Source: Escherichia coli (GTDB taxonomy: Bacteria > Pseudomonadota > Gammaproteobacteria > Enterobacterales > Enterobacteriaceae). Taken from it: DNA of 64,000 nt. The notes beneath the pieces are model-generated. The model saw only the letters and a program-made list of their open reading frames with translations, made no database searches and had not been told where the DNA came from. Where the stretch lies: the NCBI RefSeq assembly GCF_024298765.1, contig NZ_CP101210.1; one strand, written 5' to 3'. Within the stretch, counting starts at the first letter, position 1; every line of letters starts with the position of its first letter. This document shows, in pieces, positions 1 to 64,000 of this stretch. Made by a program: the position numbers and the translations under genes.

Positions 1-1109
1 CCAAACGCCTCTTTCATCCGATCCTCACTGACCACAAAGGCGCGAAGCTGGTCGGCATCATCAACACCGCGCGCCACCATTCCCTGGCGTTCGGTATTAA
101 TTTGCCAGCGTAAATCCTGACGCTGGGTTTCGCCTGCCAGATGCAGCGGTAATTCCGGCGTTTTGATTTTCACCAGCATCGCCGGGAGTTTCAGCGGCGT
201 GTTATTGCCGAGAAGATTTTTTGCCAGCACCATCGCGCTAAGTTGAATCGGCTGGAGGAACGGCAATACCTGACCGTTAATTTCCGCGCAATCGCCCAGC
301 GCATAAATATCGGCATTACTGGTTTGCAGATAACTATCGACGCAAACGCCGCGATTAATCGTCAGCCCGGCGCGTCGTGCCAGGGCGGTTTCCGGGCGCA
401 GTCCGGTGGCGGCAATTACCGCATCCACTTCGATGCTGCGCTGGCGGTCCAGCGTTGCCAGAATGCCAGAATCCGTTTTTTCCAGCCCCTGCAACTGAGA
501 TTTTAACAGCAGATGAACGCCCATCTCCGTCAACCGATGCTGCAAGCGGCTGCTTACTTCCGGTGGCATTAACGCTGCCAGAATACTGGCAGCGTTGTCG
601 ATTAGCGTGACCGCTTTGCCTGCACGACAAAAATCCATCGCCAGTTCGCTACCAATCAAGCCACCGCCAACAATCAACACGCGTCGGGCATTCCGCAGTT
701 GCGTTTCACAGGCGCGATACTCTTGCTGACTATTTAACGTCAGCATTAACTCACGCCCGGGCACTGGCGGGACAAAGGCGCTGGCACCGGTTGCCAGCAC
801 CAGCTTGTCGTATTGCCACTGATTATTCTGACTTTTCACCACATGGGCTTCGGCATCGATATCCGTTACCCAGGTGTGCGGAAACAGGCGCAGATTAAAC
901 TGCTCGGCAAATTCACCTGCCGTCTGGCGGGTAAGGTCGTCGGCACGTTGCCCCTGACTGATAACATGGCTGAGGTCAGGTTTGTTGTACTCATCCATGC
1001 TGTCGGCGGCAATCAGGGTTAATGGAATACTGGCGTCCTGTTTGCGAATATTTTTCACCAGTTGGCGGGCGGCGAAGCCCGAACCAATGATCACAATGCC
1101 GTTGCTCAT
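1..1109 (-). CDS. norW: NADH:flavorubredoxin reductase NorW, 3' end truncated by window start
   Basis: Reverse strand translation from ATG at ~1109 begins [14 protein letters not shown]; start overlaps norV stop (ATGA); synteny with norV/norR. Confidence 0.85.
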
Positions 1110-2545
1110 TTTGCCTCCGATGCCAGTTCGTCAAAGACGTCTTTGCCGAGAGAGCATTCCGGGCACAGGAAGTTATCCGGGACTTCACGCCACGGCGTTC
1201 CTGGCGCAACGTCCTGCATTGGCTCGCCTTTTGCCGGATCGTAAATCCACTGGCAGACGCTGCATTGCATCCGTGGGCCGAGGTCAGCCGTCGTGGCGGC
1301 AGAGGTTTCTTCTTCAACCACCGTATTCACCGTGCTCTGTGGCAGCGGCGCGAGCGCCCACTGACGGGCGATTTCGCGACCGTGTTCACGACATAACTCC
1401 AGAGCGTCCTGGTCCGGTCGCCATTTGGCTTTCAGGCTAAGCGACATTTCGAAACCCGCATCCTGCAGGCGCGTGGAAAGACGATCCACCGCACCGCCGC
1501 TCCAGCCGTGAGAGCCGAAAGCGCTGGCGCGTTTGTTACGGAAGCGTAATCCGGTCATCTCCTCCACCAGCCCGGCGATTTTCGGCATCATCACGTTATT
1601 CATCGTCGAAGTGCCGACCAGCACGCCTTTTGAGCGGAAGACATTGGTCAGGATTTCGTTTTTATCGCTTCGGGCGACGTTGAAAATTTTCACCGCTACG
1701 CGTGGGTCGGTTTCCGCAATACCCTGGGCTATAGCATCGGCCATCATGCGGGTATTATTCGACATGGTGTCGTAGAAAATGGTGATTCTGTCTTCCTGAT
1801 AATCCGCCGCCCATTTCAGGTACAGCTCGACAATTTGCGTCGGGTTATCGCGCCATACCACGCCGTGAGAGGTCGCTATCATATCGACTGGTAAGTTAAA
1901 GCCCAGGATCTCGGTAATTTTCGGCGTTACCAGGCGGCTGAACGGCGTCAGGATATTGGCGTAGTAACGCTGGCACTGCTCGAAAAGCTCCGTCTGATCC
2001 ACTTCATCGTTGAACAGATGCTCGTCGCAGTAGTGCTGACCGAAAGCATCGTTACTGAACAGCACCGCGTCGCCTGTCAGGTAAGTCATCATGCTGTCCG
2101 GCCAGTGCAGCATTGGCGTTTCGACAAAAATGAGTTGTTTGCCGTTGCCGATATCCAGCGTGTCGCCAGTTTTCACTACATTAAAATTCCACTCCGGATG
2201 ATGGTGATGACCATTTATCGAGTCGATAGCGTTGGCAGTACAGTAGATCGGCGTATCGGGAATTTGTGCCATCAGTTCGGTCAGCGCCCCGGCGTGGTCC
2301 TCTTCAGCATGGTTAATTACGATGTAATCGATATCCGCCAGATCGATTTCATTACGCAGGTTCTGCACAAATTCGCGGCTGAATTTATGGTCGACGGTGT
2401 CGATCAGCACGTTTTTTTCTTCGCGGATGAGGTAGCTGTTGTAGCTGCTGCCGCGCAGCGTTTTATATTCTGTACCGTGAAAATCACGCACTTCCCAGTC
2501 ACGTTGACCAACCCAATGAATGTTATTTTTCACCACAATAGACAT
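1106..2545 (-). CDS. norV: Anaerobic nitric oxide reductase flavorubredoxin NorV
   Basis: 479-aa ORF; metallo-beta-lactamase-like, flavodoxin-like and C-terminal rubredoxin CxxC...CxxC; divergent from norR. Confidence 0.93.
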
Positions 2546-2591
2546 AGCAACCTCAATTTATTCAGCGTGTTCTAAAAAGATGTCTTGCTAA

Positions 2592-2608
2592 TTGCAGATT
2601 GCGTGCCA
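2592..2608 (-). promoter_or_regulatory. sigma54 (-24/-12) promoter of norVW
   Basis: Reverse strand reads TGGCACGCAATCTGCAA (TGGCAC-N5-TTGCA class) upstream of norV. Confidence 0.7.
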
Positions 2609-2663
2609 GTTTTTTATCTAATTGTTTTTACTCTATAAATAAAATTGTGCTCATTAATGAGTA

Positions 2664-2719
2664 GTCAAAATGACTATCAATAAAATGGTCGATATGACAA
2701 TATCTATAGTCAAATTGAC
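2664..2719. promoter_or_regulatory. Three NorR enhancer binding sites (GT-N7-AC)
   Basis: gtcaaaatgac (2664-2674), gtcgatatgac (2688-2698), gtcaaattgac (2709-2719) in the norR-norV intergenic region. Confidence 0.75.
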
Positions 2720-2731
2720 AGTGAGGCAAAG

Positions 2732-4246
2732 ATGAGTTTTTCCGTTGATGTGCTGGCGAATATCGCCATCGAATTGCAGCGTGGGATTGGTCATCAGGAT
2801 CGTTTTCAGCGCCTGATCACCACGCTGCGTCAGGTGCTGGAGTGCGATGCGTCTGCGTTGCTACGTTACGACTCGCGGCAGTTTATTCCGCTTGCCATCG
2901 ACGGGCTGGCGAAGGATGTACTCGGTAGACGCTTTGCGCTGGAAGGTCATCCACGGCTGGAAGCGATTGCCCGCGCGGGTGATGTGGTGCGCTTTCCCGC
3001 AGACAGCGAATTGCCCGATCCTTATGACGGTTTGATTCCAGGGCAGGAGAGTCTGAAGGTTCACGCCTGCGTTGGTTTGCCGTTGTTTGCCGGGCAAAAC
3101 CTGATCGGTGCCTTGACGCTCGACGGGATGCAGCCCGATCAGTTCGATGTTTTCAGCGACGAAGAGCTACGGCTGATTGCCGCACTGGCGGCGGGAGCGT
3201 TAAGCAATGCATTGCTGATTGAACAACTGGAAAGCCAGAATATGCTGCCAGGCGATGCCGCGCCGTTTGAAGCGGTGAAACAGACGCAGATGATTGGTTT
3301 GTCCCCTGGCATGACGCAATTGAAAAAAGAGATTGAGATTGTGGCGGCATCCGATCTCAACGTTTTAATTAGCGGTGAGACGGGAACCGGTAAGGAGCTG
3401 GTGGCGAAAGCGATTCATGAAGCCTCGCCACGGGCGGTGAATCCGCTGGTCTATCTCAACTGTGCCGCACTGCCGGAAAGTGTGGCGGAAAGTGAGTTGT
3501 TCGGGCATGTGAAAGGGGCGTTTACTGGTGCTATCAGTAACCGCAGCGGGAAGTTTGAAATGGCGGATAACGGCACGCTGTTTCTCGATGAGATCGGCGA
3601 GTTGTCGTTGGCATTGCAGGCCAAGCTGCTGAGGGTGTTGCAGTATGGCGATATTCAACGCGTTGGCGATGACCGCAGTTTGCGGGTCGATGTGCGCGTG
3701 CTGGCGGCGACTAACCGTGACTTACGCGAAGAGGTACTGGCAGGGCGATTTCGCGCTGACTTGTTCCACCGCCTGAGCGTGTTTCCACTTTCAGTGCCGC
3801 CGCTGCGTGAGCGGGGCGATGATGTCATTCTGCTGGCGGGGTATTTCTGCGAGCAGTGTCGTTTGCGGCTGGGGCTCTCCCGAGTGGTATTAAGTGCCGG
3901 AGCGCGAAATTTACTGCAACACTACAATTTTCCGGGGAACGTTCGTGAACTGGAACATGCTATTCATCGGGCGGTAGTGCTGGCGAGAGCAACCCGCAGC
4001 GGCGATGAAGTGATTCTTGAGGCGCAACATTTTGCTTTTCCTGAGGTGACGTTGCCGCCGCCAGAAGCGGCGGCGGTGCCCGTTGTTAAGCAAAACCTGC
4101 GTGAAGCGACAGAAGCGTTCCAGCGTGAAACCATTCGTCAGGCACTGGCGCAAAATCATCACAACTGGGCCGCCTGTGCGCGGATGCTGGAAACCGACGT
4201 CGCCAACCTGCATCGGCTGGCGAAACGTCTGGGGCTGAAGGATTAA
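2732..4246 (+). CDS. norR: Sigma54-dependent NO-responsive transcriptional activator NorR
   Basis: 504-aa ORF; GAF N-terminus, AAA+ sigma54 activation domain ([14 protein letters not shown]), C-terminal HTH. Confidence 0.93.
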
Positions 4247-5208
4247 ATAATCCCGGCCTGATAGAAATCCTGCAGGTTAATTGCGCCGGTGAGTTTGCCG
4301 TTTTCATCCACTACCGGTGCGGCGGTGATTTTGCGTTTCATCAGGATTTCTTTGGCGTCGATGGCACGGCTTTGCGATTGCAACGTGGTGCCGCCGACCG
4401 TCATCGCTTCATTGACTGGCGTGGTGAGTGCGCCGCCGCCAACCAGCCAGCGACGTAAATCACCGTCGGTAAAGACGCCTTTCACCAGTCGTTGATCATC
4501 GCACACTGCCACCAGACCTAAACCGGTGCGGCTAAGTTCCAGCATCGCGTCCATCACGCTGGCGGTTAACGCCACCTGCGGGATGGCATCGTCACGACGC
4601 ATAAGATGATGCACTTTGTTCAGCAAGCGAGCGCCCAGTGCCCCGGCTGGGTGGGAGCGGGCAAAATCTTCTTCATTAAAACCACGCGCCTGCATGACTG
4701 CCATCGCCAGCGCGTCGCCCATCATCAGGGTATTCACGGTGCTGGAGGTCGGCGCAAGGTGCATCGGGCAGGCTTCGCGTTCTACGGAGATATCCAGCAC
4801 CGCTTTCGCCGCCAGGCCCAGCGGTGACGTCGGTTTTCCGGTCATTGCCAGCAGCGCGATAGATTTGTCTTCCAGACGCGGAATAATGAGATCCAGTTCC
4901 TTCGCGCCACCGGAATAAGAGATAAACAGCATCACATCGCGGCTTTCAATCATCCCCAGATCGCCGTGCAGTGCTTCTGCCGGATGGACAAAAAAAGCCG
5001 GTGTGCCGGTGCTGGCAAGCGTTGCGGCGATTTTCTTACCAATGTGGCCCGATTTGCCAATTCCCGAAACCACCACTTTGCCTTCGCAGTGCAGGATGAT
5101 ATTGGCGGCGCGAACGAAATCATCGCCCAGACGTTCCGGTAAATGGCTTGCTTCCTGCAACTCCAGCATTAACGTCTGACGTCCCGCGTTCAGTAGTGCT
5201 TCACTCAT
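4243..5208 (-). CDS. gutQ: Arabinose-5-phosphate isomerase GutQ (SIS + CBS domains)
   Basis: 321-aa ORF; SIS motif [13 protein letters not shown]; position at the end of the srl/gut operon. Confidence 0.9.
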
Positions 5209-5974
5209 TGCTCTCTCCGGTTATGATCACGTCGATCCCTTTTTCTTCCAGCGCCTGACGAAACGCTGGATCGATACCTGCGTCGGTAATCAGCTTATCG
5301 ACGCTTTCAAGACTACAAACCACGTTGGGGCTTTTACGACCAAACTTCGATGAGTCAGCCATCAAAATCACTTCGCGCGCGGCATTACACATCGCCTTAC
5401 TGACGGTATAGACCTCGTTAAAGGTGGTTACGCCCGCATTGAGATCGATGCCGTCGGTGCCCATAAACAATTTATCGAAGGTGAAATGCTCGAAGGCATT
5501 CTCTGCCAGTTGCCCGTGAAATGAGGCCGATTTTTTGCGAAATGTTCCGCCTGGCATCAGGATAGTTTGTTCGTTATCCAGTTCGGATAGCGCATTGACG
5601 ATGTGCAGGCTGTTGGTCATCACCGTGATGTTATTAAAGCGCGATAGCAGAGGCACCATCTGCAACACGGTACTGCCAGCATCAAGAATTATTGAGTCGC
5701 CATCATGAATAAAACCAACGGCAGCTTCTGCAATCAGCTCTTTTTTGTGGGTGTTGATAAGCGTTTTATGATCGATAGGCGGATCGGATTCCTCTTTGTT
5801 CAACACCACGCCGCCATAAGTACGAATGACGGTTCCGGCATGTTCCAGAATGACCAGATCTTTGCGAATGGTTGTGCCTGTGGTGTCAAAGTATTGCGCC
5901 AATTCTTCAACCGAGCATTTACCCTGCTTTTGTAGATACTCCAGAATGGCGGCCTGACGCTGACGAGGTTTCAT
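5201..5974 (-). CDS. srlR: DeoR-family glucitol operon repressor
   Basis: 257-aa ORF; N-terminal HTH, DeoR-type C-terminal domain; synteny. Confidence 0.9.
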
Positions 5975-6040
5975 GGGCGTGATTACCTGATTTAGGTTTC
6001 AAAATGATAACTTCGCAAGCAAGTAACATTCACAACGAAA

Positions 6041-6400
6041 TTATCCACGTTTCAGTTTAAGCGCCAATGATAGAGCATTCTGTGATAGTGGATCATGGGG
6101 AAAGATCACATCGGGCTGTAAATCACCCGCATGCATGCCGGTAATTGCGGGAATTTTTTGCGGTCGGGCGAAGACGGTCAGTCCTTTCATAAACAAGGTG
6201 TCGACGATGCGCTGCTGATCGTCCAGCGCAATAGCGACCACGACCCGCGGTTTAAAGCGCCCGCTGGAACGGCCCACGCCAACCCTCCCTTGCTGGCATA
6301 GCGTGTCGAAGGCACGGTTAAAACGAGAAATTTGCCAACCGCCTAAGGCCAGTTGCGCACACCAGGCGATAACGGCGACGGTGATGAGTGCGGATACCAT
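6041..6400 (-). CDS. gutM: Glucitol operon activator GutM
   Basis: 119-aa ORF between srlD and srlR; synteny. Confidence 0.85.
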   Translation of the reverse strand: MVSALITVAVIAWCAQLALGGWQISRFNRAFDTLCQQGRVGVGRSSGRFKPRVVVAIALDDQQRIVDTLFMKGLTVFARPQKIPAITGMHAGDLQPDVIFPHDPLSQNALSLALKLKRG

Positions 6401-6431
6401 AACTTCTCCGTAATGTAGTGGCGGAAGTCCT

Positions 6432-6460
6432 GTAGGCCTGATAAGCGTAGCGCATCAGGC
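6432..6460. repeat. REP (repetitive extragenic palindromic) element
   Basis: gtaggcctgataagcgtagcgcatcaggc palindromic unit in the gutM-srlD spacer. Confidence 0.7.
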
Positions 6461-6505
6461 ATTCTATTAGTCGCGCGGAGATCCTTAACGGATCTCCGCT
6501 GTTAA

Positions 6506-7660
<1,155 letters not shown>

Positions 7661-7670
7661 GTTTCAGCCT

Positions 7671-9208
<1,538 letters not shown>

Positions 9209-9445
9209 TTATTGTTTTATTACCAAACGGCAACCTAATCTAATCAGATTGAAAGATTTAAAAGTGTTATTTTGATCGCAAAATGAAAGATAAATATTTT
9301 AATTTGAAAGTTTGAGTAAAAGGATAGCGAGGAGAATGAGTTGAGTTATGTAAAGTCCGTATCGGGCAGTGACTACCGCTTCCTTGTGCGGGGCGTGATG
9401 CTTTACCATACTTGCCCTTGGTTGAATCTGTTAAATGGACCCCTC

Positions 9446-10531
9446 ATGTTCAAGCGTCGTTATGTAACATTGCTTCCCCTTTTTGTGTTGCTTGCCGCCT
9501 GTAGCAGCAAGCCAAAACCTACTGAGACTGAAACGACCACCGGAACGCCGTCTGGCGGCTTCCTGCTTGAGCCGCAGCACAATGTGATGCAGATGGGCGG
9601 CGATTTCGCTAATAACCCGAATGCCCAGCAGTTCATCGACAAAATGGTGAACAAACACGGTTTCGATCGTCAGCAGTTGCAGGAAATTCTCTCCCAGGCG
9701 AAACGTCTGGATTCGGTACTGCGGCTGATGGATAACCAGGCACCAACGACATCGGTGAAACCGCCATCAGGTCCGAACGGCGCATGGCTGCGTTATCGCA
9801 AAAAATTTATTACGCCGGACAATGTACAGAACGGTGTGGTTTTCTGGAATCAGTATGAAGATGCGTTGAATCGCGCGTGGCAGGTGTATGGCGTACCGCC
9901 GGAAATTATCGTCGGGATTATCGGCGTTGAAACCCGCTGGGGGCGCGTGATGGGGAAAACTCGCATCCTCGATGCGCTGGCAACGCTGTCATTTAACTAC
10001 CCACGCCGCGCGGAGTATTTCTCTGGCGAGCTGGAAACCTTCCTGTTGATGGCGCGCGACGAGCAGGACGATCCGCTCAATCTGAAAGGTTCCTTTGCCG
10101 GGGCGATGGGCTACGGACAGTTTATGCCGTCGTCTTACAAACAATATGCAGTGGATTTCAGCGGCGATGGGCATATCAACCTGTGGGATCCGGTTGATGC
10201 GATCGGTAGCGTGGCGAACTATTTCAAAGCGCACGGCTGGGTGAAAGGCGATCAGGTCGCGGTAATGGCAAACGGTCAGGCTCCAGGCTTGCCAAATGGC
10301 TTCAAAACCAGGTACAGCATTTCGCAGCTTGCCGCGGCAGGTTTAACGCCACAGCAGCCGCTGGGCAACCATCAACAAGCCAGCCTGCTGCGTCTGGATG
10401 TCGGTACCGGTTACCAGTACTGGTACGGTCTGCCGAACTTCTACACCATTACCCGTTATAACCACAGCACCCATTACGCAATGGCGGTCTGGCAGTTAGG
10501 ACAAGCCGTGGCGCTGGCGCGCGTGCAGTAA
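9446..10531 (+). CDS. mltB: Membrane-bound lytic murein transglycosylase B
   Basis: ORF 9341-10531; start placed at MFKRRYVTLLPLFVLLAAC (lipobox) to give 361 aa. Confidence 0.88.
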   Translation: MFKRRYVTLLPLFVLLAACSSKPKPTETETTTGTPSGGFLLEPQHNVMQMGGDFANNPNAQQFIDKMVNKHGFDRQQLQEILSQAKRLDSVLRLMDNQAPTTSVKPPSGPNGAWLRYRKKFITPDNVQNGVVFWNQYEDALNRAWQVYGVPPEIIVGIIGVETRWGRVMGKTRILDALATLSFNYPRRAEYFSGELETFLLMARDEQDDPLNLKGSFAGAMGYGQFMPSSYKQYAVDFSGDGHINLWDPVDAIGSVANYFKAHGWVKGDQVAVMANGQAPGLPNGFKTRYSISQLAAAGLTPQQPLGNHQQASLLRLDVGTGYQYWYGLPNFYTITRYNHSTHYAMAVWQLGQAVALARVQ

Positions 10532-10675
10532 CTATTTGCAAGAGGGGGGCGTGAGCTTCCCTCTGGCTAATCAGCTTTTTTCTGAATCCTCCTCGTAAAA
10601 TTGCAACGCCAACACCATCTTCCTGACGAAAGTGCTATCTTGTCCGGCATAAATTTTTGACTGACAGAGGTTGTG

Positions 10676-11173
10676 ATGACTGACAGTGAACTGATGCAGT
10701 TAAGCGAACAGGTTGGGCAGGCGCTGAAAGCCCGTGGCGCAACCGTAACAACTGCTGAGTCTTGTACCGGCGGTTGGGTAGCGAAAGTGATTACCGATAT
10801 TGCCGGCAGTTCCGCCTGGTTTGAACGCGGATTTGTCACCTACAGTAACGAAGCGAAAGCGCAAATGATCGGAGTACGCGAAGAGACGCTGGCGCAGCAT
10901 GGCGCGGTGAGCGAACCCGTCGTGGTGGAAATGGCGATAGGCGCACTGAAAGCGGCTCGTGCTGATTACGCCGTGTCTATTAGTGGTATCGCCGGGCCGG
11001 ATGGCGGCAGTGAAGAGAAGCCTGTCGGCACCGTCTGGTTTGCTTTTGCCACTGCCCGCGGTGAAGGCATTACCCGGCGGGAATGCTTCAGCGGCGACCG
11101 TGATGCGGTGCGCCGTCAGGCTACTGCGTATGCATTGCAGACCTTGTGGCAACAATTTCTACAAAACACTTGA
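10676..11173 (+). CDS. pncC: NMN amidohydrolase PncC (CinA C-terminal domain family)
   Basis: 165-aa ORF immediately upstream of recA; synteny. Confidence 0.88.
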   Translation: MTDSELMQLSEQVGQALKARGATVTTAESCTGGWVAKVITDIAGSSAWFERGFVTYSNEAKAQMIGVREETLAQHGAVSEPVVVEMAIGALKAARADYAVSISGIAGPDGGSEEKPVGTVWFAFATARGEGITRRECFSGDRDAVRRQATAYALQTLWQQFLQNT

Positions 11174-12314
<1,141 letters not shown>

Positions 12315-12334
12315 TCGTCTTGTTTGATACACAA

Positions 12335-12365
12335 GGGTCGCATCTGCGGCCCTTTTGCTTTTTAA
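12335..12365 (+). terminator. Rho-independent terminator downstream of recA
   Basis: GC-rich hairpin gggtcgcatctgcggccc followed by T-rich tract. Confidence 0.6.
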
Positions 12366-12381
12366 GTTGTAAGGATATGCC

Positions 12382-12882
12382 ATGACAGAATCAACGTCCC
12401 GTCGCCCGGCATATGCTCGCCTGTTGGATCGTGCGGTACGCATTCTGGCGGTGCGCGATCACAGTGAGCAAGAACTGCGACGTAAACTCGCGGCACCGAT
12501 TATGGGCAAAAATGGCCCAGAAGAGATTGATGCTACGGCAGAAGATTACGAGCGCGTTATTGCCTGGTGCCATGAACATGGCTATCTCGATGACAGCCGA
12601 TTTGTTGCGCGCTTTATCGCCAGCCGTAGCCGCAAAGGTTATGGACCTGCGCGTATTCGCCAGGAACTGAATCAGAAAGGTATTTCCCGCGAAGCGACAG
12701 AAAAAGCGATGCGTGAATGTGACATCGACTGGTGCGCACTGGCGCGCGATCAGGCGACGCGAAAATATGGTGAACCTTTGCCAACTGTCTTTTCAGAAAA
12801 AGTTAAGATCCAGCGTTTTCTGCTCTATCGTGGCTATCTGATGGAAGATATCCAGGATATTTGGCGAAATTTTGCCGACTGA
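12382..12882 (+). CDS. recX: RecA regulator RecX
   Basis: 166-aa ORF immediately downstream of recA; synteny. Confidence 0.93.
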
Positions 12883-13009
12883 ACGCATACGGTATTTTAC
12901 TTCCCAGTCAAGAAAACTTATCTTATTCCCACTTTTCAGTTACCAGCCCGGCGGTTAAGACACGCTGGAGCTGGTGGCGATATTTCGTTAGCTTGATTTC
13001 AGGATAATT

Positions 13010-15640
13010 ATGAGCAAGAGCACCGCTGAGATCCGTCAGGCGTTTCTCGACTTTTTCCATAGTAAGGGACATCAGGTAGTTGCCAGCAGCTCCCTGGTAC
13101 CCCATAACGACCCAACTTTGTTGTTTACCAACGCCGGGATGAACCAGTTCAAGGATGTGTTCCTTGGGCTCGACAAGCGTAATTATTCCCGCGCTACCAC
13201 TTCCCAACGCTGCGTGCGTGCGGGTGGTAAACACAACGACCTGGAAAACGTCGGTTACACCGCGCGTCACCATACCTTCTTCGAAATGCTGGGCAACTTC
13301 AGCTTCGGCGACTATTTCAAACACGATGCCATTCAGTTTGCATGGGAACTGCTGACCAGCGAAAAATGGTTTGCCCTGCCGAAAGAGCGTCTGTGGGTTA
13401 CCGTCTATGAAAGCGACGACGAAGCCTACGAAATCTGGGAAAAAGAAGTAGGGATCCCGCGCGAACGTATTATTCGCATCGGCGATAACAAAGGTGCGCC
13501 ATACGCATCTGACAACTTCTGGCAGATGGGTGACACTGGTCCGTGCGGCCCGTGCACCGAAATCTTCTACGATCACGGCGACCACATTTGGGGTGGCCCT
13601 CCGGGAAGTCCGGAAGAAGACGGCGACCGCTACATTGAGATCTGGAACATCGTCTTCATGCAGTTCAACCGCCAGGCCGATGGCACGATGGAACCGCTGC
13701 CGAAGCCGTCTGTAGATACCGGTATGGGTCTGGAGCGTATTGCTGCGGTGCTGCAACACGTTAACTCTAACTATGACATCGACCTGTTCCGCACGTTGAT
13801 CCAGGCGGTAGCGAAAGTCACTGGCGCAACCGATCTGAGCAATAAATCGCTGCGCGTAATCGCTGACCACATTCGTTCTTGTGCCTTCCTGATCGCGGAT
13901 GGCGTAATGCCGTCCAATGAAAACCGTGGTTATGTACTGCGTCGTATCATTCGTCGCGCAGTGCGTCACGGTAATATGCTCGGCGCGAAAGAAACCTTCT
14001 TCTACAAACTGGTTGGTCCGCTGATCGACGTTATGGGCTCTGCGGGTGAAGACCTGAAACGCCAGCAGGCGCAGGTTGAGCAGGTGCTGAAGACTGAAGA
14101 AGAGCAGTTTGCTCGTACTCTGGAGCGCGGTCTGGCGTTGCTGGATGAAGAGCTGGCAAAACTTTCTGGTGATACGCTGGATGGTGAAACTGCTTTCCGT
14201 CTGTACGACACCTATGGCTTCCCGGTTGACCTGACGGCTGACGTTTGTCGTGAGCGCAACATCAAAGTTGACGAAGCTGGTTTTGAAGCAGCAATGGAAG
14301 AGCAGCGTCGTCGCGCGCGCGAAGCCAGCGGCTTTGGTGCCGATTACAACGCAATGATCCGTGTTGACAGTGCATCTGAATTTAAAGGCTATGACCATCT
14401 GGAACTGAACGGCAAAGTGACCGCGCTGTTTGTTGATGGTAAAGCGGTTGATGCCATCAATGCAGGCCAGGAAGCTGTGGTCGTGCTGGATCAAACGCCA
14501 TTCTATGCGGAATCCGGCGGTCAGGTTGGTGATAAAGGCGAACTGAAAGGCGCTAACTTCTCCTTCGTGGTGGAAGATACGCAGAAATACGGCCAGGCGA
14601 TTGGTCACATCGGTAAACTTGCTGCGGGTTCTCTGAAAGTGGGCGACGCTGTGCAGGCTGATGTTGATGAGGCTCGTCGCGCCCGTATTCGTCTGAATCA
14701 CTCCGCAACGCACCTGATGCACGCTGCGCTGCGCCAGGTTCTGGGTACTCATGTATCGCAGAAAGGTTCACTGGTTAACGACAAGGTGCTGCGCTTCGAC
14801 TTCTCACACAACGAAGCGATGAAACCGGAAGAGATTCGTGCGGTCGAAGACCTGGTGAACGCACAGATTCGTCGCAATTTGCCGATCGAAACCAACATCA
14901 TGGATCTCGAAGCGGCGAAAGCGAAAGGTGCGATGGCGCTGTTCGGCGAGAAGTATGATGAGCGCGTACGCGTGCTGAGCATGGGCGATTTCTCCACCGA
15001 GCTGTGTGGCGGTACTCACGCCAGCCGCACTGGTGATATTGGTCTGTTCCGCATCATCTCTGAATCGGGTACTGCTGCAGGCGTTCGTCGTATTGAAGCG
15101 GTAACCGGAGAAGGCGCTATCGCCACCGTTCATGCAGACAGCGATCGCTTAAGCGAAGTCGCACATCTGCTGAAAGGCGATAGCAATAATCTGGCTGATA
15201 AAGTGCGCTCAGTACTGGAACGTACGCGTCAGTTAGAAAAAGAACTACAACAGCTTAAAGAACAAGCTGCCGCACAGGAGAGCGCAAATCTTTCCAGTAA
15301 GGCAATTGATGTTAATGGTGTTAAGCTGTTGGTTAGCGAGCTTAGCGGTGTTGAGCCGAAAATGTTGCGTACCATGGTTGACGATTTAAAAAATCAGCTG
15401 GGGTCGACAATTATCGTGCTGGCAACGGTAGCCGAAGGTAAGGTTTCTCTGATTGCAGGCGTATCTAAGGACGTCACAGATCGTGTGAAAGCAGGGGAAC
15501 TGATTGGTATGGTCGCTCAGCAGGTGGGCGGCAAGGGTGGTGGACGTCCTGACATGGCGCAAGCCGGTGGTACGGATGCTGCGGCCTTACCTGCAGCGTT
15601 AGCCAGTGTGAAAGGCTGGGTCAGCGCGAAATTGCAATAA
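13010..15640 (+). CDS. alaS: Alanine--tRNA ligase
   Basis: 876-aa ORF; class II aaRS motifs; synteny recX-alaS-csrA. Confidence 0.97.
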
Positions 15641-15874
15641 TATAAGCGTAAGGCAATGCCGTGGACTCGCTTCACGGCATTCGCATTAACGCTATCGACA
15701 ACGATAAAGTCAGGTTGAAGTTGTGTATATCGGCTAAACTTAGGTTTAACAGAATGTAATGCCATGACTGCTTAGATGTAATGTGTTTGTCATTGCTTAC
15801 TTTTTGGCGTTATATGATGGATAATGCCGGGATACAGAGAGACCCGACTCTTTTAATCTTTCAAGGAGCAAAGA

Positions 15875-16060
15875 ATGCTGATTCTGACTCGTCGAGTTGG
15901 TGAGACCCTCATGATTGGGGATGAGGTCACCGTGACAGTTTTAGGGGTAAAGGGCAACCAGGTACGTATTGGCGTAAATGCCCCGAAGGAAGTTTCTGTT
16001 CACCGTGAAGAGATCTACCAGCGTATCCAGGCTGAAAAATCCCAGCAGTCCAGTTACTAA
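15875..16060 (+). CDS. csrA: Carbon storage regulator CsrA
   Basis: 61-aa [51 protein letters not shown]... Confidence 0.98.
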
Positions 16061-16375
16061 TCTTTCCGCGTCTCATCTTTATCGGTGAGACGCACCCTCA
16101 AAATTTCTCCTTCACTCTATAGTCTTTTCGCTTTACTCCCGTTCATTCAACTTAAGTCTCCATTTTTTTACATTACTGCTATCTGTCAGACCTCCATTTT
16201 TCTGTTGATAAAACACTCTTTTTGACGTTTTTACAGACTAATTGAACGTGAAGTGTGCAAACGATAAAAGTGTGGGAAAAATTGTTTGACTTATAAGTCT
16301 CAGAAAGTAATATGTGCGCCACGCAGCGACGATGAGCGATAAACAAGTTCTTCGAAGCACTCGTAAGAGGCGTGT

Positions 16376-16468
16376 GGTGAGGTGGCCGAGAGGCTGAAGG
16401 CGCTCCCCTGCTAAGGGAGTATGCGGTCAAAAGCTGCATCCGGGGTTCGAATCCCCGCCTCACCGCCA
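16376..16468 (+). tRNA. serV: tRNA-Ser (anticodon GCU)
   Basis: 93-nt sequence GGTGAGGTGGCCGAGAGG...CCGCCTCACCGCCA with long variable arm; anticodon loop CT-GCT-AA. Confidence 0.92.
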
Positions 16469-16471
16469 TTT

Positions 16472-16548
16472 GCATCCGTAGCTCAGCTGGATAGAGTACT
16501 CGGCTACGAACCGAGCGGTCGGAGGTTCGAATCCTCCCGGATGCACCA
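16472..16548 (+). tRNA. argV: tRNA-Arg (anticodon ACG), copy 1
   Basis: 77-nt GCATCCGTAGCTCAGCTGGATAGAGTACTCGGCTACGAACCGAGCGGTCGGAGGTTCGAATCCTCCCGGATGCACCA. Confidence 0.93.
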
Positions 16549-16746
16549 TATTCTACGTACCTTCAGCGATGAAGGTATGGAAGAGGTGGCGGTAATAACC
16601 GCAGGCACCAGGGAGGATAACGTTGCTTTAGCAACGGCCCGAAGGGCGAGCCGCAAGGCGAGTAATCCTCCCGGATGCACCATCTCTTACTTGATAGGGC
16701 TTTAGTAGCGGTATCAAAAAATCTGCAGTAAAGTAAGTTTCCCGAT
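16549..16746 (+). repeat. tRNA-cluster spacer repeat ending in a duplicated tRNA-Arg 3' end
   Basis: Hairpins cttcagcgatgaag and gttgctttagcaac, then cctcccggatgcacca without a preceding tRNA body; near-identical copy at 17103-17236. Confidence 0.7.
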
Positions 16747-16823
16747 GCATCCGTAGCTCAGCTGGATAGAGTACTCGGCTACGAACCGAGCGGTCGGAGG
16801 TTCGAATCCTCCCGGATGCACCA
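16747..16823 (+). tRNA. argY: tRNA-Arg (anticodon ACG), copy 2
   Basis: Identical 77-nt tRNA-Arg sequence. Confidence 0.92.
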
Positions 16824-16885
16824 TCTCTTACTTGATATGGCTTTAGTAGCGGTATCAATATCAGCAGTAAAATAAATTTTCCGAT

Positions 16886-16962
16886 GCATCCGTAGCTCAG
16901 CTGGATAGAGTACTCGGCTACGAACCGAGCGGTCGGAGGTTCGAATCCTCCCGGATGCACCA
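16886..16962 (+). tRNA. argZ: tRNA-Arg (anticodon ACG), copy 3
   Basis: Identical 77-nt tRNA-Arg sequence. Confidence 0.92.
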
Positions 16963-17025
16963 TCTCTTACTTGATATGGCCTTAGTAGCGATATCAATAT
17001 CAGCAGTAAAATAAATTTTCCCGAT

Positions 17026-17102
17026 GCATCCGTAGCTCAGCTGGATAGAGTACTCGGCTACGAACCGAGCGGTCGGAGGTTCGAATCCTCCCGGATGCAC
17101 CA
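17026..17102 (+). tRNA. argQ: tRNA-Arg (anticodon ACG), copy 4
   Basis: Identical 77-nt tRNA-Arg sequence. Confidence 0.92.
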
Positions 17103-17236
17103 TATTATCCGAAATCTTCAGCAATGAAGATATCGAAGAGGTAGCGGTATTAACCGCAGGCACCAGGGAGGATAACGTTGCTTTAGCAACGGCCCGAAGG
17201 GCGAGCCGCAAGGCGAGTAATCCTCCCGGATGCACC
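17103..17236 (+). repeat. Second copy of the tRNA-cluster spacer repeat
   Basis: Near-identical to 16549-16690 including the terminal cctcccggatgcacca. Confidence 0.7.
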
Positions 17237-17384
17237 ATCTTCTCCAAAAAATTTCCTTCAAAAATATCTCATTTCTAAATAACTACTTTATCCATTTCCT
17301 GAATTTTCTTCTCCTTCGCCATCAGCGACAAAATCAAGCAATTACGCTAAAGTAGCGTCATATTTTTCGACTTGCGAGAAGACC

Positions 17385-17951
17385 ATGTACGAGCGTTATG
17401 CAGGTTTAATTTTTGATATGGATGGCACAATCCTGGATACGGAGCCTACGCACCGTAAAGCGTGGCGCGAAGTATTAGGGCACTACGGTCTTCAGTACGA
17501 TGTTCAGGCGATGATTGCGCTTAATGGCTCGCCCACCTGGCGTATTGCTCAGGCAATTATTGAGCTGAATCAGGCCGATCTCGACCCGCATGCGTTAGCG
17601 CGTGAAAAAACAGAAGCAGTAAGAAGTATGCTGCTGGATAGTGTCGAGCCGCTTCCTCTTGTTGAAGTGGTGAAAAGCTGGCATGGTCGTCGCCCAATGG
17701 CTGTAGGAACGGGGAGTGAAAGCGCCATCGCTGAGGCATTGCTGGCACACCTGGGATTACGCCGTTATTTTGACGCCGTCGTCGCTGCCGATCACGTCAA
17801 ACACCATAAACCCGCGCCAGACACATTTTTGTTGTGCGCGCAGCGTATGGGCGTGCAACCGACGCAGTGTGTGGTCTTTGAAGATGCCGATTTCGGTATT
17901 CAGGCGGCCCGTGCAGCAGGCATGGACGCCGTGGATGTTCGCTTGCTGTGA
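17385..17951 (+). CDS. yqaB: HAD-family sugar phosphatase YqaB
   Basis: 188-aa ORF; HAD motif I in LIFDMDGTILDTE; synteny. Confidence 0.88.
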   Translation: MYERYAGLIFDMDGTILDTEPTHRKAWREVLGHYGLQYDVQAMIALNGSPTWRIAQAIIELNQADLDPHALAREKTEAVRSMLLDSVEPLPLVEVVKSWHGRRPMAVGTGSESAIAEALLAHLGLRRYFDAVVAADHVKHHKPAPDTFLLCAQRMGVQPTQCVVFEDADFGIQAARAAGMDAVDVRLL

Positions 17952-18376
17952 GTGAAGCGTTATCGCTTTTCTCGTTGTTTGCCAGTAGTTTTCTCAGCGC
18001 TACACTATTACCCGGCAACTCCGAAGTCGTGCTGGTGGCAATGTTGCTTTCCGGGATCAGTCATCCCTGGGTTTTAGTTTTAACAGCAACAATGGGTAAT
18101 AGCCTTGGAGGGTTAACTAACGTTATCCTTGGGCGTTTCTTTCCATTGCGTAAAACATCGCGCTGGCAAGAGAAAGCTACCGGCTGGCTGAAACGCTATG
18201 GTGCAGTCACACTATTATTAAGCTGGATGCCCGTGGTTGGCGATTTACTGTGTCTGTTAGCGGGATGGATGCGCATCTCCTGGGGGCCGGTAATCTTTTT
18301 TTTGTGCCTTGGTAAAGCGTTACGCTATGTTGCAGTTGCAGCAGCGACCGTTCAGGGCATGATGTGGTGGCACTAA
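17948..18376 (+). CDS. yqaA: DedA/SNARE-associated family inner membrane protein YqaA
   Basis: 142-aa hydrophobic ORF overlapping the yqaB stop; synteny. Confidence 0.85.
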   Translation: MSEALSLFSLFASSFLSATLLPGNSEVVLVAMLLSGISHPWVLVLTATMGNSLGGLTNVILGRFFPLRKTSRWQEKATGWLKRYGAVTLLLSWMPVVGDLLCLLAGWMRISWGPVIFFLCLGKALRYVAVAAATVQGMMWWH

Positions 18377-18421
18377 TTGTAGGCCTGCACATATGGTCAC
18401 CATTACAGTTATGCTAATTAA

Positions 18422-20005
<1,584 letters not shown>

Positions 20006-20013
20006 CAGAAAAG

Positions 20014-20086
20014 AAAAAGGCCACTCGTGAGTGGCCAAAATTTCATCTCTGAATTCAGGGATGATGATAACAAATGCGCGTCTTTC
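20014..20086 (-). ncRNA. micA: MicA (SraD) small regulatory RNA
   Basis: Reverse strand reads GAAAGACGCGCATTTGTTATCATCATCCCTGAATTCAGAGATGAAATTTTGGCCACTCACGAGTGGCCTTTTT with terminal hairpin; lies between gshA and luxS. Confidence 0.9.
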
Positions 20087-20154
20087 ATATACTCAGACTC
20101 GCCTGGGAAGAAAGAGTTCAGAAAATTTTTAAAAAAATTACCGGAGGTGGCTAA

Positions 20155-20670
20155 ATGCCGTTGTTAGATAGCTTCACAGTCGATCATACCCGGATGGAAG
20201 CGCCTGCAGTTCGGGTGGCGAAAACAATGAACACCCCGCATGGCGACGCAATCACCGTGTTCGATCTGCGCTTCTGCGTGCCGAACAAAGAAGTGATGCC
20301 AGAAAGAGGGATCCATACCCTGGAGCACCTGTTTGCTGGTTTTATGCGTAACCATCTTAACGGTAATGGTGTAGAGATTATCGATATCTCGCCAATGGGC
20401 TGCCGCACCGGTTTTTATATGAGTCTGATTGGTACGCCAGATGAGCAGCGTGTCGCTGATGCCTGGAAAGCGGCAATGGAAGACGTGCTGAAAGTGCAGG
20501 ATCAGAATCAGATCCCGGAACTGAACGTCTACCAGTGTGGCACTTACCAGATGCACTCGTTGCAGGAAGCGCAGGATATTGCGCGTAACATTCTGGAACG
20601 TGACGTGCGCATCAACAGCAACGAAGAACTGGCGCTGCCGAAAGAGAAGTTGCAGGAACTGCACATTTAG
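20155..20670 (+). CDS. luxS: S-ribosylhomocysteine lyase LuxS
   Basis: 171-aa [17 protein letters not shown]...; HxxEH metal motif. Confidence 0.96.
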
Positions 20671-20696
20671 TCAGTAAACTATCTTCACAATTAATT

Positions 20697-20730
20697 GAAA
20701 AAAGCCAGTTCAAATGAACTGGCTTAGTTG
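20697..20730 (-). terminator. Rho-independent terminator of emrRAB (possibly bidirectional with luxS)
   Basis: Hairpin gccagttcaaatgaactggc flanked by an A-tract (T-tract on the reverse strand). Confidence 0.6.
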
Positions 20731-20733
20731 TAC

Positions 20734-22272
20734 TTAGTGCGCACCACCTCCGCCGCCACCTGCGCCAAATGGCGGTTTAGCAAACCACACCAGCCCCAGC
20801 AAGACGAGGAATATCCCGGCTGACATCCAGAAGATCTCATTAGCGGAAATAATCAGCCCCTGATTGGTTATCTGCTGGGCAATCCAGCCTGATGCCTGCT
20901 GTTGCGTCATACCAAGCCCTTCCAGTTGACTGTACATCGCCTGAGCATTCGGGTTGAACGGATTTACCGACTCAGTCAACTGCGCATGGTGCATCGACTC
21001 GCGGTTGGTCCACATGGTGGTGGTGATGGATGTGCCGATAGACCCCGCCAGCGTTCGCGTAAAGTTAGAGAGGCTCGATGCCGCCGCCAGTCGTTCCGGT
21101 GGCAAACCAGACAGCGTAATGGTGGTCAGCGGCATAAAGAAGCAGGCCACCGCAAACCCCTGGATAAACTGCGGCCAGGCCGACGCGCCAAAATCCATAC
21201 CTGGTTCAAAGGTATAGGCACGCCAGTAGAAGCAGACGGCATACATAATAAAGCTGAAGGTTACCAGCCGCCGCATATCCAGTTTATGCGCGAAGCGGCC
21301 GATAATCGGCGACAGGATCACCGGAATAATTCCTACCGGCGCAGAGGCCAGACCTGCCCACGTTGCCGTGTAACCGTAGACCTCCTGCAACAACTGCGGC
21401 AGCAGAACAATAGCGCCGAAGTAGAGCATATACGCGAGGCTGATACACAAACAGCCGATGGTGAAGTTGCGCGACTTAAACAACGACAGATCGACTATCG
21501 GGTTATCGTCGGTCAGCTCCCAGACAATCAGGAAGCAGATAGCCACCACTGCCACCACGGTAAGGATGATAATTTCCTGTGATGAGAACCAGTCCAGCTC
21601 TTTACCGCGGTCGAGCATAATCTGCAGGCTACCGATACCAATAACCAGCAGTGCCAGCCCCACGGCATCAATCCGCCGCCGTTCGGTGCGGGTTTCGCGT
21701 CCGCGCAGGGTTTGCAGTGTCATCAACACCACCGCCACGCCAATCGGTACGTTGATGAAGAATATCCAGCCCCAGTGGTAATTATCGCTGATATACCCGC
21801 CGAGGATCGGGCCGCAAATTGGCGCGACAATCACCGTCATCGACCACAACGCCAGCGCGATCGAGCGTTTGGCTGGCGGGTAGTTATTCAGCAATAGACT
21901 TTGCGAAAGCGGAATTAACGGCCCGGCGACAATCCCCTGAATCACGCGGAAGAAGATCAGCATATTCAGGCTGCTGGAGACACCACACGCCCACGACGCA
22001 ATAGCAAAGGCGATGGTGGACCAGAGGAACAGTTTCACTTCCCCGACGCGCTTTGCCAGCCAGCCGGTAAGCGGGATCGAGATGGCATTCGCCACCCCGA
22101 AAGAAGTGATTACCCACGTTCCCTGGCTGAGCGATGAGCCCAGATTCCCGGCGATAGTGGGGATCGCCACGTTAGCAATGGTGGAGTCCAGCACCTGCAT
22201 GAATGTCGCCAGTGACAGCGCAATCGTCATAATGACCAGTTGCGCGCCTTCCAGCGGTTTTTGCTGTTGCAT
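20734..22272 (-). CDS. emrB: Multidrug efflux MFS transporter EmrB
   Basis: ORF 515 aa; 512 aa from MQQQKPLEG; 14-TMS-like hydrophobicity; C-terminal polyglycine. Confidence 0.93.
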   Translation of the reverse strand: MQQQKPLEGAQLVIMTIALSLATFMQVLDSTIANVAIPTIAGNLGSSLSQGTWVITSFGVANAISIPLTGWLAKRVGEVKLFLWSTIAFAIASWACGVSSSLNMLIFFRVIQGIVAGPLIPLSQSLLLNNYPPAKRSIALALWSMTVIVAPICGPILGGYISDNYHWGWIFFINVPIGVAVVLMTLQTLRGRETRTERRRIDAVGLALLVIGIGSLQIMLDRGKELDWFSSQEIIILTVVAVVAICFLIVWELTDDNPIVDLSLFKSRNFTIGCLCISLAYMLYFGAIVLLPQLLQEVYGYTATWAGLASAPVGIIPVILSPIIGRFAHKLDMRRLVTFSFIMYAVCFYWRAYTFEPGMDFGASAWPQFIQGFAVACFFMPLTTITLSGLPPERLAAASSLSNFTRTLAGSIGTSITTTMWTNRESMHHAQLTESVNPFNPNAQAMYSQLEGLGMTQQQASGWIAQQITNQGLIISANEIFWMSAGIFLVLLGLVWFAKPPFGAGGGGGGAH

Positions 22273-22288
22273 CACACGCACCTCTGGA

Positions 22289-23461
22289 TTAGCCAGCGTT
22301 AGCTTTTACGATATCGTCGATCAGTTTATTGACAGGTGCCAGGCTGATTTCACGCGCGGTGCTTACCGCTACCGGTGTGGAACGTACTTTATTTGCCAGT
22401 ACCTGACCGTCACGGTTAGTGGTATTGACGCTCACCAGCGTGGATAAACCGATACGCAGCGGGTATTGCTCCAGCTGTTTCTGGTCCAGTTCAATACGAA
22501 CAGGCAGACGCTGAACGACTTTGATCCAGTTACCGGTGGCGTTTTGCGCCGGAAGCAGTGAGAACGCGCTACCTGTGCCCATATCCAGACCAACCACTTT
22601 ACCGGTGTATTTCACATCATCGCCGTAAATATCGGTGGTGATGGTGACCGGTTGACCGATACGCATATTGGCAATCTGCGTCTCTTTAAAGTTGGCATCC
22701 ACCCACATATTGGTGGCTGGAACGACCGCCATCAGCGGCGTCGTTGGGCTAATTTGCGCCCCAGGCTGTACCGCGCGGCGGGAGACATAACCGGTCATCG
22801 GACTGACAATACGGGTACGCTCCAGCGCCAGCCAGGCGTTACGTACTTCGGTGGCAGCCTGTTGTACGGCAGGCTGATCTTCCAGTTTAGTCCCCAGAAT
22901 CATCGCCTGATTGGCATTGTATTGTTGAATAGCGACGTCCAGTTGCGCCTGGGCACTGGTGACGGCGTCGCGGGCGTGTTGCAACTCTTCGCGACCAATC
23001 AGGTTGGCATTGCCCAGCGGCACACGGCGGTTGTAGTCGCTTTGTGCTTTCGCGAGGGCGATTTTTTGCACCTCAATATTCGCCTGCAACTGTTTGCTGT
23101 TAATCATCAGCTGGTGGGTTTGGCGAACGCTGGAAGCCAGTGCAGTTTTGGCTTTTTCAAACGCCTGGCGAGCATCTGTCGGGTCGAGAGTGACCAGCAC
23201 ATCGCCTTCTTTTACAAAATCGGTGTTATCGGCCCAGACTTTCGTCACGCTGCCAGACACCTGAGACATAATTTGAATCTGATTCCCTGCCACGTATGCG
23301 TCATCAGTTTCTTCGAAATGACGCAGTACCAAAAACCAATAAATCCCTATCGCTACGGCAATAATTATAAAGAGCAAGGTGAGAAGGAGGAGCAGACGCT
23401 TACGTTTGCCGCTCTTCTTTACCGGTTGCTGCGGGGTTTGAGTCTCCGCATTTGCGCTCAT
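22289..23461 (-). CDS. emrA: Multidrug efflux membrane fusion protein EmrA
   Basis: ORF 394 aa; 390 aa from MSANAETQ; single N-terminal TM then coiled-coil/barrel periplasmic adaptor. Confidence 0.93.
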   Translation of the reverse strand: MSANAETQTPQQPVKKSGKRKRLLLLLTLLFIIIAVAIGIYWFLVLRHFEETDDAYVAGNQIQIMSQVSGSVTKVWADNTDFVKEGDVLVTLDPTDARQAFEKAKTALASSVRQTHQLMINSKQLQANIEVQKIALAKAQSDYNRRVPLGNANLIGREELQHARDAVTSAQAQLDVAIQQYNANQAMILGTKLEDQPAVQQAATEVRNAWLALERTRIVSPMTGYVSRRAVQPGAQISPTTPLMAVVPATNMWVDANFKETQIANMRIGQPVTITTDIYGDDVKYTGKVVGLDMGTGSAFSLLPAQNATGNWIKVVQRLPVRIELDQKQLEQYPLRIGLSTLVSVNTTNRDGQVLANKVRSTPVAVSTAREISLAPVNKLIDDIVKANAG

Positions 23462-23587
23462 ATTGTTCTCCACGATCTTCTTAACTCATCGGCTGAGCCG
23501 ACCTGCTTGCCAAAAAGGCCAGCATGTTGCGATGCTGGCCAGTCATTTTTTCTTTTATAAATCTGGATTTTTGAGCGAGATGACGCG

Positions 23588-24118
23588 TTAGCTCATCGCT
23601 TCGAGAACCACACCGTCTTGTTCCATCTGGTCGAGACGGGAGAGCAATTTGCGGGTGATTTGCTCGAGCTGATCTTTTTCTGTTGTGCTGAGCGCGGACC
23701 AGAGTTGATGCAGGCAGTTATGCTGCGGTGGTAAAACCTCGCGCAAAAACTCGTGACCTTTTTCCGTTAATTGCAGATGCAGGCAGCGGCGATCGTTATC
23801 GCTTTCACGACGTTCGATCCAACCGCGTTTTTCCAGTTCATCGGCAATACGCGTCGCGTTGGTACGGGATGATCCAAGAGCACAACTCAATTCAGAAGGC
23901 TGAATACTGTGGTTTTCCTGAGACTCCAGCGTAATCAACGCCATAAACAACGTCTCGTTAATCCCCTGAGCCTTCAGCATTTTATTGCGGTTCTCCAGCA
24001 GCTTGCTTTGCATGTGCATGCAAAGACGAGTCAGAAGGATCTCCTGATAAGGAAAATCTTCGTGGCGGCTGGCGCGAAATTTTAGCATTTGTTCAATGGG
24101 CGTAAACGAACTATCCAT
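23588..24118 (-). CDS. mprA: MarR-family repressor EmrR (MprA)
   Basis: 176-aa ORF upstream of emrA; winged-helix MarR-like. Confidence 0.9.
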
Positions 24119-24208
24119 TTGGGTATGACCTCATTAATTTCAGCCGATATAGTAACGACAGTGACAAATAAAGTAAATGTATTGTTTTAGAAAAATGATT
24201 CTTGTGGG

Positions 24209-24544
24209 TTATATAATCGCCATCACTTTCCAGGCGAGCCCGTAGGCCAGCGCACTAAGCAGTGTTGGGATGATAATGCTGCGTGTTTTATAGAAACTGG
24301 CACCCAGTACCGCGAAGCCGACCAGCGTGGGCACGAAACGGCGTGTATCGTGCATCACTTCTGGTGCGGTAGAGACAACCAGCAGAGCGCATATCGAGGC
24401 GATGCCAATGGTGTCGAGCAATATGCCTATCGCGCCACGTTTGGTTGGGCGGGCATTACCCACACGCAGGCGCAGCGGCAAATAGCGGAAGCAATAATTC
24501 GCCGTGCCAACCAGTAACCCAAGCAGCAGAACCTCATAGCTCAT
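24209..24544 (-). CDS. ygaH: L-valine exporter small subunit YgaH (AzlD family)
   Basis: 111-aa hydrophobic ORF overlapping the ygaZ stop. Confidence 0.85.
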
Positions 24545-25271
24545 CGGGCGCTCCTTGCCAGAATGCCTGGATTAACGCAGTGAGGCAGCCACAGACAATG
24601 CCTGCCAGAATGGCGACGGGAATAGAAAATAGCGTTACGCCTGCAAGGGCACCAACTAACGCTGCGGTAACGCAAAGAGATTGTTTGCGCTGGAAAGAGG
24701 CGAGCAGGAAACTCATAAAGAGTGCCGGAAGCATAAAACCTAATGCTGCTTCAACGGCGGGATATCCTTGCAGCAAGCCGCTGCCGGAGAATGCCCCTAT
24801 TACCGTACCAAATACCCACGATGACCATGAACTGAAGGCAATGCCGATCATCCAGTTCTCGCTCCAGCGGCGATTATTGCGTACCAGTTTTGCGGTTGCG
24901 GCGGCAAAAACCTCATCCGTCAGGCCAAATGCCCACAGGGCGGTTTTCGATTTTTGCAGACGCTGAATAATACGGCTACGCAGTGACGGGCCATACAAAA
25001 CATGGCGAACATCCATTGCCATGACGGTCAGTGCAGCAACCCACAAACTACTCCCGGCTGCCAGCATCGCGGTAATGACGAACTGGCTCGCGCCTGCATA
25101 AATGATGCAGGAGAAAAAAACGCTTTCGAGAGGAGAGAATCCCAGACGGGTCGCATTCAGACCGAACGCAAAGGCCACCGGAATATAACTAATAACAATC
25201 GGTAAACTGTCTTTGCATCCTTCCATGAAGGTCGCCGAACCAGGAGCAGGCTGTGGAGTAGGGCTTTCCAT
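24534..25271 (-). CDS. ygaZ: L-valine exporter subunit YgaZ (AzlC family)
   Basis: 245-aa membrane ORF; synteny. Confidence 0.85.
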
Positions 25272-25394
25272 AGAGTGTACGCTTAACGATTGTTAATATT
25301 ATAAATAGACTGAATGAATATCTTAACCTTATCAGACTGATGGGCTTCTTAACACCCTTATAAGTGTAAAGCCACGAAAACGGTTGCTGATTGC

Positions 25395-26579
25395 TTAATT
25401 TGCGGCTTCCTGACGATGAAAACCTCGCCACCAGACCAGTAAGTTAACCAGGGCAATCGTCGCGCCAGCCAGACAAACGCCAGCCCAACCGCCATGTTGC
25501 CAGGCTGAGGCTGAAATTAGCGAACCGGCGGCACCGCCAATAAAGTAGCTGGTCATGTAACCTGCGGTCAGGCGATTACGCGCATCAGGGTGTATTCGAT
25601 AAATTACCGTCTGGTTAGTGATATGCACGCCCTGCACGGTGAGGTCCAGCACCAGGATGCCGATAATCAGCGCCAGTACGGAAGTGTGACCAAACCAGAT
25701 TGCCAGCCATGAAAGTAACAGCAGCAGCAGACCGAAAGTTGTGGTGTGGTGCGATTTGCCCTTATCGGCAAAACCGCCCGCCGGACGAGCACCCAACGCT
25801 CCGGCAGCTCCCGCAAGTCCAAACAGACCAATGACGCCATCGCTGTAGTTAAAAGGTGGAGCGGCAAGCAAAAAGGCCATTGAGGTCCAGAGAATGCTGA
25901 AGTTGGCAAAGGTCAGGCAGCCCAGCAACGCACGGGTGCGCAGGATCTTATCGCTGATAAACATGCTGAAAACGGAACCAAGCAACTGTGGGTAGTTGAG
26001 GTGGGTTTCTGATTTCATTTGTGGCAGACCACGCCATAATGCCAGCGTCATCAGTGCCATTAACACCGAGGCAACCCAAAAGACTGTGCGCCAGCCGCCG
26101 AGGTTTGCCAGCAACCCGGCAACGGTTCGTGCCAGCAAGATCCCCAACAGCAGACCGCTCATAATGGTGCCGACCACTTTGCCGCGTTTGTCCGGTGAAG
26201 CCAGCGTCGCTGCCAGCGGAACCAGAATTTGTGCCACGACCGAGAATAAACCGGTTAATGCCGTACCGAGGATCATCATCGCCAGCGACTGACTGCTGGC
26301 AGTGATTAACATGCCGCATGCCGCCAGTAAGGTCATCGAGACAATCAGGCGGCGGCGTTCAAACATATCACCGAGGGGAACAAGAAACAGCAGACCTGCG
26401 GCATAGCCCAACTGCGCGGCGGTAACAATAAAGCCTGCCGAACTGGCGGAAAGGGAAAAGTTACGCGCGATGGTGTCGAGCAATGGCTGGGCGTAATAGT
26501 TACTGGCTACCGCCAGGCCGGTGGCGATAGACATCAGCACGATCAGCGCCGGGCTAAGCTCATGATTAGGTTTAGTCAT
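25395..26579 (-). CDS. ygaY: MFS transporter YgaY (intact here)
   Basis: 394-aa uninterrupted ORF with MFS-type hydrophobicity; position matches ygaY. Confidence 0.8.
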   Translation of the reverse strand: MTKPNHELSPALIVLMSIATGLAVASNYYAQPLLDTIARNFSLSASSAGFIVTAAQLGYAAGLLFLVPLGDMFERRRLIVSMTLLAACGMLITASSQSLAMMILGTALTGLFSVVAQILVPLAATLASPDKRGKVVGTIMSGLLLGILLARTVAGLLANLGGWRTVFWVASVLMALMTLALWRGLPQMKSETHLNYPQLLGSVFSMFISDKILRTRALLGCLTFANFSILWTSMAFLLAAPPFNYSDGVIGLFGLAGAAGALGARPAGGFADKGKSHHTTTFGLLLLLLSWLAIWFGHTSVLALIIGILVLDLTVQGVHITNQTVIYRIHPDARNRLTAGYMTSYFIGGAAGSLISASAWQHGGWAGVCLAGATIALVNLLVWWRGFHRQEAAN

Positions 26580-26687
26580 TATTTTTGTTCATCAGGTGAT
26601 GATTAAGCTGGAAATCAATAATAGCGGATGTTGATGAATATGGGATGAAAGATAGATTGTTGAAATGTGCGGTGTGGTTTGTAGGTA

Positions 26688-26760
26688 TGATAAGACGCAC
26701 CAGCGTCGCATCAGGCATTGTGTACAGAGCGGCGGATGAGGCAAAAACGCCTTATCCGCC
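26688..26760. repeat. REP/BIME palindromic elements
   Basis: tgataagacgcaccagcgtcgcatcaggc and ggcggatgaggcaaaaacgccttatccgcc between ygaY and proX. Confidence 0.7.
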
Positions 26761-26770
26761 CGAATAAAAA

Positions 26771-27763
26771 TTACTTCTGCGCTGCCAGCGCCTCATTCAC
26801 CCAGCCATCGAACTGCTGCTGGTGGGCTTTGATCCAGCCATCAACGTGGCCCTGAATATCGCCTTCTGAGGCTTTGCCGTCATGCATAATGGCGTTCTGG
26901 GCGTTAATATCAGCCACTGGTAACTGCATAATGGCAAACAGTTTCGCTGCTGCCGGGTTTTTCTCGGCCCAGGCTTTGTTGGCAACGATATGCATGGTAC
27001 TGACCGGGAAGCCGTAATTCGCGCCATTCGGCAGTTTGGTATCGGCATTTTTATCGCCCGGCAGTGCGGAGAACGGCACCTGCAACCAGACCACATCTTT
27101 CCCCGGTTTCAGTTCGTTACTCACCCAGTACGGCGTCCAGGTGTAGTAAAACACCGGCTTACCCTCTTTGTAACGACTGATGGTGTCAGCCATCATCGCT
27201 GCGTAGTTCCCCTGATTATGCGTCACGGTATTGGTCAGTCCATACGCGGCAAGCTGGTGGTTGATCGCACCTTCGCAGCCCCAGCCTGGGTTACAGCCGG
27301 TTAAATCCGCTTTACCGTCGCCGTTGGTATCGAACAGTTTGGCGATCTTCGGATCTTTAAGTTGCGCGATGTTGGTAATTTTGTACTGGTCGGCAGTTTT
27401 CTTATCGATCAGGTAACCCTGTGCCGCGCCGTTAACAAATACTCCTTCACGATAAAATTTCTTATCGCCACCGGCAGCTTCGTACATGTTGTCATGCAGT
27501 GGCGTCCAGTTCACTGCGGTGAAGGTTGCATCGCCGGAAGCAAGCGAGGTGTAGCCAACGTTGTAATCCACTTCGCTGGGTTTATTGACGGTATAACCTA
27601 ATTTCTCCAGCGCGCGGCTGACCAGCAGCGTCTGGAAAGTTTCTTCGGTGATGGTGCTCTGAACCGGATTAACAGTAATGCCTTTGCCCGGCAGGTCGGC
27701 AGCAAAAGTTTGTGTAGAGATAAGCGTGGCAAACGCTGTCGCAAAAAGTACGCTATGTCGCAT
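26771..27763 (-). CDS. proX: Glycine betaine/proline ABC transporter periplasmic binding protein ProX
   Basis: ORF 26771-27805; start placed at [21 protein letters not shown] (signal peptide) to give 330 aa. Confidence 0.92.
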
Positions 27764-27820
27764 TGTTATTCCTTTTTTTGGCAGGGTGATAATGCCCGGC
27801 GTCACCGGGCAAGTGCAGAG

Positions 27821-28885
27821 TTACTTAATGAATGGGCGGGTCAGCAGACCGACAGGGCCAGTGGTGTACCAGCGACGGTTGCCGCGACTGCGTGAGTCGC
27901 GCCCAACGGCCTGCGTCAGGCGGTCGAGGATAATGGCGAGGATCACAATCCCGACGCCGCCAACGGTGGCAAGCCCCATATCCAGACGACCGATACCGCG
28001 AAGCACCATCTGACCCAGCCCGCCGACGGCAATCATCGAGGCGATGACCACCATAGAAAGGGCCAGCATCAGCGTCTGGTTAACGCCCGCCATAATGGTC
28101 GGCATCGCCAGCGGTAACTGAACTTTGAACAGCATCTGGCGCGGGCTGGCACCGAATGAGCGCGAGGCTTCAATCAGATCCGCCGGAACCTGGTTAATTC
28201 CCAGAATCGTCAGACGGATAATCGGCGGCAGAGCAAAGATGATCGTCACCACCACGCCCGGCACGTTACCGATACCAAACAGCATGACGATTGGTACCAG
28301 ATAAACAAACGCGGGCGTGGTCTGCATGGCATCAAGCAGTGGACGAATAATTTTCGCCGCTCGCGGACTTCTCGCCAGCCAGATCCCCAACGGCAAACCG
28401 ATGACGATACAGAACAGCAGGGCGGTTAGCACCAGCGCCAGAGTAACCATTGCCTGTGACCAGGCACCGATTGCGCCGATGGCAATCAGCGAAACCAGTG
28501 TCGCCACGCCCATTCCGACACCGGAAATTTGCCAGGCGATGAGAGCGAAAACGATAATCGCCACCGGAGCGGGCATACCCAGCAGCAATTGCTGGAAACC
28601 GTTGAGGATGTAATCAACCGGAACGCGCACGCCCTGAAAGACGGGACGAAAATGGGTAACGACCCAGTCGATCCCTTCAGTGACCCAACTGTCGAGCGGG
28701 ATCAGCGTTTTATGGAACGGATCGAGAATATTAAAATGCTCGACGTTTGGCGCAGGCGTACTGGTCAGCCAGTCAGCACCACCGCCGTCAGTCGGTGCAG
28801 CAGCCGGTGTACCCCAGGCGTCTGCGGACTGTGCGGCACTGTCCGCCGCTGGCGTGGTATCCCACGGATTATTTTGATCAGCCAT
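27821..28885 (-). CDS. proW: Glycine betaine/proline ABC transporter permease ProW
   Basis: 354-aa membrane ORF; synteny. Confidence 0.93.
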
Positions 28886-30080
28886 TATTTACCCCCTCAC
28901 GATCTAAAGCGCGCAGCAGCATTCCTTTCGAAATGATGCCGACATACTGTTGGTCCTCATCGACCACGGGCACCGCACAGGGGGCCTGTCCGACATGAGA
29001 GAGCAACTCGCTAAGAGGCGTTTGTGCATCGACCGCTAACGGCGCATCAATCAGCGCCGCATCAAGACCTTGCTGCTGCGTTAACGCGGCTTTAAGCGAA
29101 TCGATAGACACAGCGCCGACAAACTTATTACCGCGTTCGATGACGTAGCCATATTCGCGATCTTCATCCTGCAATAATTTCAGTGCCGAACGCGGGCCGA
29201 AGCCGGGGGTTTTACGAATTAAGCCGTTTGGTGTACGACGGGCAATATCTTTCGCACTGAACACCTGGCTAATATCGACGCCACGGAAGAAGGTACGGAC
29301 ATAATCATTCGCCGGATTATTGAGAATTTCATCCGGTGTGCCGACCTGTACTACTTCACCATTTTGCATAATGGCAATTCGGTCGCCAATACGCATGGCT
29401 TCATCGAGATCGTGGGAAATAAAGACAATGGTGCGCTGATGTTTCGCCTGTAATTTTACCAGCTCATCCTGCATCTCGGTGCGAATTAATGGATCGAGCG
29501 CCGAGAAGGCTTCGTCCATTAATAATATATCCGGATTAATCGCTAACGCGCGGGCTAATCCCACTCGTTGACGCATCCCGCCAGAGAGTTCATCCGGGTA
29601 GCTGTGGGCATAATTTTCCAGCCCGACCTGACGCAGTGCATCAAGGGCCTTTTCCCGGCGTTCTTCGGCATTAATTCCGGCCAGTTCCATACCGAACGCA
29701 GTATTGTCCAGCACGGTCATATGCGGCATTAAGGCAAAGGACTGGAAGACCATCGCAATCTTTTTTCTGCGCACCTCACGGAGTTCGGCGTCGGATATTT
29801 TGGCAATATCCACACCATCAATCAGCACTTGCCCGCGGGTGGGTTCAATCAGGCGATTGAGAAGGCGTACCATTGTGGATTTACCCGAACCGGATAATCC
29901 CATGATGACAAATATCTCGCCTTCTTCAATGGCCAGACTGGCGTCTTTTACGCCAAGCGATAGCCCAGTTTTTTCCAGAATTTGTTCTTTTGAAAGTCCT
30001 TGTTCGATATATTTGAAAGCTCGCTGTGGATGCTCACCAAATATTTTATAAAGATTTTTAATTTCTAATTTAATTGCCAT
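28878..30080 (-). CDS. proV: Glycine betaine/proline ABC transporter ATPase ProV
   Basis: 400-aa ORF; Walker [13 protein letters not shown] signature [10 protein letters not shown]-terminal CBS domains. Confidence 0.95.
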
Positions 30081-30435
30081 GCAATAGAAAGATTCCTGTT
30101 ATTTGTTTATGTCGATACATTACCCAATGGAAATAGTCACTTTTTTCTACCCTAACATACTGAGAATCTGAGGCAACCCCTGAGGGCAAATGTGGCATGA
30201 ATATTGATGTGAGCAAATCGCCGGAATTTCCCATGATATAAGGGCTGAGAGCAAATCGAGAAAAGTTGATATTTTTTGTCAAAGATAGCAAAAAAACGCC
30301 TGAATATTGTGGTTTCAGGCGAATAATGCAACAGAGTATCAGTGTAGATCACCACAAATTATTTACGTGATATAAAGCTATTTGGCGGGAATTATTTCCC
30401 TGCAGCGGGTAGTGATATTTTTGAAAATAACCCCC

Positions 30436-31404
<969 letters not shown>

Positions 31405-33549
31405 TTAAAGTGCACAGGAGACGCAGCCTTCAATTTCAGTGCCTTCCAGCGCCATCTGACGCAGGCGAATGTAATAGAGCGTTTTGATACCCTTGCGCCA
31501 GGCGTAAATCTGCGCTTTGTTGATATCGCGAGTGGTGGCGGTATCGGGGAAAAACAGCGTCAGCGACAGCCCCTGATCGACATGGCGAGTCGCTTCCGCG
31601 TAGGTGTCGATGATCTTTTCTGCGCCAATTTCGTAAGCGTCCTGATACAGCGCCAGATTCTCGTTAGTCATAAACGGGGCAGGGTAGTAAACGCGTCCTG
31701 TTTTGCCCTCTTTGCGTATCTCTACTTTCGCCACAATCGGATGAATACTCGACGTAGCATGGTTGATATAAGAGATAGAACCGGTTGGCGGCACCGCCTG
31801 AAGATTCTGGTTGTAAATGCCGTAGCGCATCACGTCGTCGCGCAGCTGCGCCCACATCTCACGGGTAGGTAACGTAATACCGCTACGGGTAAACAGTTCG
31901 CCAACTTTCGCCGTTTTCGGCTGCCAGTTCCCTTGCAGATATTGGCTAAAATATTCACCACTGGCATAGCGTGACTGTTTGAACCCGGCGAAGGTTTCAC
32001 CGCGTTCGCGCGCCAGCAACATCGAGGTACGCAGTGCGTGCCAGGTGATGGTATAGAAATAGAGATTGGTGAAATCGAGTGCTTCCGGCGATCCATAAGC
32101 GATGCCTTCTCGCGCCAGATAACCGTGTAAATTCATCTGCCCCAGTCCGATGGCGTGTGAGGCGGCATTTCCGGCTTCGATGGACGGCACGCTGCGGATA
32201 TGACTCATATCTGACACCGCCGTTAAACCGCGCACGGCAGTCTCTACCGTGCGGGCAAAGTCGGGGGAATCCATGGTGTGGGCAATATTCAACGAACCTA
32301 AATTGCAGGAAATATCATGGCCTGTGCGGGCATAGTCGAGATTCTCGTCATACTCTGAGGCGCTGTTAACCTGCAAAATTTCTGAGCAGAGATTGCTCAT
32401 ATTTATGCGCCCGGCGATAGGGTTAGCACGGTTAACCGTGTCTTCATACATGATGTAGGGATAGCCGGACTCAAACTGGATTTCTGCCAGTCGCTGGAAG
32501 AAATCACGGGCGTTGATGTATTTTTTGCGGATGCGTTCATTGGCAACCAGTTCGGCATAGTGTTCACTGATGGCGACATCGGCAAATGGCTTGCCATAAA
32601 CTCGCTCTATGTCATAGGGCGAAAACAGCGCCATCTGCGCATTCTCTTTTGCCAGATGGAAAGTGATATCCGGGATCACCACGCCCAGCGACAGTGTTTT
32701 AATGCGGATTTTCTCGTCGGCATTTTCCCGTTTCGTATCGAGAAAACGCAGAATATCGGGATGATGGGCATGTAAATAGACTGCGCCAGCACCCTGACGC
32801 GCGCCGAGCTGGTTGGCATAGGAAAATGCGTCTTCCAGCATTTTCATCACCGGAATCACGCCAGAAGATTGATTTTCAATACGTTTAATTGGCGCGCCCG
32901 CTTCCCGCAGATTCGACAGCAAAAATGCAACGCCGCCGCCGCGTTTCGACAGTTGCAGTGCGGAATTTACTGCCCGGCCAATCGACTCCATATTGTCTTC
33001 AATACGCAGCAAAAAACAGGAAACCAGTTCGCCGCGCTGCTGCTTACCACAGTTGAGGAATGTCGGTGTTGCAGGCTGAAAGCGTCCTGACAGCATCTCA
33101 TCGGTCAGTTGCGTCGCCAGTGTTTCATCGCCTTGTGCCAGCGTCAGCGCCACCATCGTGACTCGATCGGCAAAATCTTCCAGATAACGTTTACCGTCGA
33201 ATGTCTTCAACGTATAGCTGGTGTAAAACTTCCATGCTCCGAGGAATGTCTGAAAACGAAAACCGCTGGCGTGTGCGTGGGCAAACAGCGTAATGACAAA
33301 GTCGCGAGAGTACCGATTAAGAACGCTTTCATCATAGTAACCTTCGTTGACCAGCCAGTTCAGGCGCTGCTGTTGGCTACTGAAGGTCACACTGTTCGGA
33401 CGCACATGCGTCGTCATAAAGGCGTCTACTGCCTGGCGATCTTTATCGAACTGAATGCGACCTGCGCTATCGTAAAGGTTAAGCATCGCATTCAGCGCGT
33501 GGTAATCCATAGTTTCCTGCGTCAGGCGTTCTGCGGTTGTCGTTGCCAA
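31405..33549 (-). CDS. nrdE: Class Ib ribonucleotide reductase alpha subunit NrdE
   Basis: 714-aa ORF with C-terminal cysteines; synteny. Confidence 0.95.
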
Positions 33550-33932
33550 AATTCGGTTACTCCTTTACGAACGTTTTCGATATCGCTTTGCGTACCCATG
33601 AGTTCAAAGCGGTACAGCCATGGCACGCCGCATTTCCGGGCAATCACATCTCCGGCGCGGCCATATGCCTCACCAAAGTTGCGATTACCCGAAGCAATAA
33701 CGCCGCGCAGCAACGCCCGGTTATGCTCGTCGTTTAAAAAGCGAATGACCTGTCGTGGCACCGCGCCAGCCGTACCGCCGCCGCCGTAAGAGGGCACGAT
33801 CAGGATGTAAGGCTCGTCTACCTGAATCCGTTCCCGCTCATTGAGCGGGATGCGCACCGCGGGTAGCCCTAAACGTTCGATAAAACGCTGCGTATTTTCG
33901 GAGCTGCTGGAAAAGTAGACGAGCTGGCTCAT
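33522..33932 (-). CDS. nrdI: Flavodoxin-like NrdI
   Basis: 136-aa ORF overlapping the nrdE start; synteny. Confidence 0.92.
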
Positions 33933-34174
33933 GCACTGGCAGCGTGTGGCGCTGGATGCAGACGATTGATCATGTCCGGGCGGAAACCAGACCAGCTAAG
34001 ATCGCCTGCAATCACAACCGGCAACTGACGAAAGCCCTGAGCACGCAGCGCTTCCGCCGCTTCAGGAACGCGATCGACATTAATCATTTCAAAGTCAAAG
34101 CCCCGGTTTTCCATCGCCCGTTTGGTGGCGTGGCACTGAACGCAATCGTTACGAGTGTAAATAGTAATGCGCAT
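33929..34174 (-). CDS. nrdH: Glutaredoxin-like protein NrdH
   Basis: 81-aa ORF with redox motif CVQC. Confidence 0.93.
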
Positions 34175-34421
34175 GATTCGTATTTCCGTTTAAAATGAAG
34201 ATACGGCGCGATGATACGCGTCGGGTTGTCTCTCTGTTGATACAGAGATACTAGATGTAGTTGAAAAAAGATTCAACCATACAATATATAGCAAATAGTG
34301 GTCGAAATTACCCTGGGTATAAGCGTGACGGGGTAGGGGGATTTTTGTGATTCACCAGGCAAAAAGAAACCCCGAAGCCAGGCTTCGGGGTCAAAGACGC
34401 GTATTTATTATCATTATTGCA

Positions 34422-34751
34422 CTACGATTTGCGCATGCTTAACAGTGCGCCGATAAAAATACCTACCGCAGCTGCTGTACCCACGCTACACCAGGGTCTT
34501 TCACGAACAAAAGAATCCGCGCAGCCAACGGCATCACGCGCGGCTTGCTGGACGCGAGTACGACCATGCATTCGCGCCCTGGTTTCTTTCAGTAGAGCCT
34601 GCGCTTTACTGCGTGCGGCTTCAGCTTCCCCTTTGGCGTCGCTGCCCCAGGACTTCAATACAGATTCGAGACTATCAGCTAATTGATTGACATCATTCTG
34701 GATATCCTGCACGCCATCATCAACGTCGTTGCGGTTCGGTCGGTTAAACAT
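34422..34751 (-). CDS. ygaM: DUF883/ElaB-family ribosome-associated membrane protein YgaM
   Basis: 109 aa from MFNRPNRND; C-terminal TM anchor. Confidence 0.82.
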   Translation of the reverse strand: MFNRPNRNDVDDGVQDIQNDVNQLADSLESVLKSWGSDAKGEAEAARSKAQALLKETRARMHGRTRVQQAARDAVGCADSFVRERPWCSVGTAAAVGIFIGALLSMRKS

Positions 34752-34902
34752 ATGATCCCCCATTAGAATTCGATGTAATTTTCAGTGTAGACCATAATTT
34801 TCTTAACTGAGGTTCATCGCAGCTTTATGGACTTTTCTGAAAGCGTTGTGAATGCGCAATCAGGTAAGGTAGGCCCGCGGTTGATAATAACGAGGATCAA
34901 AT

Positions 34903-35247
34903 ATGTATTTACGACCAGACGAGGTGGCGCGCGTACTTGAAAAAGTCGGTTTTACTGTCGATGTGGTAACCCAGAAGGCTTATGGTTACCGCCGTGGGGA
35001 AAATTATGTCTATGTTAATCGCGAAGCGCGAATGGGACGTACCGCCCTGGTGATTCATCCAACATTAAAAGAACGTAGTTCAACACTGGCTGAACCCGCT
35101 TCCGATATTAAAACTTGCGATCATTATCAACAATTTCCGCTCTATTTAGCAGGCGAGCGACACGAGCATTACGGTATCCCGCATGGCTTTAGTTCGCGTG
35201 TTGCGCTTGAACGTTATTTGAATGGTTTATTTGGCGAAGCCAGTTAA
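34903..35247 (+). CDS. ygaC: DUF2002-family protein YgaC
   Basis: 114-aa ORF; synteny. Confidence 0.8.
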
Positions 35248-35283
35248 AGACGCGACTGGCGATGCCAGTCGCGAAAAGAAGGG

Positions 35284-35733
35284 TCAGGCTTTTACCTGCT
35301 GGTAACGGCTGACTTTAAACAGTCGGCGGCAATAATCGAGGAAGTAGCCATAAACCGCCCCCATCAACATCGAAACAACGATGTTTGAACTGACCGCCGC
35401 CATAATCTGATGCCAGTCTGCGCCCACCACTAACAAGATCGCCACATACACCGGTGACTGGAACGTCACATAAGCCATGATATCCGCCAGATTTTTTATC
35501 CAGCCCGACGGGCTAACTTTGCGTGCTGCGCGCATAAACAGATCGCGGTACATACCGTATGGCCATGCAATTAAGATGTTTACCGGAATCGCTACCAATC
35601 TGGAATAAAAAGACTGTTCGAAGCTCATTCCGGAGAGGAAAACTTCAATACACATGTTCACGACAGAACAGTAAACAACCATCGCGAACGTATCTGCAAC
35701 TGCATGACGCAAGCGTGACTGCGGTGAGAACAT
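35284..35733 (-). CDS. alaE: L-alanine exporter AlaE
   Basis: ORF 35284-35844; start placed at [10 protein letters not shown] to give 149 aa; hydrophobic. Confidence 0.82.
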
Positions 35734-36399
35734 GCTAATGCTCCTTAATAAAAGCGTAATGGGATGTGAATGGAGATGAAAGCAGTGGATCTCATTGCCA
35801 TCTGCATTTTTGCATAGCGTATATCGCTGGCTATGACTAATCAATTAGTGAAAAATTTTTATTTAATCTGTTTTTGTAGATAAAATATTCCGTAGCGGCG
35901 CGTTTTTTGCACATTGTGGATTTTTACATGCCGATATGATTTATTTTTAATTAAATCAATTGGATATGTGTTTACCTTTATTTTCACTCATGAAGGTTTG
36001 GGGGGGGGTAACGCTATAAGCGTAGAGAATTCGGTGTATGTAGTGATCGGGTCATTTTCAGCATTTTTTATGCCAGATAATGTACATTGACAGCAGAAAG
36101 CACCAGTGATAGATGTTTTCTTTTATTCTGTTGAGTTGCATTTTTATTCACTTTGGTTTTGTCGGGCTTGCGGAATTAGCGAGCAGAGAGCGCCGCTCTG
36201 TTCACCAATAACCTAAATTACTCATCAAAATGGCTAATATATAATCTTGAAATTATTCTGAGGGTTTCAGAAAATAACAGCTGAAATAATCTCGTGCAGG
36301 ACTGTAAATAGATTAAATTTTGTGGAAATATAATAAGTGATCGCTTACACTACGCGACGAAATACTTTTTTGTTTTGGCGTTAAAAGGTTTTCTTTATT

Positions 36400-36804
36400 A
36401 TGTCCGTAATGTTACAAAGTTTAAATAACATTCGCACCCTCCGTGCGATGGCTCGCGAATTCTCCATTGACGTTCTTGAAGAAATGCTCGAAAAATTCAG
36501 GGTTGTCACTAAAGAAAGACGTGAAGAAGAACAACAACAGCAGCGTGAACTGGCAGAGCGCCAGGAAAAAATTAGCACCTGGCTGGAGCTGATGAAAGCT
36601 GACGGAATTAACCCGGAAGAGTTATTGGGTAATAGCTCTGCTGCGGCACCACGCGCTGGTAAAAAACGCCAGCCGCGTCCGGCGAAATATAAATTCATCG
36701 ATGTTAACGGTGAAACTAAAACCTGGACCGGTCAGGGCCGTACACCGAAGCCAATCGCTCAGGCGCTGGCAGAAGGTAAATCTCTCGACGATTTCCTGAT
36801 CTAA
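36400..36804 (+). CDS. stpA: H-NS paralog nucleoid protein StpA
   Basis: 134-aa [36 protein letters not shown]...; C-terminal TWTGQGRTP motif. Confidence 0.95.
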
Positions 36805-36850
36805 TTACTGAGGCCGGATGTTGCTGCTATGGCGCGTCCGGCGTCGCTTC

Positions 36851-37375
36851 TCAAGCTCGTTGGTTCCACGGCATCTTATCTAACAACCTTGCCATCCCAC
36901 AAAAACCGCTAATTCCTGCAAACATTAACCCGGCACCAACAAAGCCGCTTAATAAGAAGAAACCGCTATTTACGGTATAACCTAGTATAACGCCGATTAA
37001 TATTAAACCACCCGCAGCGATCTGCACCTGGCGCATTAACGGCAAGGGTTGAGATTTATTTACCGCTACTGGTAATCCTGCTTTTTTCCAGCCATCAATC
37101 CCATCTTCGAGTAAAAAGATTTCTGCGGGGGCGGCAATCGCTGCTAATTTATCGGCGTTATTACTGGTGCGTTTACCTGCCTGGCAGTGGAATATTATTT
37201 GCTCGCGACGTAATTTAGCCGGAAGACCTGACTGTTTCAGCACGGATAATGGAGCCAGATCTGCTTCAGGAATATGTTCACGAAGATATTCATCAGCGTC
37301 ACGAATATCGATTAACTTTGCGCCGCGTGCGATTAATTCTTGTGCATCATGCGGCGAAATGGTTGTCAAAGCCAT
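36851..37375 (-). CDS. ygaP: Membrane-anchored rhodanese (thiosulfate sulfurtransferase) YgaP
   Basis: 174-aa ORF; rhodanese active-site CQAGKR; C-terminal TMs. Confidence 0.88.
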
Positions 37376-37384
37376 AGTGACTCC

Positions 37385-37684
37385 TTACGGACAATAGACA
37401 TTTTTCAGGGTGGCGATAATGGCATTTACCGCCTCATTTTTAATGGAATATAGAATGCGTTGGGCATCCCGTTGGCTGTCGATAAGCCCTTCGTCCCGCA
37501 TACGAGCGAGATGCTGTGATGTTGCAGAGGCACTTAGTCCGGTAATGCGCGTCAGCTCTCCCGCACTGGTGCCGGGGGAACCGCTAAGCATGCACAGAAT
37601 CAGCAACCGTTTAGGGTGGCTCATTGCTTTCAATAAGGCCGCTGCCTGTTCGGCACTAGCCTGTAATTGCGCGAGTTCAGTCAT
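37385..37684 (-). CDS. ygaV: ArsR-family transcriptional regulator YgaV
   Basis: 99-aa ORF with winged HTH; overlaps the ygaP start. Confidence 0.88.
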   Translation of the reverse strand: MTELAQLQASAEQAAALLKAMSHPKRLLILCMLSGSPGTSAGELTRITGLSASATSQHLARMRDEGLIDSQRDAQRILYSIKNEAVNAIIATLKNVYCP

Positions 37685-37866
37685 AGATATTTAAGTATTT
37701 TCTAAATTAAGTAAACTCTAAATTAAAAATGCAACATATACCAGCCTCAGCAGCGTAAATGAGAGTAAAAGCGTAAGCTGAAACTGGCAGGCTCCGCTAA
37801 AATTACTACGCTTAAGAGATAAAATCTCTTTTTAAACAATGAGTAATTTTCTTATAGGGAGTACAT

Positions 37867-38025
37867 ATGGGTTTCTGGAGAATCGTCATCACCATCATTC
37901 TGCCGCCGCTCGGCGTGCTGCTCGGTAAAGGGTTCGGTTGGGCGTTCATTATTAATATTCTGCTGACACTGCTTGGGTATATCCCCGGTTTGATTCACGC
38001 GTTCTGGGTGCAAACCCGCGATTAA
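37867..38025 (+). CDS. yqaE: Pmp3/UPF0057-family small membrane protein YqaE
   Basis: Hand-translated 52-aa ORF MGFWRIVITIILPPLGVLLGKGFGWAFIINILLTLLGYIPGLIHAFWVQTRD; below the 60-aa ORF-track cutoff. Confidence 0.85.
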   Translation: MGFWRIVITIILPPLGVLLGKGFGWAFIINILLTLLGYIPGLIHAFWVQTRD

Positions 38026-38108
38026 ACCTGTGTTCACCCCCGCGGCGTTAACGCGCCGCGTTCCTCTGCTACACTTTCTGAGTGTTTCCGTTAACGAATG
38101 AGGTAGCT

Positions 38109-38558
38109 ATGGGTCTGTTCAATTTTGTGAAAGATGCCGGAGAAAAACTCTGGGACGCGGTTACAGGTCAGCACGATAAAGACGATCAGGCGAAGAAGGT
38201 GCAGGAGCATCTGAACAAAACCGGTATACCTGATGCCGATAAAGTGAACATTCAAATTGCCGACGGCAAAGCGACGGTCACGGGTGACGGCTTAAGTCAG
38301 GAGGCGAAGGAGAAAATCCTTGTTGCGGTGGGGAATATTTCCGGTATTGCCAGTGTCGATGATCAGGTGAAAACGGCGACACCAGCCACTGCCAGCCAGT
38401 TTTATACCGTTAAGTCTGGCGACACTCTGAGTGCCATTTCCAAACAGGTCTACGGTAACGCTAATCTGTACAATAAAATCTTCGAAGCGAATAAACCGAT
38501 GCTAAAAAGCCCGGATAAAATTTACCCGGGGCAAGTGTTGCGTATTCCTGAAGAGTAG
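38109..38558 (+). CDS. kbp: Potassium-binding protein Kbp (YgaU; BON + LysM)
   Basis: 149 aa from [11 protein letters not shown]; C-terminal LysM ([19 protein letters not shown]). Confidence 0.9.
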
Positions 38559-39221
38559 TTAATTGCCAGCCATCGCCTGCTGGATAATGGGAATTGGCGT
38601 CAGTAAATGCTGGCGCATTAACTCACTGGCGCGCGCGGTATCTCGCGCCAGTACCGTCGCAGTCAGGGTCTGGTGCTGATCGTGTTTATCTTCCAGCATT
38701 TCCACCGAAAGCACTGTTCGCCGCAGCCAGATAAATCGATAACGCGTTGCCAGATCAAACAACCGTTCACGCATTTGCAGCAAATAGTAAGAACCACAGC
38801 CCGCCACAATTGCAGTATGAAACGCCTGATGACGCAGATCCCACTCATCAAGCATTTTCTCACTGGCGTCACAGGCCTCAAGCTTACTGAGCAGATGCGC
38901 CTTCGCAAGAACGTCTGCCTCCCATTCATCGCCACCGCGGGCAATCGCCAGACTCACCAGCATCGCTTCCATATTGGCGCGGGCGTCGAAAATATCGAGC
39001 AGCTCCTGCTCTGACATAGACGCCACCCGATACCCTTTTTGATTCACCACCGTGACCAGTCGTTCTGCCACCAGTTGCGAAAGCGCCTCCCGCAACGGTC
39101 CGACGCCAAGTGCATAACGCGATGTCAGCAAACTCATCCGTAATTTTTCATCCGGCTGAAAATTGCCGCGAATAATATCGTTCTTCAGCCAGCGATAGCC
39201 ATCCAGAGAGGTAATGGTCAT
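38559..39221 (-). CDS. csiR: GntR-family regulator CsiR (GabC)
   Basis: 220 aa from MTITSLDGY; GntR HTH + FCD domain; downstream of gabP. Confidence 0.88.
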   Translation of the reverse strand: MTITSLDGYRWLKNDIIRGNFQPDEKLRMSLLTSRYALGVGPLREALSQLVAERLVTVVNQKGYRVASMSEQELLDIFDARANMEAMLVSLAIARGGDEWEADVLAKAHLLSKLEACDASEKMLDEWDLRHQAFHTAIVAGCGSYYLLQMRERLFDLATRYRFIWLRRTVLSVEMLEDKHDQHQTLTATVLARDTARASELMRQHLLTPIPIIQQAMAGN

Positions 39222-39241
39222 GGTGTGACTCCTGATCATTA

Positions 39242-40642
39242 TCAGCGCGTATTATGAATGGGTGTTTTTTGCCACATTATCAGCTTTTTCCAGCGAGCCA
39301 TAATTGGCACGGTACAGATAATCCCAATCGCTAATAAGCCGGTGGAGAGCACTTCTAACTGTTGCGCCGGGCGGAATAGCATCACTACCAACACAAAGGT
39401 AATAAAACCGATGACCAGCCAGGTGAGCCACGGATAAAGCCACATCCGCAGGCGAATTTCGCTTCCTTCTGCTCGCAGAATTTTGCGCATCCGCAATTGT
39501 GAAACGGCGATGACTAAATAAACCAGCAGGGCGATAGCGCCGGAGCTGTCGATCAGAAATTTAAACACCTTCGCAGGCGCGTAATAGTTCACCACCACCG
39601 TTAAGAATGCCGCGCCGGTGGAGAGTAACACCGCTACGTACGGGGTTTTACTGCGGTTGATTTTACCCATTACCGCGGGAGCATCACCGCGACGGCTTAA
39701 GGAGTAGAGCATCCTGGAAGCGGTATACAGCGCCGAGTTCAGGCAACTGGTTACGGAAAGTAATATCACGCAGTCCATGATTAATTTCGCATGAGGAATA
39801 TTGAGCAATTCCAGAACCGAGCGATAAGAACCAACGGCTTTCAGCCCTGGCATATTCCACGGTATTAATGCCACAACGACAAAAATAGAACACAAATAGA
39901 AAATAGAGATACGCCAGATAACCGAGTTGGTGGCGCGGACAATATGTTTTTCCGGCGTGTCGGATTCCGCGGCGGCAATGGTGACAATTTCTGCGCCCAT
40001 AAACGAGAACATGGTGATCAACATCGCGCTTAATACCGCACCGAAGCCGTTGGGCATAAAGCCGCCGCTATCCCACAATCTTGAAATACCGCTCACGTCG
40101 GCATACGGGTAAAAACCGCTAATTGCGACTGCACCAAGGAAAATAAAGGCCAGGATAGCGATGACTTTACACAGCGCCAGCCAGAACTCAAATTCGCCGT
40201 AGTTTTTAACGCTTAATAAATTACTGCCGGTTAAGGCGAGGGTAATGACGAGGGAAAATAACCAGATGGGAATGCCTGGAACCCACGAGTGCAGGATCAT
40301 GGCGGCGATGTTGGCTTCCAGCGGGATAACCAGTACCCAAAACCACCAGTACAGCCAGCCGATGGTATAGCCCGCCCAACGGCCAATAGCTTTATCGGCA
40401 TAGGTGGAAAACGAACCGGTATCGGGCGTGGCAACTGCCATTTCCGCCAACATCCGCATAATCATAACCACCAGTAATCCGGCGAACAGATAGGCCAGTA
40501 ATACCGCCGGGCCCGCTTCGGCGATGGCGACGCTGGAACCGACAAACAGACTTGCGCCGATAACACCGGCAATAGACAACATGGTGACGTGGCGTGACTT
40601 CAGCCCGCCGCCTAACTCATGTGGTTGCGATGATTGCCCCAT
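39242..40642 (-). CDS. gabP: GABA permease GabP (APC family)
   Basis: 466 aa from MGQSSQPHELGG; 12-TMS-like. Confidence 0.92.
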   Translation of the reverse strand: MGQSSQPHELGGGLKSRHVTMLSIAGVIGASLFVGSSVAIAEAGPAVLLAYLFAGLLVVMIMRMLAEMAVATPDTGSFSTYADKAIGRWAGYTIGWLYWWFWVLVIPLEANIAAMILHSWVPGIPIWLFSLVITLALTGSNLLSVKNYGEFEFWLALCKVIAILAFIFLGAVAISGFYPYADVSGISRLWDSGGFMPNGFGAVLSAMLITMFSFMGAEIVTIAAAESDTPEKHIVRATNSVIWRISIFYLCSIFVVVALIPWNMPGLKAVGSYRSVLELLNIPHAKLIMDCVILLSVTSCLNSALYTASRMLYSLSRRGDAPAVMGKINRSKTPYVAVLLSTGAAFLTVVVNYYAPAKVFKFLIDSSGAIALLVYLVIAVSQLRMRKILRAEGSEIRLRMWLYPWLTWLVIGFITFVLVVMLFRPAQQLEVLSTGLLAIGIICTVPIMARWKKLIMWQKTPIHNTR

Positions 40643-40744
40643 CCTGAATCCTCTCGAAAGTGTGTCACTTGGGAGAGCGCCCCGACATTTCCCGCGTCGG
40701 GTCACGCGTGTAATTGTTATTGGTTCTTTTTACCGGAGAGCGGC

Positions 40745-40870
40745 TCCGCCTTATCCGGCCGACATAGATTTATTCCTGTTCACGTACAGATTGTCGGATG
40801 CAGCGTAAACGCTTTATCCGACCTGGATTCGCGTAGGCCGGACAAGACGCGCAGCGTCGCCTCCGGCATG
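40745..40870. repeat. REP/BIME cluster between gabP and gabT
   Basis: Multiple palindromic units (gccttatccggcc, gtcggatgcagcgtaaacgctttatccgacc, gtaggccggacaagacgcagcgtcgcctccggc). Confidence 0.7.
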
Positions 40871-40879
40871 GGTACGGAT

Positions 40880-42160
40880 CTACTGCTTCGCCTCAGCAAA
40901 ACACTGGCTGATGATTTCCAGACCCTGACGGATCTGAGCGTCTTCAATGGTGAGCGGTACAAGGATGCGCAGCACGTTGTAATACGGGCCGCAGGAGAGA
41001 AGAATCAGGCCTTTATCGCGGGCACGCGCCACGATCTCGGCGGTGAGTTTGGCGTCCGGTTTGCTGTGATCGCCATCTTCAAACAGCTCGATGGCAATCA
41101 TCGCTCCCAGCCCGCGTACATCGCCGATCTCCGGGTGTTTTTCGGCTATCGCCAGCAATCCGTCTTTCAGCTTATGCCCCAGGTCGTTGGCTTTTTGCAG
41201 CAGATTTTCCTGCTCGAATACCTTTAACACTTCCAGCGCTGCCACGCAGGCAATCGGGTTACCGGCATAGGTGCCGCCCAGACCGCCTGGAGCGACGGCA
41301 TCCATCACTTCCGCGCGCCCGGTGACGCCCGCCAGCGGGAAGCCGCCCGCGATCGATTTCGCAAAGGTGGTAAGATCCGGCGCAACGTCCATCTGCTCCA
41401 TCGCAAACAGCGTGCCGGTACGCCCCGCGCCGCTCTGCACTTCATCGGCAATCAGCATGATCCCGTGCTCGTCACACAGCGCGCGTAAACGCTGCATAAA
41501 GGCTGGCGTCGCGGCGTAGAAACCGCCTTCGCCCTGAACCGGCTCAATCACGATGGCGGCGATATCTTCCGGCGCGGCGTCATTTTTGAAGATCCGGTGG
41601 ATGCTGGCGATAGCGTCATCCTCGCTTATGCCGTGCAGCGGGCAAGGATAAAGCGCGCGATAAACATGACCCGGCATCAGCCCCATGCCCGCAGAGTACG
41701 GATTCACCTTGCCGGTCAGCGCCAGCGTGTAATGCGTGCGCCCGTGATACGCACCGCTAAAGGCGATAGTACCGCTACGTTTAGTGGCGGCGCGGGCGAT
41801 TTTCACCGCGTTTTCCACCGCTTCGGAACCGGTCGTAACCAGCAGCGTTTTTTTGGCGAAATCTCCCGGCACCTTCTGATTCATAATCTCGCACAGCTCC
41901 AGATACGGTTCGTAAGCCAGCACCTGGAAGCAGGTGTGCGACAGCTTTTTCAACTGCGCTTCCACCGCCGCAACCACTTTCGGATGCAGGTGCCCGGTAT
42001 TGAGCACCGCAATGCCGCCCGCGAAATCAAGATACTCACGACCTTCAACGTCCCACACCCGGCAGTTTTCCGCGCGGTCAGCGAAAATGGGGTGAATTTG
42101 CCCAACGCCACGAGGAACTGCCTGACTACGGCGCTGCATTAACTCTTTATTGCTGCTCAT
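40880..42160 (-). CDS. gabT: 4-aminobutyrate aminotransferase GabT
   Basis: 426-aa ORF; class III PLP aminotransferase. Confidence 0.95.
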   Translation of the reverse strand: MSSNKELMQRRSQAVPRGVGQIHPIFADRAENCRVWDVEGREYLDFAGGIAVLNTGHLHPKVVAAVEAQLKKLSHTCFQVLAYEPYLELCEIMNQKVPGDFAKKTLLVTTGSEAVENAVKIARAATKRSGTIAFSGAYHGRTHYTLALTGKVNPYSAGMGLMPGHVYRALYPCPLHGISEDDAIASIHRIFKNDAAPEDIAAIVIEPVQGEGGFYAATPAFMQRLRALCDEHGIMLIADEVQSGAGRTGTLFAMEQMDVAPDLTTFAKSIAGGFPLAGVTGRAEVMDAVAPGGLGGTYAGNPIACVAALEVLKVFEQENLLQKANDLGHKLKDGLLAIAEKHPEIGDVRGLGAMIAIELFEDGDHSKPDAKLTAEIVARARDKGLILLSCGPYYNVLRILVPLTIEDAQIRQGLEIISQCFAEAKQ

Positions 42161-42173
42161 TCGCGTTCTCCAG

Positions 42174-43622
42174 TTAAAGACCGATGCACATATATTTGAT
42201 TTCTAAGTAATCTTCGATGCCATACTTCGAACCTTCACGACCCAGACCCGAGGCTTTAATGCCGCCGAACGGGGCCACTTCATTGGAAATAATGCCAGTA
42301 TTAATGCCGACGATGCCGTACTCCAGCGCCTCGCCCACGCGGAAGACGCGGCTTAAATCACGGGCGTAGAAATAGGCGGCAAGGCCAAACTCGGTGTCAT
42401 TGGCCTGCGCAATCACATCGGCTTCATCTTTAAAGCGGAATAGCGGGGCAAGGGGGCCGAACGTCTCTTCTTTCGACACTTTGGCGTTGGCCGGAACGTC
42501 CACCAGAATGGTCGGCTGGAAGAAGTTGCCGCCGCGTTCATCCGCTTTACCGCCGCAAACCACACGCGCACCTTTCTCCAGCGCATCGGCAATATGCTCT
42601 TCCACTTTTGCTACCGCTTTTTCATCAATCAGCGGCCCAATGGTGACGCCATTCTCCAGCCCGTCGCCGATGTGCAGTTTGCTCACCGCCTGCTGCAATT
42701 TTTCGGCAAAGCGGTCATACACGCCGTCCTGCACGTATAAACGGTTGGCGCAGACGCAGGTTTGCCCGGCGTTGCGGAATTTCGAGGCCAGTGCGCCTTC
42801 CACGGCTTTGTCGAGGTCGGCATCGTCAAAGACGATAAACGGCGCGTTGCCGCCCAGTTCCAGCGACACTTTCTTGATGTCTTTCGCGCACTGTTCCATT
42901 AACTGGCGGCCAATTTCGGTCGAGCCGGTAAACGACAGTTTGCGCACCAGCGGGTTGCTGGTCAGTTCGTTACCGACCGCGCCCGCCGAACCGGTGACCA
43001 CGTTAAATACGCCAGCCGGAACGCCTGCGCGAATCGCCAGTTCCGCCAGCGCCAGCGCAGAGAACGGCGTCTGACTGGCAGGTTTCAGCACCATCGTGCA
43101 GCCTGCCGCCAGCGCCGGACCGGCTTTACGGGTAATCATCGCCGCCGGAAAGTTCCACGGCGTGATAGCAGCAGTGACGCCAATCGGCTGCTTGATAACA
43201 ATCAGGCGTTTATCGGCCTGATGACCGGGAATGGTGTCGCCATAAATACGTTTGCCTTCTTCAGCAAACCACTCAATAAAGGAGGCCGCGTAGCTGATTT
43301 CGCCTTTCGCTTCAGCCAGCGGTTTACCCTGTTCGAGGGTCATCAGGCGCGCTAAATCGTCCTGATGCTCCATCATCAAATTGAACCAGTTGCGCAGAAT
43401 GGTGGCGCGTTCTTTGGCGGTGAGCGCGCGCCAGGCGGGCAGAGCGCGGTTGGCGGCGTCGATAGCGGCGCGGGTTTCATCAGCGCCCATTTTCGGCACG
43501 CTACCCAGCTTGTCGCCGTTCGCCGGATTGGTGACGTCGATGACCTCGCCATTGTTGGCGTCCAGCCATTCCCCGTTAATCAACGCCTGCTGGCGGAATA
43601 AGTTACTGTCGTTAAGTTTCAT
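42174..43622 (-). CDS. gabD: Succinate-semialdehyde dehydrogenase GabD
   Basis: 482-aa ORF; aldehyde dehydrogenase family. Confidence 0.95.
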   Translation of the reverse strand: MKLNDSNLFRQQALINGEWLDANNGEVIDVTNPANGDKLGSVPKMGADETRAAIDAANRALPAWRALTAKERATILRNWFNLMMEHQDDLARLMTLEQGKPLAEAKGEISYAASFIEWFAEEGKRIYGDTIPGHQADKRLIVIKQPIGVTAAITPWNFPAAMITRKAGPALAAGCTMVLKPASQTPFSALALAELAIRAGVPAGVFNVVTGSAGAVGNELTSNPLVRKLSFTGSTEIGRQLMEQCAKDIKKVSLELGGNAPFIVFDDADLDKAVEGALASKFRNAGQTCVCANRLYVQDGVYDRFAEKLQQAVSKLHIGDGLENGVTIGPLIDEKAVAKVEEHIADALEKGARVVCGGKADERGGNFFQPTILVDVPANAKVSKEETFGPLAPLFRFKDEADVIAQANDTEFGLAAYFYARDLSRVFRVGEALEYGIVGINTGIISNEVAPFGGIKASGLGREGSKYGIEDYLEIKYMCIGL

Positions 43623-43644
43623 TGTTACGTCCTGTTTTCAAAGG

Positions 43645-44913
43645 TTATTGATTAAATGCGGCGTGTAAGGCATCCACACTACGTGCCGCTCGCAGCGTGC
43701 GTCCGGGGTTACTCTGGCTTGCCAACAGCGTTTGTACCTTGCTGACAATATGCGCACCAATAGGAATTGCTGATGTCGCTGCCGGGGAGGGCGCATTGCA
43801 GGTGTGGATCGTGCGCGGGGTGGTGACAAACAGAAAATCGTCAATCAGCTTGCCGTCCGGCGATACCGCCTGCGCCCGCACACCAGCGGGCCAGGGCTGG
43901 AGATCGCTTAACGAAAGCCGGGGACAATACTTTTGCACCAGCCGCAGATAGCCGCTTTTGCACAGCGAGTTTTTCATCTCGCCCAGTCCTGAGCGTAGAT
44001 GGTTTTGCAGCACCCGGCGAATCCCCGACGAGCCCAAAATCTCCAGCGTGTCGCTAAATGAGAAGTCGCGCTTACGATAGCCTTCGCGTTTGAAAGCCAG
44101 CACCGCGTTTGGCCCGACGGTCACGCTGCCATCGATCATGCGGGTGAGATGCACGCCCAAAAATGGCATCGCGGGGTCGGGAATGGGGTAAATCAGGTGG
44201 TTAACAATCTGGTTATGCTCCGGCGCAAGGCGGAAATACTCGCCACGGAACGGGCAGATAATAAAGCCCGGTTCGAGGCCGAGCATTTTCACCAGCCGGT
44301 CAGCCATCAGCCCGGAACAGCTAATCAGCGTCGATGCTTCATATTCACCGCCCTGACGGGTACGTATCACCACGCCGTTTTTATGCTCACTGAGGGCGCT
44401 GACTTCGGCGTTATAAATAATCTCGCCGCCTCTGGCCTGGAAGATTTTTGCCATCGCCGCCGTCACTTCGCGATAGCTGACAATGCCGCTGGACGGCACA
44501 AAAATGCCGCCGAGCCCGGTGATATTCGGTTCGCGCTCGCGCAGTTCCTCGGCGTTTAGCCACTCGCGCTCGATACCATTCGCCGCCGTACGTTCCCACA
44601 ACGCGCGCATCCGTTCCATTTCGAGTTCAGAGGTGGCGACCAGCATCTTGCCGCAGTTGTCATAGCGAATGCCGTTTTGATCGCAAAAGGCTTTGGTGGC
44701 GCGGTTCCCCGCCAGGCAAAACTGCGCCTTCAGGCTACCGGGCGTGTAATAAACCCCGGCATGGATCACGCCGCTGTTGTGGCCTGTCTGATGACAGGCC
44801 GGACCGGACTCTTTTTCCAGCAACGCAATGCGGGCATCCGGATAAACATCAATCAGTTGCATGGCGGTCGACATGCCGATGATGCCGCCGCCAATAATCA
44901 CAAAATCATACAT
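43645..44913 (-). CDS. lhgO: L-2-hydroxyglutarate oxidase LhgO (YgaF)
   Basis: 422 aa from MYDFVIIGGGIIG (FAD motif); synteny csiD-lhgO-gabDTP. Confidence 0.9.
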   Translation of the reverse strand: MYDFVIIGGGIIGMSTAMQLIDVYPDARIALLEKESGPACHQTGHNSGVIHAGVYYTPGSLKAQFCLAGNRATKAFCDQNGIRYDNCGKMLVATSELEMERMRALWERTAANGIEREWLNAEELREREPNITGLGGIFVPSSGIVSYREVTAAMAKIFQARGGEIIYNAEVSALSEHKNGVVIRTRQGGEYEASTLISCSGLMADRLVKMLGLEPGFIICPFRGEYFRLAPEHNQIVNHLIYPIPDPAMPFLGVHLTRMIDGSVTVGPNAVLAFKREGYRKRDFSFSDTLEILGSSGIRRVLQNHLRSGLGEMKNSLCKSGYLRLVQKYCPRLSLSDLQPWPAGVRAQAVSPDGKLIDDFLFVTTPRTIHTCNAPSPAATSAIPIGAHIVSKVQTLLASQSNPGRTLRAARSVDALHAAFNQ

Positions 44914-44932
44914 CCGCTCAATTCCTTTGCGC

Positions 44933-46009
<1,077 letters not shown>

Positions 46010-46440
46010 TTACATATTGTTTTCTTATTGCGATCAAAAACAACAAATTAATAACAAATAATGTGAGGGATAAGAATTGGGTTGAAAGGAAATGAATAAT
46101 TAAAACAATATATTAAGTGTGCTTATACTCTTTTTCGAACTGGTGGCATTTGTTTAAATGCTATTTAAACTGCTTTTCCAGAGTTCAACTTACTGAGTTC
46201 CGTGTCGACTAATGTGAGTAAGATCAATCGCATCCAACCTATGTTACTTGATGGAATCGATAACAATATTAATGAATATACAGATTCCGGGAAGGCTGGC
46301 TATGGGGGCAAATTATTCTCTTTCTGGCAACGGGTAAATAACAGTGACCATTTGTCGAGAAGCTGATACTGAGCTGAGGGATACTGTATATGTCTGGACT
46401 GTAATTGGATGAATTCTATTCAGGGCGGGTCAGGACCAAT

Positions 46441-46466
46441 AAAAAAGCCCGCATCAGCGGGCTTTA
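46441..46466 (-). terminator. Rho-independent terminator (reverse strand)
   Basis: Hairpin aagcccgc-atca-gcgggctt preceded by A6 on the top strand (T6 after the hairpin on the reverse strand). Confidence 0.6.
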
Positions 46467-46592
46467 ATGTCATAGGGAGTCGCGACTCCGTTGCGTATCC
46501 TTTTTTGTCTCCTCACCGTCTGGTCGGTGTCCTGCTGAGACTTATAACTTCCTGTTTTTGTTGGTGTAGTCCTTACACCGTCCAATCATGAT

Positions 46593-46624
46593 TGGTGGAG
46601 CTGGCGGGAGTTGAACCCGTGTCC
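46593..46624 (-). other. att core: duplicated 3' end of tmRNA (ssrA), 32 nt, no tmRNA body
   Basis: Reverse strand reads GGACACGGGTTCAACTCCCGCCAGCTCCACCA, one mismatch to the remembered E. coli ssrA 3' terminus; upstream sequence does not continue as ssrA. Confidence 0.7.
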
Positions 46625-47050
46625 ATAGTTATGTAATTCATTGAATTTAAATAGCCAAATATTGTTGATTTTACAAGCGGCTCTTTTGCGGAACTTTTTC
46701 TGTCCTGTTACTGTCTTACTATTTATTTTAAAATAGTTTCATTTGGAATTAATGGTTTGTGGTTGCAGTTTCGGAGATAGATAGCATTTTTTGCTAAAAA
46801 ATATTTTTATAAAAAATGTGTGTAAAAATGATGTTATGCACAGATTTATGCACAGAGGCTTTGTGATAAACCAGATTGTTTTGGATAAGTTTGTTTTTTT
46901 GTGATTTGTCAACAATATTATTGACTCTTGTTACTAAAGTGAGTGTTTTCTAAGGTGGTCAGAAGTTGTCCCTTCATGTAATCTTATTAGCCATAAAGAA
47001 CAAAAAATAATTCAACATCATTACCAACTATTTGTAAGATAAGGTTTTTA

Positions 47051-47866
47051 ATGTTGCAGCCAGCAAAAAAAGCATCAGTTATTAGCGCGCGGCTAACGAA
47101 ATACCTCAAAGATGGAGTGAGGATTGATGACTTTAGCTTTAGAAGGATGTTACGTGAGATTGAAGCACTTAGAGATCCTGTCTCTGAGGACTATCTTTTA
47201 GCGTTGGTCTATGGTGCACATGGCCAAGTGAATGAGGCGATAGGCTTCTTTGAGCGTTCCTTGCAGGTATGCCATAATGAGGTTGTTGCAAAGAATTTTC
47301 TTGTTTTCTTGTCAGATTACGGTACGTTGAAGAAAAGCTTTGAAACAAGCATTAAGCTTGCTGAAAGCTTCATATCCCCGTTTATTTATCTTCAAGCTTA
47401 TGAAAACTCCCTCTTTATGGGGAAGATGGCGTTGGCGGAGAAGTATTTCCAGTCATACTCTAAATTGTTCGGAGATAAGGAGCCTGAAAAAATGGACAAC
47501 AATCTTGATGAAGTTGTTTCCCAGGTCGAATCCTTTAAGCAACGTGCCGATCTTTCTGGTTTAGAATATGAACTTATTTTCAATAATGTAGCCAATGTCA
47601 TGGATTCTCAGAAGGTTCATCTTTCGGGAATGCGTTTTTATAATATTTCGGAAGAGAAAGTGAATGCGATTGTATTCATGACAAAGTCTTCTGATGCTGA
47701 ACAAATCGCTGATATGAATATTGAGCTTGCTTTTTCAATGGCTGAGCACGATTGTTTAGTCGGTAAAGATTTTGCTGTTTGGTTTGAATGTAAAGACACA
47801 CATATTGAGCAGAATGCTATCTCCGAATTAGGTCTGATTACCCGGAGGGTTGCACATGCCGGTTAA
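47051..47866 (+). CDS. Hypothetical protein, gene 1 of a two-gene cargo operon between att core and int
   Basis: 271-aa ORF, about 40 percent GC by eye, no TM, no recognizable catalytic motif; stop overlaps the start of the next ORF. Confidence 0.6.
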   Translation: MLQPAKKASVISARLTKYLKDGVRIDDFSFRRMLREIEALRDPVSEDYLLALVYGAHGQVNEAIGFFERSLQVCHNEVVAKNFLVFLSDYGTLKKSFETSIKLAESFISPFIYLQAYENSLFMGKMALAEKYFQSYSKLFGDKEPEKMDNNLDEVVSQVESFKQRADLSGLEYELIFNNVANVMDSQKVHLSGMRFYNISEEKVNAIVFMTKSSDAEQIADMNIELAFSMAEHDCLVGKDFAVWFECKDTHIEQNAISELGLITRRVAHAG

Positions 47867-48239
47867 TAGTCAAGATTTTCTCGGTTTTGCAAAAGACTGT
47901 CATCAACGTAATGACGAAATCGGCTATCGAAATGCTATAGCAAGATCCTACTATGGCGCTTACCATCATGTCTTGCCTTGTATGGTAAACGGGCCGAAAG
48001 ACAGTCATCAGGGGCTAATCAATTATTTGCAGGGCGATGCTTCAAGAGGAAGTGAAGTATATGAAGCTAGATATCTAAAAGGGATTAGTTTTATCCTGAG
48101 TCAACTTAAAGCTCAGAGGATTGTTGCAGACTATCGACTTGATCAATCGGTCACTTCTAAACAGTCTGAAGTTGCGATTCTAACAACTGAGAGGCTCTTT
48201 GCTAAGTGTACGGAAATGCTTAAATCGAGAGCCTCCTAA
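47856..48239 (+). CDS. Hypothetical protein, gene 2 of the cargo operon (unverified HEPN-like R-x6-H motif)
   Basis: ATG at 47856 preceded by SD ggaggg; about 127 aa; motif RSYYGAYHH; terminator hairpin aaagccacttaagtggcttttttt immediately after. Confidence 0.55.
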   Translation: MPVNSQDFLGFAKDCHQRNDEIGYRNAIARSYYGAYHHVLPCMVNGPKDSHQGLINYLQGDASRGSEVYEARYLKGISFILSQLKAQRIVADYRLDQSVTSKQSEVAILTTERLFAKCTEMLKSRAS

Positions 48240-48252
48240 TTGATAAAGCCAC

Positions 48253-49425
48253 TTAAGTGGCTTTTTTTGTGATATTGCTGGTCGTATTACCGTCATATTC
48301 CTTTAAATATAAACCATAATGACGAAATAACATTTCCGGCCCTTTATGCCCCATTTGAGCTGCAAGCCAAAACAGGTTTGCTCCCCGGCTGATATGGCGG
48401 GTGGCGAATGTATGCCTAGTTTGATATGGATTTCTGTAACGAATACCTGCTTTTCGCAATGTTGGCACCCATGCTTTTTTCCTGATTGCATCAGCACTTG
48501 CCCAAGGCTTATTGGTCTTTGGATCTTCAAAGACAGTAGTATCCTTCATGAATGTAAATGGCTTCTGATTTATCAGCGCCAACATTGCCTCTTCTGTCAG
48601 TTCAACTTTCCGAGTACCTGCTTTTGTCTTTGTCCCTTTGATAACACCGACAACACTTGCGCTCTGGACATGGGCAGTTTTTCCAACAAAGTCGATATCA
48701 CGCCATCGAAGGGCACATAATTCAGAACTACGCAGGCCTGTATGTATAGCGAACCGGAACAGATTTTCCCATTGTTTGTTTCCGGCTGCTGCTAGTAATG
48801 CATCAACTTCTGCTGGTGATAGCGGATCAACTACGTAGCTGCTTTCTGCTTCTGACTTATCACTTTGGTAGCGCGAAGCTGTTACTAACGATACGGGGTT
48901 AATTTGAAGTACCCCATCGGTCACGGCTTCATCAAGTGCTGACCGCAGGAAAGATAACTGGTTGCGAATTGTTTTTAAGGTCGTTTTCTGATTTTGAATC
49001 CACGCTTTCAGGGTTGCTGGTGTTAATTCACTTGCAGGGCAAATGTGAAGTGAGGCTAACGCACTACGGCATTTTTTATAGCCACCAATCGTAGAGGGTG
49101 AAAGTTTTCTTGTTTCGCAGATTTCAAGATATTCGTCCAGGTACATCTTTACCGTTTTGCCTGCAGCAGCATTACCAAAAATTTTCAAACGAGCAGAACG
49201 GGGAAAATATTCTGCATAAATGAATGTTCCCCTTTCGATCTTATTATGGATTTCGCCGAGTGTACGCTCGGCGTATTTAATGTTCTTTGGTGTTACTTCC
49301 AGATTGGAAAGCGGCTCACGACATCTAACTCCTTTGTAGGTGAAAGTTATATTGATCGTTTCTCCCTGGCGGTGTTTCCTGATTGTTACGCCGCGCGGTA
49401 GTTTGAGCAGTTTTGTCTGGCCCAT
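48253..49425 (-). CDS. int: Phage integrase (tyrosine recombinase)
   Basis: 390-aa ORF with N-terminal arm-binding-like domain and C-terminal catalytic region (RHTFATRH ... LFRHYGLY). Confidence 0.9.
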   Translation of the reverse strand: MGQTKLLKLPRGVTIRKHRQGETINITFTYKGVRCREPLSNLEVTPKNIKYAERTLGEIHNKIERGTFIYAEYFPRSARLKIFGNAAAGKTVKMYLDEYLEICETRKLSPSTIGGYKKCRSALASLHICPASELTPATLKAWIQNQKTTLKTIRNQLSFLRSALDEAVTDGVLQINPVSLVTASRYQSDKSEAESSYVVDPLSPAEVDALLAAAGNKQWENLFRFAIHTGLRSSELCALRWRDIDFVGKTAHVQSASVVGVIKGTKTKAGTRKVELTEEAMLALINQKPFTFMKDTTVFEDPKTNKPWASADAIRKKAWVPTLRKAGIRYRNPYQTRHTFATRHISRGANLFWLAAQMGHKGPEMLFRHYGLYLKEYDGNTTSNITKKAT

Positions 49426-49592
49426 TTTGCAACCTCACTAAGATCAATCCACCTCTCCTTAACGCCTTCAACCTTTAAAACCTGAACACCTTCACGCCAA
49501 ACACCGCGCTGTACACGTTTGTTTATTGCTTCAGGAGTTTCGCCAGTTTCTTTGCAATAAGTTGAGATAGGAACACAATCGAGGTTCAGCAT
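49386..49592 (-). CDS. Excisionase-like small DNA-binding protein
   Basis: Small ORF overlapping the int start; start placed at MLNLD with SD GGAG; position typical for xis. Confidence 0.5.
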   Translation of the reverse strand: MLNLDCVPISTYCKETGETPEAINKRVQRGVWREGVQVLKVEGVKERWIDLSEVAKWARQNCSNYRAA

Positions 49593-49633
49593 ACGTTTCT
49601 CCATTATCCCGTCTGCACACGGGAGCAACATTA

Positions 49634-50524
49634 TTAACGAATAGTGTCGTTACTTTGAAGTACAGCAAATGCCATTAATACTTCTAAAGTATATCTTCTA
49701 TAAAATTTAACAAAACCAACATAGAAAACATAGACGAAGAAAAAGCTAAGCATTATTGAAAGTAAACTATAAAGATAATCACTATGAGTACATAATCGAT
49801 AAATAAAGGTTGGAACTGATACCCAAAATGAAATTATAAAGATTAAACATATGTTTCTGCAAAAACCATATAATGCAACATAGTTTTGAATTTTTGTTTG
49901 ATGTTGTTTTGAAAACTCATAAACATAATGATATGCCAATCTGAAGAGATCATCATCAAGTCCGTTTTTATCTTGTAATAATTGGCGATTTGTTATGAAC
50001 TTTTTCTCATAACCTTCTTTGATCATTAACCATGTTGTATTAGCTAAATGAAATGGTAGAGATTGAGAATAACATAGTTTTTGTGTTATAAAATCCCATA
50101 GTATTATTGGGCATAATACGCATTTGATTATGCGATTCTTTATTTTTGTTTTTTTATCAGCGCTTCTCTCATCGCATGATGGGCTACAAATGCTTTCTGA
50201 GGTATCTATCAATTTTTTAAATAGATATTTGGAAGGATATCCTAATTCTTTATTCATGTATTTTTCGATAAAAAATGCTGACGTGATAGAAATAAAATGT
50301 CCAGCTATATAAGATATAATAACTATTGAAGCGTAGTTCAAAATGCCAAAGATTTGACTTTGACCTCTGAGCAATTCACTTAAGTCAATAACAATATCTA
50401 GATCGAATGTCAAACCACAGAAATACATTAATAGGATAAAAAAACCACCTGGTATTAAATATCCAAGAAAGTCATAGAATGAGAATGGATTTTGATTCAT
50501 TGTTGCTCTCCAATAATTTTTCAA
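49634..50524 (-). CDS. Hypothetical polytopic membrane protein (very AT-rich cargo gene)
   Basis: 296-aa ORF with hydrophobic segments at both ends; roughly 30 percent GC by eye; sits between xis and the YfdR-like gene. Confidence 0.6.
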   Translation of the reverse strand: MKNYWRATMNQNPFSFYDFLGYLIPGGFFILLMYFCGLTFDLDIVIDLSELLRGQSQIFGILNYASIVIISYIAGHFISITSAFFIEKYMNKELGYPSKYLFKKLIDTSESICSPSCDERSADKKTKIKNRIIKCVLCPIILWDFITQKLCYSQSLPFHLANTTWLMIKEGYEKKFITNRQLLQDKNGLDDDLFRLAYHYVYEFSKQHQTKIQNYVALYGFCRNICLIFIISFWVSVPTFIYRLCTHSDYLYSLLSIMLSFFFVYVFYVGFVKFYRRYTLEVLMAFAVLQSNDTIR

Positions 50525-50608
50525 TTTGTAATATAACCTATATCTATATGTTAATAAATTACTTATATGTTCTTTTATGGCAGAGTTTGAATTCGTACGT
50601 GCTGATTT

Positions 50609-51145
50609 TTACGACTCAGTTAACTCTTTAAAGCGTTCCATAAACATCCCATAGGTATGGCCTGGCGACAGTGGAATAACTTTGAACATCTCTGTTGCCG
50701 GGATACCTTCCAGTACGGGCCAGAAAGAGCCATCATCAAGCCCGAGATCGCGGCGTTCGGTTGCCAGCATGATGAGATCGGCATATTTCACGGGCGTACT
50801 CATAACCGGGGGTAACCCGTATTTCTCACGGATTACGGCGTCTATTTTTTCTTCCATCCGTTTATAGTCAGGAAGAAGGCGTTTCAGTGGAGCCGGGATG
50901 TCCTGGCAATACGCTTCTGTTGCATCATGCATTAACGCTTCAAAAGCAAATTCCTGCGGTACCAGCTGGCTGCAAAGCACCGCATGTTGGGCGACGCTGT
51001 AGAAGTGTGAAAGATGGCCGGCAAAGCGACAGATATTTGAAAGGGAAACCGCGATATCGTTAATATCGATGTTGTCTTTATTTATCCTGTCATAATAAAA
51101 ATGTTTCCCGGAAAAAGTTTTAATAAATGACATTTTGTTCTCCAC
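50609..51145 (-). CDS. HD-domain phosphohydrolase (YfdR-like 5'-deoxynucleotidase family)
   Basis: 178-aa ORF with H...HD motif (AQHAVL ... LMHDATEAY); same size as CPS-53 YfdR. Confidence 0.7.
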   Translation of the reverse strand: MENKMSFIKTFSGKHFYYDRINKDNIDINDIAVSLSNICRFAGHLSHFYSVAQHAVLCSQLVPQEFAFEALMHDATEAYCQDIPAPLKRLLPDYKRMEEKIDAVIREKYGLPPVMSTPVKYADLIMLATERRDLGLDDGSFWPVLEGIPATEMFKVIPLSPGHTYGMFMERFKELTES

Positions 51146-51261
51146 GTTATATGCGCTGCACCGCGCTGAATTTTGGTTAAAGAAAACCCTCGCCTTCAGG
51201 CGATTATTGAGTCAATTACGTTTCCATAAATGCCCCCGCAGGGGCATTTGCAGTAATGAAA

Positions 51262-52086
51262 TCAGGCGGTGAAAGTCCCAATAAAGGTTTCTACTTTGCT
51301 GTCCTTGAATTTCTCAACAAGCAGATCACGAAATTCGTTAGCCATATCTTCCTGCACCGCTTCCAGCTGAATAATGCGCAGAACCAGTACAGGACGATCG
51401 CCAGTGATAATGCTGAGGCGTAATTTAAACGGACGTTCTTTCAGACCTTCAAACGGAACGCATTTAAACTCAAATGCCACTGGCATAATGTCTTTGGTCT
51501 TCGCTTCGACAGACTCCATCAGGGAGCGTTTGCCGCTGAAGTCATTATCTTCAAAATCAGCAGTCTGGTTTGCTTCAATCGTGATTTTACGGACCGCCGC
51601 AGCCGCTTTTGTTGCCTGAATGGTGTCACCATTAGCATCAAAGCCCACAAGATAGTCGGCCCAGTCTTCGATCCATTCTGCCAGTGATTTCTGGGAGTTA
51701 CGCTCTCCATTAACAGACAACAGAGCAGAGAACGGTGCTGTCTTTTTCAGTTTGAGAGTGGCGGTGTTATCTGCGTGACCTGGTTCATCAATAGTACCCA
51801 GGTTAAGCACACTGACGGCACGCATATTATCAGCATCGATAAAGCAGCGGGTGCCTTCATCTGCAAGATCTTTAGAATAACGGGTAAAGTCATCAATGCT
51901 GGCAGTGGAAAGCGCACCACGGAAACGGAAGCGATTTAAATTAAATTTTTCCAGATCATGAATGCGGAAATTCTCAGGCAATGCCACAGCATCGGCACCA
52001 ATCTTACTGATAATTTCATTAACACCCTGAGCAGAAATAAGAGCATGGATTTGATTAATTGCGGTTGCGTCTAAGTTCTGAGACAT
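51262..52086 (-). CDS. Phage protein, YfdQ-like (DUF2303 family)
   Basis: 274-aa ORF adjacent to the YfdR-like gene; size and neighbourhood match CPS-53 YfdQ (from memory). Confidence 0.6.
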
Positions 52087-52151
52087 AATAAGTCCTCACT
52101 ATATAAAGATATTCAGTGATGAGATAAATAATCAGTTAATTAAGAACGATA

Positions 52152-52514
52152 TTAATGACCTGCTGCGCGGAGTTTTCCGTCAGGCTCACCGGCAAGAGTC
52201 AGTAATTGTCCCTGGTCTTCCTGCAGAATAGTCAGGCGACCACCGCGATTGACATACATCGGCGTTTCGGTGGTGTCTTCTTCGGAAATTTTCCCACGGT
52301 TAGTCGGGCGAACATATGAGAGTTTGTGTTTGATTTTCACACGGTTCTCATCAAATGGTTCGATTTCCAGGTTGAGTGAGACCTTACCTTTGGTTTTCGT
52401 GTTCATCACACCGGAAGCGACTTCACTGAGAACTGCGCCGATTTTGGTTTCAAATACGCCGCCGTCCAGCTCCCCGATAAATGCCTGCACATCAGTACTG
52501 CGTTCGCTAGCCAT
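52152..52514 (-). CDS. Phage hypothetical protein, possibly YfdP-like
   Basis: Start placed at MASERSTDVQ (ATG ~52514) with SD AGGAG; about 120 aa; the longer ORF-track extension runs through an 18-bp inverted repeat. Confidence 0.55.
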   Translation of the reverse strand: MASERSTDVQAFIGELDGGVFETKIGAVLSEVASGVMNTKTKGKVSLNLEIEPFDENRVKIKHKLSYVRPTNRGKISEEDTTETPMYVNRGGRLTILQEDQGQLLTLAGEPDGKLRAAGH

Positions 52515-52857
52515 TTTGCTGCTCCTCATCATATCGACCCTGCAAGGCCGATTAGTTTCTCCACAAAACAGAGAAGAACACCTGCGGTGGCAGCCGCCCG
52601 GATGGATTGGGTTATGAGCCCGTCGTCCGATGATGTTCTTCTCTGTTTTGTAAAAAGAGCGGTACCAGCCGGAAGCAAGTGTACAAACTGGTACCGCCAA
52701 AGCAGTGGCTGTTGTGGTGACCGGTGCTGATCTCCGGCTTGCGGTTATTTCAGACTCTCACGGGCGTTTAATTGCCCCGCCGAACAGCTCTTTTCCGCAA
52801 TAGCTGCAATGTCTTTCGCGCATCAGCCTGCGCATTCACCACAACTCTAAAAACAAA

Positions 52858-52908
52858 TGTAGGATATCCAACGTGTGGGTGTCAAGAGTTTATGTTGGTT
52901 ATCCTACA
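52858..52908. promoter_or_regulatory. OL-like operator pair (repressor binding palindromes)
   Basis: tgtaggatatccaac (52858-52872) and tgttggttatcctaca (52893-52908); same half-site family as the OR sites. Confidence 0.6.
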
Positions 52909-52925
52909 TAAAAAGATAGGCTCAT

Positions 52926-52951
52926 AAAAAAACCGGGGATACCCCGGTTTT
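52926..52951 (-). terminator. Rho-independent terminator downstream of the cI-like gene (bidirectional-capable)
   Basis: ccgggg-ata-ccccgg hairpin flanked by A7 and T4. Confidence 0.65.
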
Positions 52952-52971
52952 GCGATAGTGAGGAAGATGTG

Positions 52972-53625
52972 TCAAAAATCCATTATTACTTGTTTGACAA
53001 GACCAACTATTCTGCAGTTCTCACCGCATTCAATAGTTTTATAGTTAGGATTTAGTGGGACGAGATACCTGTTCGGCCAGTCCTCAACAAATTTTTTGAG
53101 TGTCGCTTCTTGCCCACCATTGATATGGGCAACAACGATTTTTCCGTTAATACACTCTGTATCAATAATATCTGGCTCTACGATAACGATAGAACCTTCT
53201 GGTATCGATGGTGAGCCGAGGGGATTGGTCATTGAATCACCACGGACCCGTAGTGCAAATGCCATTTCTGATACAAGGGCGGTAGTATAAACCCACTCTT
53301 CAGCATCTTCTTTCCTGACACCAGGCTCCGTCATTGTCCATGAACCCGCCTGAACCCACGAGATGAGGGGGACTTTTTTAACTGCGAATATTTCAGGTTT
53401 TAGATTTATCTTTGGTTCAGGCGAGCCTTTTCCGCTAACAAGCCACAGAGGATCGCATTTAAGTGCGTTGGCTAGGGCTTGAAGGTTGGCTCCATTTGGT
53501 TGGTAGTCGTCCTTTTCCCATCCAGTAACCGTGACACGGTTCACACCAGTCAAATCAGCCAGTGCTTGTTGTGTCAGGTTCAGTTCTTTTCGCCTTTGGC
53601 GAATACGATCACTCATGTTCATCAT
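52972..53625 (-). CDS. CI-like prophage repressor (HTH + S24 LexA-type peptidase domain)
   Basis: 217-aa ORF; N-terminal HTH (LNLTQQALADLTGVNRVTVTGWE), C-terminal GDSM serine motif; divergent from the cro-like gene. Confidence 0.88.
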   Translation of the reverse strand: MMNMSDRIRQRRKELNLTQQALADLTGVNRVTVTGWEKDDYQPNGANLQALANALKCDPLWLVSGKGSPEPKINLKPEIFAVKKVPLISWVQAGSWTMTEPGVRKEDAEEWVYTTALVSEMAFALRVRGDSMTNPLGSPSIPEGSIVIVEPDIIDTECINGKIVVAHINGGQEATLKKFVEDWPNRYLVPLNPNYKTIECGENCRIVGLVKQVIMDF

Positions 53626-53689
53626 GTAGGCAATCCTACCACATGCTCATGTAGGATTCTTGACATTGATATGTTGGATATCCTACATT
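53625..53689. promoter_or_regulatory. OR-like operators and PR/PRM region
   Basis: Palindromes tgtaggcaatcctacc (53625-53640), tgtaggattcttgaca (53650-53665), tgttggatatcctaca (53672-53687); TTGACA -35 at 53660-53665; first operator abuts the cI start codon. Confidence 0.6.
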
Positions 53690-53720
53690 TCTGCTTAACG
53701 TAATTTAACGGGAGACAGAA

Positions 53721-53918
53721 ATGCGGAAATCCGACGTGATTAATTATTTCGGCGGAGTTTGTAAAACCGCCGAAGCCCTAGGTATTAAGCATCCGTCTGT
53801 TTCAGAGTGGCCTGAGATTATTCCTGAAGGCCGAGCGTACCAGTTAGAAAAAATTACTAACGGGAAACTGAAAGTTGACGTGTCTTTATATCAAAAGACT
53901 AACAGTGCTGCGGCATAA
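53721..53918 (+). CDS. Cro-like small DNA-binding protein
   Basis: 65-aa ORF divergent from the repressor with operators between them. Confidence 0.7.
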   Translation: MRKSDVINYFGGVCKTAEALGIKHPSVSEWPEIIPEGRAYQLEKITNGKLKVDVSLYQKTNSAAA

Positions 53919-53945
53919 AAACACCACAGAAATGAGGAATTAACC

Positions 53946-54530
53946 GTGGGTAAAGAACCTGAATGGAAAGTTGATAAACAACCAGCATGGCTGGTGGCAG
54001 CAATACGAAGAACGATTGCTGATTTACCTCATGGCTATGAGGAAGCAGCAGAAATTCTTGGTTTGTATAAATCTGATGATATCACCCCAGCAAAAGATCA
54101 ATTGCATAACAGACTGCGTAGCGGTGGGGATCAAATTTTTCCACTTGAGTGGGCCATGGTTTTACAGGATGCCAGTGGTACCAGGCATGTAACAGATGCA
54201 ATAGCCCGTCGTAGTAATGGGGTGTTTGTGCCGCTGGTGGTCATTGATGACATTGACAATGGTGACATTAATCAGCGGCTGATGGAGTCAATAGAATGGA
54301 TTGGCAAGCATTCCCAGTACTTACGCAAGGCAACTGCTGATGGAGTTATTGACCAAGCTGAGCGTGAGCAAATCGAAGAGAACAGCTACCAAGTAATGGC
54401 GAAGTGGCAGGAGCATTTAACACTGTTATTTCGTGTTTTTTGTGCGCCGGAAAAGAGTAACGCCCGCGAGTGTGCAGCTCCGGGCGTCGTGGCGTCGATT
54501 GCTTCTGGTTGTGGAGAAACTAACGCATGA
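53946..54530 (+). CDS. Phage regulatory protein, CII-like (tentative)
   Basis: 194-aa ORF directly after cro in the cII position; family assignment from position and vague similarity only. Confidence 0.45.
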
Positions 54531-54865
54531 ACAGTTTAACAACACACTACCGTCGTTCGCAACTGATTGCGCTTCCTGTACCGGGTGGAAAAGCGAAGGT
54601 GGAGTATTGCTATGCAGTGAATGTACCAGGTGATAGGGAAATTGTAACCCACAGCTTTGCAGAGTGGGCTGTGGGTGATTTCAACCGGCAGAAGGAGACA
54701 GTCCTTTGCGACAAGTTAACCGCTGGTTCAAAGATCACTACGGAGTGCCCGTCAGAGTCATTCGTTGGGAGCCGGAAACACAACGGGTTATCTACCTCCG
54801 TGAAGGCTATGAACATGAATGCTTCAGTCCGCTCGAACAGTTTCGTCGTAAATTCAGGGAAATAG
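54527..54865 (+). CDS. Hypothetical phage protein (C-terminal part doubtful)
   Basis: 112-aa ORF starting at the ATGA overlap with the upstream stop; the last ~50 aa are low-complexity and overlap ORF 54706-54918 out of frame. Confidence 0.35.
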
Positions 54866-54918
54866 AGGTCGGTCATGAGCCTGTTAATGACATCCCAGCC
54901 CATTGTGATAAATCGTGA
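54706..54918 (+). CDS. Hypothetical phage protein (TTG start)
   Basis: 70-aa ORF with strong SD gaaggaga about 7 nt upstream of TTG; protein-like composition; overlaps the O-like gene start. Confidence 0.45.
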
Positions 54919-55867
54919 TCTTGCATGCCGTATTGGTCTGAATGAGGCAATTGTGTTGCAGCAGCTTCATTACTGGCTGAATGAAACGAATTCAGGCACT
55001 GAGCATGGCGGAATTCGCTGGGTTTATAACACGACAGAACAGTGGCTGGAGCAGTTTCCGTTCTGGTCAGAGTCCACTCTGAAACGCACATTTGCAAGCC
55101 TGAAATCACTTGGGGTTTTGCGTCGCGAGCAACTCAATAAATCGAAGCGTGACATGACCAACTTCTACACGATCAACTATGAAAGTGAGCTTTTAGAAGA
55201 GGTCAAAGTGAACGAATCCATCAGGTCAAAATGCACTTCTCCATCGGGTCAAAGTGACCTGATGGATGAGCGCAAAATGACACGATCCATTGGTTCAAAA
55301 CGACACGCTGTCATCGGGTCAAAATGGCCCAATGATCTTACAGAGAATACAACAGAGATTACTACAGAGAATAAAACCTCTTCTCGTCCGGACGCTTCGC
55401 AACCGGACACGCAGATGGCTGAACAGGATTTTTTAACTCGCCATCCTGATGCGGTTGTATTCAGCCCTAAAAAGCGCCAGTGGGGAACGCAGGATGATTT
55501 GACCTGCGCACAGTGGCTCTGGAAAAAAATCATCGCTCTGTACGAGCAGGCCGCCGAATGTGACGGCGAAGTGGTACGTCCTAAAGAACCGAACTGGACA
55601 GCCTGGGCAAACGAAATTCGCCTGATGTGTGTACAGGATGGGCGTACTCACAAACAAATCTGCGAGATGTACAGCCGCGTCAGCCGCGATCCGTTCTGGT
55701 GCCGTAACGTGCTCAGCCCGTCGAAGCTGCGGGAAAAATGGGATGAGCTTTCCCTGCGCTTATCGCCGTCCGTCAGCACGTACACAGAAAAACGCGAAGA
55801 TCCGTACTTCAAAGCCAGTTACGACAACGTGGACTACAGCCAGATCCCGGCAGGATTCAGGGGGTGA
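54875..55867 (+). CDS. Replication initiation protein, lambda O-like, with internal iterons
   Basis: 330-aa ORF; N-terminal O-like domain; four to five direct DNA repeats of the ggtcaaaatg type at ~55196-55330. Confidence 0.8.
   Translation: MSLLMTSQPIVINRDLACRIGLNEAIVLQQLHYWLNETNSGTEHGGIRWVYNTTEQWLEQFPFWSESTLKRTFASLKSLGVLRREQLNKSKRDMTNFYTINYESELLEEVKVNESIRSKCTSPSGQSDLMDERKMTRSIGSKRHAVIGSKWPNDLTENTTEITTENKTSSRPDASQPDTQMAEQDFLTRHPDAVVFSPKKRQWGTQDDLTCAQWLWKKIIALYEQAAECDGEVVRPKEPNWTAWANEIRLMCVQDGRTHKQICEMYSRVSRDPFWCRNVLSPSKLREKWDELSLRLSPSVSTYTEKREDPYFKASYDNVDYSQIPAGFRG
55196..55330. repeat. Origin iterons inside the O-like gene
   Basis: Direct repeats gaggtcaaagtg, caggtcaaaatg, cgggtcaaagtg, tggttcaaaacg, cgggtcaaaatg spaced ~20-25 bp. 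Confidence 0.7.
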
Positions 55868-55869
55868 TC

Positions 55870-55962
55870 ATGAGTCTTTTGAATGAAGTTCAGAAATTCA
55901 TTGAAGCCCATCCGGGGTGTACTTCCGGAGACATTGCGGATGCTTTTTACGTGGGGGCTTAA
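55870..55962 (+). CDS. Small ORF (30 aa) translationally coupled between the O-like gene and the methyltransferase
   Basis: ATG at 55870 preceded by SD aggggg; stop overlaps the methyltransferase ATG (TAATG). Confidence 0.3.
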   Translation: MSLLNEVQKFIEAHPGCTSGDIADAFYVGA

Positions 55963-56615
55963 TGAGTAATAAATATTGTCAGGCGCTGGTGGAGCTGCGG
56001 AACAAACCATCCCATGAACTGAAGGAGGTGGGCGATCAGTGGCGCACGCCGGACAGCATTTTCTGGGGAATTAACACCTTGTTTGGCCCGTTTGTTCTGG
56101 ATCTGTTCACTGACGGTGATAACGCCAAATGTGCCGCGTATTACACGGCGGAAGACAACGCGCTGGCGCATGACTGGTCAGAACGCCTTGCGGAGCTTAA
56201 AGGTGCTGCCTTTGGCAATCCCCCATACAGTCGCGCCAGTCAGCATGAGGGGCAATACATCACCGGCATGCGTTACATCATGAAACATGCCAGTGCCATG
56301 CGTGATAAGGGCGGGCGCTATGTTTTCCTGATCAAAGCTGCCACCAGCGAAGTGTGGTGGCCGGAAGATGCGGACCATATTGCTTTTATTCGCGGGCGTA
56401 TTGGTTTTGAACTGCCTGCCTGGTTTATCCCGAAAGATGAGAAGCAGGTGCCGATAGGCGCTTTCTTCGCTGGTGCTATTGCTGTTTTTGACAAGACCTG
56501 GAAGGGACCGGCAATCAGCTACATCGGGCGCGATGAACTTGAGGCATGTGGTGAGGCCTTTCTGGCGCAGGTTCGCCAGCAGGCAGAAAAACTGGTCAGG
56601 GAGATGGTGGCATGA
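55962..56615 (+). CDS. Phage DNA N6-adenine methyltransferase (Dam-like)
   Basis: About 218 aa from MSNKYCQALVEL; motif IV FGNPPYS. Confidence 0.85.
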   Translation: MSNKYCQALVELRNKPSHELKEVGDQWRTPDSIFWGINTLFGPFVLDLFTDGDNAKCAAYYTAEDNALAHDWSERLAELKGAAFGNPPYSRASQHEGQYITGMRYIMKHASAMRDKGGRYVFLIKAATSEVWWPEDADHIAFIRGRIGFELPAWFIPKDEKQVPIGAFFAGAIAVFDKTWKGPAISYIGRDELEACGEAFLAQVRQQAEKLVREMVA

Positions 56616-57001
56616 AGCTGATCCTGCCTTTTCCGCCCAGCGTGAACACGTACTGGCGACACCCCAACAAAGGGGCGTTTGCTGGTAAGAGCCTGATAAG
56701 CGCGGCGGGGCGAAAATTCCAGAGCGCGGCGTGCGCAGCAATAGTTGAGCAGTTACGTCGTCTGCCGAAACCAACGTCGGCACCTGCTTCAGTGGAGATC
56801 GTGTTGTTTCCTCCGGATAACCGGATCCGCGATCTGGACAACTATAACAAGGCGCTGTTTGACGCCCTGACCCACGCGGGTGTGTGGGAAGACGACAGTC
56901 AGGTGAAAAGAATGCTGGTGGAGTGGGGACCGGTTATCCCGGGAGGGAAGGTCGAGATCACTATCAGTAAGTACGAGAAAACGGCGGGTGCAGCCGCCTG
57001 A
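56612..57001 (+). CDS. rusA: Holliday junction resolvase RusA-like
   Basis: 129-aa ORF; RusA-like pattern (PPSVNTYWRH ... DLDNYNKALFDALTHAGVWEDDSQV). Confidence 0.85.
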   Translation: MKLILPFPPSVNTYWRHPNKGAFAGKSLISAAGRKFQSAACAAIVEQLRRLPKPTSAPASVEIVLFPPDNRIRDLDNYNKALFDALTHAGVWEDDSQVKRMLVEWGPVIPGGKVEITISKYEKTAGAAA

Positions 57002-57020
57002 TTAAGAGGAGAAACGAAGT

Positions 57021-57818
57021 ATGAATAATCTGATGGTCATTGATGGTATTGAAGTTCGTCGTGATGCTTATGGTCGTTACAGCCTGAACGATCTGCACAG
57101 GTCTGCCGGTTCTCTGGATAAGCATAAGCCTGCATTCTGGCTCCGCAATGAGCAAACTGAACGTTTAATAAGCGAGTTGCAGATTTGCAACTCGGTCAAT
57201 ATAGAGCCAGTTAACGTTATTCGTGGCGGAAATAACCAGGGGACGTATGTCTGCAAAGAACTGGTGTATGCCTATGCAATGTGGATCAGCCCGTCATTCC
57301 ATCTGAAGGTGATCCGTACTTTCGACATGGTAACCAGCGCACCGGAAAAATTATCCGGACAGGCTGCTGACAAGATGCAGGCTGGTGTGATCCTGCTGGA
57401 CTTTATGCGCCGGGAATTAAACCTGTCTAACTCATCAGTGCTTGGAGCCTGTCAGAAGCTTCAGGAGGCTGTTGGCTTACCGAATCTGGCACCGCGCTAT
57501 GCCATTGATGCTCCTGCTGATGCACTCGATGGCTCAAGCCGCCCGACACTGTCACTGAGTGCACTGCTGAAGCAGTATGGTATCCGCCTGACAGCTAATC
57601 AGGCATATCACCAGATGGCGAAGCTGGGGATCGTTGAACAACGTGAACGATACAGCCGCACTGCGATTAACAACATCAAAAAATTCTGGTCGCTGACGGC
57701 GAAAGGCTGCATGTTCGGCAAGAACATCACCAGTCCCGCAAATCCGCGCGAGACGCAGCCGCATTTCTTCGAATCCCGATTCCCTGAGCTGTTAAAGCTG
57801 CTCGATACCGTTCATTGA
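57021..57818 (+). CDS. KilA-N domain protein (antirepressor-like)
   Basis: 265-aa ORF; N-terminal KilA-N-like region (VRRDAYGRYSLNDLHRSAG ... KPAFWLRNEQTERLI). Confidence 0.7.
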   Translation: MNNLMVIDGIEVRRDAYGRYSLNDLHRSAGSLDKHKPAFWLRNEQTERLISELQICNSVNIEPVNVIRGGNNQGTYVCKELVYAYAMWISPSFHLKVIRTFDMVTSAPEKLSGQAADKMQAGVILLDFMRRELNLSNSSVLGACQKLQEAVGLPNLAPRYAIDAPADALDGSSRPTLSLSALLKQYGIRLTANQAYHQMAKLGIVEQRERYSRTAINNIKKFWSLTAKGCMFGKNITSPANPRETQPHFFESRFPELLKLLDTVH

Positions 57819-57819
57819 G

Positions 57820-58815
57820 GTGACCGTGAGAGCACTACTGACCCCTGAAATTGCCCCGCGTATGGGGATCGTATTGTTCAGACCAGGTTCAGAGCTGATG
57901 CCCTTGTTTATGCAGGGGCGTGTCCTGCTGGAGCCTGAGCCGGAACGTTATTCATCTTTCGCCAGTGGTGCCGTTCCGGCGGCATCACAACCGCTGGCGG
58001 ATGATCCTGCCGTTCGGGCCGTGTTCCGCAATGAGGCAGTGATCCGTCGTGCTGGTGGCGTGGAATGTCTTGAAAGCTGGTTACTTCGTGAAAAAGGCTG
58101 CCAGTGGCCTCATTCCGGCTGGCACAGCGAGAACATGACAACAATGCGACACGCTCCGGGCGCAATCCGTCTGTGCTGGCACTGCGATAACCAGCTGCGC
58201 GATCAGTTCACGGAACGGCTGGAATCAATGGCAACGGATAACTGTGCCCGCTGGGTGTTGTCTGTTGTGCGTCGGGATCTCGGTTTTGATGACAGTCATG
58301 TTGTGACAATGCCGGAACTGTGCTGGTGGCTGATTCGTAATGATCTGGCGGATGCCTTACCGGAAAGTGCAGCCCGTAAGGCACTGAGATTACCGAAGCC
58401 TGTTGTGCCGTCTGTTACCCGGGAAAGTGACCTTGTGCCTTCGGTTCCTGCCACCAGCATCATCCAGGATAAGGCGAAAAAGGTGCTGGCGCTGAAAGTG
58501 GATCCGGAGTCGCCGGAGTCTTTTATGTTACGCCCAAAACGTCGCCGCTGGGTTAATGAAAAGTACACGCGCTGGGTTAAGACACAGCCGTGTGCATGTT
58601 GTGGAAAGCCCGCTGATGATCCCCACCACCTGATAGGTCACGGTCAGGGTGGAATGGGAACAAAAGCGCATGACCTCTTTGTGTTGCCTTTGTGCAGAAA
58701 GCATCACGACGAGCTGCATGCGGATACCGTGGCATTTGAAGAGAAGTATGGCTCTCAGCTGGAGCTGATATTTCGTTTTATCGATCGTGCGCTGGCAATT
58801 GGCGTATTGGCGTAA
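57820..58815 (+). CDS. DUF968-family phage protein (YdfU-like)
   Basis: 331-aa ORF with GTG start; C-terminal Cys/His-rich region (QPCACCGKPADDPHHLIGHG ... CRKHHDELH); usual position between rusA and Q. Confidence 0.65.
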   Translation: MTVRALLTPEIAPRMGIVLFRPGSELMPLFMQGRVLLEPEPERYSSFASGAVPAASQPLADDPAVRAVFRNEAVIRRAGGVECLESWLLREKGCQWPHSGWHSENMTTMRHAPGAIRLCWHCDNQLRDQFTERLESMATDNCARWVLSVVRRDLGFDDSHVVTMPELCWWLIRNDLADALPESAARKALRLPKPVVPSVTRESDLVPSVPATSIIQDKAKKVLALKVDPESPESFMLRPKRRRWVNEKYTRWVKTQPCACCGKPADDPHHLIGHGQGGMGTKAHDLFVLPLCRKHHDELHADTVAFEEKYGSQLELIFRFIDRALAIGVLA

Positions 58816-58828
58816 GTGGAGAACGAGC

Positions 58829-59581
58829 ATGAACCTTGAAGCCTTACCAAAATATTACTCCCCAAAATCTCCAAAATTGAGCGATGACGCACCGGCGACA
58901 GGCTCTGGTGGTTTAACAATTACGGATGTAATGGCTGCGCAGGGGATGGTGCAGTCGAAAGCACCGCTTGGGTTTGCCTTATTCCTGGCAAAAGTTGGTG
59001 TTCAGGATCCTCAGTTTGCGATTGAAGGTCTGCTCAATTACGCGATGGCACTGGATAACCCGACATTGAATAAATTGAGTGAAGAAACCCGGCTACAGAT
59101 CATTCCTTACCTTGTGAATTTTGCCTTTGCTGATTATTCCAGGTCTGCGGCAAGTAAGGCTCGCTGTGAGCATTGTGCTGGTACTGGATTTCATAATGTA
59201 TTGCGCGAGGTGGTGAAACACTCCAGAAGCGGGGAATCTGTTATCAAGGAAGAGTGGGTGAAGGAACTATGTCAGCATTGTCATGGTAAGGGAGAAGTCA
59301 GCACAGCGTGCAGAGGGTGTAAGGGTAAAGGTATTGTCCTGGATGAAAAAAGAACCCGGCTTCATGGTACGCCTGTTTATAAGATTTGTGGGCGTTGCAA
59401 TGGTAACCGTTTTAGCCGTTTACCAACCACACTGGCGCGGCATCATGTCCAGAAGCTGGTACCAGACCTGACGGATTATCAGTGGTACAAAGGATATGCA
59501 GATGTCATTGATAAACTGGTTACAAAGTGCTGGCAGGAAGAAGCATATGCAGAGACACAATTGAGAAAAGTGACAAGATAA
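58829..59581 (+). CDS. Late gene antiterminator Q
   Basis: Start at MNLEALPKYY with SD ggaga; zinc-finger-like CEHCAGTG ... CQHCHGKG ... CRGCKGKG ... CGRCNG; followed by late promoter/terminator region. Confidence 0.8.
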   Translation: MNLEALPKYYSPKSPKLSDDAPATGSGGLTITDVMAAQGMVQSKAPLGFALFLAKVGVQDPQFAIEGLLNYAMALDNPTLNKLSEETRLQIIPYLVNFAFADYSRSAASKARCEHCAGTGFHNVLREVVKHSRSGESVIKEEWVKELCQHCHGKGEVSTACRGCKGKGIVLDEKRTRLHGTPVYKICGRCNGNRFSRLPTTLARHHVQKLVPDLTDYQWYKGYADVIDKLVTKCWQEEAYAETQLRKVTR

Positions 59582-59691
59582 ATGATTTTCGCCGAAGATG
59601 GCGACATGATGCTTGCATTTTTCAAAAAATCTGGTTAGGATTCTCCTAACGATGGGCTTTGTATGTCTGCCGTTAACGAAATCATAACAAA

Positions 59692-59713
59692 CCTCGCTTC
59701 GGCGGGGTTTTTG
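59692..59713 (+). terminator. tR'-like rho-independent terminator after the late promoter
   Basis: Hairpin cctcgc-ttcg-gcgggg followed by tttttgctttt. Confidence 0.7.
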
Positions 59714-59731
59714 CTTTTCTGGAGGTCAATA

Positions 59732-59989
59732 ATGCAGGGCGAAAAGCAGCAGCCATATTTTTTTAACCCTGGTATGACTGTTGAACAGCTTGAAGACTGG
59801 CTGGAGCAGCAAAAGCTTCATCTAAGCCGCTATAACCGTCTGGTAAAAGAAAAAGCAGAGCTTGAAGAACGGCTCAGTGATATTTCTGTGGAAATTGAAC
59901 GAATGTCTGCTGGTGGTTTTAACGGAAAGTTGAGTTTCCCCTGGGAGTCAAGTTCGCTTCTGAGAAATCATCAACAGGGTAGTGTTTGA
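59732..59989 (+). CDS. Hypothetical small protein (85 aa) immediately downstream of tR'
   Basis: ATG at 59732 with SD ggagg; coiled-coil-like (LEQQKLHLSRYNRLVKEKAELEERLSDISVEIERM). Confidence 0.5.
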   Translation: MQGEKQQPYFFNPGMTVEQLEDWLEQQKLHLSRYNRLVKEKAELEERLSDISVEIERMSAGGFNGKLSFPWESSSLLRNHQQGSV

Positions 59990-60068
59990 CTGAAATAATA
60001 AACAGACTGTCATTAAGATCCCTTCCCCTCATATCTGAGAGGACCAACAGCAATTAAGAGGGGGCTAA

Positions 60069-60455
60069 ATGTCCGATCCGATTTCCGGTACTGGGCTGGC
60101 TGGTGGTGCCCTGACGGGTGCCAGTGTTTATGGACTGCTGACCGGAACTGATTACGGCGTTGTATTTGGCGCATTTGCAGGGGCTGTATTCTACATAGCA
60201 ACAGCAGCAGATCTGAGTGCATCGCGTCGACTGGCATATTTTATCGTGTCATATATTGCCGGGATTCTTTGCTCTGGGTTGGTTGGCTCCAAGCTGGCGA
60301 ACTTGACCGGATACAGTGATAAACCTCTGGATGCTATTGGTGCCGTAATCGTCTCTGCTTTAGCCGTTAAAATCCTGACGTTCCTGAATAATCAGGATAT
60401 CGGCTCGCTGGTGGCGCTCATAACGCGCCGGGGAGGTTCAGGTGGAGCTAAATGA
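60069..60455 (+). CDS. Putative holin (multi-TM small membrane protein)
   Basis: 128-aa ORF with about three hydrophobic helices; first gene of the lysis cassette; SD agaggggg. Confidence 0.6.
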   Translation: MSDPISGTGLAGGALTGASVYGLLTGTDYGVVFGAFAGAVFYIATAADLSASRRLAYFIVSYIAGILCSGLVGSKLANLTGYSDKPLDAIGAVIVSALAVKILTFLNNQDIGSLVALITRRGGSGGAK

Positions 60456-60723
60456 CCCGACAGCAACTATAAATGCGCTGTTATGTGCTTGTGTTGTTAT
60501 TACTCTGATGTTTTATCGTCGTGGTGATTCGCGGCATCGTCCTTGGGTTTCACGTTTAGCCTGGCTGATTACTGTTACATACAGTGCTGTTCCGTTGGCC
60601 TATCTCTGTGGGATTTATCCTCATTCCTCATGGCCCATTATCGTGGCGAACACTATTTTTCTTTCCGTGCTGGTGGCCGTCAGAGGCAACGTTGCACGTC
60701 TGGTTGATCATCTGAGGCACTAA
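60442..60723 (+). CDS. Putative second holin/antiholin-like membrane protein
   Basis: 93-aa ORF with three hydrophobic segments; overlaps neighbours at both ends. Confidence 0.55.
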   Translation: MELNDPTATINALLCACVVITLMFYRRGDSRHRPWVSRLAWLITVTYSAVPLAYLCGIYPHSSWPIIVANTIFLSVLVAVRGNVARLVDHLRH

Positions 60724-61337
60724 TGAACCAACAATTATTTCAAAAGGCGGCTGGTATTAGCGCCGGGCTGGCTGCGCGCTGGTTTCCGCACATTGATGCG
60801 GCGATGAAGGAATTCGGCATTACAGCACCAGCGGATCAGGCAATGTTTATCGCTCAGGTAGGCCATGAGTCGATGGGGTTTAGCGCCGTAGTTGAAAATT
60901 TTAACTACACACCATCTGCGCTGGTGGCGACGTTCGGAAAGAGGATCACACAGCAGCAGGCTGATGCCCTTGGCAGAACATCCGGACATGCAGCTCGTCA
61001 GGATGCTATTGCCAATCTGGTGTATAGCAACCGACTGGGTAACAAAGCACCAGGTGATGGCTGGAAATATCGTGGTAGAGGATTAATTCAAATCACTGGC
61101 CTCCATAATTATCGCATCTGTGGCGCGGCGCTGAAGTTAGATCTGGTGACTTCACCTGAACAACTGGAACAGGAACTACAGGCTGCGCGCTCAGCTGCAT
61201 GGTTCTACACCTCTAAAGGTTGCATGATCTACGGTGCCGATATTAACCGTGTTACGCGCATCATTAACGGCGGTCTGAACGGTATTGAGGATCGTAAGGT
61301 CCGATACAACAAGGCGCGGGCGGCGCTGCTGGTATGA
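60723..61337 (+). CDS. Endolysin, glycoside hydrolase family 19 (chitinase-like)
   Basis: 204-aa ORF; GH19-like catalytic region (FIAQVGHESMGF ... YRGRGLIQITG); ATGA overlap with upstream gene. Confidence 0.8.
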   Translation: MNQQLFQKAAGISAGLAARWFPHIDAAMKEFGITAPADQAMFIAQVGHESMGFSAVVENFNYTPSALVATFGKRITQQQADALGRTSGHAARQDAIANLVYSNRLGNKAPGDGWKYRGRGLIQITGLHNYRICGAALKLDLVTSPEQLEQELQAARSAAWFYTSKGCMIYGADINRVTRIINGGLNGIEDRKVRYNKARAALLV

Positions 61338-61726
61338 AGATGAGTTATTGGGCGCTCATTTTAACGTTTATTGCTTGTGTCGCTGGTGGTCTTGTCTGGT
61401 CAGCGAATCACTATCATGGAAAGTTTCTGGAGGAGCAGAAGCGTGCTGATGCTGCGGAACAGCGAGCTGATTCTACTGAGGCTATCACCGCGAATGTTCT
61501 GCGTACTATGGCAATAACGAACATCATTCAGGAGGCGAATCAACATGCAAAACAGCAGATCGCACTGGAGTCACAGAGAACCCAGGAAGATATCAAAGTG
61601 GCTGTTGCGGATGATGATTGTGCTTCACGTCCTGTGCCTGCTGCCGCTGCTGACCGGTTGCGGAAGTACGCGAACAGTTTACGTCCAGGTTCCGGTAGTT
61701 CCGTTACCAGCCAGCCTGACGGCTGA
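61334..61726 (+). CDS. Rz-like inner-membrane spanin (i-spanin)
   Basis: 130-aa ORF; N-terminal TM then coiled-coil periplasmic domain; follows the endolysin. Confidence 0.75.
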   Translation: MKMSYWALILTFIACVAGGLVWSANHYHGKFLEEQKRADAAEQRADSTEAITANVLRTMAITNIIQEANQHAKQQIALESQRTQEDIKVAVADDDCASRPVPAAAADRLRKYANSLRPGSGSSVTSQPDG

Positions 61727-61880
61727 AACCCCTCAGCCTGATTTACCTGATCATTTTACGTGGGGCTCGAGCTTAGATCTGAATGTCGCCTTGTTGTCTG
61801 CATTGGCGCAGTGTAATACCGATAAAGCTGACATCAGAAGGATTGAAGTTGAGCGTGGTCACATCATGCAAAAAAAATGA
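61611..61880 (+). CDS. Rz1-like outer-membrane lipoprotein spanin (o-spanin), overlapping Rz in another frame
   Basis: Start at MMIVLHVLCLLPLLTGCGS (lipobox LTGC); proline-rich; overlaps the Rz 3' end. Confidence 0.7.
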   Translation: MMIVLHVLCLLPLLTGCGSTRTVYVQVPVVPLPASLTAETPQPDLPDHFTWGSSLDLNVALLSALAQCNTDKADIRRIEVERGHIMQKK

Positions 61881-61972
61881 TGTTAACTTTGTTTTGTTCC
61901 TTGATTTGATATGTGATGGCCCAATAGATACAAAGCACCTGATTTTGGTGACTCTTTTAAAGGGCTTTACAC

Positions 61973-62293
61973 ATGAAAGATGGTATCTATTTTGTTGTTT
62001 TCAGAAGCAATCAACGTGATTTTGGTAATGGTACCGTAGTTGTCAAAAACAATGCAGTAAATGGCGGAGATTTTGGTTTTACGTATCAGGGAAAAATTGA
62101 CGGTAGCCAACTTATTCTGCGCGTATCGCAGCATGATTTAAATGTCACCTCGGTTTTCCCTGGGGTAAAGAACTTTGAATTGAGTCTTTCTTTGCAGGAA
62201 CGAGGACGTGATTACCTGTTAAATGGATCTGTGGTCGGAATGCCTCAGATGCAAATTTCAATTAGTGCAAAATACATTGGTGATCTGATTTAG
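61973..62293 (+). CDS. GrlR-like (lipocalin-fold) family protein, tentative
   Basis: 106-aa ORF starting MKDGIYFVVFRSN, reminiscent of GrlR-family proteins from memory; followed by terminator aaccgcctccgggcggtttttta. Confidence 0.45.
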   Translation: MKDGIYFVVFRSNQRDFGNGTVVVKNNAVNGGDFGFTYQGKIDGSQLILRVSQHDLNVTSVFPGVKNFELSLSLQERGRDYLLNGSVVGMPQMQISISAKYIGDLI

Positions 62294-62385
62294 TTTATCG
62301 AGATGATAATTGAACCGCCTCCGGGCGGTTTTTTATTGCCATTTCTATGGTCTGTTCCATCGTAATAACTTAAAGGGAAGCATTA

Positions 62386-62736
62386 ATGCCGCCACGAACC
62401 CCGAAAGCCTGCCGTGTTCGCGGCTGCCGCCATACCACTACTGACCCTTCAGGCTACTGCGAAAGCCACAAAAGCGAAGGCTGGAAGCAATACAAACCTG
62501 GACAATCCCGTCATCAGCGCGGCTACGGTTCGAAGTGGGACAGTATCCGCGCTCGTGTTCTGAAGCGTGACAAAGGCCTGTGTCAGTTATGTCTGCGTGC
62601 TGGTGTGGTGCGTGAGGCGAAAACTGTTGACCACATCATCCCTAAAGCGCATGGCGGCACTGATGCCGACTGTAATCTGCAGAGTCTGTGCTGGCCGTGT
62701 CATAAGGCGAAGACGGCCCGTGAACGGTTGAAGTGA
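62386..62736 (+). CDS. HNH endonuclease (terminase-associated)
   Basis: 116-aa ORF; zinc/HNH motifs CRVRGCRH ... CQLCLRAG ... VDHIIPKAHGGTD ... NLQSLCWPCH; directly upstream of terminase. Confidence 0.85.
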   Translation: MPPRTPKACRVRGCRHTTTDPSGYCESHKSEGWKQYKPGQSRHQRGYGSKWDSIRARVLKRDKGLCQLCLRAGVVREAKTVDHIIPKAHGGTDADCNLQSLCWPCHKAKTARERLK

Positions 62737-62861
62737 TAATGATTCTCAACTGCCTGAGGGGAGGGGCGGGTCAAATCCCTGCGGCCTGACGTCTTCCGGA
62801 CTGCCCGCCCCATCGTTTTTTTATACCCGCGAAAAATGAAATTTAACCAGGAGTGCCGCAT

Positions 62862-63356
62862 ATGGCTGGAACGGCGGGGCGTTCCGGGCGTCGCCCCAAG
62901 CCAACGGCGCGCAAGGCGCTGGCCGGAAACCCCGGCAAGCGAGCCCTGAATAAAGATGAACCTGTTTTTACGCCCATCAAAGGTGTTGAGCCACCGGAGT
63001 GGTTCGCTGAAGAAGATCTCCCTCTCGCCACGATCATGTGGCAACTGACAACCAAAGAACTCTGCGGTCAGGGCCTGCTGTGCGTGACTGACCTCGCGGT
63101 GCTTGAGCGGTGGTGCGTGGCCTATGAGTTCTGGCGACGTGCCGTGAAAAATATTGCCAGCCAGGGCAACACCATTACCGGTGCAATGGGCGGTATGGTC
63201 AAAAACCCGGAGCTGACCGCCAAGAAAGAACAGGAGTCCGAGATGAGCAGCACGGGGGCAATGCTCGGACTCGACCCCAGCAGCCGCCAGCGTCTGATTG
63301 GCCTGGCGGGGAAGAAGAAAGCCACTAACCCGTTTCTGAAAATCATCGAGTCATGA
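62862..63356 (+). CDS. Terminase small subunit (P27-like family)
   Basis: Start at [14 protein letters not shown]; typical N-terminal basic region; stop overlaps the large-subunit ATG. Confidence 0.8.
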
Positions 63357-64000
63357 GCCGGAAATCTTACCCCAACGTAAATGCTGCCAATCAGTATGCC
63401 CGGGATGTCGTGCGCGGAAAGATTGTTGCCTGCCAGTTTGTGATTCAGGCCTGCCAGCGCCATCTTGATGACCTGATGGCGGAAAAAAGTAAGTCGTTTC
63501 GTTACCGCTTCGACAAGGACCTGGCTGAACGGGCCGCGAAATTTATTCAGCTGTTGCCGCACACCAAGGGTGAGTGGGCATTCAAACGGATGCCCATCAC
63601 GCTGGAGCCGTGGCAGCTATTTGTGATCTGCTGTGCGTTTGGCTGGGTCAATAAAGGCACCCGGTTGCGCCGCTTCCGGGAGGTGTATACCGAAATCCCC
63701 CGTAAGAACGGCAAATCAGCAATCTCTGCCGGTGTTGCCCTGTATTGTTTTGCCTGTGATAACGAGTTTGGCGCGGAAGTGTATTCCGGTGCCACGACAG
63801 AGAAACAGGCGTGGGAAGTCTTTCGCCCGGCGCGACTGATGTGTAAACGCACACCCATGCTGACGGAAGCGTTCGGGATTGAGGTTAACGCCTCAAACAT
63901 GAACCGTCCGGAGGATGGCGCGCGGTTTGAACCGCTGATCGGCAACCCCGGTGATGGTTCATCACCCCACTGTGCCGTGGTTGATGAATATCACGAGCAT
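63353..64000 (+). CDS. Terminase large subunit, 5' part (truncated by window end)
   Basis: Hand-translated [29 protein letters not shown]... with Walker A-like [11 protein letters not shown]; open to the window end. Confidence 0.8.

Follow-up and report, generated by a model that had tools for sequence, protein, structure and literature searches.

The window analysed here is a 64,000-nucleotide stretch of Escherichia coli DNA (contig NZ_CP101210.1), and the feature under study is a 30-codon ORF that lies between a replication initiation O-like gene and a phage N-6-adenine methyltransferase gene (dam), with a RusA-family resolvase gene (rusA) following. The chain formed by the O-like gene, the short ORF, dam and rusA is tightly packed, with each member abutting the next. 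The features referred to in the text are given below, with the evidence for each in brackets.

54875–55867, + strand: replication initiation O-like gene, 330 aa (phrog_391 'replication initiation O-like', E = 8e-102)
55859–55864, + strand: Shine-Dalgarno-like AGGGGG, 5 nt before the ATG at 55870 (sequence; identical in full-length yfdN loci)
55870–55962, + strand: 30-codon ORF, read here as a pseudogene stump of yfdN, PerC family (ORF list, alignment, PHROG, PGAP)
55870–55946, + strand: 5′ remnant, yfdN codons 1–26, corresponding to predicted HTH helices 1 and 2 (alignment, PHROG, AlphaFold2)
55946–55947, + strand: deletion junction, 396 bp missing (alignment; junction 40-mer searches)
55947–55962, + strand: 3′ remnant, YVGA and the stop, holding the dam Shine-Dalgarno (SD) and TAATG (sequence, alignment)
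55962–56615, + strand: phage N-6-adenine methyltransferase gene (dam), 217 aa (PF05869, E = 9e-46)
56612–57001, + strand: RusA-family Holliday-junction resolvase gene (ORF list; RefSeq annotation of the identical protein)

Direct reading and the ORF list concur that the short ORF runs from an ATG at 55870–55872 to a TAA at 55960–55962, and that its 30 codons specify the product MSLLNEVQKFIEAHPGCTSGDIADAFYVGA. Its start lies 2 nt beyond the stop of the O-like gene (TGA, 55865–55867), and its own stop overlaps the dam ATG (55962) as TAATG at 55960–55964. This bears out the sequence-only reading, which had described a 30-aa ORF with a good SD fitting exactly between the O-like stop and the methyltransferase start, overlapping the latter as TAATG. 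The AGGGGG motif is the native yfdN ribosome-binding site (RBS) and lies within the final codons of the O-like gene; the SD of dam, GGGGG at 55953–55957, sits inside the short ORF, 4 nt before the dam ATG. Further along, the dam stop overlaps the rusA start as ATGA, the junction spanning 56612–56615. An ORF of 30 codons is by itself meaningless here, because 103 ORFs of at least 20 aa are listed in the same 6 kb. That this one is more than a chance ORF follows from the match of its residues 1–26 to a known phage family and from the alignment of its DNA with both ends of yfdN.

Positions 55700–56150 were compared by megablast with complete E. coli genomes. We see two classes of match, consisting either of one collinear piece or of two pieces that span 847 bp rather than 451, and the extra DNA in the two-piece matches is annotated 'PerC family transcriptional regulator (yfdN)'. 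When the window is aligned with E. coli strain 20 there is one gap, at which exactly 396 bp are absent (132 codons, yfdN codons 27–158). Collinearity extends on the left of this gap through the O-like 3′ end, the RBS, the ATG and codons 1–26, and on the right through the final four yfdN codons (YVGA), the stop and dam, such that the DNA of the short ORF matches both yfdN ends base for base. Phage cdtI has the same 396-bp gap, as does an E. coli genome of 98.4% identity. In related E. coli prophages the full-length yfdN product is 162–164 aa long, or 162 aa when counted from the ATG.

With high confidence, we regard the 30-codon ORF as an in-frame internal-deletion derivative of lambdoid-prophage yfdN, a pseudogene stump in which the two terminal ends of the gene have been joined. 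One illegitimate 396-bp deletion took out yfdN codons 27–158, leaving the native RBS, the start and the first 26 codons fused to the final 4 codons, which carry the dam SD and the TAATG. The deletion is taken to be illegitimate rather than repeat-mediated because the microhomology at the breakpoint amounts to 1 nt (T); a repeat-mediated event was ruled out on the same ground. Set beside the YfdN/PerC family (PF06069; phrog_1324; including K-12 CPS-53 yfdN, SfV orf40 and ST64B Sb43), which occupies the same locus between an O-like replication gene and dam, the stump is alike in its RBS, its start, its first 26 codons, its last 4 codons and its TAATG junction with dam, and unlike in that codons 27–158 are absent. 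The stump is already known as a pseudogene in RefSeq annotation: in the identical and 98.4%-identical genomes, RefSeq/PGAP labels it 'hypothetical protein' and 'incomplete; missing C-terminus'.

An alternative in-frame start for the stump exists at GTG 55864, overlapping the O-like stop as GTGA. The ATG at 55870 is nevertheless likely to be the native start, because the N-terminal MSL is conserved in diverged relatives, being kept in both the 65%-identical Sb43 of ST64B and the 44%-identical homologue of F1055.

Profile searches place the product within a family and indicate how much of the family protein has been lost. The matches of the stump are confined to its N-terminal part, where residues 1–26 hit phrog_23071 (E = 4e-13) and phrog_1324 (E = 9e-11); full-length YfdN matches phrog_1324, 'transcriptional activator', from end to end (E = 3e-76). 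The PerC domain (PF06069) of full-length YfdN covers residues 98–152 (39.4 bits against a cutoff of 22.6) and falls inside the deleted segment, and PF06069 gave no match to the 30-aa product. For this peptide Pfam returned only a sub-threshold MarR_2 hint (E = 0.2), and NCBIfam returned no match. Profile searches with the N-terminal part of YfdN likewise gave weak MarR-like hints, and a PDB sequence search with full YfdN found no match.

An AlphaFold2 model of full YfdN was made from the single sequence, with a mean pLDDT of 69 (71–88 over blocks 1–50 and 82–91 over blocks 91–140). It displays a three-helix N-terminal bundle (H1, 3–13; H2, 19–25; H3, 31–43), a disordered linker at 50–86 and a helical PerC domain at 90–142. 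In this architecture the three-helix HTH is N-terminal and the PerC domain C-terminal, with the linker between them. Mapped onto this model, the stump would retain just H1 and H2, because the deletion begins after residue 26; H3, which is the presumed recognition helix, would be lost together with the linker and the whole PerC domain. Because all of these parts are missing, the stump is, as judged from its sequence, a YfdN/PerC-family pseudogene by descent and non-functional as a family member.

Formally, a length difference of 396 bp is as readily described as an insertion as it is a deletion, and this symmetry, with nothing more, speaks for a short ancestral ORF from which yfdN arose via a 396-bp insertion. 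We give that idea practically no credence. The junction falls between helix 2 and helix 3 of the confidently modelled N-terminal HTH, and full-length homologues are found in diverged Salmonella phages. The Sb43 protein of phage ST64B is 65% identical to YfdN from end to end, the C-terminal '...EWYLSGNYVG' included, and keeps the C-terminal NYVG(A/S) motif. The homologue in phage F1055 has 157 aa and 44% identity, lies at the same position with dam next to it, and overlaps its upstream gene as ATGA. These two diverged relatives hold the long gene (157–174 aa) and never the short form, and the placement of yfdN between a replication gene and dam is common to E. coli strain 20, SfV, ST64B and F1055. 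By contrast, every short allele has one common junction with at least 97% identity around it. Since full-length homologues exist at 65% and 44% identity while the short alleles are so alike and share a single junction, the long form is the ancestral one. The sequence-only reading had pointed to homologous regions as the test of the short frame; what stands there is the full-length gene, in ST64B, in F1055 and at ~95% of homologous E. coli loci (2234 genomes with the long allele vs 115 with the short).

These counts come from short diagnostic sequences. Of 5426 complete E. coli genomes, 115 carry a 40-mer that spans the junction of the short allele, at 121 places and across many serotypes and hosts; the 2234 with the long allele were found with a 40-mer across the intact left junction. 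Short and long alleles coexist in some genomes, for example BEN5202. A junction 25-mer was found in 61 IMG/VR contigs; among deposited phages, the junction 40-mer is carried only by cdtI. The 30- and 32-aa products are deposited at NCBI as 'hypothetical protein' from both E. coli and Salmonella. We also took the 80 IMG/VR loci nearest to the dam of the window and read the frame upstream of dam in each: 60 have the 162-aa gene, 14 have the 30-aa stump and 6 have something else, in some cases because the G-run beside dam differs in length. The neighbours of the short allele are themselves diverse: the adjoining O-like genes vary widely in length (122–331 aa), and dam is followed by either a 108-aa LexA-like gene or rusA (129/131 aa). 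The simplest reading of this distribution is one old deletion that then travelled with transmitted phages and through homologous recombination of the kind usual in lambdoid mosaics, in a yfdN that is a dispensable accessory gene decaying by other routes too, and beside a dam that has stayed intact.

Several further observations concern the yfdN locus and its surroundings. In phage Stx2a_WGPS2 (NC_049941.1, 9725–9970; record annotation), yfdN is interrupted by an IS, a separate inactivation. The G-run that forms the dam SD varies in length in IMG/VR contigs with full-length yfdN: with a G6 run (contig L067) YfdN is fused in frame to Dam, and with a G4 run (contigs L070 and L074) the yfdN stop is shifted to 7 nt past the dam ATG. 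These length variants may reflect true slippage at the homopolymer or errors of sequencing. In SfII, the yfdN–dam junction reads TGATG. On the other side of dam, a 327-bp gene for a 108-aa 'LexA family transcriptional regulator' lies between dam and rusA in strain 20, PS1Thumoskin9 and phage cdtI, and is absent from the window. E. coli 13TMH22 is 100% identical to the window across the stump region, but its downstream KilA-N gene is truncated and abuts a tail-fibre gene, whereas the KilA-N ORF of the window (57021–57818, 265 aa) is full length; the same early region thus sits in prophages at differing stages of decay.

The spread of the short allele is also an argument for a function of the peptide itself, for instance as a two-helix fragment that interferes with YfdN/Pch-type regulators of co-resident prophages. 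The allele is widespread and persists in the inducible phage cdtI and in many backgrounds, it occurs together with long alleles in genomes such as BEN5202, and there is no frameshift or nonsense change in the 5′ remnant among 58 distinct short copies. We nonetheless hold such a functional small protein to be extremely unlikely. Of the three HTH helices the peptide has kept just the first two, the recognition helix and the PerC domain being gone, and no family match extends beyond its N-terminal fragment. The homopolymer frameshifts and the IS insertion, moreover, are further decay of the sort expected for a dispensable accessory gene. As for the absence of disruptions, variation among the short copies is too low for this to carry statistical weight, and it is shared with the long alleles: five of the six stump variants are also found there, via ancestral polymorphism or recombination, and because of this sharing the variation has no power to separate constraint from recency.

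We turn now to how the stump may be expressed. Promoter and terminator scans found no promoter-like or + strand terminator-like site in the stretch from the O-like gene through the stump to dam. The promoter scan gave 0–1 sites each in the window region and in the intact-yfdN locus, which is not above shuffles, and the sole promoter-like site in the scanned window region is at 57002–57029, downstream of rusA. The SfV record (U82619) annotates a −35/−10 pair for dam in the 3′ part of orf40 (yfdN), 65–91 nt before dam; this segment falls within the 396-bp deletion of the window, and a consensus scan did not recover the annotated promoter in the intact yfdN locus. The stump would be transcribed within the rightward early operon. 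Because of this setting, with no promoter- or terminator-like sites around it and with the RBS and ATG unchanged, it is probably still translated, into a 30-residue peptide without a function of its own.

Ribosomes that terminate at the TAATG would then probably start again on dam, as would those that have finished full-length yfdN. The arrangement resembles known stop/start-overlap coupling (ATGA/TAATG termination–reinitiation) in its one-base overlap of stop and ATG and in having the downstream SD inside the upstream ORF. It differs in that the geometry is the unchanged yfdN–dam junction, not one made for the short ORF, and that the junction varies among relatives. Coupling of this kind would be an inherited by-product, not an adaptation. 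The suggestion that the ORF could be a coupling leader or a small protein is in this way upheld for the coupling geometry; a dedicated leader or an evolved small protein is not what we find, the ORF being two yfdN ends joined by a 396-bp deletion.

A stronger version of the coupling idea would have the mini-ORF kept by selection as a device whose translation melts a hairpin hiding the dam RBS, with reinitiation at the TAATG. The TAATG overlap and the SD inside the ORF are both present. With the segment of the predicted SfV dam promoter deleted, dam here would have to depend on transcription and translation from upstream, and of 68 complete copies of the short allele 67 have an intact dam. However, all the signals are inherited from yfdN, and the yfdN–dam junction is itself variable, with G4, G5 and G6 runs and the TGATG of SfII. 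The sharing of stump variants with long alleles leaves no selection signal specific to the short ORF. It is also true that the deletion is in frame and that both junctions are preserved, but this is weak evidence for selection because one deletion in three is expected to be in frame anyway, and either of the other frames would end within 7 nt past the dam ATG or run on into dam as a fusion (ORF list). A short ORF conserved in diverged relatives, which would be the mark of a dedicated coupling leader, is not seen. On balance, we consider a selected coupling device unlikely.

The hairpin in this proposal does have a counterpart in structure predictions for the window allele. In the MFE structure, 55896–55909 (stump codons 9–14) pairs with 55955–55967 (the dam SD and AUG) in a helix of 13 bp with one bulge, giving unpaired probabilities of 0.03–0.71 across the five dam SD bases and 0.14–0.25 for the dam AUG. 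At −20.4 kcal/mol the duplex is more stable than shuffles are on average (−13.7 ± 2.5), and 1.2% and 1.8% of shuffles did as well in two runs. In the same direction, ST64B has G>T changes in both arms of the helix. The prediction would favour a coupling device, but the whole-region fold is no better than that of shuffles (z = −0.91), and other yfdN segments pair with the dam RBS equally well or better. Natural variants (F10Y in strain 20, GCT>GAT in cdtI) break pairs without compensation. The duplex does not stand out in strain 20 (p = 0.14) or in ST64B (p = 0.20), and in F1055 it is worse than shuffles; a pairing of the stump's 5′ segment with the dam RBS was accordingly rejected as a feature of the family. 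An Rfam scan of 55300–56500 gave no match at E ≤ 1.

Occlusion of an RBS by long-range pairing, opened by translation upstream, is known from the 'Min Jou' interaction between the coat and replicase genes of MS2. The window allele is similar in that a 5′ segment of the upstream ORF is predicted to pair with the RBS downstream. It is dissimilar in that the helix finds no support in covariation or in diverged homologues, and in that the fold does not surpass shuffles. We regard the helix as a chance complementarity of the G5 run to a CCC-containing stretch of codons. If it were real, translation of the stump would matter more for dam than as a mere by-product.

Taken to their limit, the hairpin and peptide ideas would mean that the stump is not neutral debris: either a hairpin made by the deletion, which brings codons 9–14 to within ~45 nt of the dam RBS, makes dam translation strictly dependent on the mini-ORF, or the peptide antagonises the YfdN/Pch regulators of co-resident prophages. 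We judge this to be very unlikely. If true, the hairpin or antagonist effect could explain the spread of the allele through many E. coli and Salmonella prophages.

The start of dam also touches on the stump, as an in-frame GTG at 55917–55919, inside the short ORF, lengthens the dam frame to 232 aa. The record of phage cdtI starts dam at the GTG equivalent to window position 55917. The equivalent position is a C, giving CTG, in 37 of 58 short-allele copies. Since the upstream GTG is not conserved, the 217-aa protein from the ATG at 55962 is the likely product.

In the literature, yfdN has been described as 'the K12 unique PerC homologue' and was deleted for reporter assays (PMC5931665). Our search of the literature found yfdN mentioned only in this capacity, as the K-12 PerC homologue of that report, and found nothing on the deletion allele.

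In short, the 30-codon ORF very probably represents yfdN with its interior removed, and its biological weight is little: a deletion has hollowed out a dispensable accessory regulator gene of lambdoid prophages, the ends of which still make up a short ORF. For annotation, the 30–32-aa 'hypothetical proteins' and the N-terminally extended dam of cdtI should be taken as a yfdN pseudogene and, after it, a 217-aa dam. For the hunting of small ORFs there is a caution, in that a mini-ORF that is well placed, equipped with an SD and overlapped stop-to-start with its neighbour can be nothing more than what a deletion has left of the ends of a gene.

Follow-up and report, generated by a model that had tools for sequence, protein, structure and literature searches.

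A small gene behind the late terminator of an Escherichia coli prophage appears to be the orphaned half of a convergent two-gene cassette

The stretch of DNA analysed (the window, 64,000 nucleotides of Escherichia coli contig NZ_CP101210.1) contains a small open reading frame (ORF) between a Q antiterminator gene of the PF03589 type and two holin genes (Table 1). The ORF runs from an ATG at 59732 to a TGA at 59987-59989 and comprises 85 codons. The same 258-bp coding sequence was called by PGAP in ETEC H10407, where it is annotated as a hypothetical protein (WP_001542448.1). The first-pass annotation had described an 85-aa ORF with a good Shine-Dalgarno sequence, starting about 20 nt after the late terminator and ahead of the holin genes, and these particulars were borne out: GGAGG (59721-59725) precedes the ATG, which lies 21 nt past the terminator stem (59689-59710). 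Downstream of the ORF are the holin genes beginning at 60069 (PHROG 198) and 60442 (PHROG 217), a GH19 endolysin gene and an Rz spanin gene.

Two further frames were noted beyond the holin genes. An Rz1-like lipoprotein frame (61545..61880, plus strand) starts within Rz (61334..61726) and extends approximately 150 nt beyond the Rz stop, and its H10407 equivalent is annotated by PGAP as lysC. Between the Rz/Rz1 and the HNH/terminase genes, a 106-aa ORF (61973..62293, plus strand) with a GC content of 0.36-0.42 against about 0.5 in its flanks looks like a true moron, and an identical gene in ETEC H10407 is annotated by PGAP as a 'GrlR family regulatory protein'.

Table 1. Features at and around the small ORF (positions are those of the window)
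Feature	Position	Strand	Basis
Q antiterminator gene, 250 aa	58829..59581	+	PHROG 127, E 5e-109; Pfam
Putative late promoter PR'	59613..59656	+	Read from the sequence, analogy with lambda
tR' intrinsic terminator: 9-bp stem, TTCG loop, T tract	59689..59718	+	Terminator scan, dG -12.2
Shine-Dalgarno sequence GGAGG, 6 nt before the ATG	59721..59725	+	Sequence; kept in relatives
Small ORF, 85 aa, PHROG 3501 family	59732..59989	+	Sequence, profile match, alignment, dN/dS
T7 run in codons 9-11, recurrent frameshift site	59758..59764	+	Lost-start variants in relatives
Putative partner terminator site, antisense to codons 40-49 (KEKAALEERL), degenerate in the window	59849..59878	-	Hairpin folding
Remnant of ECs1072-family partner, 44 codons, no proper start	59919..60053	-	tblastn, BLASTP
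Junction of 66-bp deletion between CTGAAA repeats	59990..59995		Three-way DNA alignment
Start of holin module (holin gene 60069..60455); mosaic boundary at ~60023	60023..60455	+	megablast; PHROG 198

The Q gene product contains two PF03589 domains (E-values of 2e-30 and 2e-19) and a DnaJ-type zinc finger by Pfam, and its counterpart in ETEC H10407 is annotated by PGAP as an 'antitermination protein'. The putative PR' downstream of it consists of a -35 element TTGCAT (59613-18), a 17-nt spacer, a -10 element TAGGAT (59636-41) and, after a further 6 nt, the 9-mer AACGATGGG (59648-56). The PR' of lambda has the same arrangement (TTGACT, 17 nt, TAAATT, 6 nt) followed by the identical 9-mer, which in lambda is the sigma70-dependent pause or Q-engagement (Q-loading) element. 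By this analogy the region would act as PR' with a leader of approximately 70 nt ending at tR'. A generic promoter scan scored it below threshold. The terminator stem located by the terminator consensus scan is AAACCTCGC-TTCG-GCGGGGTTT, followed by TTGCTTTTCT, and an equivalent hairpin was present 21-50 nt 5' of the small-ORF ATG in all 17 representative relatives having one. With a Q gene, a promoter carrying the pause element and a terminator downstream of it all in place, the region has the make-up of a lambda-type Q-dependent late unit and read-through is predicted. The notion of a Q-dependent cargo slot put forward earlier was retained in that the small ORF is the first frame past the PR'/pause/tR' unit, while nothing tied the ORF to the toxins or tRNAs mentioned with it.

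In Stx phages, PR' is constitutive yet terminated in lysogens and gives a short RNA (PMC7547250). The PR'-to-tR' leader in the window (59648..59718, plus strand) would likewise give a constitutive short RNA of approximately 70 nt in lysogens, analogous to the 6S RNA of lambda and the StxS sRNA of Stx phages (PMC7547250). A search of Rfam over 59300-60200 returned nothing at gathering thresholds, the best sub-threshold match being istR-like (26 bits against 45).

Inspection of the sequence and scans revealed no promoter in the gap from tR' to the ATG and no terminator-like site from the small-ORF stop to the holin gene. A single promoter-like match (59971-59999) lies downstream and is at chance level. 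As the 21-nt gap between the tR' stem and the ATG leaves no room for a promoter, the small ORF would be expressible only from read-through (Q-modified) transcripts, and read-through of tR' under the action of Q should be needed for it to be expressed. A longer 108-aa frame from an ATG at 59663 across the terminator was considered and rejected, since the terminator-to-ATG spacing varies (21, 22 or 23 nt) in relatives and the upstream part of that frame is thus not conserved; it was also disfavoured by the conservation of M1 and the Shine-Dalgarno sequence and by the 85-aa start chosen by PGAP. In the ST64B record, the start assigned to the homologue Sb50 lies too far upstream, so that its 119-aa frame crosses the terminator.

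The run of seven T residues near the start of the ORF was a recurrent site of frameshifts. Loss of a single T puts the ATG out of frame and has occurred independently in E. coli and Klebsiella (L056-L058, L146 and L148), with lost-start variants reading ...AAAIFFNPGM in E. coli (L056-58) and Klebsiella (L146; P0061, P0065). Either a hot spot of mutation or on/off switching by slippage could account for this recurrence.

Comparison of codons 1-60 with relatives gave a dN/dS of 0.07-0.21 at a dS of 0.8-2 (Nei-Gojobori), values that rule out both a fortuitous reading frame and a constraint acting on RNA or DNA alone. In codons 61-80 dS was depressed and omega was approximately 1, as expected where genes overlap, the 3' end of a partner gene described below being located there in relatives. 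The start codon and the Shine-Dalgarno sequence were conserved among the aligned relatives, as were the protein motifs PYFFNPGM, EQLEDWL, KEKAALEERL (KEKAxLEERL) and SFPWDPSPLL (SFPWxxSxLL). The window allele departs from these motifs through A43E and at its C terminus (WESSSLL vs. WDPSPLL). By these patterns of substitution and conservation, the small ORF genuinely codes for a protein.

The encoded protein belongs to PHROG 3501, which is catalogued as of unknown function (E 1.2e-54, residues 1-84 to 1-84 of 85). Its homologues form approximately 59 clusters at 90% identity in the Enterobacteriaceae and are restricted to Enterobacterales prophages; those in phages include ST64B, 118970_sal3, SKA5 and several Klebsiella phages. 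Among 1.84 billion representatives, a profile search picked up only 31 clusters, all of the PHROG 3501-type family or fragments thereof. The protein had not been recognised in the first-pass annotation, and the homology and structure searches likewise gave nothing informative besides PHROG 3501. Pfam returned only crAss001_48 (E 0.088), NCBIfam nothing under E 0.1, the PADLOC 2.0 defence profiles no match, the PDB sequence profile search designed coiled coils only (E >= 0.004) and Foldseek of the model against the PDB nothing. AF2 modelled one long amphipathic helix (residues 17-60, pLDDT 85-96), in which the EQLEDWL and KEKAxLEERL motifs are located, with less ordered tails, and 9 of the 12 heptad a/d positions were hydrophobic, which makes the earlier description of the ORF as coiled-coil-like a reasonable one. 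An acidic (pI 5.3), hydrophilic (GRAVY -0.84, maximum KD 0.2) and soluble product is thus encoded, in which hydropathy revealed no transmembrane or hydrophobic segment. A reading of the N-terminal QQPYFF as a beta-clamp-binding motif was dropped as the motif is absent in distant members (EAPYFVNNSL, DKPYFYNPGL and, in SfIV, KIVAPGY).

The comparison of Q-to-holin intervals among prophages that had been proposed at the outset was carried out, and homology broke off on both sides of the small ORF. Homology from the Q side stops at approximately 59674 or at 59717, the latter being the end of tR', and this includes the K-12 Qin ydfT region; holin-only megablast matches begin at query position 724, which is 60023 in the window. 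The whole Q-to-holin interval was present in 100 of 5,426 complete E. coli genomes and only a flank in more than 2,500, and many E. coli prophages have the same holin without the small ORF. The GC content of the insert (0.42-0.44) is slightly under that of its flanks. In relatives, the small ORF was preceded by Q genes of at least two families (PF03589 or PF06530) and followed by at least four lysis cassettes, the modules including an ST64B holin with a GH19 endolysin, a Klebsiella holin with Phage_lysozyme, Phage_holin_3_1, Phage_holin_2_1 and an M15 peptidase. The first-pass annotation had set its reading against that of a conserved lysis-cassette component, and the latter was checked: since holin/endolysin sets of at least four kinds are found downstream of relatives, the small ORF is cargo of a mosaic slot and not a component of the lysis cassette. 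The proposed moron position held as far as a mosaic cargo slot and the first frame after tR' are concerned, but the ORF lacks both a promoter and a terminator that belong to it and is one half of a convergent cassette.

A metagenomic prophage (L005, 663..3889, plus strand) has three genes inserted between Q and the cassette of terminator, small ORF and partner, encoding an AAA_15/AAA_21 ATPase of 426 aa and proteins of 140 aa and 392 aa without assignment. The three genes may form a defence-type insertion at this hot spot.

In all diverged relatives examined, which span eight genera of the Enterobacterales, an opposite-strand gene of approximately 144-157 aa was placed tail-to-tail with the small ORF, and the 3' end of this partner overlapped the small ORF by 71-107 nt (n=19 unique intact pairs). 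Intact partners matched the NCBIfam family NF033230, 'ECs1072 family phage-associated protein' (E ~1e-49; approximately 165-175 bits against a curated cut-off of 70 bits), and also PHROG 5286, an all-alpha family catalogued as of unknown function. The arrangement of terminator, small ORF and convergent partner between Q and the lysis genes was found as well in Photorhabdus, Erwinia, Providencia and Citrobacter, in independent look-ups that started from distant partners. Among 87 partner-bearing loci, the small ORF was intact in 75, broken by a nonsense mutation or frameshift in ten, in each case beside an intact partner (as in L090), and without an HMM match in two. On this evidence of co-occurrence, PHROG 3501 and NF033230/PHROG 5286 form one conserved convergent gene pair that moves as a two-gene cassette.

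PADLOC 2.0 gave only one weak match, to PtuB (E 0.002, 15.7 bits), in one of four partners searched, and generic promoter scans 5' of the partner in ST64B and one Klebsiella phage gave no convincing match. Literature searches on ECs1072, the accessions and the PHROG identifiers returned one microarray table entry only and no account of the pairing. The partner is unannotated in the deposited ST64B (L001, 3188..3622, minus strand) and Klebsiella phages (L002/L003, 3161..3634, minus strand). In a Klebsiella prophage (L070, 3161..4267, minus strand), an IS5/IS903-like transposase gene interrupts the ECs1072-family gene and the small ORF is intact.

A terminator for the partner appears to be written antisense within codons 40-49 of the small ORF. 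On the partner strand, 12 of the 15 intact-pair representatives have a hairpin (dG -8.5 to -15.4) with a T run behind it, and its stems vary in sequence from lineage to lineage. With this arrangement the small-ORF and partner mRNAs would be complementary over approximately 140 nt. The hairpin was absent in the window and 118970_sal3 alleles, its loss in the window being due to A43E (GCCGCC to GCAGAG). The possibility that tR' is a bidirectional terminator that also serves the partner was set aside as unneeded, the partner terminator already being placed inside the small ORF.

In the window, the partner is reduced to a remnant frame (59919-60053, minus strand), MLLVLSDMRGRDLNDSLFIISVKHYPVDDFSEANLTPRGNSTFR, which by BLASTP corresponds to residues 83-143 of the ST64B partner with an internal deletion of 22 codons (46% identity, E 4e-13) and in which NCBIfam detected no NF033230 match. 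Relative to 118970_sal3 and ST64B, 66 bp are deleted directly past the small-ORF stop. In the 118970_sal3 and window lineages, everything 5' of approximately codon 83 of the partner has been lost and the holin leader is found in its place. With the partner truncated and its embedded terminator decayed, the small ORF of the window is an orphan, the surviving half of the cassette.

The orphans (15 alleles from 48 loci) gave small numbers of variable sites: four nonsynonymous against four synonymous within codons 1-60, with the near-invariant Q6, G14 and N35 changed, and seven nonsynonymous against one synonymous within codons 61-85. Four of approximately 52 orphan loci were pseudogenised, the start being lost by slippage in the T7 run (59758-64) or the frame interrupted by stop codons. 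This variation points to relaxed constraint on the orphan alleles, and the small ORF of the window is probably a decaying leftover that is drifting towards loss. The orphan allele is nearly intact in 100 of 5,426 complete E. coli genomes and could have retained a function of its own.

Shigella phage SfIV, one of the two loci where the small ORF had no HMM match, has a partner-like gene, gp36, beside cI. Downstream of cI is an unannotated 68-aa ORF (L092, 2871..3076, minus strand) that is convergent with gp36, overlaps it and has a similar N-terminal motif. This ORF has a near-consensus promoter of its own (TTGACA-16-CATAAT), and the gp36 terminator sits upstream of its ATG. The 68-aa ORF is probably a distant homologue of the small ORF, with an hhalign probability of only 35% against the small-protein family. 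The same cassette logic would then probably apply at a rexAB-like position in SfIV, and Q-dependence is thus probably not universal.

We propose, with middling confidence, that the small ORF is a coding orphan of a convergent cassette whose two genes are expressed reciprocally and whose small protein antagonises or modulates the partner. In a lysogen with an intact cassette, PR' transcripts would end at tR', and the partner would be transcribed from its own promoter and stop within the small ORF. Upon induction, Q-modified RNA polymerase would ignore both tR' and the embedded hairpin, so that the small protein is made, and would run head-on through the partner, causing transcriptional interference and producing a full antisense RNA. 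During late lytic growth the small protein would most likely antagonise or modulate the partner, or a process that the partner controls. In the present prophage the antagonist role would be gone, and the small ORF would still be transcribed as the first late gene.

An extension of this proposal, unlikely in our judgement, is a hitherto undescribed two-component prophage accessory system found throughout the Enterobacterales, both after tR' and next to cI, in which the ECs1072 protein expressed in the lysogen benefits host or prophage (e.g. by phage exclusion or defence) and is shut off late by Q-driven head-on antisense transcription and the small-protein antagonist. Several observations weigh against the main proposal. 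In an AF2 fusion of partner, linker and small protein, confidence in the terminal motifs of the small protein was not raised (pLDDT blocks of 61/82/87/94/93/66/47/46 in the fusion vs. 54/90/91/96/95/85/67/56/42 alone). The tool reports no inter-domain error (PAE), and this result is for that reason weak negative evidence on docking. The small ORF was intact and partner-less at approximately 48 loci, and as each gene has been lost alone in some loci, dependence between the two is not obligatory. The negative promoter scans for the partner and the separate promoter of the SfIV ORF count on the same side.

The main rival, which is possible but doubtful, is that the small ORF encodes a late accessory protein that stands alone and is directed at the host (in anti-defence, in takeover of the host, or as a helper of late transcription or packaging), that the partner merely shares the slot and that the orphan is fully functional. 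This reading is kept alive by the persistence of the orphan allele, which is intact in 100 E. coli genomes and in many IMG/VR prophages. It would also accommodate the strong purifying selection on codons 1-60, outside the overlap, the short linear motifs that flank the helix as is typical of small binders, and the more radical changes gained by the remnant frame than by the small-ORF frame since the partner was lost. However, wherever the small ORF was seen across the eight genera an ECs1072-family gene or a remnant of one lay beside it, the orphans have an excess of nonsynonymous changes at residues that are invariant elsewhere as well as occasional pseudogenisation, and the small protein was unlike any known anti-defence or regulatory family in the searches above. 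It is improbable that the small protein neutralises the ECs1072 protein, as the antidote in a toxin-antitoxin or abortive-infection pair of which the latter is the toxic or defensive effector. The tight linkage of two genes, the small acidic helical product and the location in prophage accessory/defence hot spots (between Q and the lysis genes, and beside cI in SfIV) would suit such a pair, but the classic form of it is disfavoured by the convergence of the genes, by the silence expected of the small ORF in lysogens and by the loci where an intact partner stands beside a broken small ORF.

The two holin genes immediately 3' of the small ORF would be in keeping with an antiholin, a lysis-timing factor or a similar part of the lysis cassette that moves together with the holins. 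That role is very improbable in view of the unrelated lysis modules downstream of homologues, the many E. coli prophages with the same holin and no small ORF, and a protein that has no hydrophobic segment. Hardly credible is the absence of any functional protein, the frame being kept open by the antisense partner, by its 3' UTR or terminator, or by a regulatory RNA. Codons 61-80 do overlap the partner, with low dS and an omega of approximately 1, and codons 40-49 double as the terminator, yet codons 1-39, outside both, are the best conserved as protein with synonymous change saturated; omega is approximately 0.1 over codons 1-60, the start and Shine-Dalgarno sequence are conserved, and no Rfam family reached threshold.

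Under the preferred reading of an orphaned cassette gene, little is at stake in this particular copy, a degenerate relic of a cargo cassette. At the level of the family, an unusual coding layout, with overlapping 3' ends and a terminator in the codons of the other gene, is indicated at prophage hot spots of many enterobacterial genera. The cassette is often mis-annotated or left unannotated, and it is a testable candidate for a new prophage function into which reciprocal regulation is built. The small ORF needs to be studied together with its partner. Cargo in this slot is of a known kind and both families were catalogued before, and the pairing suggested here from sequence was not described in the literature searched.

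The locus resembles the late unit of lambda in its succession of a Q gene, the same pause 9-mer 6 nt past the -10 element, a short leader, an intrinsic terminator and a first late gene. It differs in the type of Q, which is PF03589 with a zinc finger here and PF06530 in lambda, and in the leader, which at approximately 70 nt compares with a 6S RNA of approximately 194 nt in lambda. The slot before the lysis genes carries stx and tRNA genes in Stx phages, whereas here it carries a gene for a small protein, ancestrally together with a gene facing the late transcript. The morons of Hendrix and colleagues are reportedly extra genes with a promoter and terminator of their own that are expressed from the prophage. 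The small ORF is similar to them in its presence/absence polymorphism among related prophages, its sharp boundaries and its slightly lower GC content but has neither a promoter nor a terminator of its own. The ECs1072-family partner, with a putative terminator of its own, would fit the moron definition better and is dead in the window. Convergent and antisense controls in temperate phages include the face-to-face pR/pL interference of coliphage 186 and the OOP and paQ antisense RNAs of lambda. The cassette shares with these systems facing units with overlapping 3' ends, of which one when active should depress the other. The difference is that in the cassette both units are protein-coding, the overlap falls within coding sequence and the terminator of one unit would lie in the codons of the other.

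Follow-up and report, generated by a model that had tools for sequence, protein, structure and literature searches.

A translationally coupled pair of putative holin genes in the lysis cassette of an Escherichia coli prophage

Two small membrane proteins are encoded one after the other, ahead of the endolysin gene, in the lysis cassette of an Escherichia coli prophage. The question is which of them makes the hole in the inner membrane and what the other one contributes. A first-pass annotation of the window, i.e., the whole stretch of 64,000 nucleotides analyzed here, had described them as overlapping multi-pass proteins of 128 and 93 residues and had suggested a holin-antiholin or a pinholin arrangement. 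We analyzed the two genes (called ORF1 and ORF2 below), their relatives in other phages and the endolysins that accompany them, and we weighed several possible divisions of labor between the two proteins.

The lysis cassette and its genomic setting

The left half of the prophage occupies the window, with the integrase gene at approximately 48.2 to 49.4 kb, adjoining the glaH/gab region, and with late genes reaching the window end. The locus is recognizably a canonical holin-endolysin-spanin lysis cassette, ordinary and already publicly annotated. It comprises five translationally coupled genes, for ORF1, ORF2, a GH19 endolysin, an i-spanin and an o-spanin, which lie 3′ of the Q gene and of a terminator-like hairpin (Table 1). 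PGAP labels the Q coding sequence 'antitermination protein Q' in an identical genome region, and the hairpin is a candidate tR′-type terminator, through which Q-modified polymerase would read. A second terminator-like hairpin, 3′ of a GrlR-like gene, marks the end of the lysis/moron block; HNH and terminase genes come next. The 85-residue ORF upstream of the pair and the GrlR-like gene downstream of the cassette were considered as conserved lysis components and were rejected, being present in only 12 and 9 related loci, respectively.

Table 1 Features of the lysis region, with positions counted from the first nucleotide of the window
Feature	Position	Strand	Basis
Antiterminator Q, late-gene activator upstream of the cassette	58829..59581	+	Pfam Antiterm PF03589, E 1.3e-53
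Terminator-like hairpin with T-run, just 3′ of Q	59689..59720	+	Pattern scan: 9-bp stem, 5 GC pairs, loop 4, T-rich tail
85-aa soluble hypothetical protein, between terminator and lysis genes	59732..59989	+	PHROG 3501 (unknown function), E 2.5e-54; PGAP hypothetical protein
ORF1, predicted 128-aa 4-helix inner-membrane protein	60069..60455	+	PF16931 Phage_holin_8; PHROG 198 'holin'
ORF2, predicted 93-aa 3-helix membrane protein	60442..60723	+	PF05449 Phage_holin_3_7 (formerly DUF754); PHROG 217 'holin'
GH19 endolysin, soluble, 204 aa	60723..61337	+	PF00182, 29.8 bits vs cut-off 25.5
i-spanin (Rz-like), 130 aa, one N-terminal TMD at residues 6-24	61334..61726	+	PHROG 214 Rz-like spanin, E 3e-47
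o-spanin (Rz1/LysC-like) frame	61545..61880	+	PF23793 LysC, E 1.6e-18; PHROG 456
Terminator-like hairpin 3′ of the GrlR-like gene	62312..62340	+	Pattern scan: 8-bp stem, 5 GC pairs, T-run

The 2.7-kb region was 100% identical in three complete E. coli genomes and was at least 80% covered in 51. In the identical genomes, the PGAP coding sequences of ORF1 and ORF2 have the same ends as the ORFs of the window, and the labels given to the cassette are 'phage holin family protein' twice, GH19 protein and LysC. The locus itself matters little, since the same sequence is found in annotated prophages of E. coli, and the value of the analysis, a modest one, lies at the family level. The cassette region was also 99.7% identical to that of Escherichia phage SKA5, the record of which is a complete phage genome deposited with an APEC host strain. 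To judge by SKA5 and by the UV-inducible tailocin BceTMilo, the cassette would be one that works in real lysis settings. The lysis genes of BceTMilo are very similar to those of phage KL3 (PMC5411513), and the holin of KL3 is a DUF754 protein (PMC3091744).

The endolysin is of the GH19 type and not of the lambda R type, as had been proposed. Its start codon overlaps the ORF2 stop codon (TAATG). Residues 4 to 202 of the protein aligned with the SPN1S endolysin (PDB 4OK7) with an E value of 6e-78, and the alignment showed that the catalytic glutamates, Glu49 and Glu58, and the sequence YRGRGLIQITG, which corresponds to the GRGxIQIT motif, are conserved. With the PF00182 catalytic domain and the conserved catalytic glutamates, the protein can be assigned to the GH19 enzymes. 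An N-terminal membrane or SAR segment is absent, as the maximal hydropathy over 17 residues within the first 45 residues was at most 0.89, versus more than 2.1 for the true transmembrane domains (TMDs) of these proteins.

The i-spanin start overlaps the endolysin stop (ATGA). The o-spanin ORF, in a different frame, has its start within the i-spanin gene and extends 154 nt beyond that gene, in line with the overlapping Rz/Rz1 spanins of the first-pass annotation. The true start of the o-spanin is likely Met23/24, at positions 61611 to 61616, and its lipobox consists of LLTG followed by Cys39 (61659 to 61661). Its gene layout places the pair in the 'overlapped' class of two-component spanins, following the definition in PMC6139136; in the same source, this is the most frequent of three architectures, with 228 of 528 cases. 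Neither a GH19 endolysin nor overlapped spanins are unusual; both are common.

Two predicted multi-pass membrane proteins

ORF1 starts with an ATG codon, with GAGGGGG just 5′ of it. The protein matched PF16931 along the entire profile (positions 1 to 121 of 121; E 1.2e-34; 119.4 bits against a gathering threshold of 26.4), and it matched the PHROG 198 'holin' family with an E value of 5e-43. AlphaFold2 predicted a confident four-helix bundle with an additional short C-terminal helix (pLDDT 83.8, pTM 0.68; helices at residues 5-25, 29-45, 51-80, 86-108 and 111-120). The positive charge on the loop between helices 2 and 3 and on the C-terminal tail implies a predicted N-in/C-in topology. Helix 1 is the least hydrophobic of the helices, with a mean hydropathy of 1.30, and consists of 60% Gly/Ala/Ser/Thr across the family, a composition similar to that of SAR helices. 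In the alignment of homologues, TMDs 2 to 4 contain the invariant small residues G34, G38, A39, S61, G65 and A92. Searching the PDB for folds similar to the ORF1 model gave nothing better than an E value of 1.2. The same model had weak neighbors in BFVD, with a best E value of 1.7e-3 and a TM score of ~0.5; these neighbors are annotated holins, including LydA-like ones, and thus ORF1 could itself be a hole former.

ORF2 is in the +1 frame relative to ORF1 and shares 14 nt with it. It starts with a GTG codon, preceded by the Shine-Dalgarno sequence GGAGG at a 5-nt spacing. The protein matched PF05449 over profile positions 1 to 79 of 80 (E 7e-20; 71.2 bits against a gathering threshold of 25.4) and the PHROG 217 'holin' family with an E value of 6e-32. 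Both hydropathy and AlphaFold2 indicated three strongly hydrophobic helices, at approximately residues 6-23, 34-55 and 64-79, followed by a short C-terminal helix. For 38 diverse homologues, the net charge was +2.7 for the loop between helices 1 and 2 and +1.6 for the C-terminal tail. These charges point to an N-out/C-in orientation, and ORF2 is therefore predicted to have the three-TMD, N-out, C-in topology of a class I holin. The most conserved positions of the family are cytoplasmic, namely, RRxGxxHR after helix 1 and RGNV after helix 3.

The description of the pair as two small overlapping multi-pass proteins is borne out by the ORFs, by their Pfam and PHROG matches and by the four and three long helices predicted for ORF1 and ORF2, respectively. 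That description hinged on both ORFs being translated as well as being membrane proteins. The dN/dS ratios, calculated with 62 diverged homologues, were 0.057 for ORF1 and 0.065 for ORF2, and this strong purifying selection indicates that both are real, translated genes. Both products also have the general features of holins, since they are small, possess at least one TMD and a charged hydrophilic C terminus, and are encoded next to an endolysin gene.

ORF1 and ORF2 are not homologous to each other according to BLASTP and hhalign, and no NCBIfam model matched either of them. ORF1 yielded no BLASTP alignment with LysA of phage P2, and the hhalign probability for this pair was 0.3%. The comparison of ORF2 with P2 Y and lambda S gave a BLASTP E value of 0.82 and hhalign probabilities of 0.3% and 1.3%. 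Alignments of ORF1, ORF2 and their homologues revealed no dual-start motif of the lambda S107/S105 type; the N termini, MSDPISG and MELNDPT, offer no second start with an added positive charge, either in the window or in the homologues. Any antiholin must therefore be a separate gene or polypeptide. A search of open-access papers and preprints found no experimental study of PF16931, of PF05449/DUF754 or of the holins of the SPN1S/epsilon15 type. The published holins of Ralstonia P2110, Aeromonas PZL-Ah152, E. coli UE-M6, N4 and Serratia ChiW were considered and proved to be unrelated.

The pair as one module

A tblastn search of phage genomes revealed the two genes side by side in SKA5, LMessi, mEp390 and HK639, in the Stx2e phage phiP27, and in phages of Yersinia, Klebsiella, Pectobacterium, Actinobacillus and Burkholderia. 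They are also found in the LT-II phages Rac-SA53 and SerU-LTIIb, the records of which name them 'holin1' and 'holin2'. The pair adjoins Shiga toxin 2e and LT-II toxin genes, and the release of these toxins is presumably lysis-dependent. BLAST matches to ORF2 alone were obtained with SPN1S, epsilon15-like phages, the P2-like phages RSA1 and KS14, the N4-like phage FSL SP-076, a Klebsiella prophage and Pseudomonas phage UF_RH7. In all of them, the gene upstream codes for a protein of 113 to 135 residues, which Pfam placed in PF16931. The second gene is unannotated in three records, those of 118970_sal3, ENT39118 and UF_RH7. An intact unannotated ORF was read directly in the latter two, and ORF2 was detected in the 118970_sal3 locus. 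More generally, genome annotations are inconsistent, in that the label 'holin' is sometimes given to only one of the two genes and the second gene is sometimes overlooked altogether.

We scored loci using hidden Markov models built from the two family alignments. The PF16931-like and PF05449-like genes were adjacent in 180 of 183 loci, and the remaining three loci are cut by contig ends. This total includes a first set in which both genes were adjacent and on the same strand at every locus (95/95), a set of further viral contigs seeded on single distant ORF2 homologues (80/83, the three exceptions ending at a contig edge), and the loci that encode four divergent 50%-cluster representatives (5/5). 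Loci with both genes span lambdoid, P2-like, epsilon15-like, N4-like and Pseudomonas phages, with identities down to ~20-30%. The two genes were likewise neighbors in each of the phage genomes inspected. Ralstonia phage records numbered 52 for each of the two families.

The overlap between the two genes was 1 to 17 nt in 150 of the 153 distinct loci, most commonly 14 or 4 nt. The Shine-Dalgarno sequence of ORF2 sits inside the conserved C-terminal Gly codons of ORF1, and the invariance of Gly123 in ORF1 may therefore partly reflect a constraint at the RNA level. Pairwise identities between ORF1 proteins were correlated with those between ORF2 proteins (r = 0.98). The two families, both 'putative holin' families in Pfam, formed a single module with coupled translation and proved inseparable at every locus that could be checked.

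A profile of the concatenated pair, run against 1.84 billion cluster representatives, retrieved no genuine full-length ORF1-ORF2 fusion; two candidates, P0121 and P0258, were frameshift read-throughs. [quoted passage not shown] An artificial fusion, ORF1-(GGGGS)6-ORF2, was modeled with AlphaFold2 using a paired alignment of 25 rows, and this prediction, made without inter-chain error estimates, had a pTM of 0.43 and a pLDDT of 64.9.

The genes that follow the pair were of several kinds. In 158 related loci, the next gene coded for a GH19 enzyme in 78 cases, for a protein combining PG_binding_1 and a muramidase domain in 61, for a GH108-like enzyme in 7, for a GH24 lysozyme in 3 and for an M15/L-Ala-D-Glu peptidase in 2, with one more of the last type among the divergent representatives. 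Even among locus pairs with ORF1 proteins at least 85% identical, the endolysin type differed in 15%. The module is portable between endolysin types and between phage lineages. No N-terminal TMD or membrane anchor was found in any of the five unrelated endolysin types that follow the pair, and such soluble endolysins imply that a large-hole holin is required.

The arrangement of two membrane genes is already known, and for homologues it has been interpreted in the same manner since 2010. In the Burkholderia P2-like phages KS5, KS14, KL3 and AP3 and in tailocin BceTMilo, a 'putative antiholin' gene comes with genes for a DUF754 holin, an endolysin and LysB/LysC. KS14 gp29 and gp28 belong to the same two families as ORF1 and ORF2, and tblastn identified KS5 gp35 as a homologue of ORF1. 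Gene order, the overlapped LysC-type o-spanin and the published interpretation are the same as for the window (PMC3091744, PMC5247547, PMC5411513). However, the proteins are 30 to 40% identical to those of the window, and the endolysin is of the PG_binding_1 plus muramidase type rather than GH19. The Burkholderia cassettes also sit in a P2-type late operon after gene X, whereas that of the window follows a lambdoid Q gene.

Phage SPN1S is similar in another way. A Pfam scan placed its membrane protein SPN1S_0026 and its holin SPN1S_0027 in the same two families, and these genes are accompanied, in the same order, by those for the closely related GH19 endolysin and for spanins. Epsilon15 and phiV10 also carry homologues of the ORF2 family. 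In these three epsilon15-like phages, however, the proteins of the holin pair are ~20-26% identical to those of the window, and the SPN1S spanins are listed as embedded (PMC6139136) and not as overlapped. What is added here is that the two families, at all loci that could be checked, form an inseparable, coupled module that works with many types of soluble endolysins, which argues against the pinholin idea.

Possible roles of the two proteins

The reading that we prefer, and to which we give about an even chance, is drawn by analogy: ORF2 would be the hole-forming holin, of class I type, and ORF1 a co-translated, antiholin-like timing partner. ORF2, with three TMDs and the N-out/C-in orientation, would build up in the inner membrane while the late genes are transcribed and, at a defined moment, would open large, nonspecific holes, through which the GH19 endolysin, fully folded in the cytoplasm, would gain access to the cell wall. 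ORF1, with four TMDs and the N-in/C-in orientation, would be translated from the same mRNA immediately before ORF2, would associate with it in the membrane and would set the time of triggering, in an antiholin-like manner comparable to that of LysA for the holin Y in phage P2. The Rz/Rz1 spanin complex would then disrupt the outer membrane. In this scheme, we infer the identity of the hole former, the physical interaction between ORF1 and ORF2, and the direction of the effect on timing.

The size, the predicted topology, the cationic tail and the position of ORF2 are those of a class I holin. Downstream of gene X, where P2 carries Y, K and lysA, the P2-like phages RSA1 and KS14 have the pair; Y is a three-TMD holin, and the product of lysA, with four TMDs, is annotated 'affects timing of lysis'. 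On the basis of synteny with P2, Lynch et al. designated the upstream gene a 'putative antiholin' (PMC3091744), and the holin/antiholin prediction was repeated for AP3 and for tailocin BceTMilo (PMC5247547, PMC5411513). The holin-antiholin half of the first-pass suggestion, which amounts to the published Burkholderia prediction and has topology and synteny as its basis, is thus a reasonable one.

The likeness to P2 extends to the length of Y, which has 93 residues like ORF2, to LysA being a separate protein, and to overlapped spanins of the LysB/LysC type. In contrast, no homology to the P2 proteins was detected at the sequence or profile level, and K lies between Y and lysA in P2, whereas the two genes of the window are adjacent, overlapping and upstream of the endolysin gene. 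With lambda S105/S107, the common points are the predicted class I topology and the cationic C-terminal tail of ORF2, expression after Q and a soluble endolysin. Lambda differs in that S is not homologous to ORF2 and has the dual-start motif, that the putative regulator of the window is a separate four-TMD protein, and that the endolysin is a GH19 enzyme instead of the R transglycosylase.

Several observations sit less well with a holin and its antiholin. The roles are assigned by analogy, topology and synteny, with no detectable homology of either protein to P2 LysA, P2 Y or lambda S, and the AlphaFold2 model of the fused pair is not that of a confident complex. The weak fold neighbors of ORF1 are annotated holins. 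Both genes were kept at every testable locus, which is more than expected of a dispensable regulator, and ORF1 has the better initiation signals (ATG versus GTG), which is unusual for a pure inhibitor.

It may be instead that ORF1 and ORF2 are both subunits of one heteromeric hole, neither of them being lethal alone. An obligate two-component holin of this kind is roughly as compatible with the data as the holin/antiholin reading is; we regard it as the main rival, a possibility to be entertained tentatively. Two-component precedents exist in Gram-positive hosts, with XhlA/XhlB of PBSX and gp24.1/gp26 of SPP1. The co-occurrence of the two genes in all 180 testable loci, in very different lineages and down to ~20-30% identity, is consistent with this model, as are the similar divergence rates of the two proteins. 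The fixed gene order and the translational coupling suggest a set stoichiometry. The invariant small residues in TMDs 2 to 4 of ORF1 fit tight helix packing, the predicted fold of ORF1 weakly resembles annotated holins, and the cytoplasmic RRxGxxHR and RGNV motifs of ORF2 are as expected of a partner-binding surface. However, the linker-fused pair gave no confident co-fold, and an antiholin may also be strictly conserved. The lack of a genuine fusion protein among the 1.84 billion representatives also counts against the model, although the predicted junction forbids a simple fusion anyway. If the two-component reading is true, phages of Gram-negative bacteria would have in this pair their first defined two-component holin, none having been found in the literature searched, and the module would be common to lambdoid, P2-like, epsilon15-like, N4-like and Pseudomonas phages and to tailocins, with at least five unrelated endolysin types.

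A more specific version of the heteromeric model, in which the weakly hydrophobic Gly/Ala/Ser/Thr-rich helix 1 of ORF1 would serve as a releasable, SAR-like timing element, seems to us rather doubtful. The line between an antiholin and a co-holin may be to some extent one of terminology. Lambda S107, an antiholin, may itself become part of the hole after depolarization of the membrane. According to the N4 study, S107 is toxic when expressed alone or after energy poisons (PMC12642591).

The roles could also be reversed, with ORF1 (Phage_holin_8) as the true holin and ORF2 (DUF754) as its antiholin or regulator. Some records, such as those of phages 118970_sal3 and ENT39118, call only the ORF1-type gene a holin, and ORF1 has both the strongest initiation signals and annotated holins as its fold neighbors. 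Nevertheless, it is ORF2 that has the classic class I size and topology and that immediately adjoins the endolysin gene; the ORF2 type is called the holin in other records and in the literature, and synteny with P2 favors the three-TMD protein for this role. We consider this reversal improbable.

Two independent, partly redundant holins, each supporting lysis under different host conditions, appear quite improbable as well. Pfam, PHROGs and PGAP all label both proteins as holins, and precedents have been put forward, namely, the multiple holin-like proteins of phage P1, for which redundancy is proposed (PMC9025707), and gp62/gp63 of N4 (PMC12642591). Sporadic loss of one gene would be expected if they were redundant, yet none of the 180 testable loci was without either gene, and joint action is favored by the fixed gene order and the tight coupling.

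The pinholin half of the first-pass suggestion, in which one of the proteins would make small depolarizing pinholes that activate a membrane-tethered SAR endolysin, does not hold up and is most improbable: helix 1 of ORF1 is weakly hydrophobic, with a composition resembling that of a SAR helix, but the endolysin, a full-length homologue of a crystallized soluble enzyme, has no N-terminal hydrophobic segment, the other endolysin types of the pair likewise have none, neither protein has the two-TMD architecture of class II, and since a soluble endolysin needs a canonical large-hole holin, the reading is excluded for practical purposes.

Phage N4 provides a comparison for such a system. Its pinholin gp63 and regulator gp62 resemble ORF1 and ORF2 in being adjacent, co-occurring small membrane proteins encoded beside the endolysin gene, one protein acting as the trigger and the other as a regulator with mixed holin and antiholin phenotypes (PMC12642591). 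In contrast, the N4 proteins are unrelated to those of the window and have one or two TMDs, and N4 combines pinholes with a SAR endolysin, whereas the endolysin of the window is soluble. The N4-like phage FSL SP-076 carries the PF16931 and PF05449 pair instead.

Start signals of the second holin gene

In the window, the Shine-Dalgarno sequence and GTG start codon of ORF2, the downstream gene of the holin pair, fall at positions 60432-60444, at residues 121-126 of ORF1, the upstream gene. It is the codons of the conserved C-terminal Arg-Gly-Gly tail of ORF1 that supply these signals (cGG GGA GGt ... GTG). Therefore, the Gly123 residue, which is invariant in the ORF1 family, may be constrained by the RNA signal in addition to its function in the protein.

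Coordinates of the features in the window and in the comparison loci, the latter in the numbering of each locus
Feature	Location	Strand	Remarks
tRNA-Ser(gct), then 4 tRNA-Arg(acg)	window 16376-17102		tRNA cluster
85-aa soluble protein gene	window 59732-59989	+	PHROG 3501
Promoter-like site, GrlR-like gene	window 61966-61993
GrlR-like protein gene, 106 aa	window 61973-62293	+	Pfam GrlR, PGAP name
Terminator-like hairpin, GrlR-like gene	window 62312-62340
HNH endonuclease gene	window 62386-62736	+
P27-family small terminase subunit gene	window 62853-63356	+
i-spanin annotation problem	L001 10735-11007		PGAP record
Unannotated ORF2-type ORF	L003 3922-4190		phage 118970_sal3
Unannotated ORF2-type ORF	L005 2868-3152		phage ENT39118
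Unannotated ORF2-type ORF	L016 1944-2279		Pseudomonas phage UF_RH7
Holin pair adjoining Shiga toxin 2e	L008 847-2082		phiP27
Holin pair adjoining toxin genes	L009 776-2007 and 3798-4938		Rac-SA53
ORF2-type frame read past usual stop	L153 2501-3364		IMG/VR contig, RSA1-like
ORF2-type frame read past usual stop	L142 2501-3115		IMG/VR contig, RSA1-like

Annotation of the lysis genes and extended ORF2 frames

The holin-pair products appear in public records under names as varied as 'holin', 'membrane protein', 'hypothetical protein', 'antiholin' and 'LysA', and the ORF2-type gene is unannotated in three phage genomes despite the presence of an ORF of that family. The i-spanin gene is intact, but PGAP either calls it a truncated 'DUF2570' pseudogene or leaves it out, apparently as a result of its overlap with lysC.

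Two RSA1-like contigs carry ORF2-type frames that continue past the usual stop, and in L153 the extended frame enters the PG_binding_1 endolysin sequence in frame. The garbled translation downstream suggests frameshift errors in the assemblies, although the long frames could also represent genuine holin-endolysin fusions.

Genes flanking the lysis module

The 85-aa ORF is located after the terminator-like hairpin that follows Q and before the holin pair. Judging from its sequence, its product is apparently a coiled-coil protein, and the DNA at approximately 59689-59992 is 80% identical to a region of Salmonella phage ST64B annotated sb50. We place this ORF outside the conserved lysis module because it was found in only 12 related loci.

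On the other side, the GrlR-like gene lies in a moron position between the spanin genes and the HNH/terminase genes, and it was found in only nine of the related loci examined. PGAP labels it 'GrlR family regulatory protein', and its product scores 26.7 bits against the Pfam GrlR profile, marginally below the cut-off of 26.8. Because GrlR regulates the LEE type III secretion island, a copy carried by a prophage might influence virulence regulation in the host.

The HNH endonuclease gene directly precedes that of the P27-family small terminase subunit, a pairing usual in cos-packaging, HK97-like phages. phiP27 has the same arrangement, and its copy adjoins an annotated cos site.

In phiP27, Shiga toxin 2e is encoded immediately upstream of the holin pair, and Rac-SA53 has a pertussis-like toxin upstream of the pair and heat-labile enterotoxin IIa immediately 3' of the endolysin gene. 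Toxin release from these two prophages would presumably depend on lysis by the holin-pair module.

Chromosomal setting

With positions 1-50600 of the window set against 50600-64000, relatives of the late region of this prophage are located at chromosomal sites that vary between strains. The prophage of the window adjoins glaH and the gab operon, and in strain EC-07 the neighbours are a truncated tRNA-dihydrouridine synthase gene and zur. Mosaicism marks the early regions, where the matches are only patchy (87-98%).

The tRNA-Ser/tRNA-Arg cluster at 16376-17102 probably matches the E. coli serV-argVYZQ cluster. ARAGORN also reported an antisense tRNA-Arg(tcg) at 16492-16563, overlapping the cluster, which is probably a false call.

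Follow-up and report, generated by a model that had tools for sequence, protein, structure and literature searches.

A GC-rich inverted repeat between the HNH endonuclease and small terminase genes of an Escherichia coli prophage very probably belongs to a cos site of the SfI/SfV/P27 type

The GC-rich inverted repeat that is located between an HNH endonuclease gene and a small terminase gene in the 64,000-nt stretch of Escherichia coli DNA analyzed here (contig NZ_CP101210.1; referred to as the window) very probably belongs to the cos site of a lambdoid prophage of the SfV/SfI/P27 type, the packaging of which is HK97-like and HNH-dependent, a reading to which we assign a probability of about 0.9. 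The assignment is based on the identity of 10 nt of the site to the cohesive end of phage SfI, on the match to the annotated cos site of phage P27, and on the ends of phage genome records, which fall in the alignment column of position 62811. The site as such is already known, as it constitutes a further copy of the published cos of SfI, SfV, and P27, which is of the HK97-type class. The only aspect that may be undescribed is a G-rich box (G-box), which precedes the cut at a constant distance. As judged from the aligned sequences, the two arms of the inverted repeat are separate conserved sequence signals and not a conserved stem-loop.

The repeat consists of the arms GGGGCGGG (62763-62770) and CCCGCCCC (62804-62811), which form a perfect 8-bp inverted repeat, as had been noticed in the original prediction, whereby the arms are spaced by 33 nt and not by the 30 nt that were counted there for the loop. 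The T-run that had been described behind the stem is present as a T7 run at 62816-62822 and starts after the 4 nt ATCG that separate it from the 3' arm. The whole element is contained in the 125-nt gap between the HNH gene and the small-terminase gene (terS), and the Pfam assignments of both neighbors (PF01844 and PF05119, respectively) bear out the genetic location that had been proposed for it. The gene order is HNH, cos, terS, and the large-terminase gene terL (PF03354), such that cos lies between HNH and terS-terL. The window ends 1.2 kb downstream of cos and the prophage is not visible as a whole. The features of the region, all of them on the plus strand, are as follows:

62386-62736, plus strand: HNH endonuclease gene, packaging accessory nuclease and counterpart of HK97 gp74 (open reading frame; Pfam PF01844, E = 5e-15; the records of SfI, P27, and E. 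coli likewise name it an HNH endonuclease)
62758-62770, plus strand: G-rich box GGGGAGGGGCGGG, the last 8 nt of which are the 5' arm of the repeat
62771-62777, plus strand: TCAAATC motif adjoining the G-box
62778-62797, plus strand: 20-nt spacer of fixed length and poorly conserved sequence
62798-62805, plus strand: most conserved core GGACTGCC (GGACYGCC)
62802-62811, plus strand: cohesive-end sequence TGCCCGCCCC, probable cosN equivalent with a predicted 10-nt 3' overhang, the last 8 nt of which are the 3' arm of the repeat
62816-62822, plus strand: T7 run in an A/T tract to the right of the cut
62823-62851, plus strand: cosB-like block ATACCCGCGAAAAATGAAATTTAACCAGG, putative small-terminase recognition region
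62862-63356, plus strand: small terminase subunit gene of the P27 family (PF05119, E = 4e-21; so annotated in SfV, SfI, and E. coli records)
63353-64000, plus strand: start of the large terminase gene, which is cut by the window edge (PF03354 TerL_ATPase, E = 6.5e-15, and annotations)

The suggestion that the repeat could be the cos region is strongly supported by the mapped ends of phage SfI. Run-off sequencing of SfI virion DNA in comparison to the prophage had revealed a 10-nt gap, 5'-TGCCCGCCCC-3', which represents the cohesive end (PMC3636060). Positions 62802-62811 of the window are identical to this gap and comprise the 3' arm together with the two preceding bases. Furthermore, the P27 GenBank record carries a misc_feature “cos-site” with the sequence CGCCCGCCCC, which sits on the homologous 10 nt. 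In SfI, SfV, SfII, SfIV, and P27, the cos is found at the same place between the HNH and the P27-family TerS genes, and the G-box, the T-run, and a ACCCGCGAAA block are common to all of them and the window. The Shigella phage and P27 sites differ from the window by single bases in the spacer, and position 62812 is an A in the window and a G in SfI. Over the HNH-TerS region, the window shows 98-100% identity to the Shigella phages SfII, SfV, and SfIV and is closely related to SfI, ST64B, and the Stx phage P27.

The ends of phage genome records also point to this boundary. In the SfI record, the last base corresponds to 62811 and the first base to 62812, and the record of Edwardsiella phage EPP-1, which ends with TACTGCCCGCCTC and begins with CCCCAATTTTTATGACCGCG, has the same boundary (62811/62812). 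The record of Burkholderia phage phiE125 ends with GGGACCGCCCGCTTC in the alignment column of 62811. For the phiE125/phi644-2 group, ten-base 3' extensions with the right-hand sequence 5'-CGCCCGCTTC-3' have been reported (PMC2920897), and this overhang is homologous to 62802-62811. The HK97 record ends 41 nt past the T of ATCAAATC, and position 62811 is likewise located 41 nt past the T of TCAAATC (62771). The HK97 ends are 10-nt 3' overhangs (PMC9410871); within that article the overhang is given as 10 nt in the legend of Figure 1 and as 12 nt in the Discussion, and that of lambda as 10 nt. The record of Pseudomonas phage D3 stops one nucleotide before the column of 62811. Thus, the comparison with the cos sites of related HNH/P27-type phages that had been recommended with the prediction yields agreement for SfI, P27, HK97, EPP-1, and phiE125 and an offset of one nucleotide for D3, and the mapped SfI termini and related-phage ends, which could have refuted it by lying elsewhere, fall here.

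The records of SfV (U82619), SfII (KC736978), and ST64B (AY055382) start at the equivalents of 62795, 62737, and 62847, respectively, and that of SfI (JX509734) at 62812. Apparently, the first three starts were chosen by convention. Near-identical phages have been linearized at different points around the same cos, and of these only the SfI record follows the mapped end. Because of these differing starts, record starts are unreliable evidence of termini in this phage group.

Relatives of the site were collected by two routes. A DNA pattern composed of the 5' arm and TCAAATC was scanned against viral contigs and yielded 107 distinct sites. Of these, 61 are flanked by an HNH gene on the upstream side, by a Terminase_4 gene on the downstream side, or by both, and roughly another dozen resemble HK97/HK022. 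Some of these relatives possess a TerS with just 11-25% identity to that of the window. One match of the scan (L130:567-582) is a tRNA-like 3' end. The second route, which is free of DNA bias, was a scan of one genome per species with a 14-sequence alignment of HNH proteins and led to 80 loci from different Enterobacterales with HNH proteins of 55-90% identity. A G-rich box was present within 420 nt after the HNH gene in 62 of these 80 protein-chosen loci. From such loci, an alignment of 52 non-redundant regions from different species was built (A5), which is practically ungapped over about 100 nt, including the spacer.

In this alignment, the columns of the G-box (A5 columns 6-18) are 75-100% G, several of them 96-100%, and the AAA of the adjoining motif (62773-62775) is 87-100% conserved. 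Within the core, A62800, C62801, G62803, and C62804 are invariant (ACnGC). The core straddles the position at which the bottom strand would be nicked (62801/62802), and the right part of the overhang and the region of the top-strand nick are variable. On the right side of the cut, conservation within and next to the T-run exceeds 90% only at TT (62818-62819) and at A62823, and CCGC (62827-62830) inside ACCCGCGAAAAA reaches 87-98%. The site consists of three parts with fixed spacing, namely the G-box with TCAAATC (62758-62777), the core with the overhang (62798-62811), and an A/T-rich downstream block (62812-62851), which contains the T-run and ACCCGCGAAAAA. Together, the cut site, the upstream G-box, and the putatively TerS-specific downstream block constitute a rigid architecture of about 95 bp that is found in phages of Enterobacterales, Pseudomonas, and Burkholderia.

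The conservation of the sequence blocks is strong and the site is real, but the stem itself is not beyond chance. The minimum free energy fold includes the stem, with z = -0.96 as RNA against dinucleotide shuffles. As single-stranded DNA the region folds with -11.9 kcal/mol (z = -0.54), and the fold of the whole intergenic region has z = +0.23. Perfect GC-rich 8-bp inverted repeats with a loop of at most 40 nt occur four times in the 64-kb window, compared to 2.5 +/- 1.7 expected from Markov-1 simulations. Across the 52 regions, the eight pairs are formed in 67.5% of the alignment cells, compared to 69.1% with shuffled 3' letters and 73.6% with the register slid by one, and no compensatory changes for the stem were detected among these relatives. 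An RNAalifold consensus of the alignment contains just four pairs (-2.15 kcal/mol), and single-sequence folds of eight members gave z values from -1.29 to +0.29. Moreover, the partner of the G-box differs, being the cut site in some members and another C-rich stretch in others (HK97, L249, L281). The G-box variants GGGGGAGG, GGGGGTGG, and G9A co-occur with an unchanged core, and some metagenomic relatives have a G-rich core (CGGCGCGGGG), which makes the pairing impossible. Since the pairing is no better than in the shuffled and slid controls, since the partners vary, and since arm variants occur with an unchanged core, the 8-bp hairpin is not a selected structure but results incidentally, in the SfV/P27 subgroup, from the presence of a box rich in G opposite a cut site rich in C.

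These data also bear on the proposal that the element is a Rho-independent terminator, in which the stem GGGGCGGG/CCCGCCCC and the U7 tract would end transcripts that arrive from the HNH/lysis region, perhaps alongside a function of the element as cos. The resemblance to intrinsic terminators is evident, as a perfect GC-rich 8-bp inverted repeat, which is part of the minimum free energy structure, is followed by a T7 run in an intergenic region, and in a few relatives (L281, L102) the core is enclosed by a more compact hairpin of 7 bp, behind which T6-7 is found. However, the 33-nt loop exceeds the approximately 3-10 nt of such terminators, and 4 nt (ATCG) instead of 0-2 nt lie between the stem and the T-run. 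A terminator consensus scan (loops of 3-8 nt) was silent here, yet called clean terminators at 59689-59710 and 62312-62331. Neither the fold energy nor covariation lends support to the long-range helix, and the local helix around the ACCGCCG core (helix C) shows no covariation family-wide (54.1% versus 54.0% in the shuffled control); the terminator-like hairpin formed by helix C in L281 and L102 was rejected for this equality with the control. Relatives with class 1 downstream DNA keep only T4-T5, located 5-7 nt from the C-rich arm and preceded by GTCAGA, ATCGAA, and similar sequences. In addition, the site is located inside a Q-antiterminated late operon, which is read through, and late transcription must cross cos to reach the head genes. 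A terminator function therefore appears unlikely, and of the original suggestion of a terminator, the cos region, or both, the cos part was corroborated by the SfI termini, whereas neither the terminator nor the stem-loop as a functional unit held up.

It might also be considered that the inverted repeat functions as DNA, whereby a cruciform or hairpin at cos would join the G-box and the cut site and be recognized by the terminase/HNH complex. In several members (the window, P27, L228, L237, and EPP-1), pairing between the G-box and the C-rich core is indeed feasible, and the fixed spacing is kept, but a pairing frequency equal to that of the controls, the weak single-strand DNA fold, the G-box variants next to an unchanged core, the alternative partners in HK97, L249, and L281, and the G-rich core of some metagenomic relatives make this very unlikely. 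That the repeat is a chance occurrence in a decayed prophage with no present function is hardly credible, even if the repeat alone is statistically ordinary and the window does not show the whole prophage, given its near-identity to the viable phages SfI, SfII, SfIV, and SfV, the conservation of the blocks across genera, and the presence of the HNH-TerS module with intact flanking genes in 1161 of 5426 complete E. coli genomes (about one in five).

Other structural candidates for the region were not retained. No Rfam match with E <=1 was obtained within 61500-64000, and ARAGORN called no tRNA near cos. The sequence GGGTCAAATCCC (62768-62779) resembles the tRNA T-arm GGGTTCAAATCCC minus one T, a resemblance that is lost in many relatives. 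A T-arm-like reading of GGGTCAAATCCC found no support from ARAGORN or Rfam, and its pairing is gone in many variants of the type TCAAATCTCT and AAAAGTTC. A G-quadruplex was dropped as well, as no more than three G-tracts are present in the window and the box of HK97 is a plain G9 run.

Returning to the reading as cos, three sequence classes can be distinguished among the relatives in the DNA right of the cut, and these classes track the type of TerS. TerS identity is 0.69 within a downstream DNA class and 0.25 between classes, a difference to which the physical linkage of the block to terS could contribute; the HNH proteins show 0.70 within and 0.69 between the classes. In the class of the window, the block TTTTTATACCCGCGAAAAATGAAATT is near-invariant, though TerS identity goes down to 49%. 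The cosB-like block at 62823-62851 is near-invariant in 21 relatives with a TerS of 49-98% identity, and other blocks take its place in relatives with a TerS of just 23-30% identity. A pattern of this kind, which relates the downstream block to the terminase type, is already known from the cos of lambda (PMC4669245). The TerS of HK97 has its binding site, CTAACCCGATTTTTT, at 15-29 bp beyond the cut on the downstream side and reads a G and an adjacent A-tract there (PMC11331095). The HK97 site contains CCCG and an A-tract, and the window has CCCGCGAAAAATGAA at +15 to +29. By analogy, the downstream block is most likely the place where the small terminase binds and thus cosB-like, and the T-run is best assigned to the right-hand half of cos, on the side of TerS. 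The analogy to the HK97 binding site is weak because the TerS of HK97 (gp1) has no similarity to the window TerS detectable by BLASTP or Pfam and is not a member of PF05119. For the same reason, a transfer of the HK97 binding site by protein homology failed, and a search of the PDB gave no sequence relative. In class 2 relatives (L237:1277-1381, L235, L223, and others; A5 columns 49-90), which have a different TerS type, a second copy of the core ACCGCCGC is present some 22 nt beyond the first on the downstream side. The repeated core is enclosed by the 7-bp inverted repeat CTAACCT/AGGTTAG, after which come T7-8 and GGGG(N)CCCC.

During lytic growth, the site would be expected to operate as follows. 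The small terminase would bind the right-hand block, and the large terminase together with the HNH protein encoded upstream would nick the strands of the concatemer 10 nt apart at GGAC/TGCCCGCCCC/A. With the bottom strand nicked at 62801/62802 and the top strand at 62811/62812, this would yield the 3' cohesive end TGCCCGCCCC. The left, terS-proximal end would then enter the prohead and the next cos would end packaging. For HK97, it has been reported that cleavage at cos is stimulated by the HNH protein gp74 and that TerS is bound on the downstream side of the cut (PMC9410871, PMC11331095). We infer the exact nick positions in the window prophage, as well as the TerS contact and any role of the G-box.

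In HK97 (gp1 TerS, gp2 TerL, gp74 HNH), cleavage is thus HNH-assisted and TerS acts downstream of the cut, and the site in the window appears to be the counterpart of this cos. Like the overhang predicted for the window, that of HK97 is a 10-nt 3' overhang, and a G-run with ATCAAATC precedes the genome end at the same distance. The core of HK97, CCGCCGCC, is likewise C-rich, and its right flank is A/T-rich and contains CCCG and a T7 run. Unlike the window, HK97 shows no long-range complementarity of the arms, about 320 nt separate its HNH gene from the end, and the T7 run lies at +24 to +30, compared to +5 to +11 in the window. The cos of lambda (cosQ-cosN-cosB) is alike in its tripartite logic but differs by 12-nt 5' overhangs, by needing no HNH protein, and by unrelated sequences, so that a cosQ-like G-box is an analogy only.

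The G-box is located at the same distance from the genome end in HK97, P27, EPP-1, D3, and phiE125. Together with TCAAATC (62758-62777), it occurs in HK97, P27/SfV, EPP-1, Pseudomonas D3, Burkholderia phiE125, and metagenomic phages with a TerS of 11-25% identity to that of the window. Tentatively, we suggest that this element, which lies 31-44 bp upstream of the presumed bottom-strand nick, might be an undescribed, widely conserved cos sub-site of HNH-dependent 3'-overhang machines, likened to the cosQ of lambda on the basis of its position and conservation pattern. In such a role, it could present a signal, by sequence or by shape, by which the translocating TerL/HNH complex is stalled or positioned, such that cleavage downstream takes place when packaging ends. 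The published work on HK97 maps only the TerS site, which lies across the cut from the G-box (PMC11331095). A string search of the literature for the G-box motif (GGGTCAAATC and variants) gave unrelated primer matches only, and no paper in which the upstream side of an HNH-type cos was dissected was found in the searchable literature, in which subscription journals are thinly covered.

For the window, the result labels the packaging site of a common prophage module and otherwise matters little. For annotators, it means that the GC-rich hairpin and T-run at this place should not be called a terminator. The architecture of about 95 bp provides a simple rule for predicting the genome ends of HNH/cos prophages, and it suggests a termination signal that would be testable in the HK97 in vitro packaging system.

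The late operon, in which the cos is embedded, has the order Q, tR'-like terminator, holins, endolysin, spanin-like gene, GrlR-like gene, HNH, cos, and terminase genes. Behind the Q antiterminator gene (58787-59581, PF03589), positions 59689-59710 can form a strong terminator-like hairpin with a stem of 9 bp and a loop of 4 nt, which is probably the tR' of the late promoter region. An open reading frame without Pfam match (59663-59989) overlaps this hairpin. Just upstream of Q, 57820-58815 encodes a DUF968/putative HNHc_6 nuclease-like protein, a second HNH-type protein of this prophage that has no relationship to the packaging HNH. An open reading frame of 106 aa (61973-62293), which is located between the spanin-like gene and HNH, has a borderline Pfam match to GrlR, a negative regulator of type III secretion (26.7 bits versus a cutoff of 26.8). 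A promoter-like site (61966-61993) lies in front of this frame, and a clean terminator with an 8-bp stem, a 4-nt loop, and a T-run (62312-62331) lies behind it, and the GrlR-like gene looks like a moron inserted in the late operon.

Two further observations concern other parts of the window. A run of about ten G residues at 35999-36009, set in an AT-rich stretch, is, besides position 4649 and the G-box of cos, the sole strongly G-rich 13-mer in the window and could be a slippage-prone tract. A tRNA cluster at 16376-17102, in which four Arg-ACG genes come after Ser-GCT, is similar to a chromosomal operon of the serV-argV type, whereby an overlapping antisense Arg-TCG call within the cluster is probably spurious.
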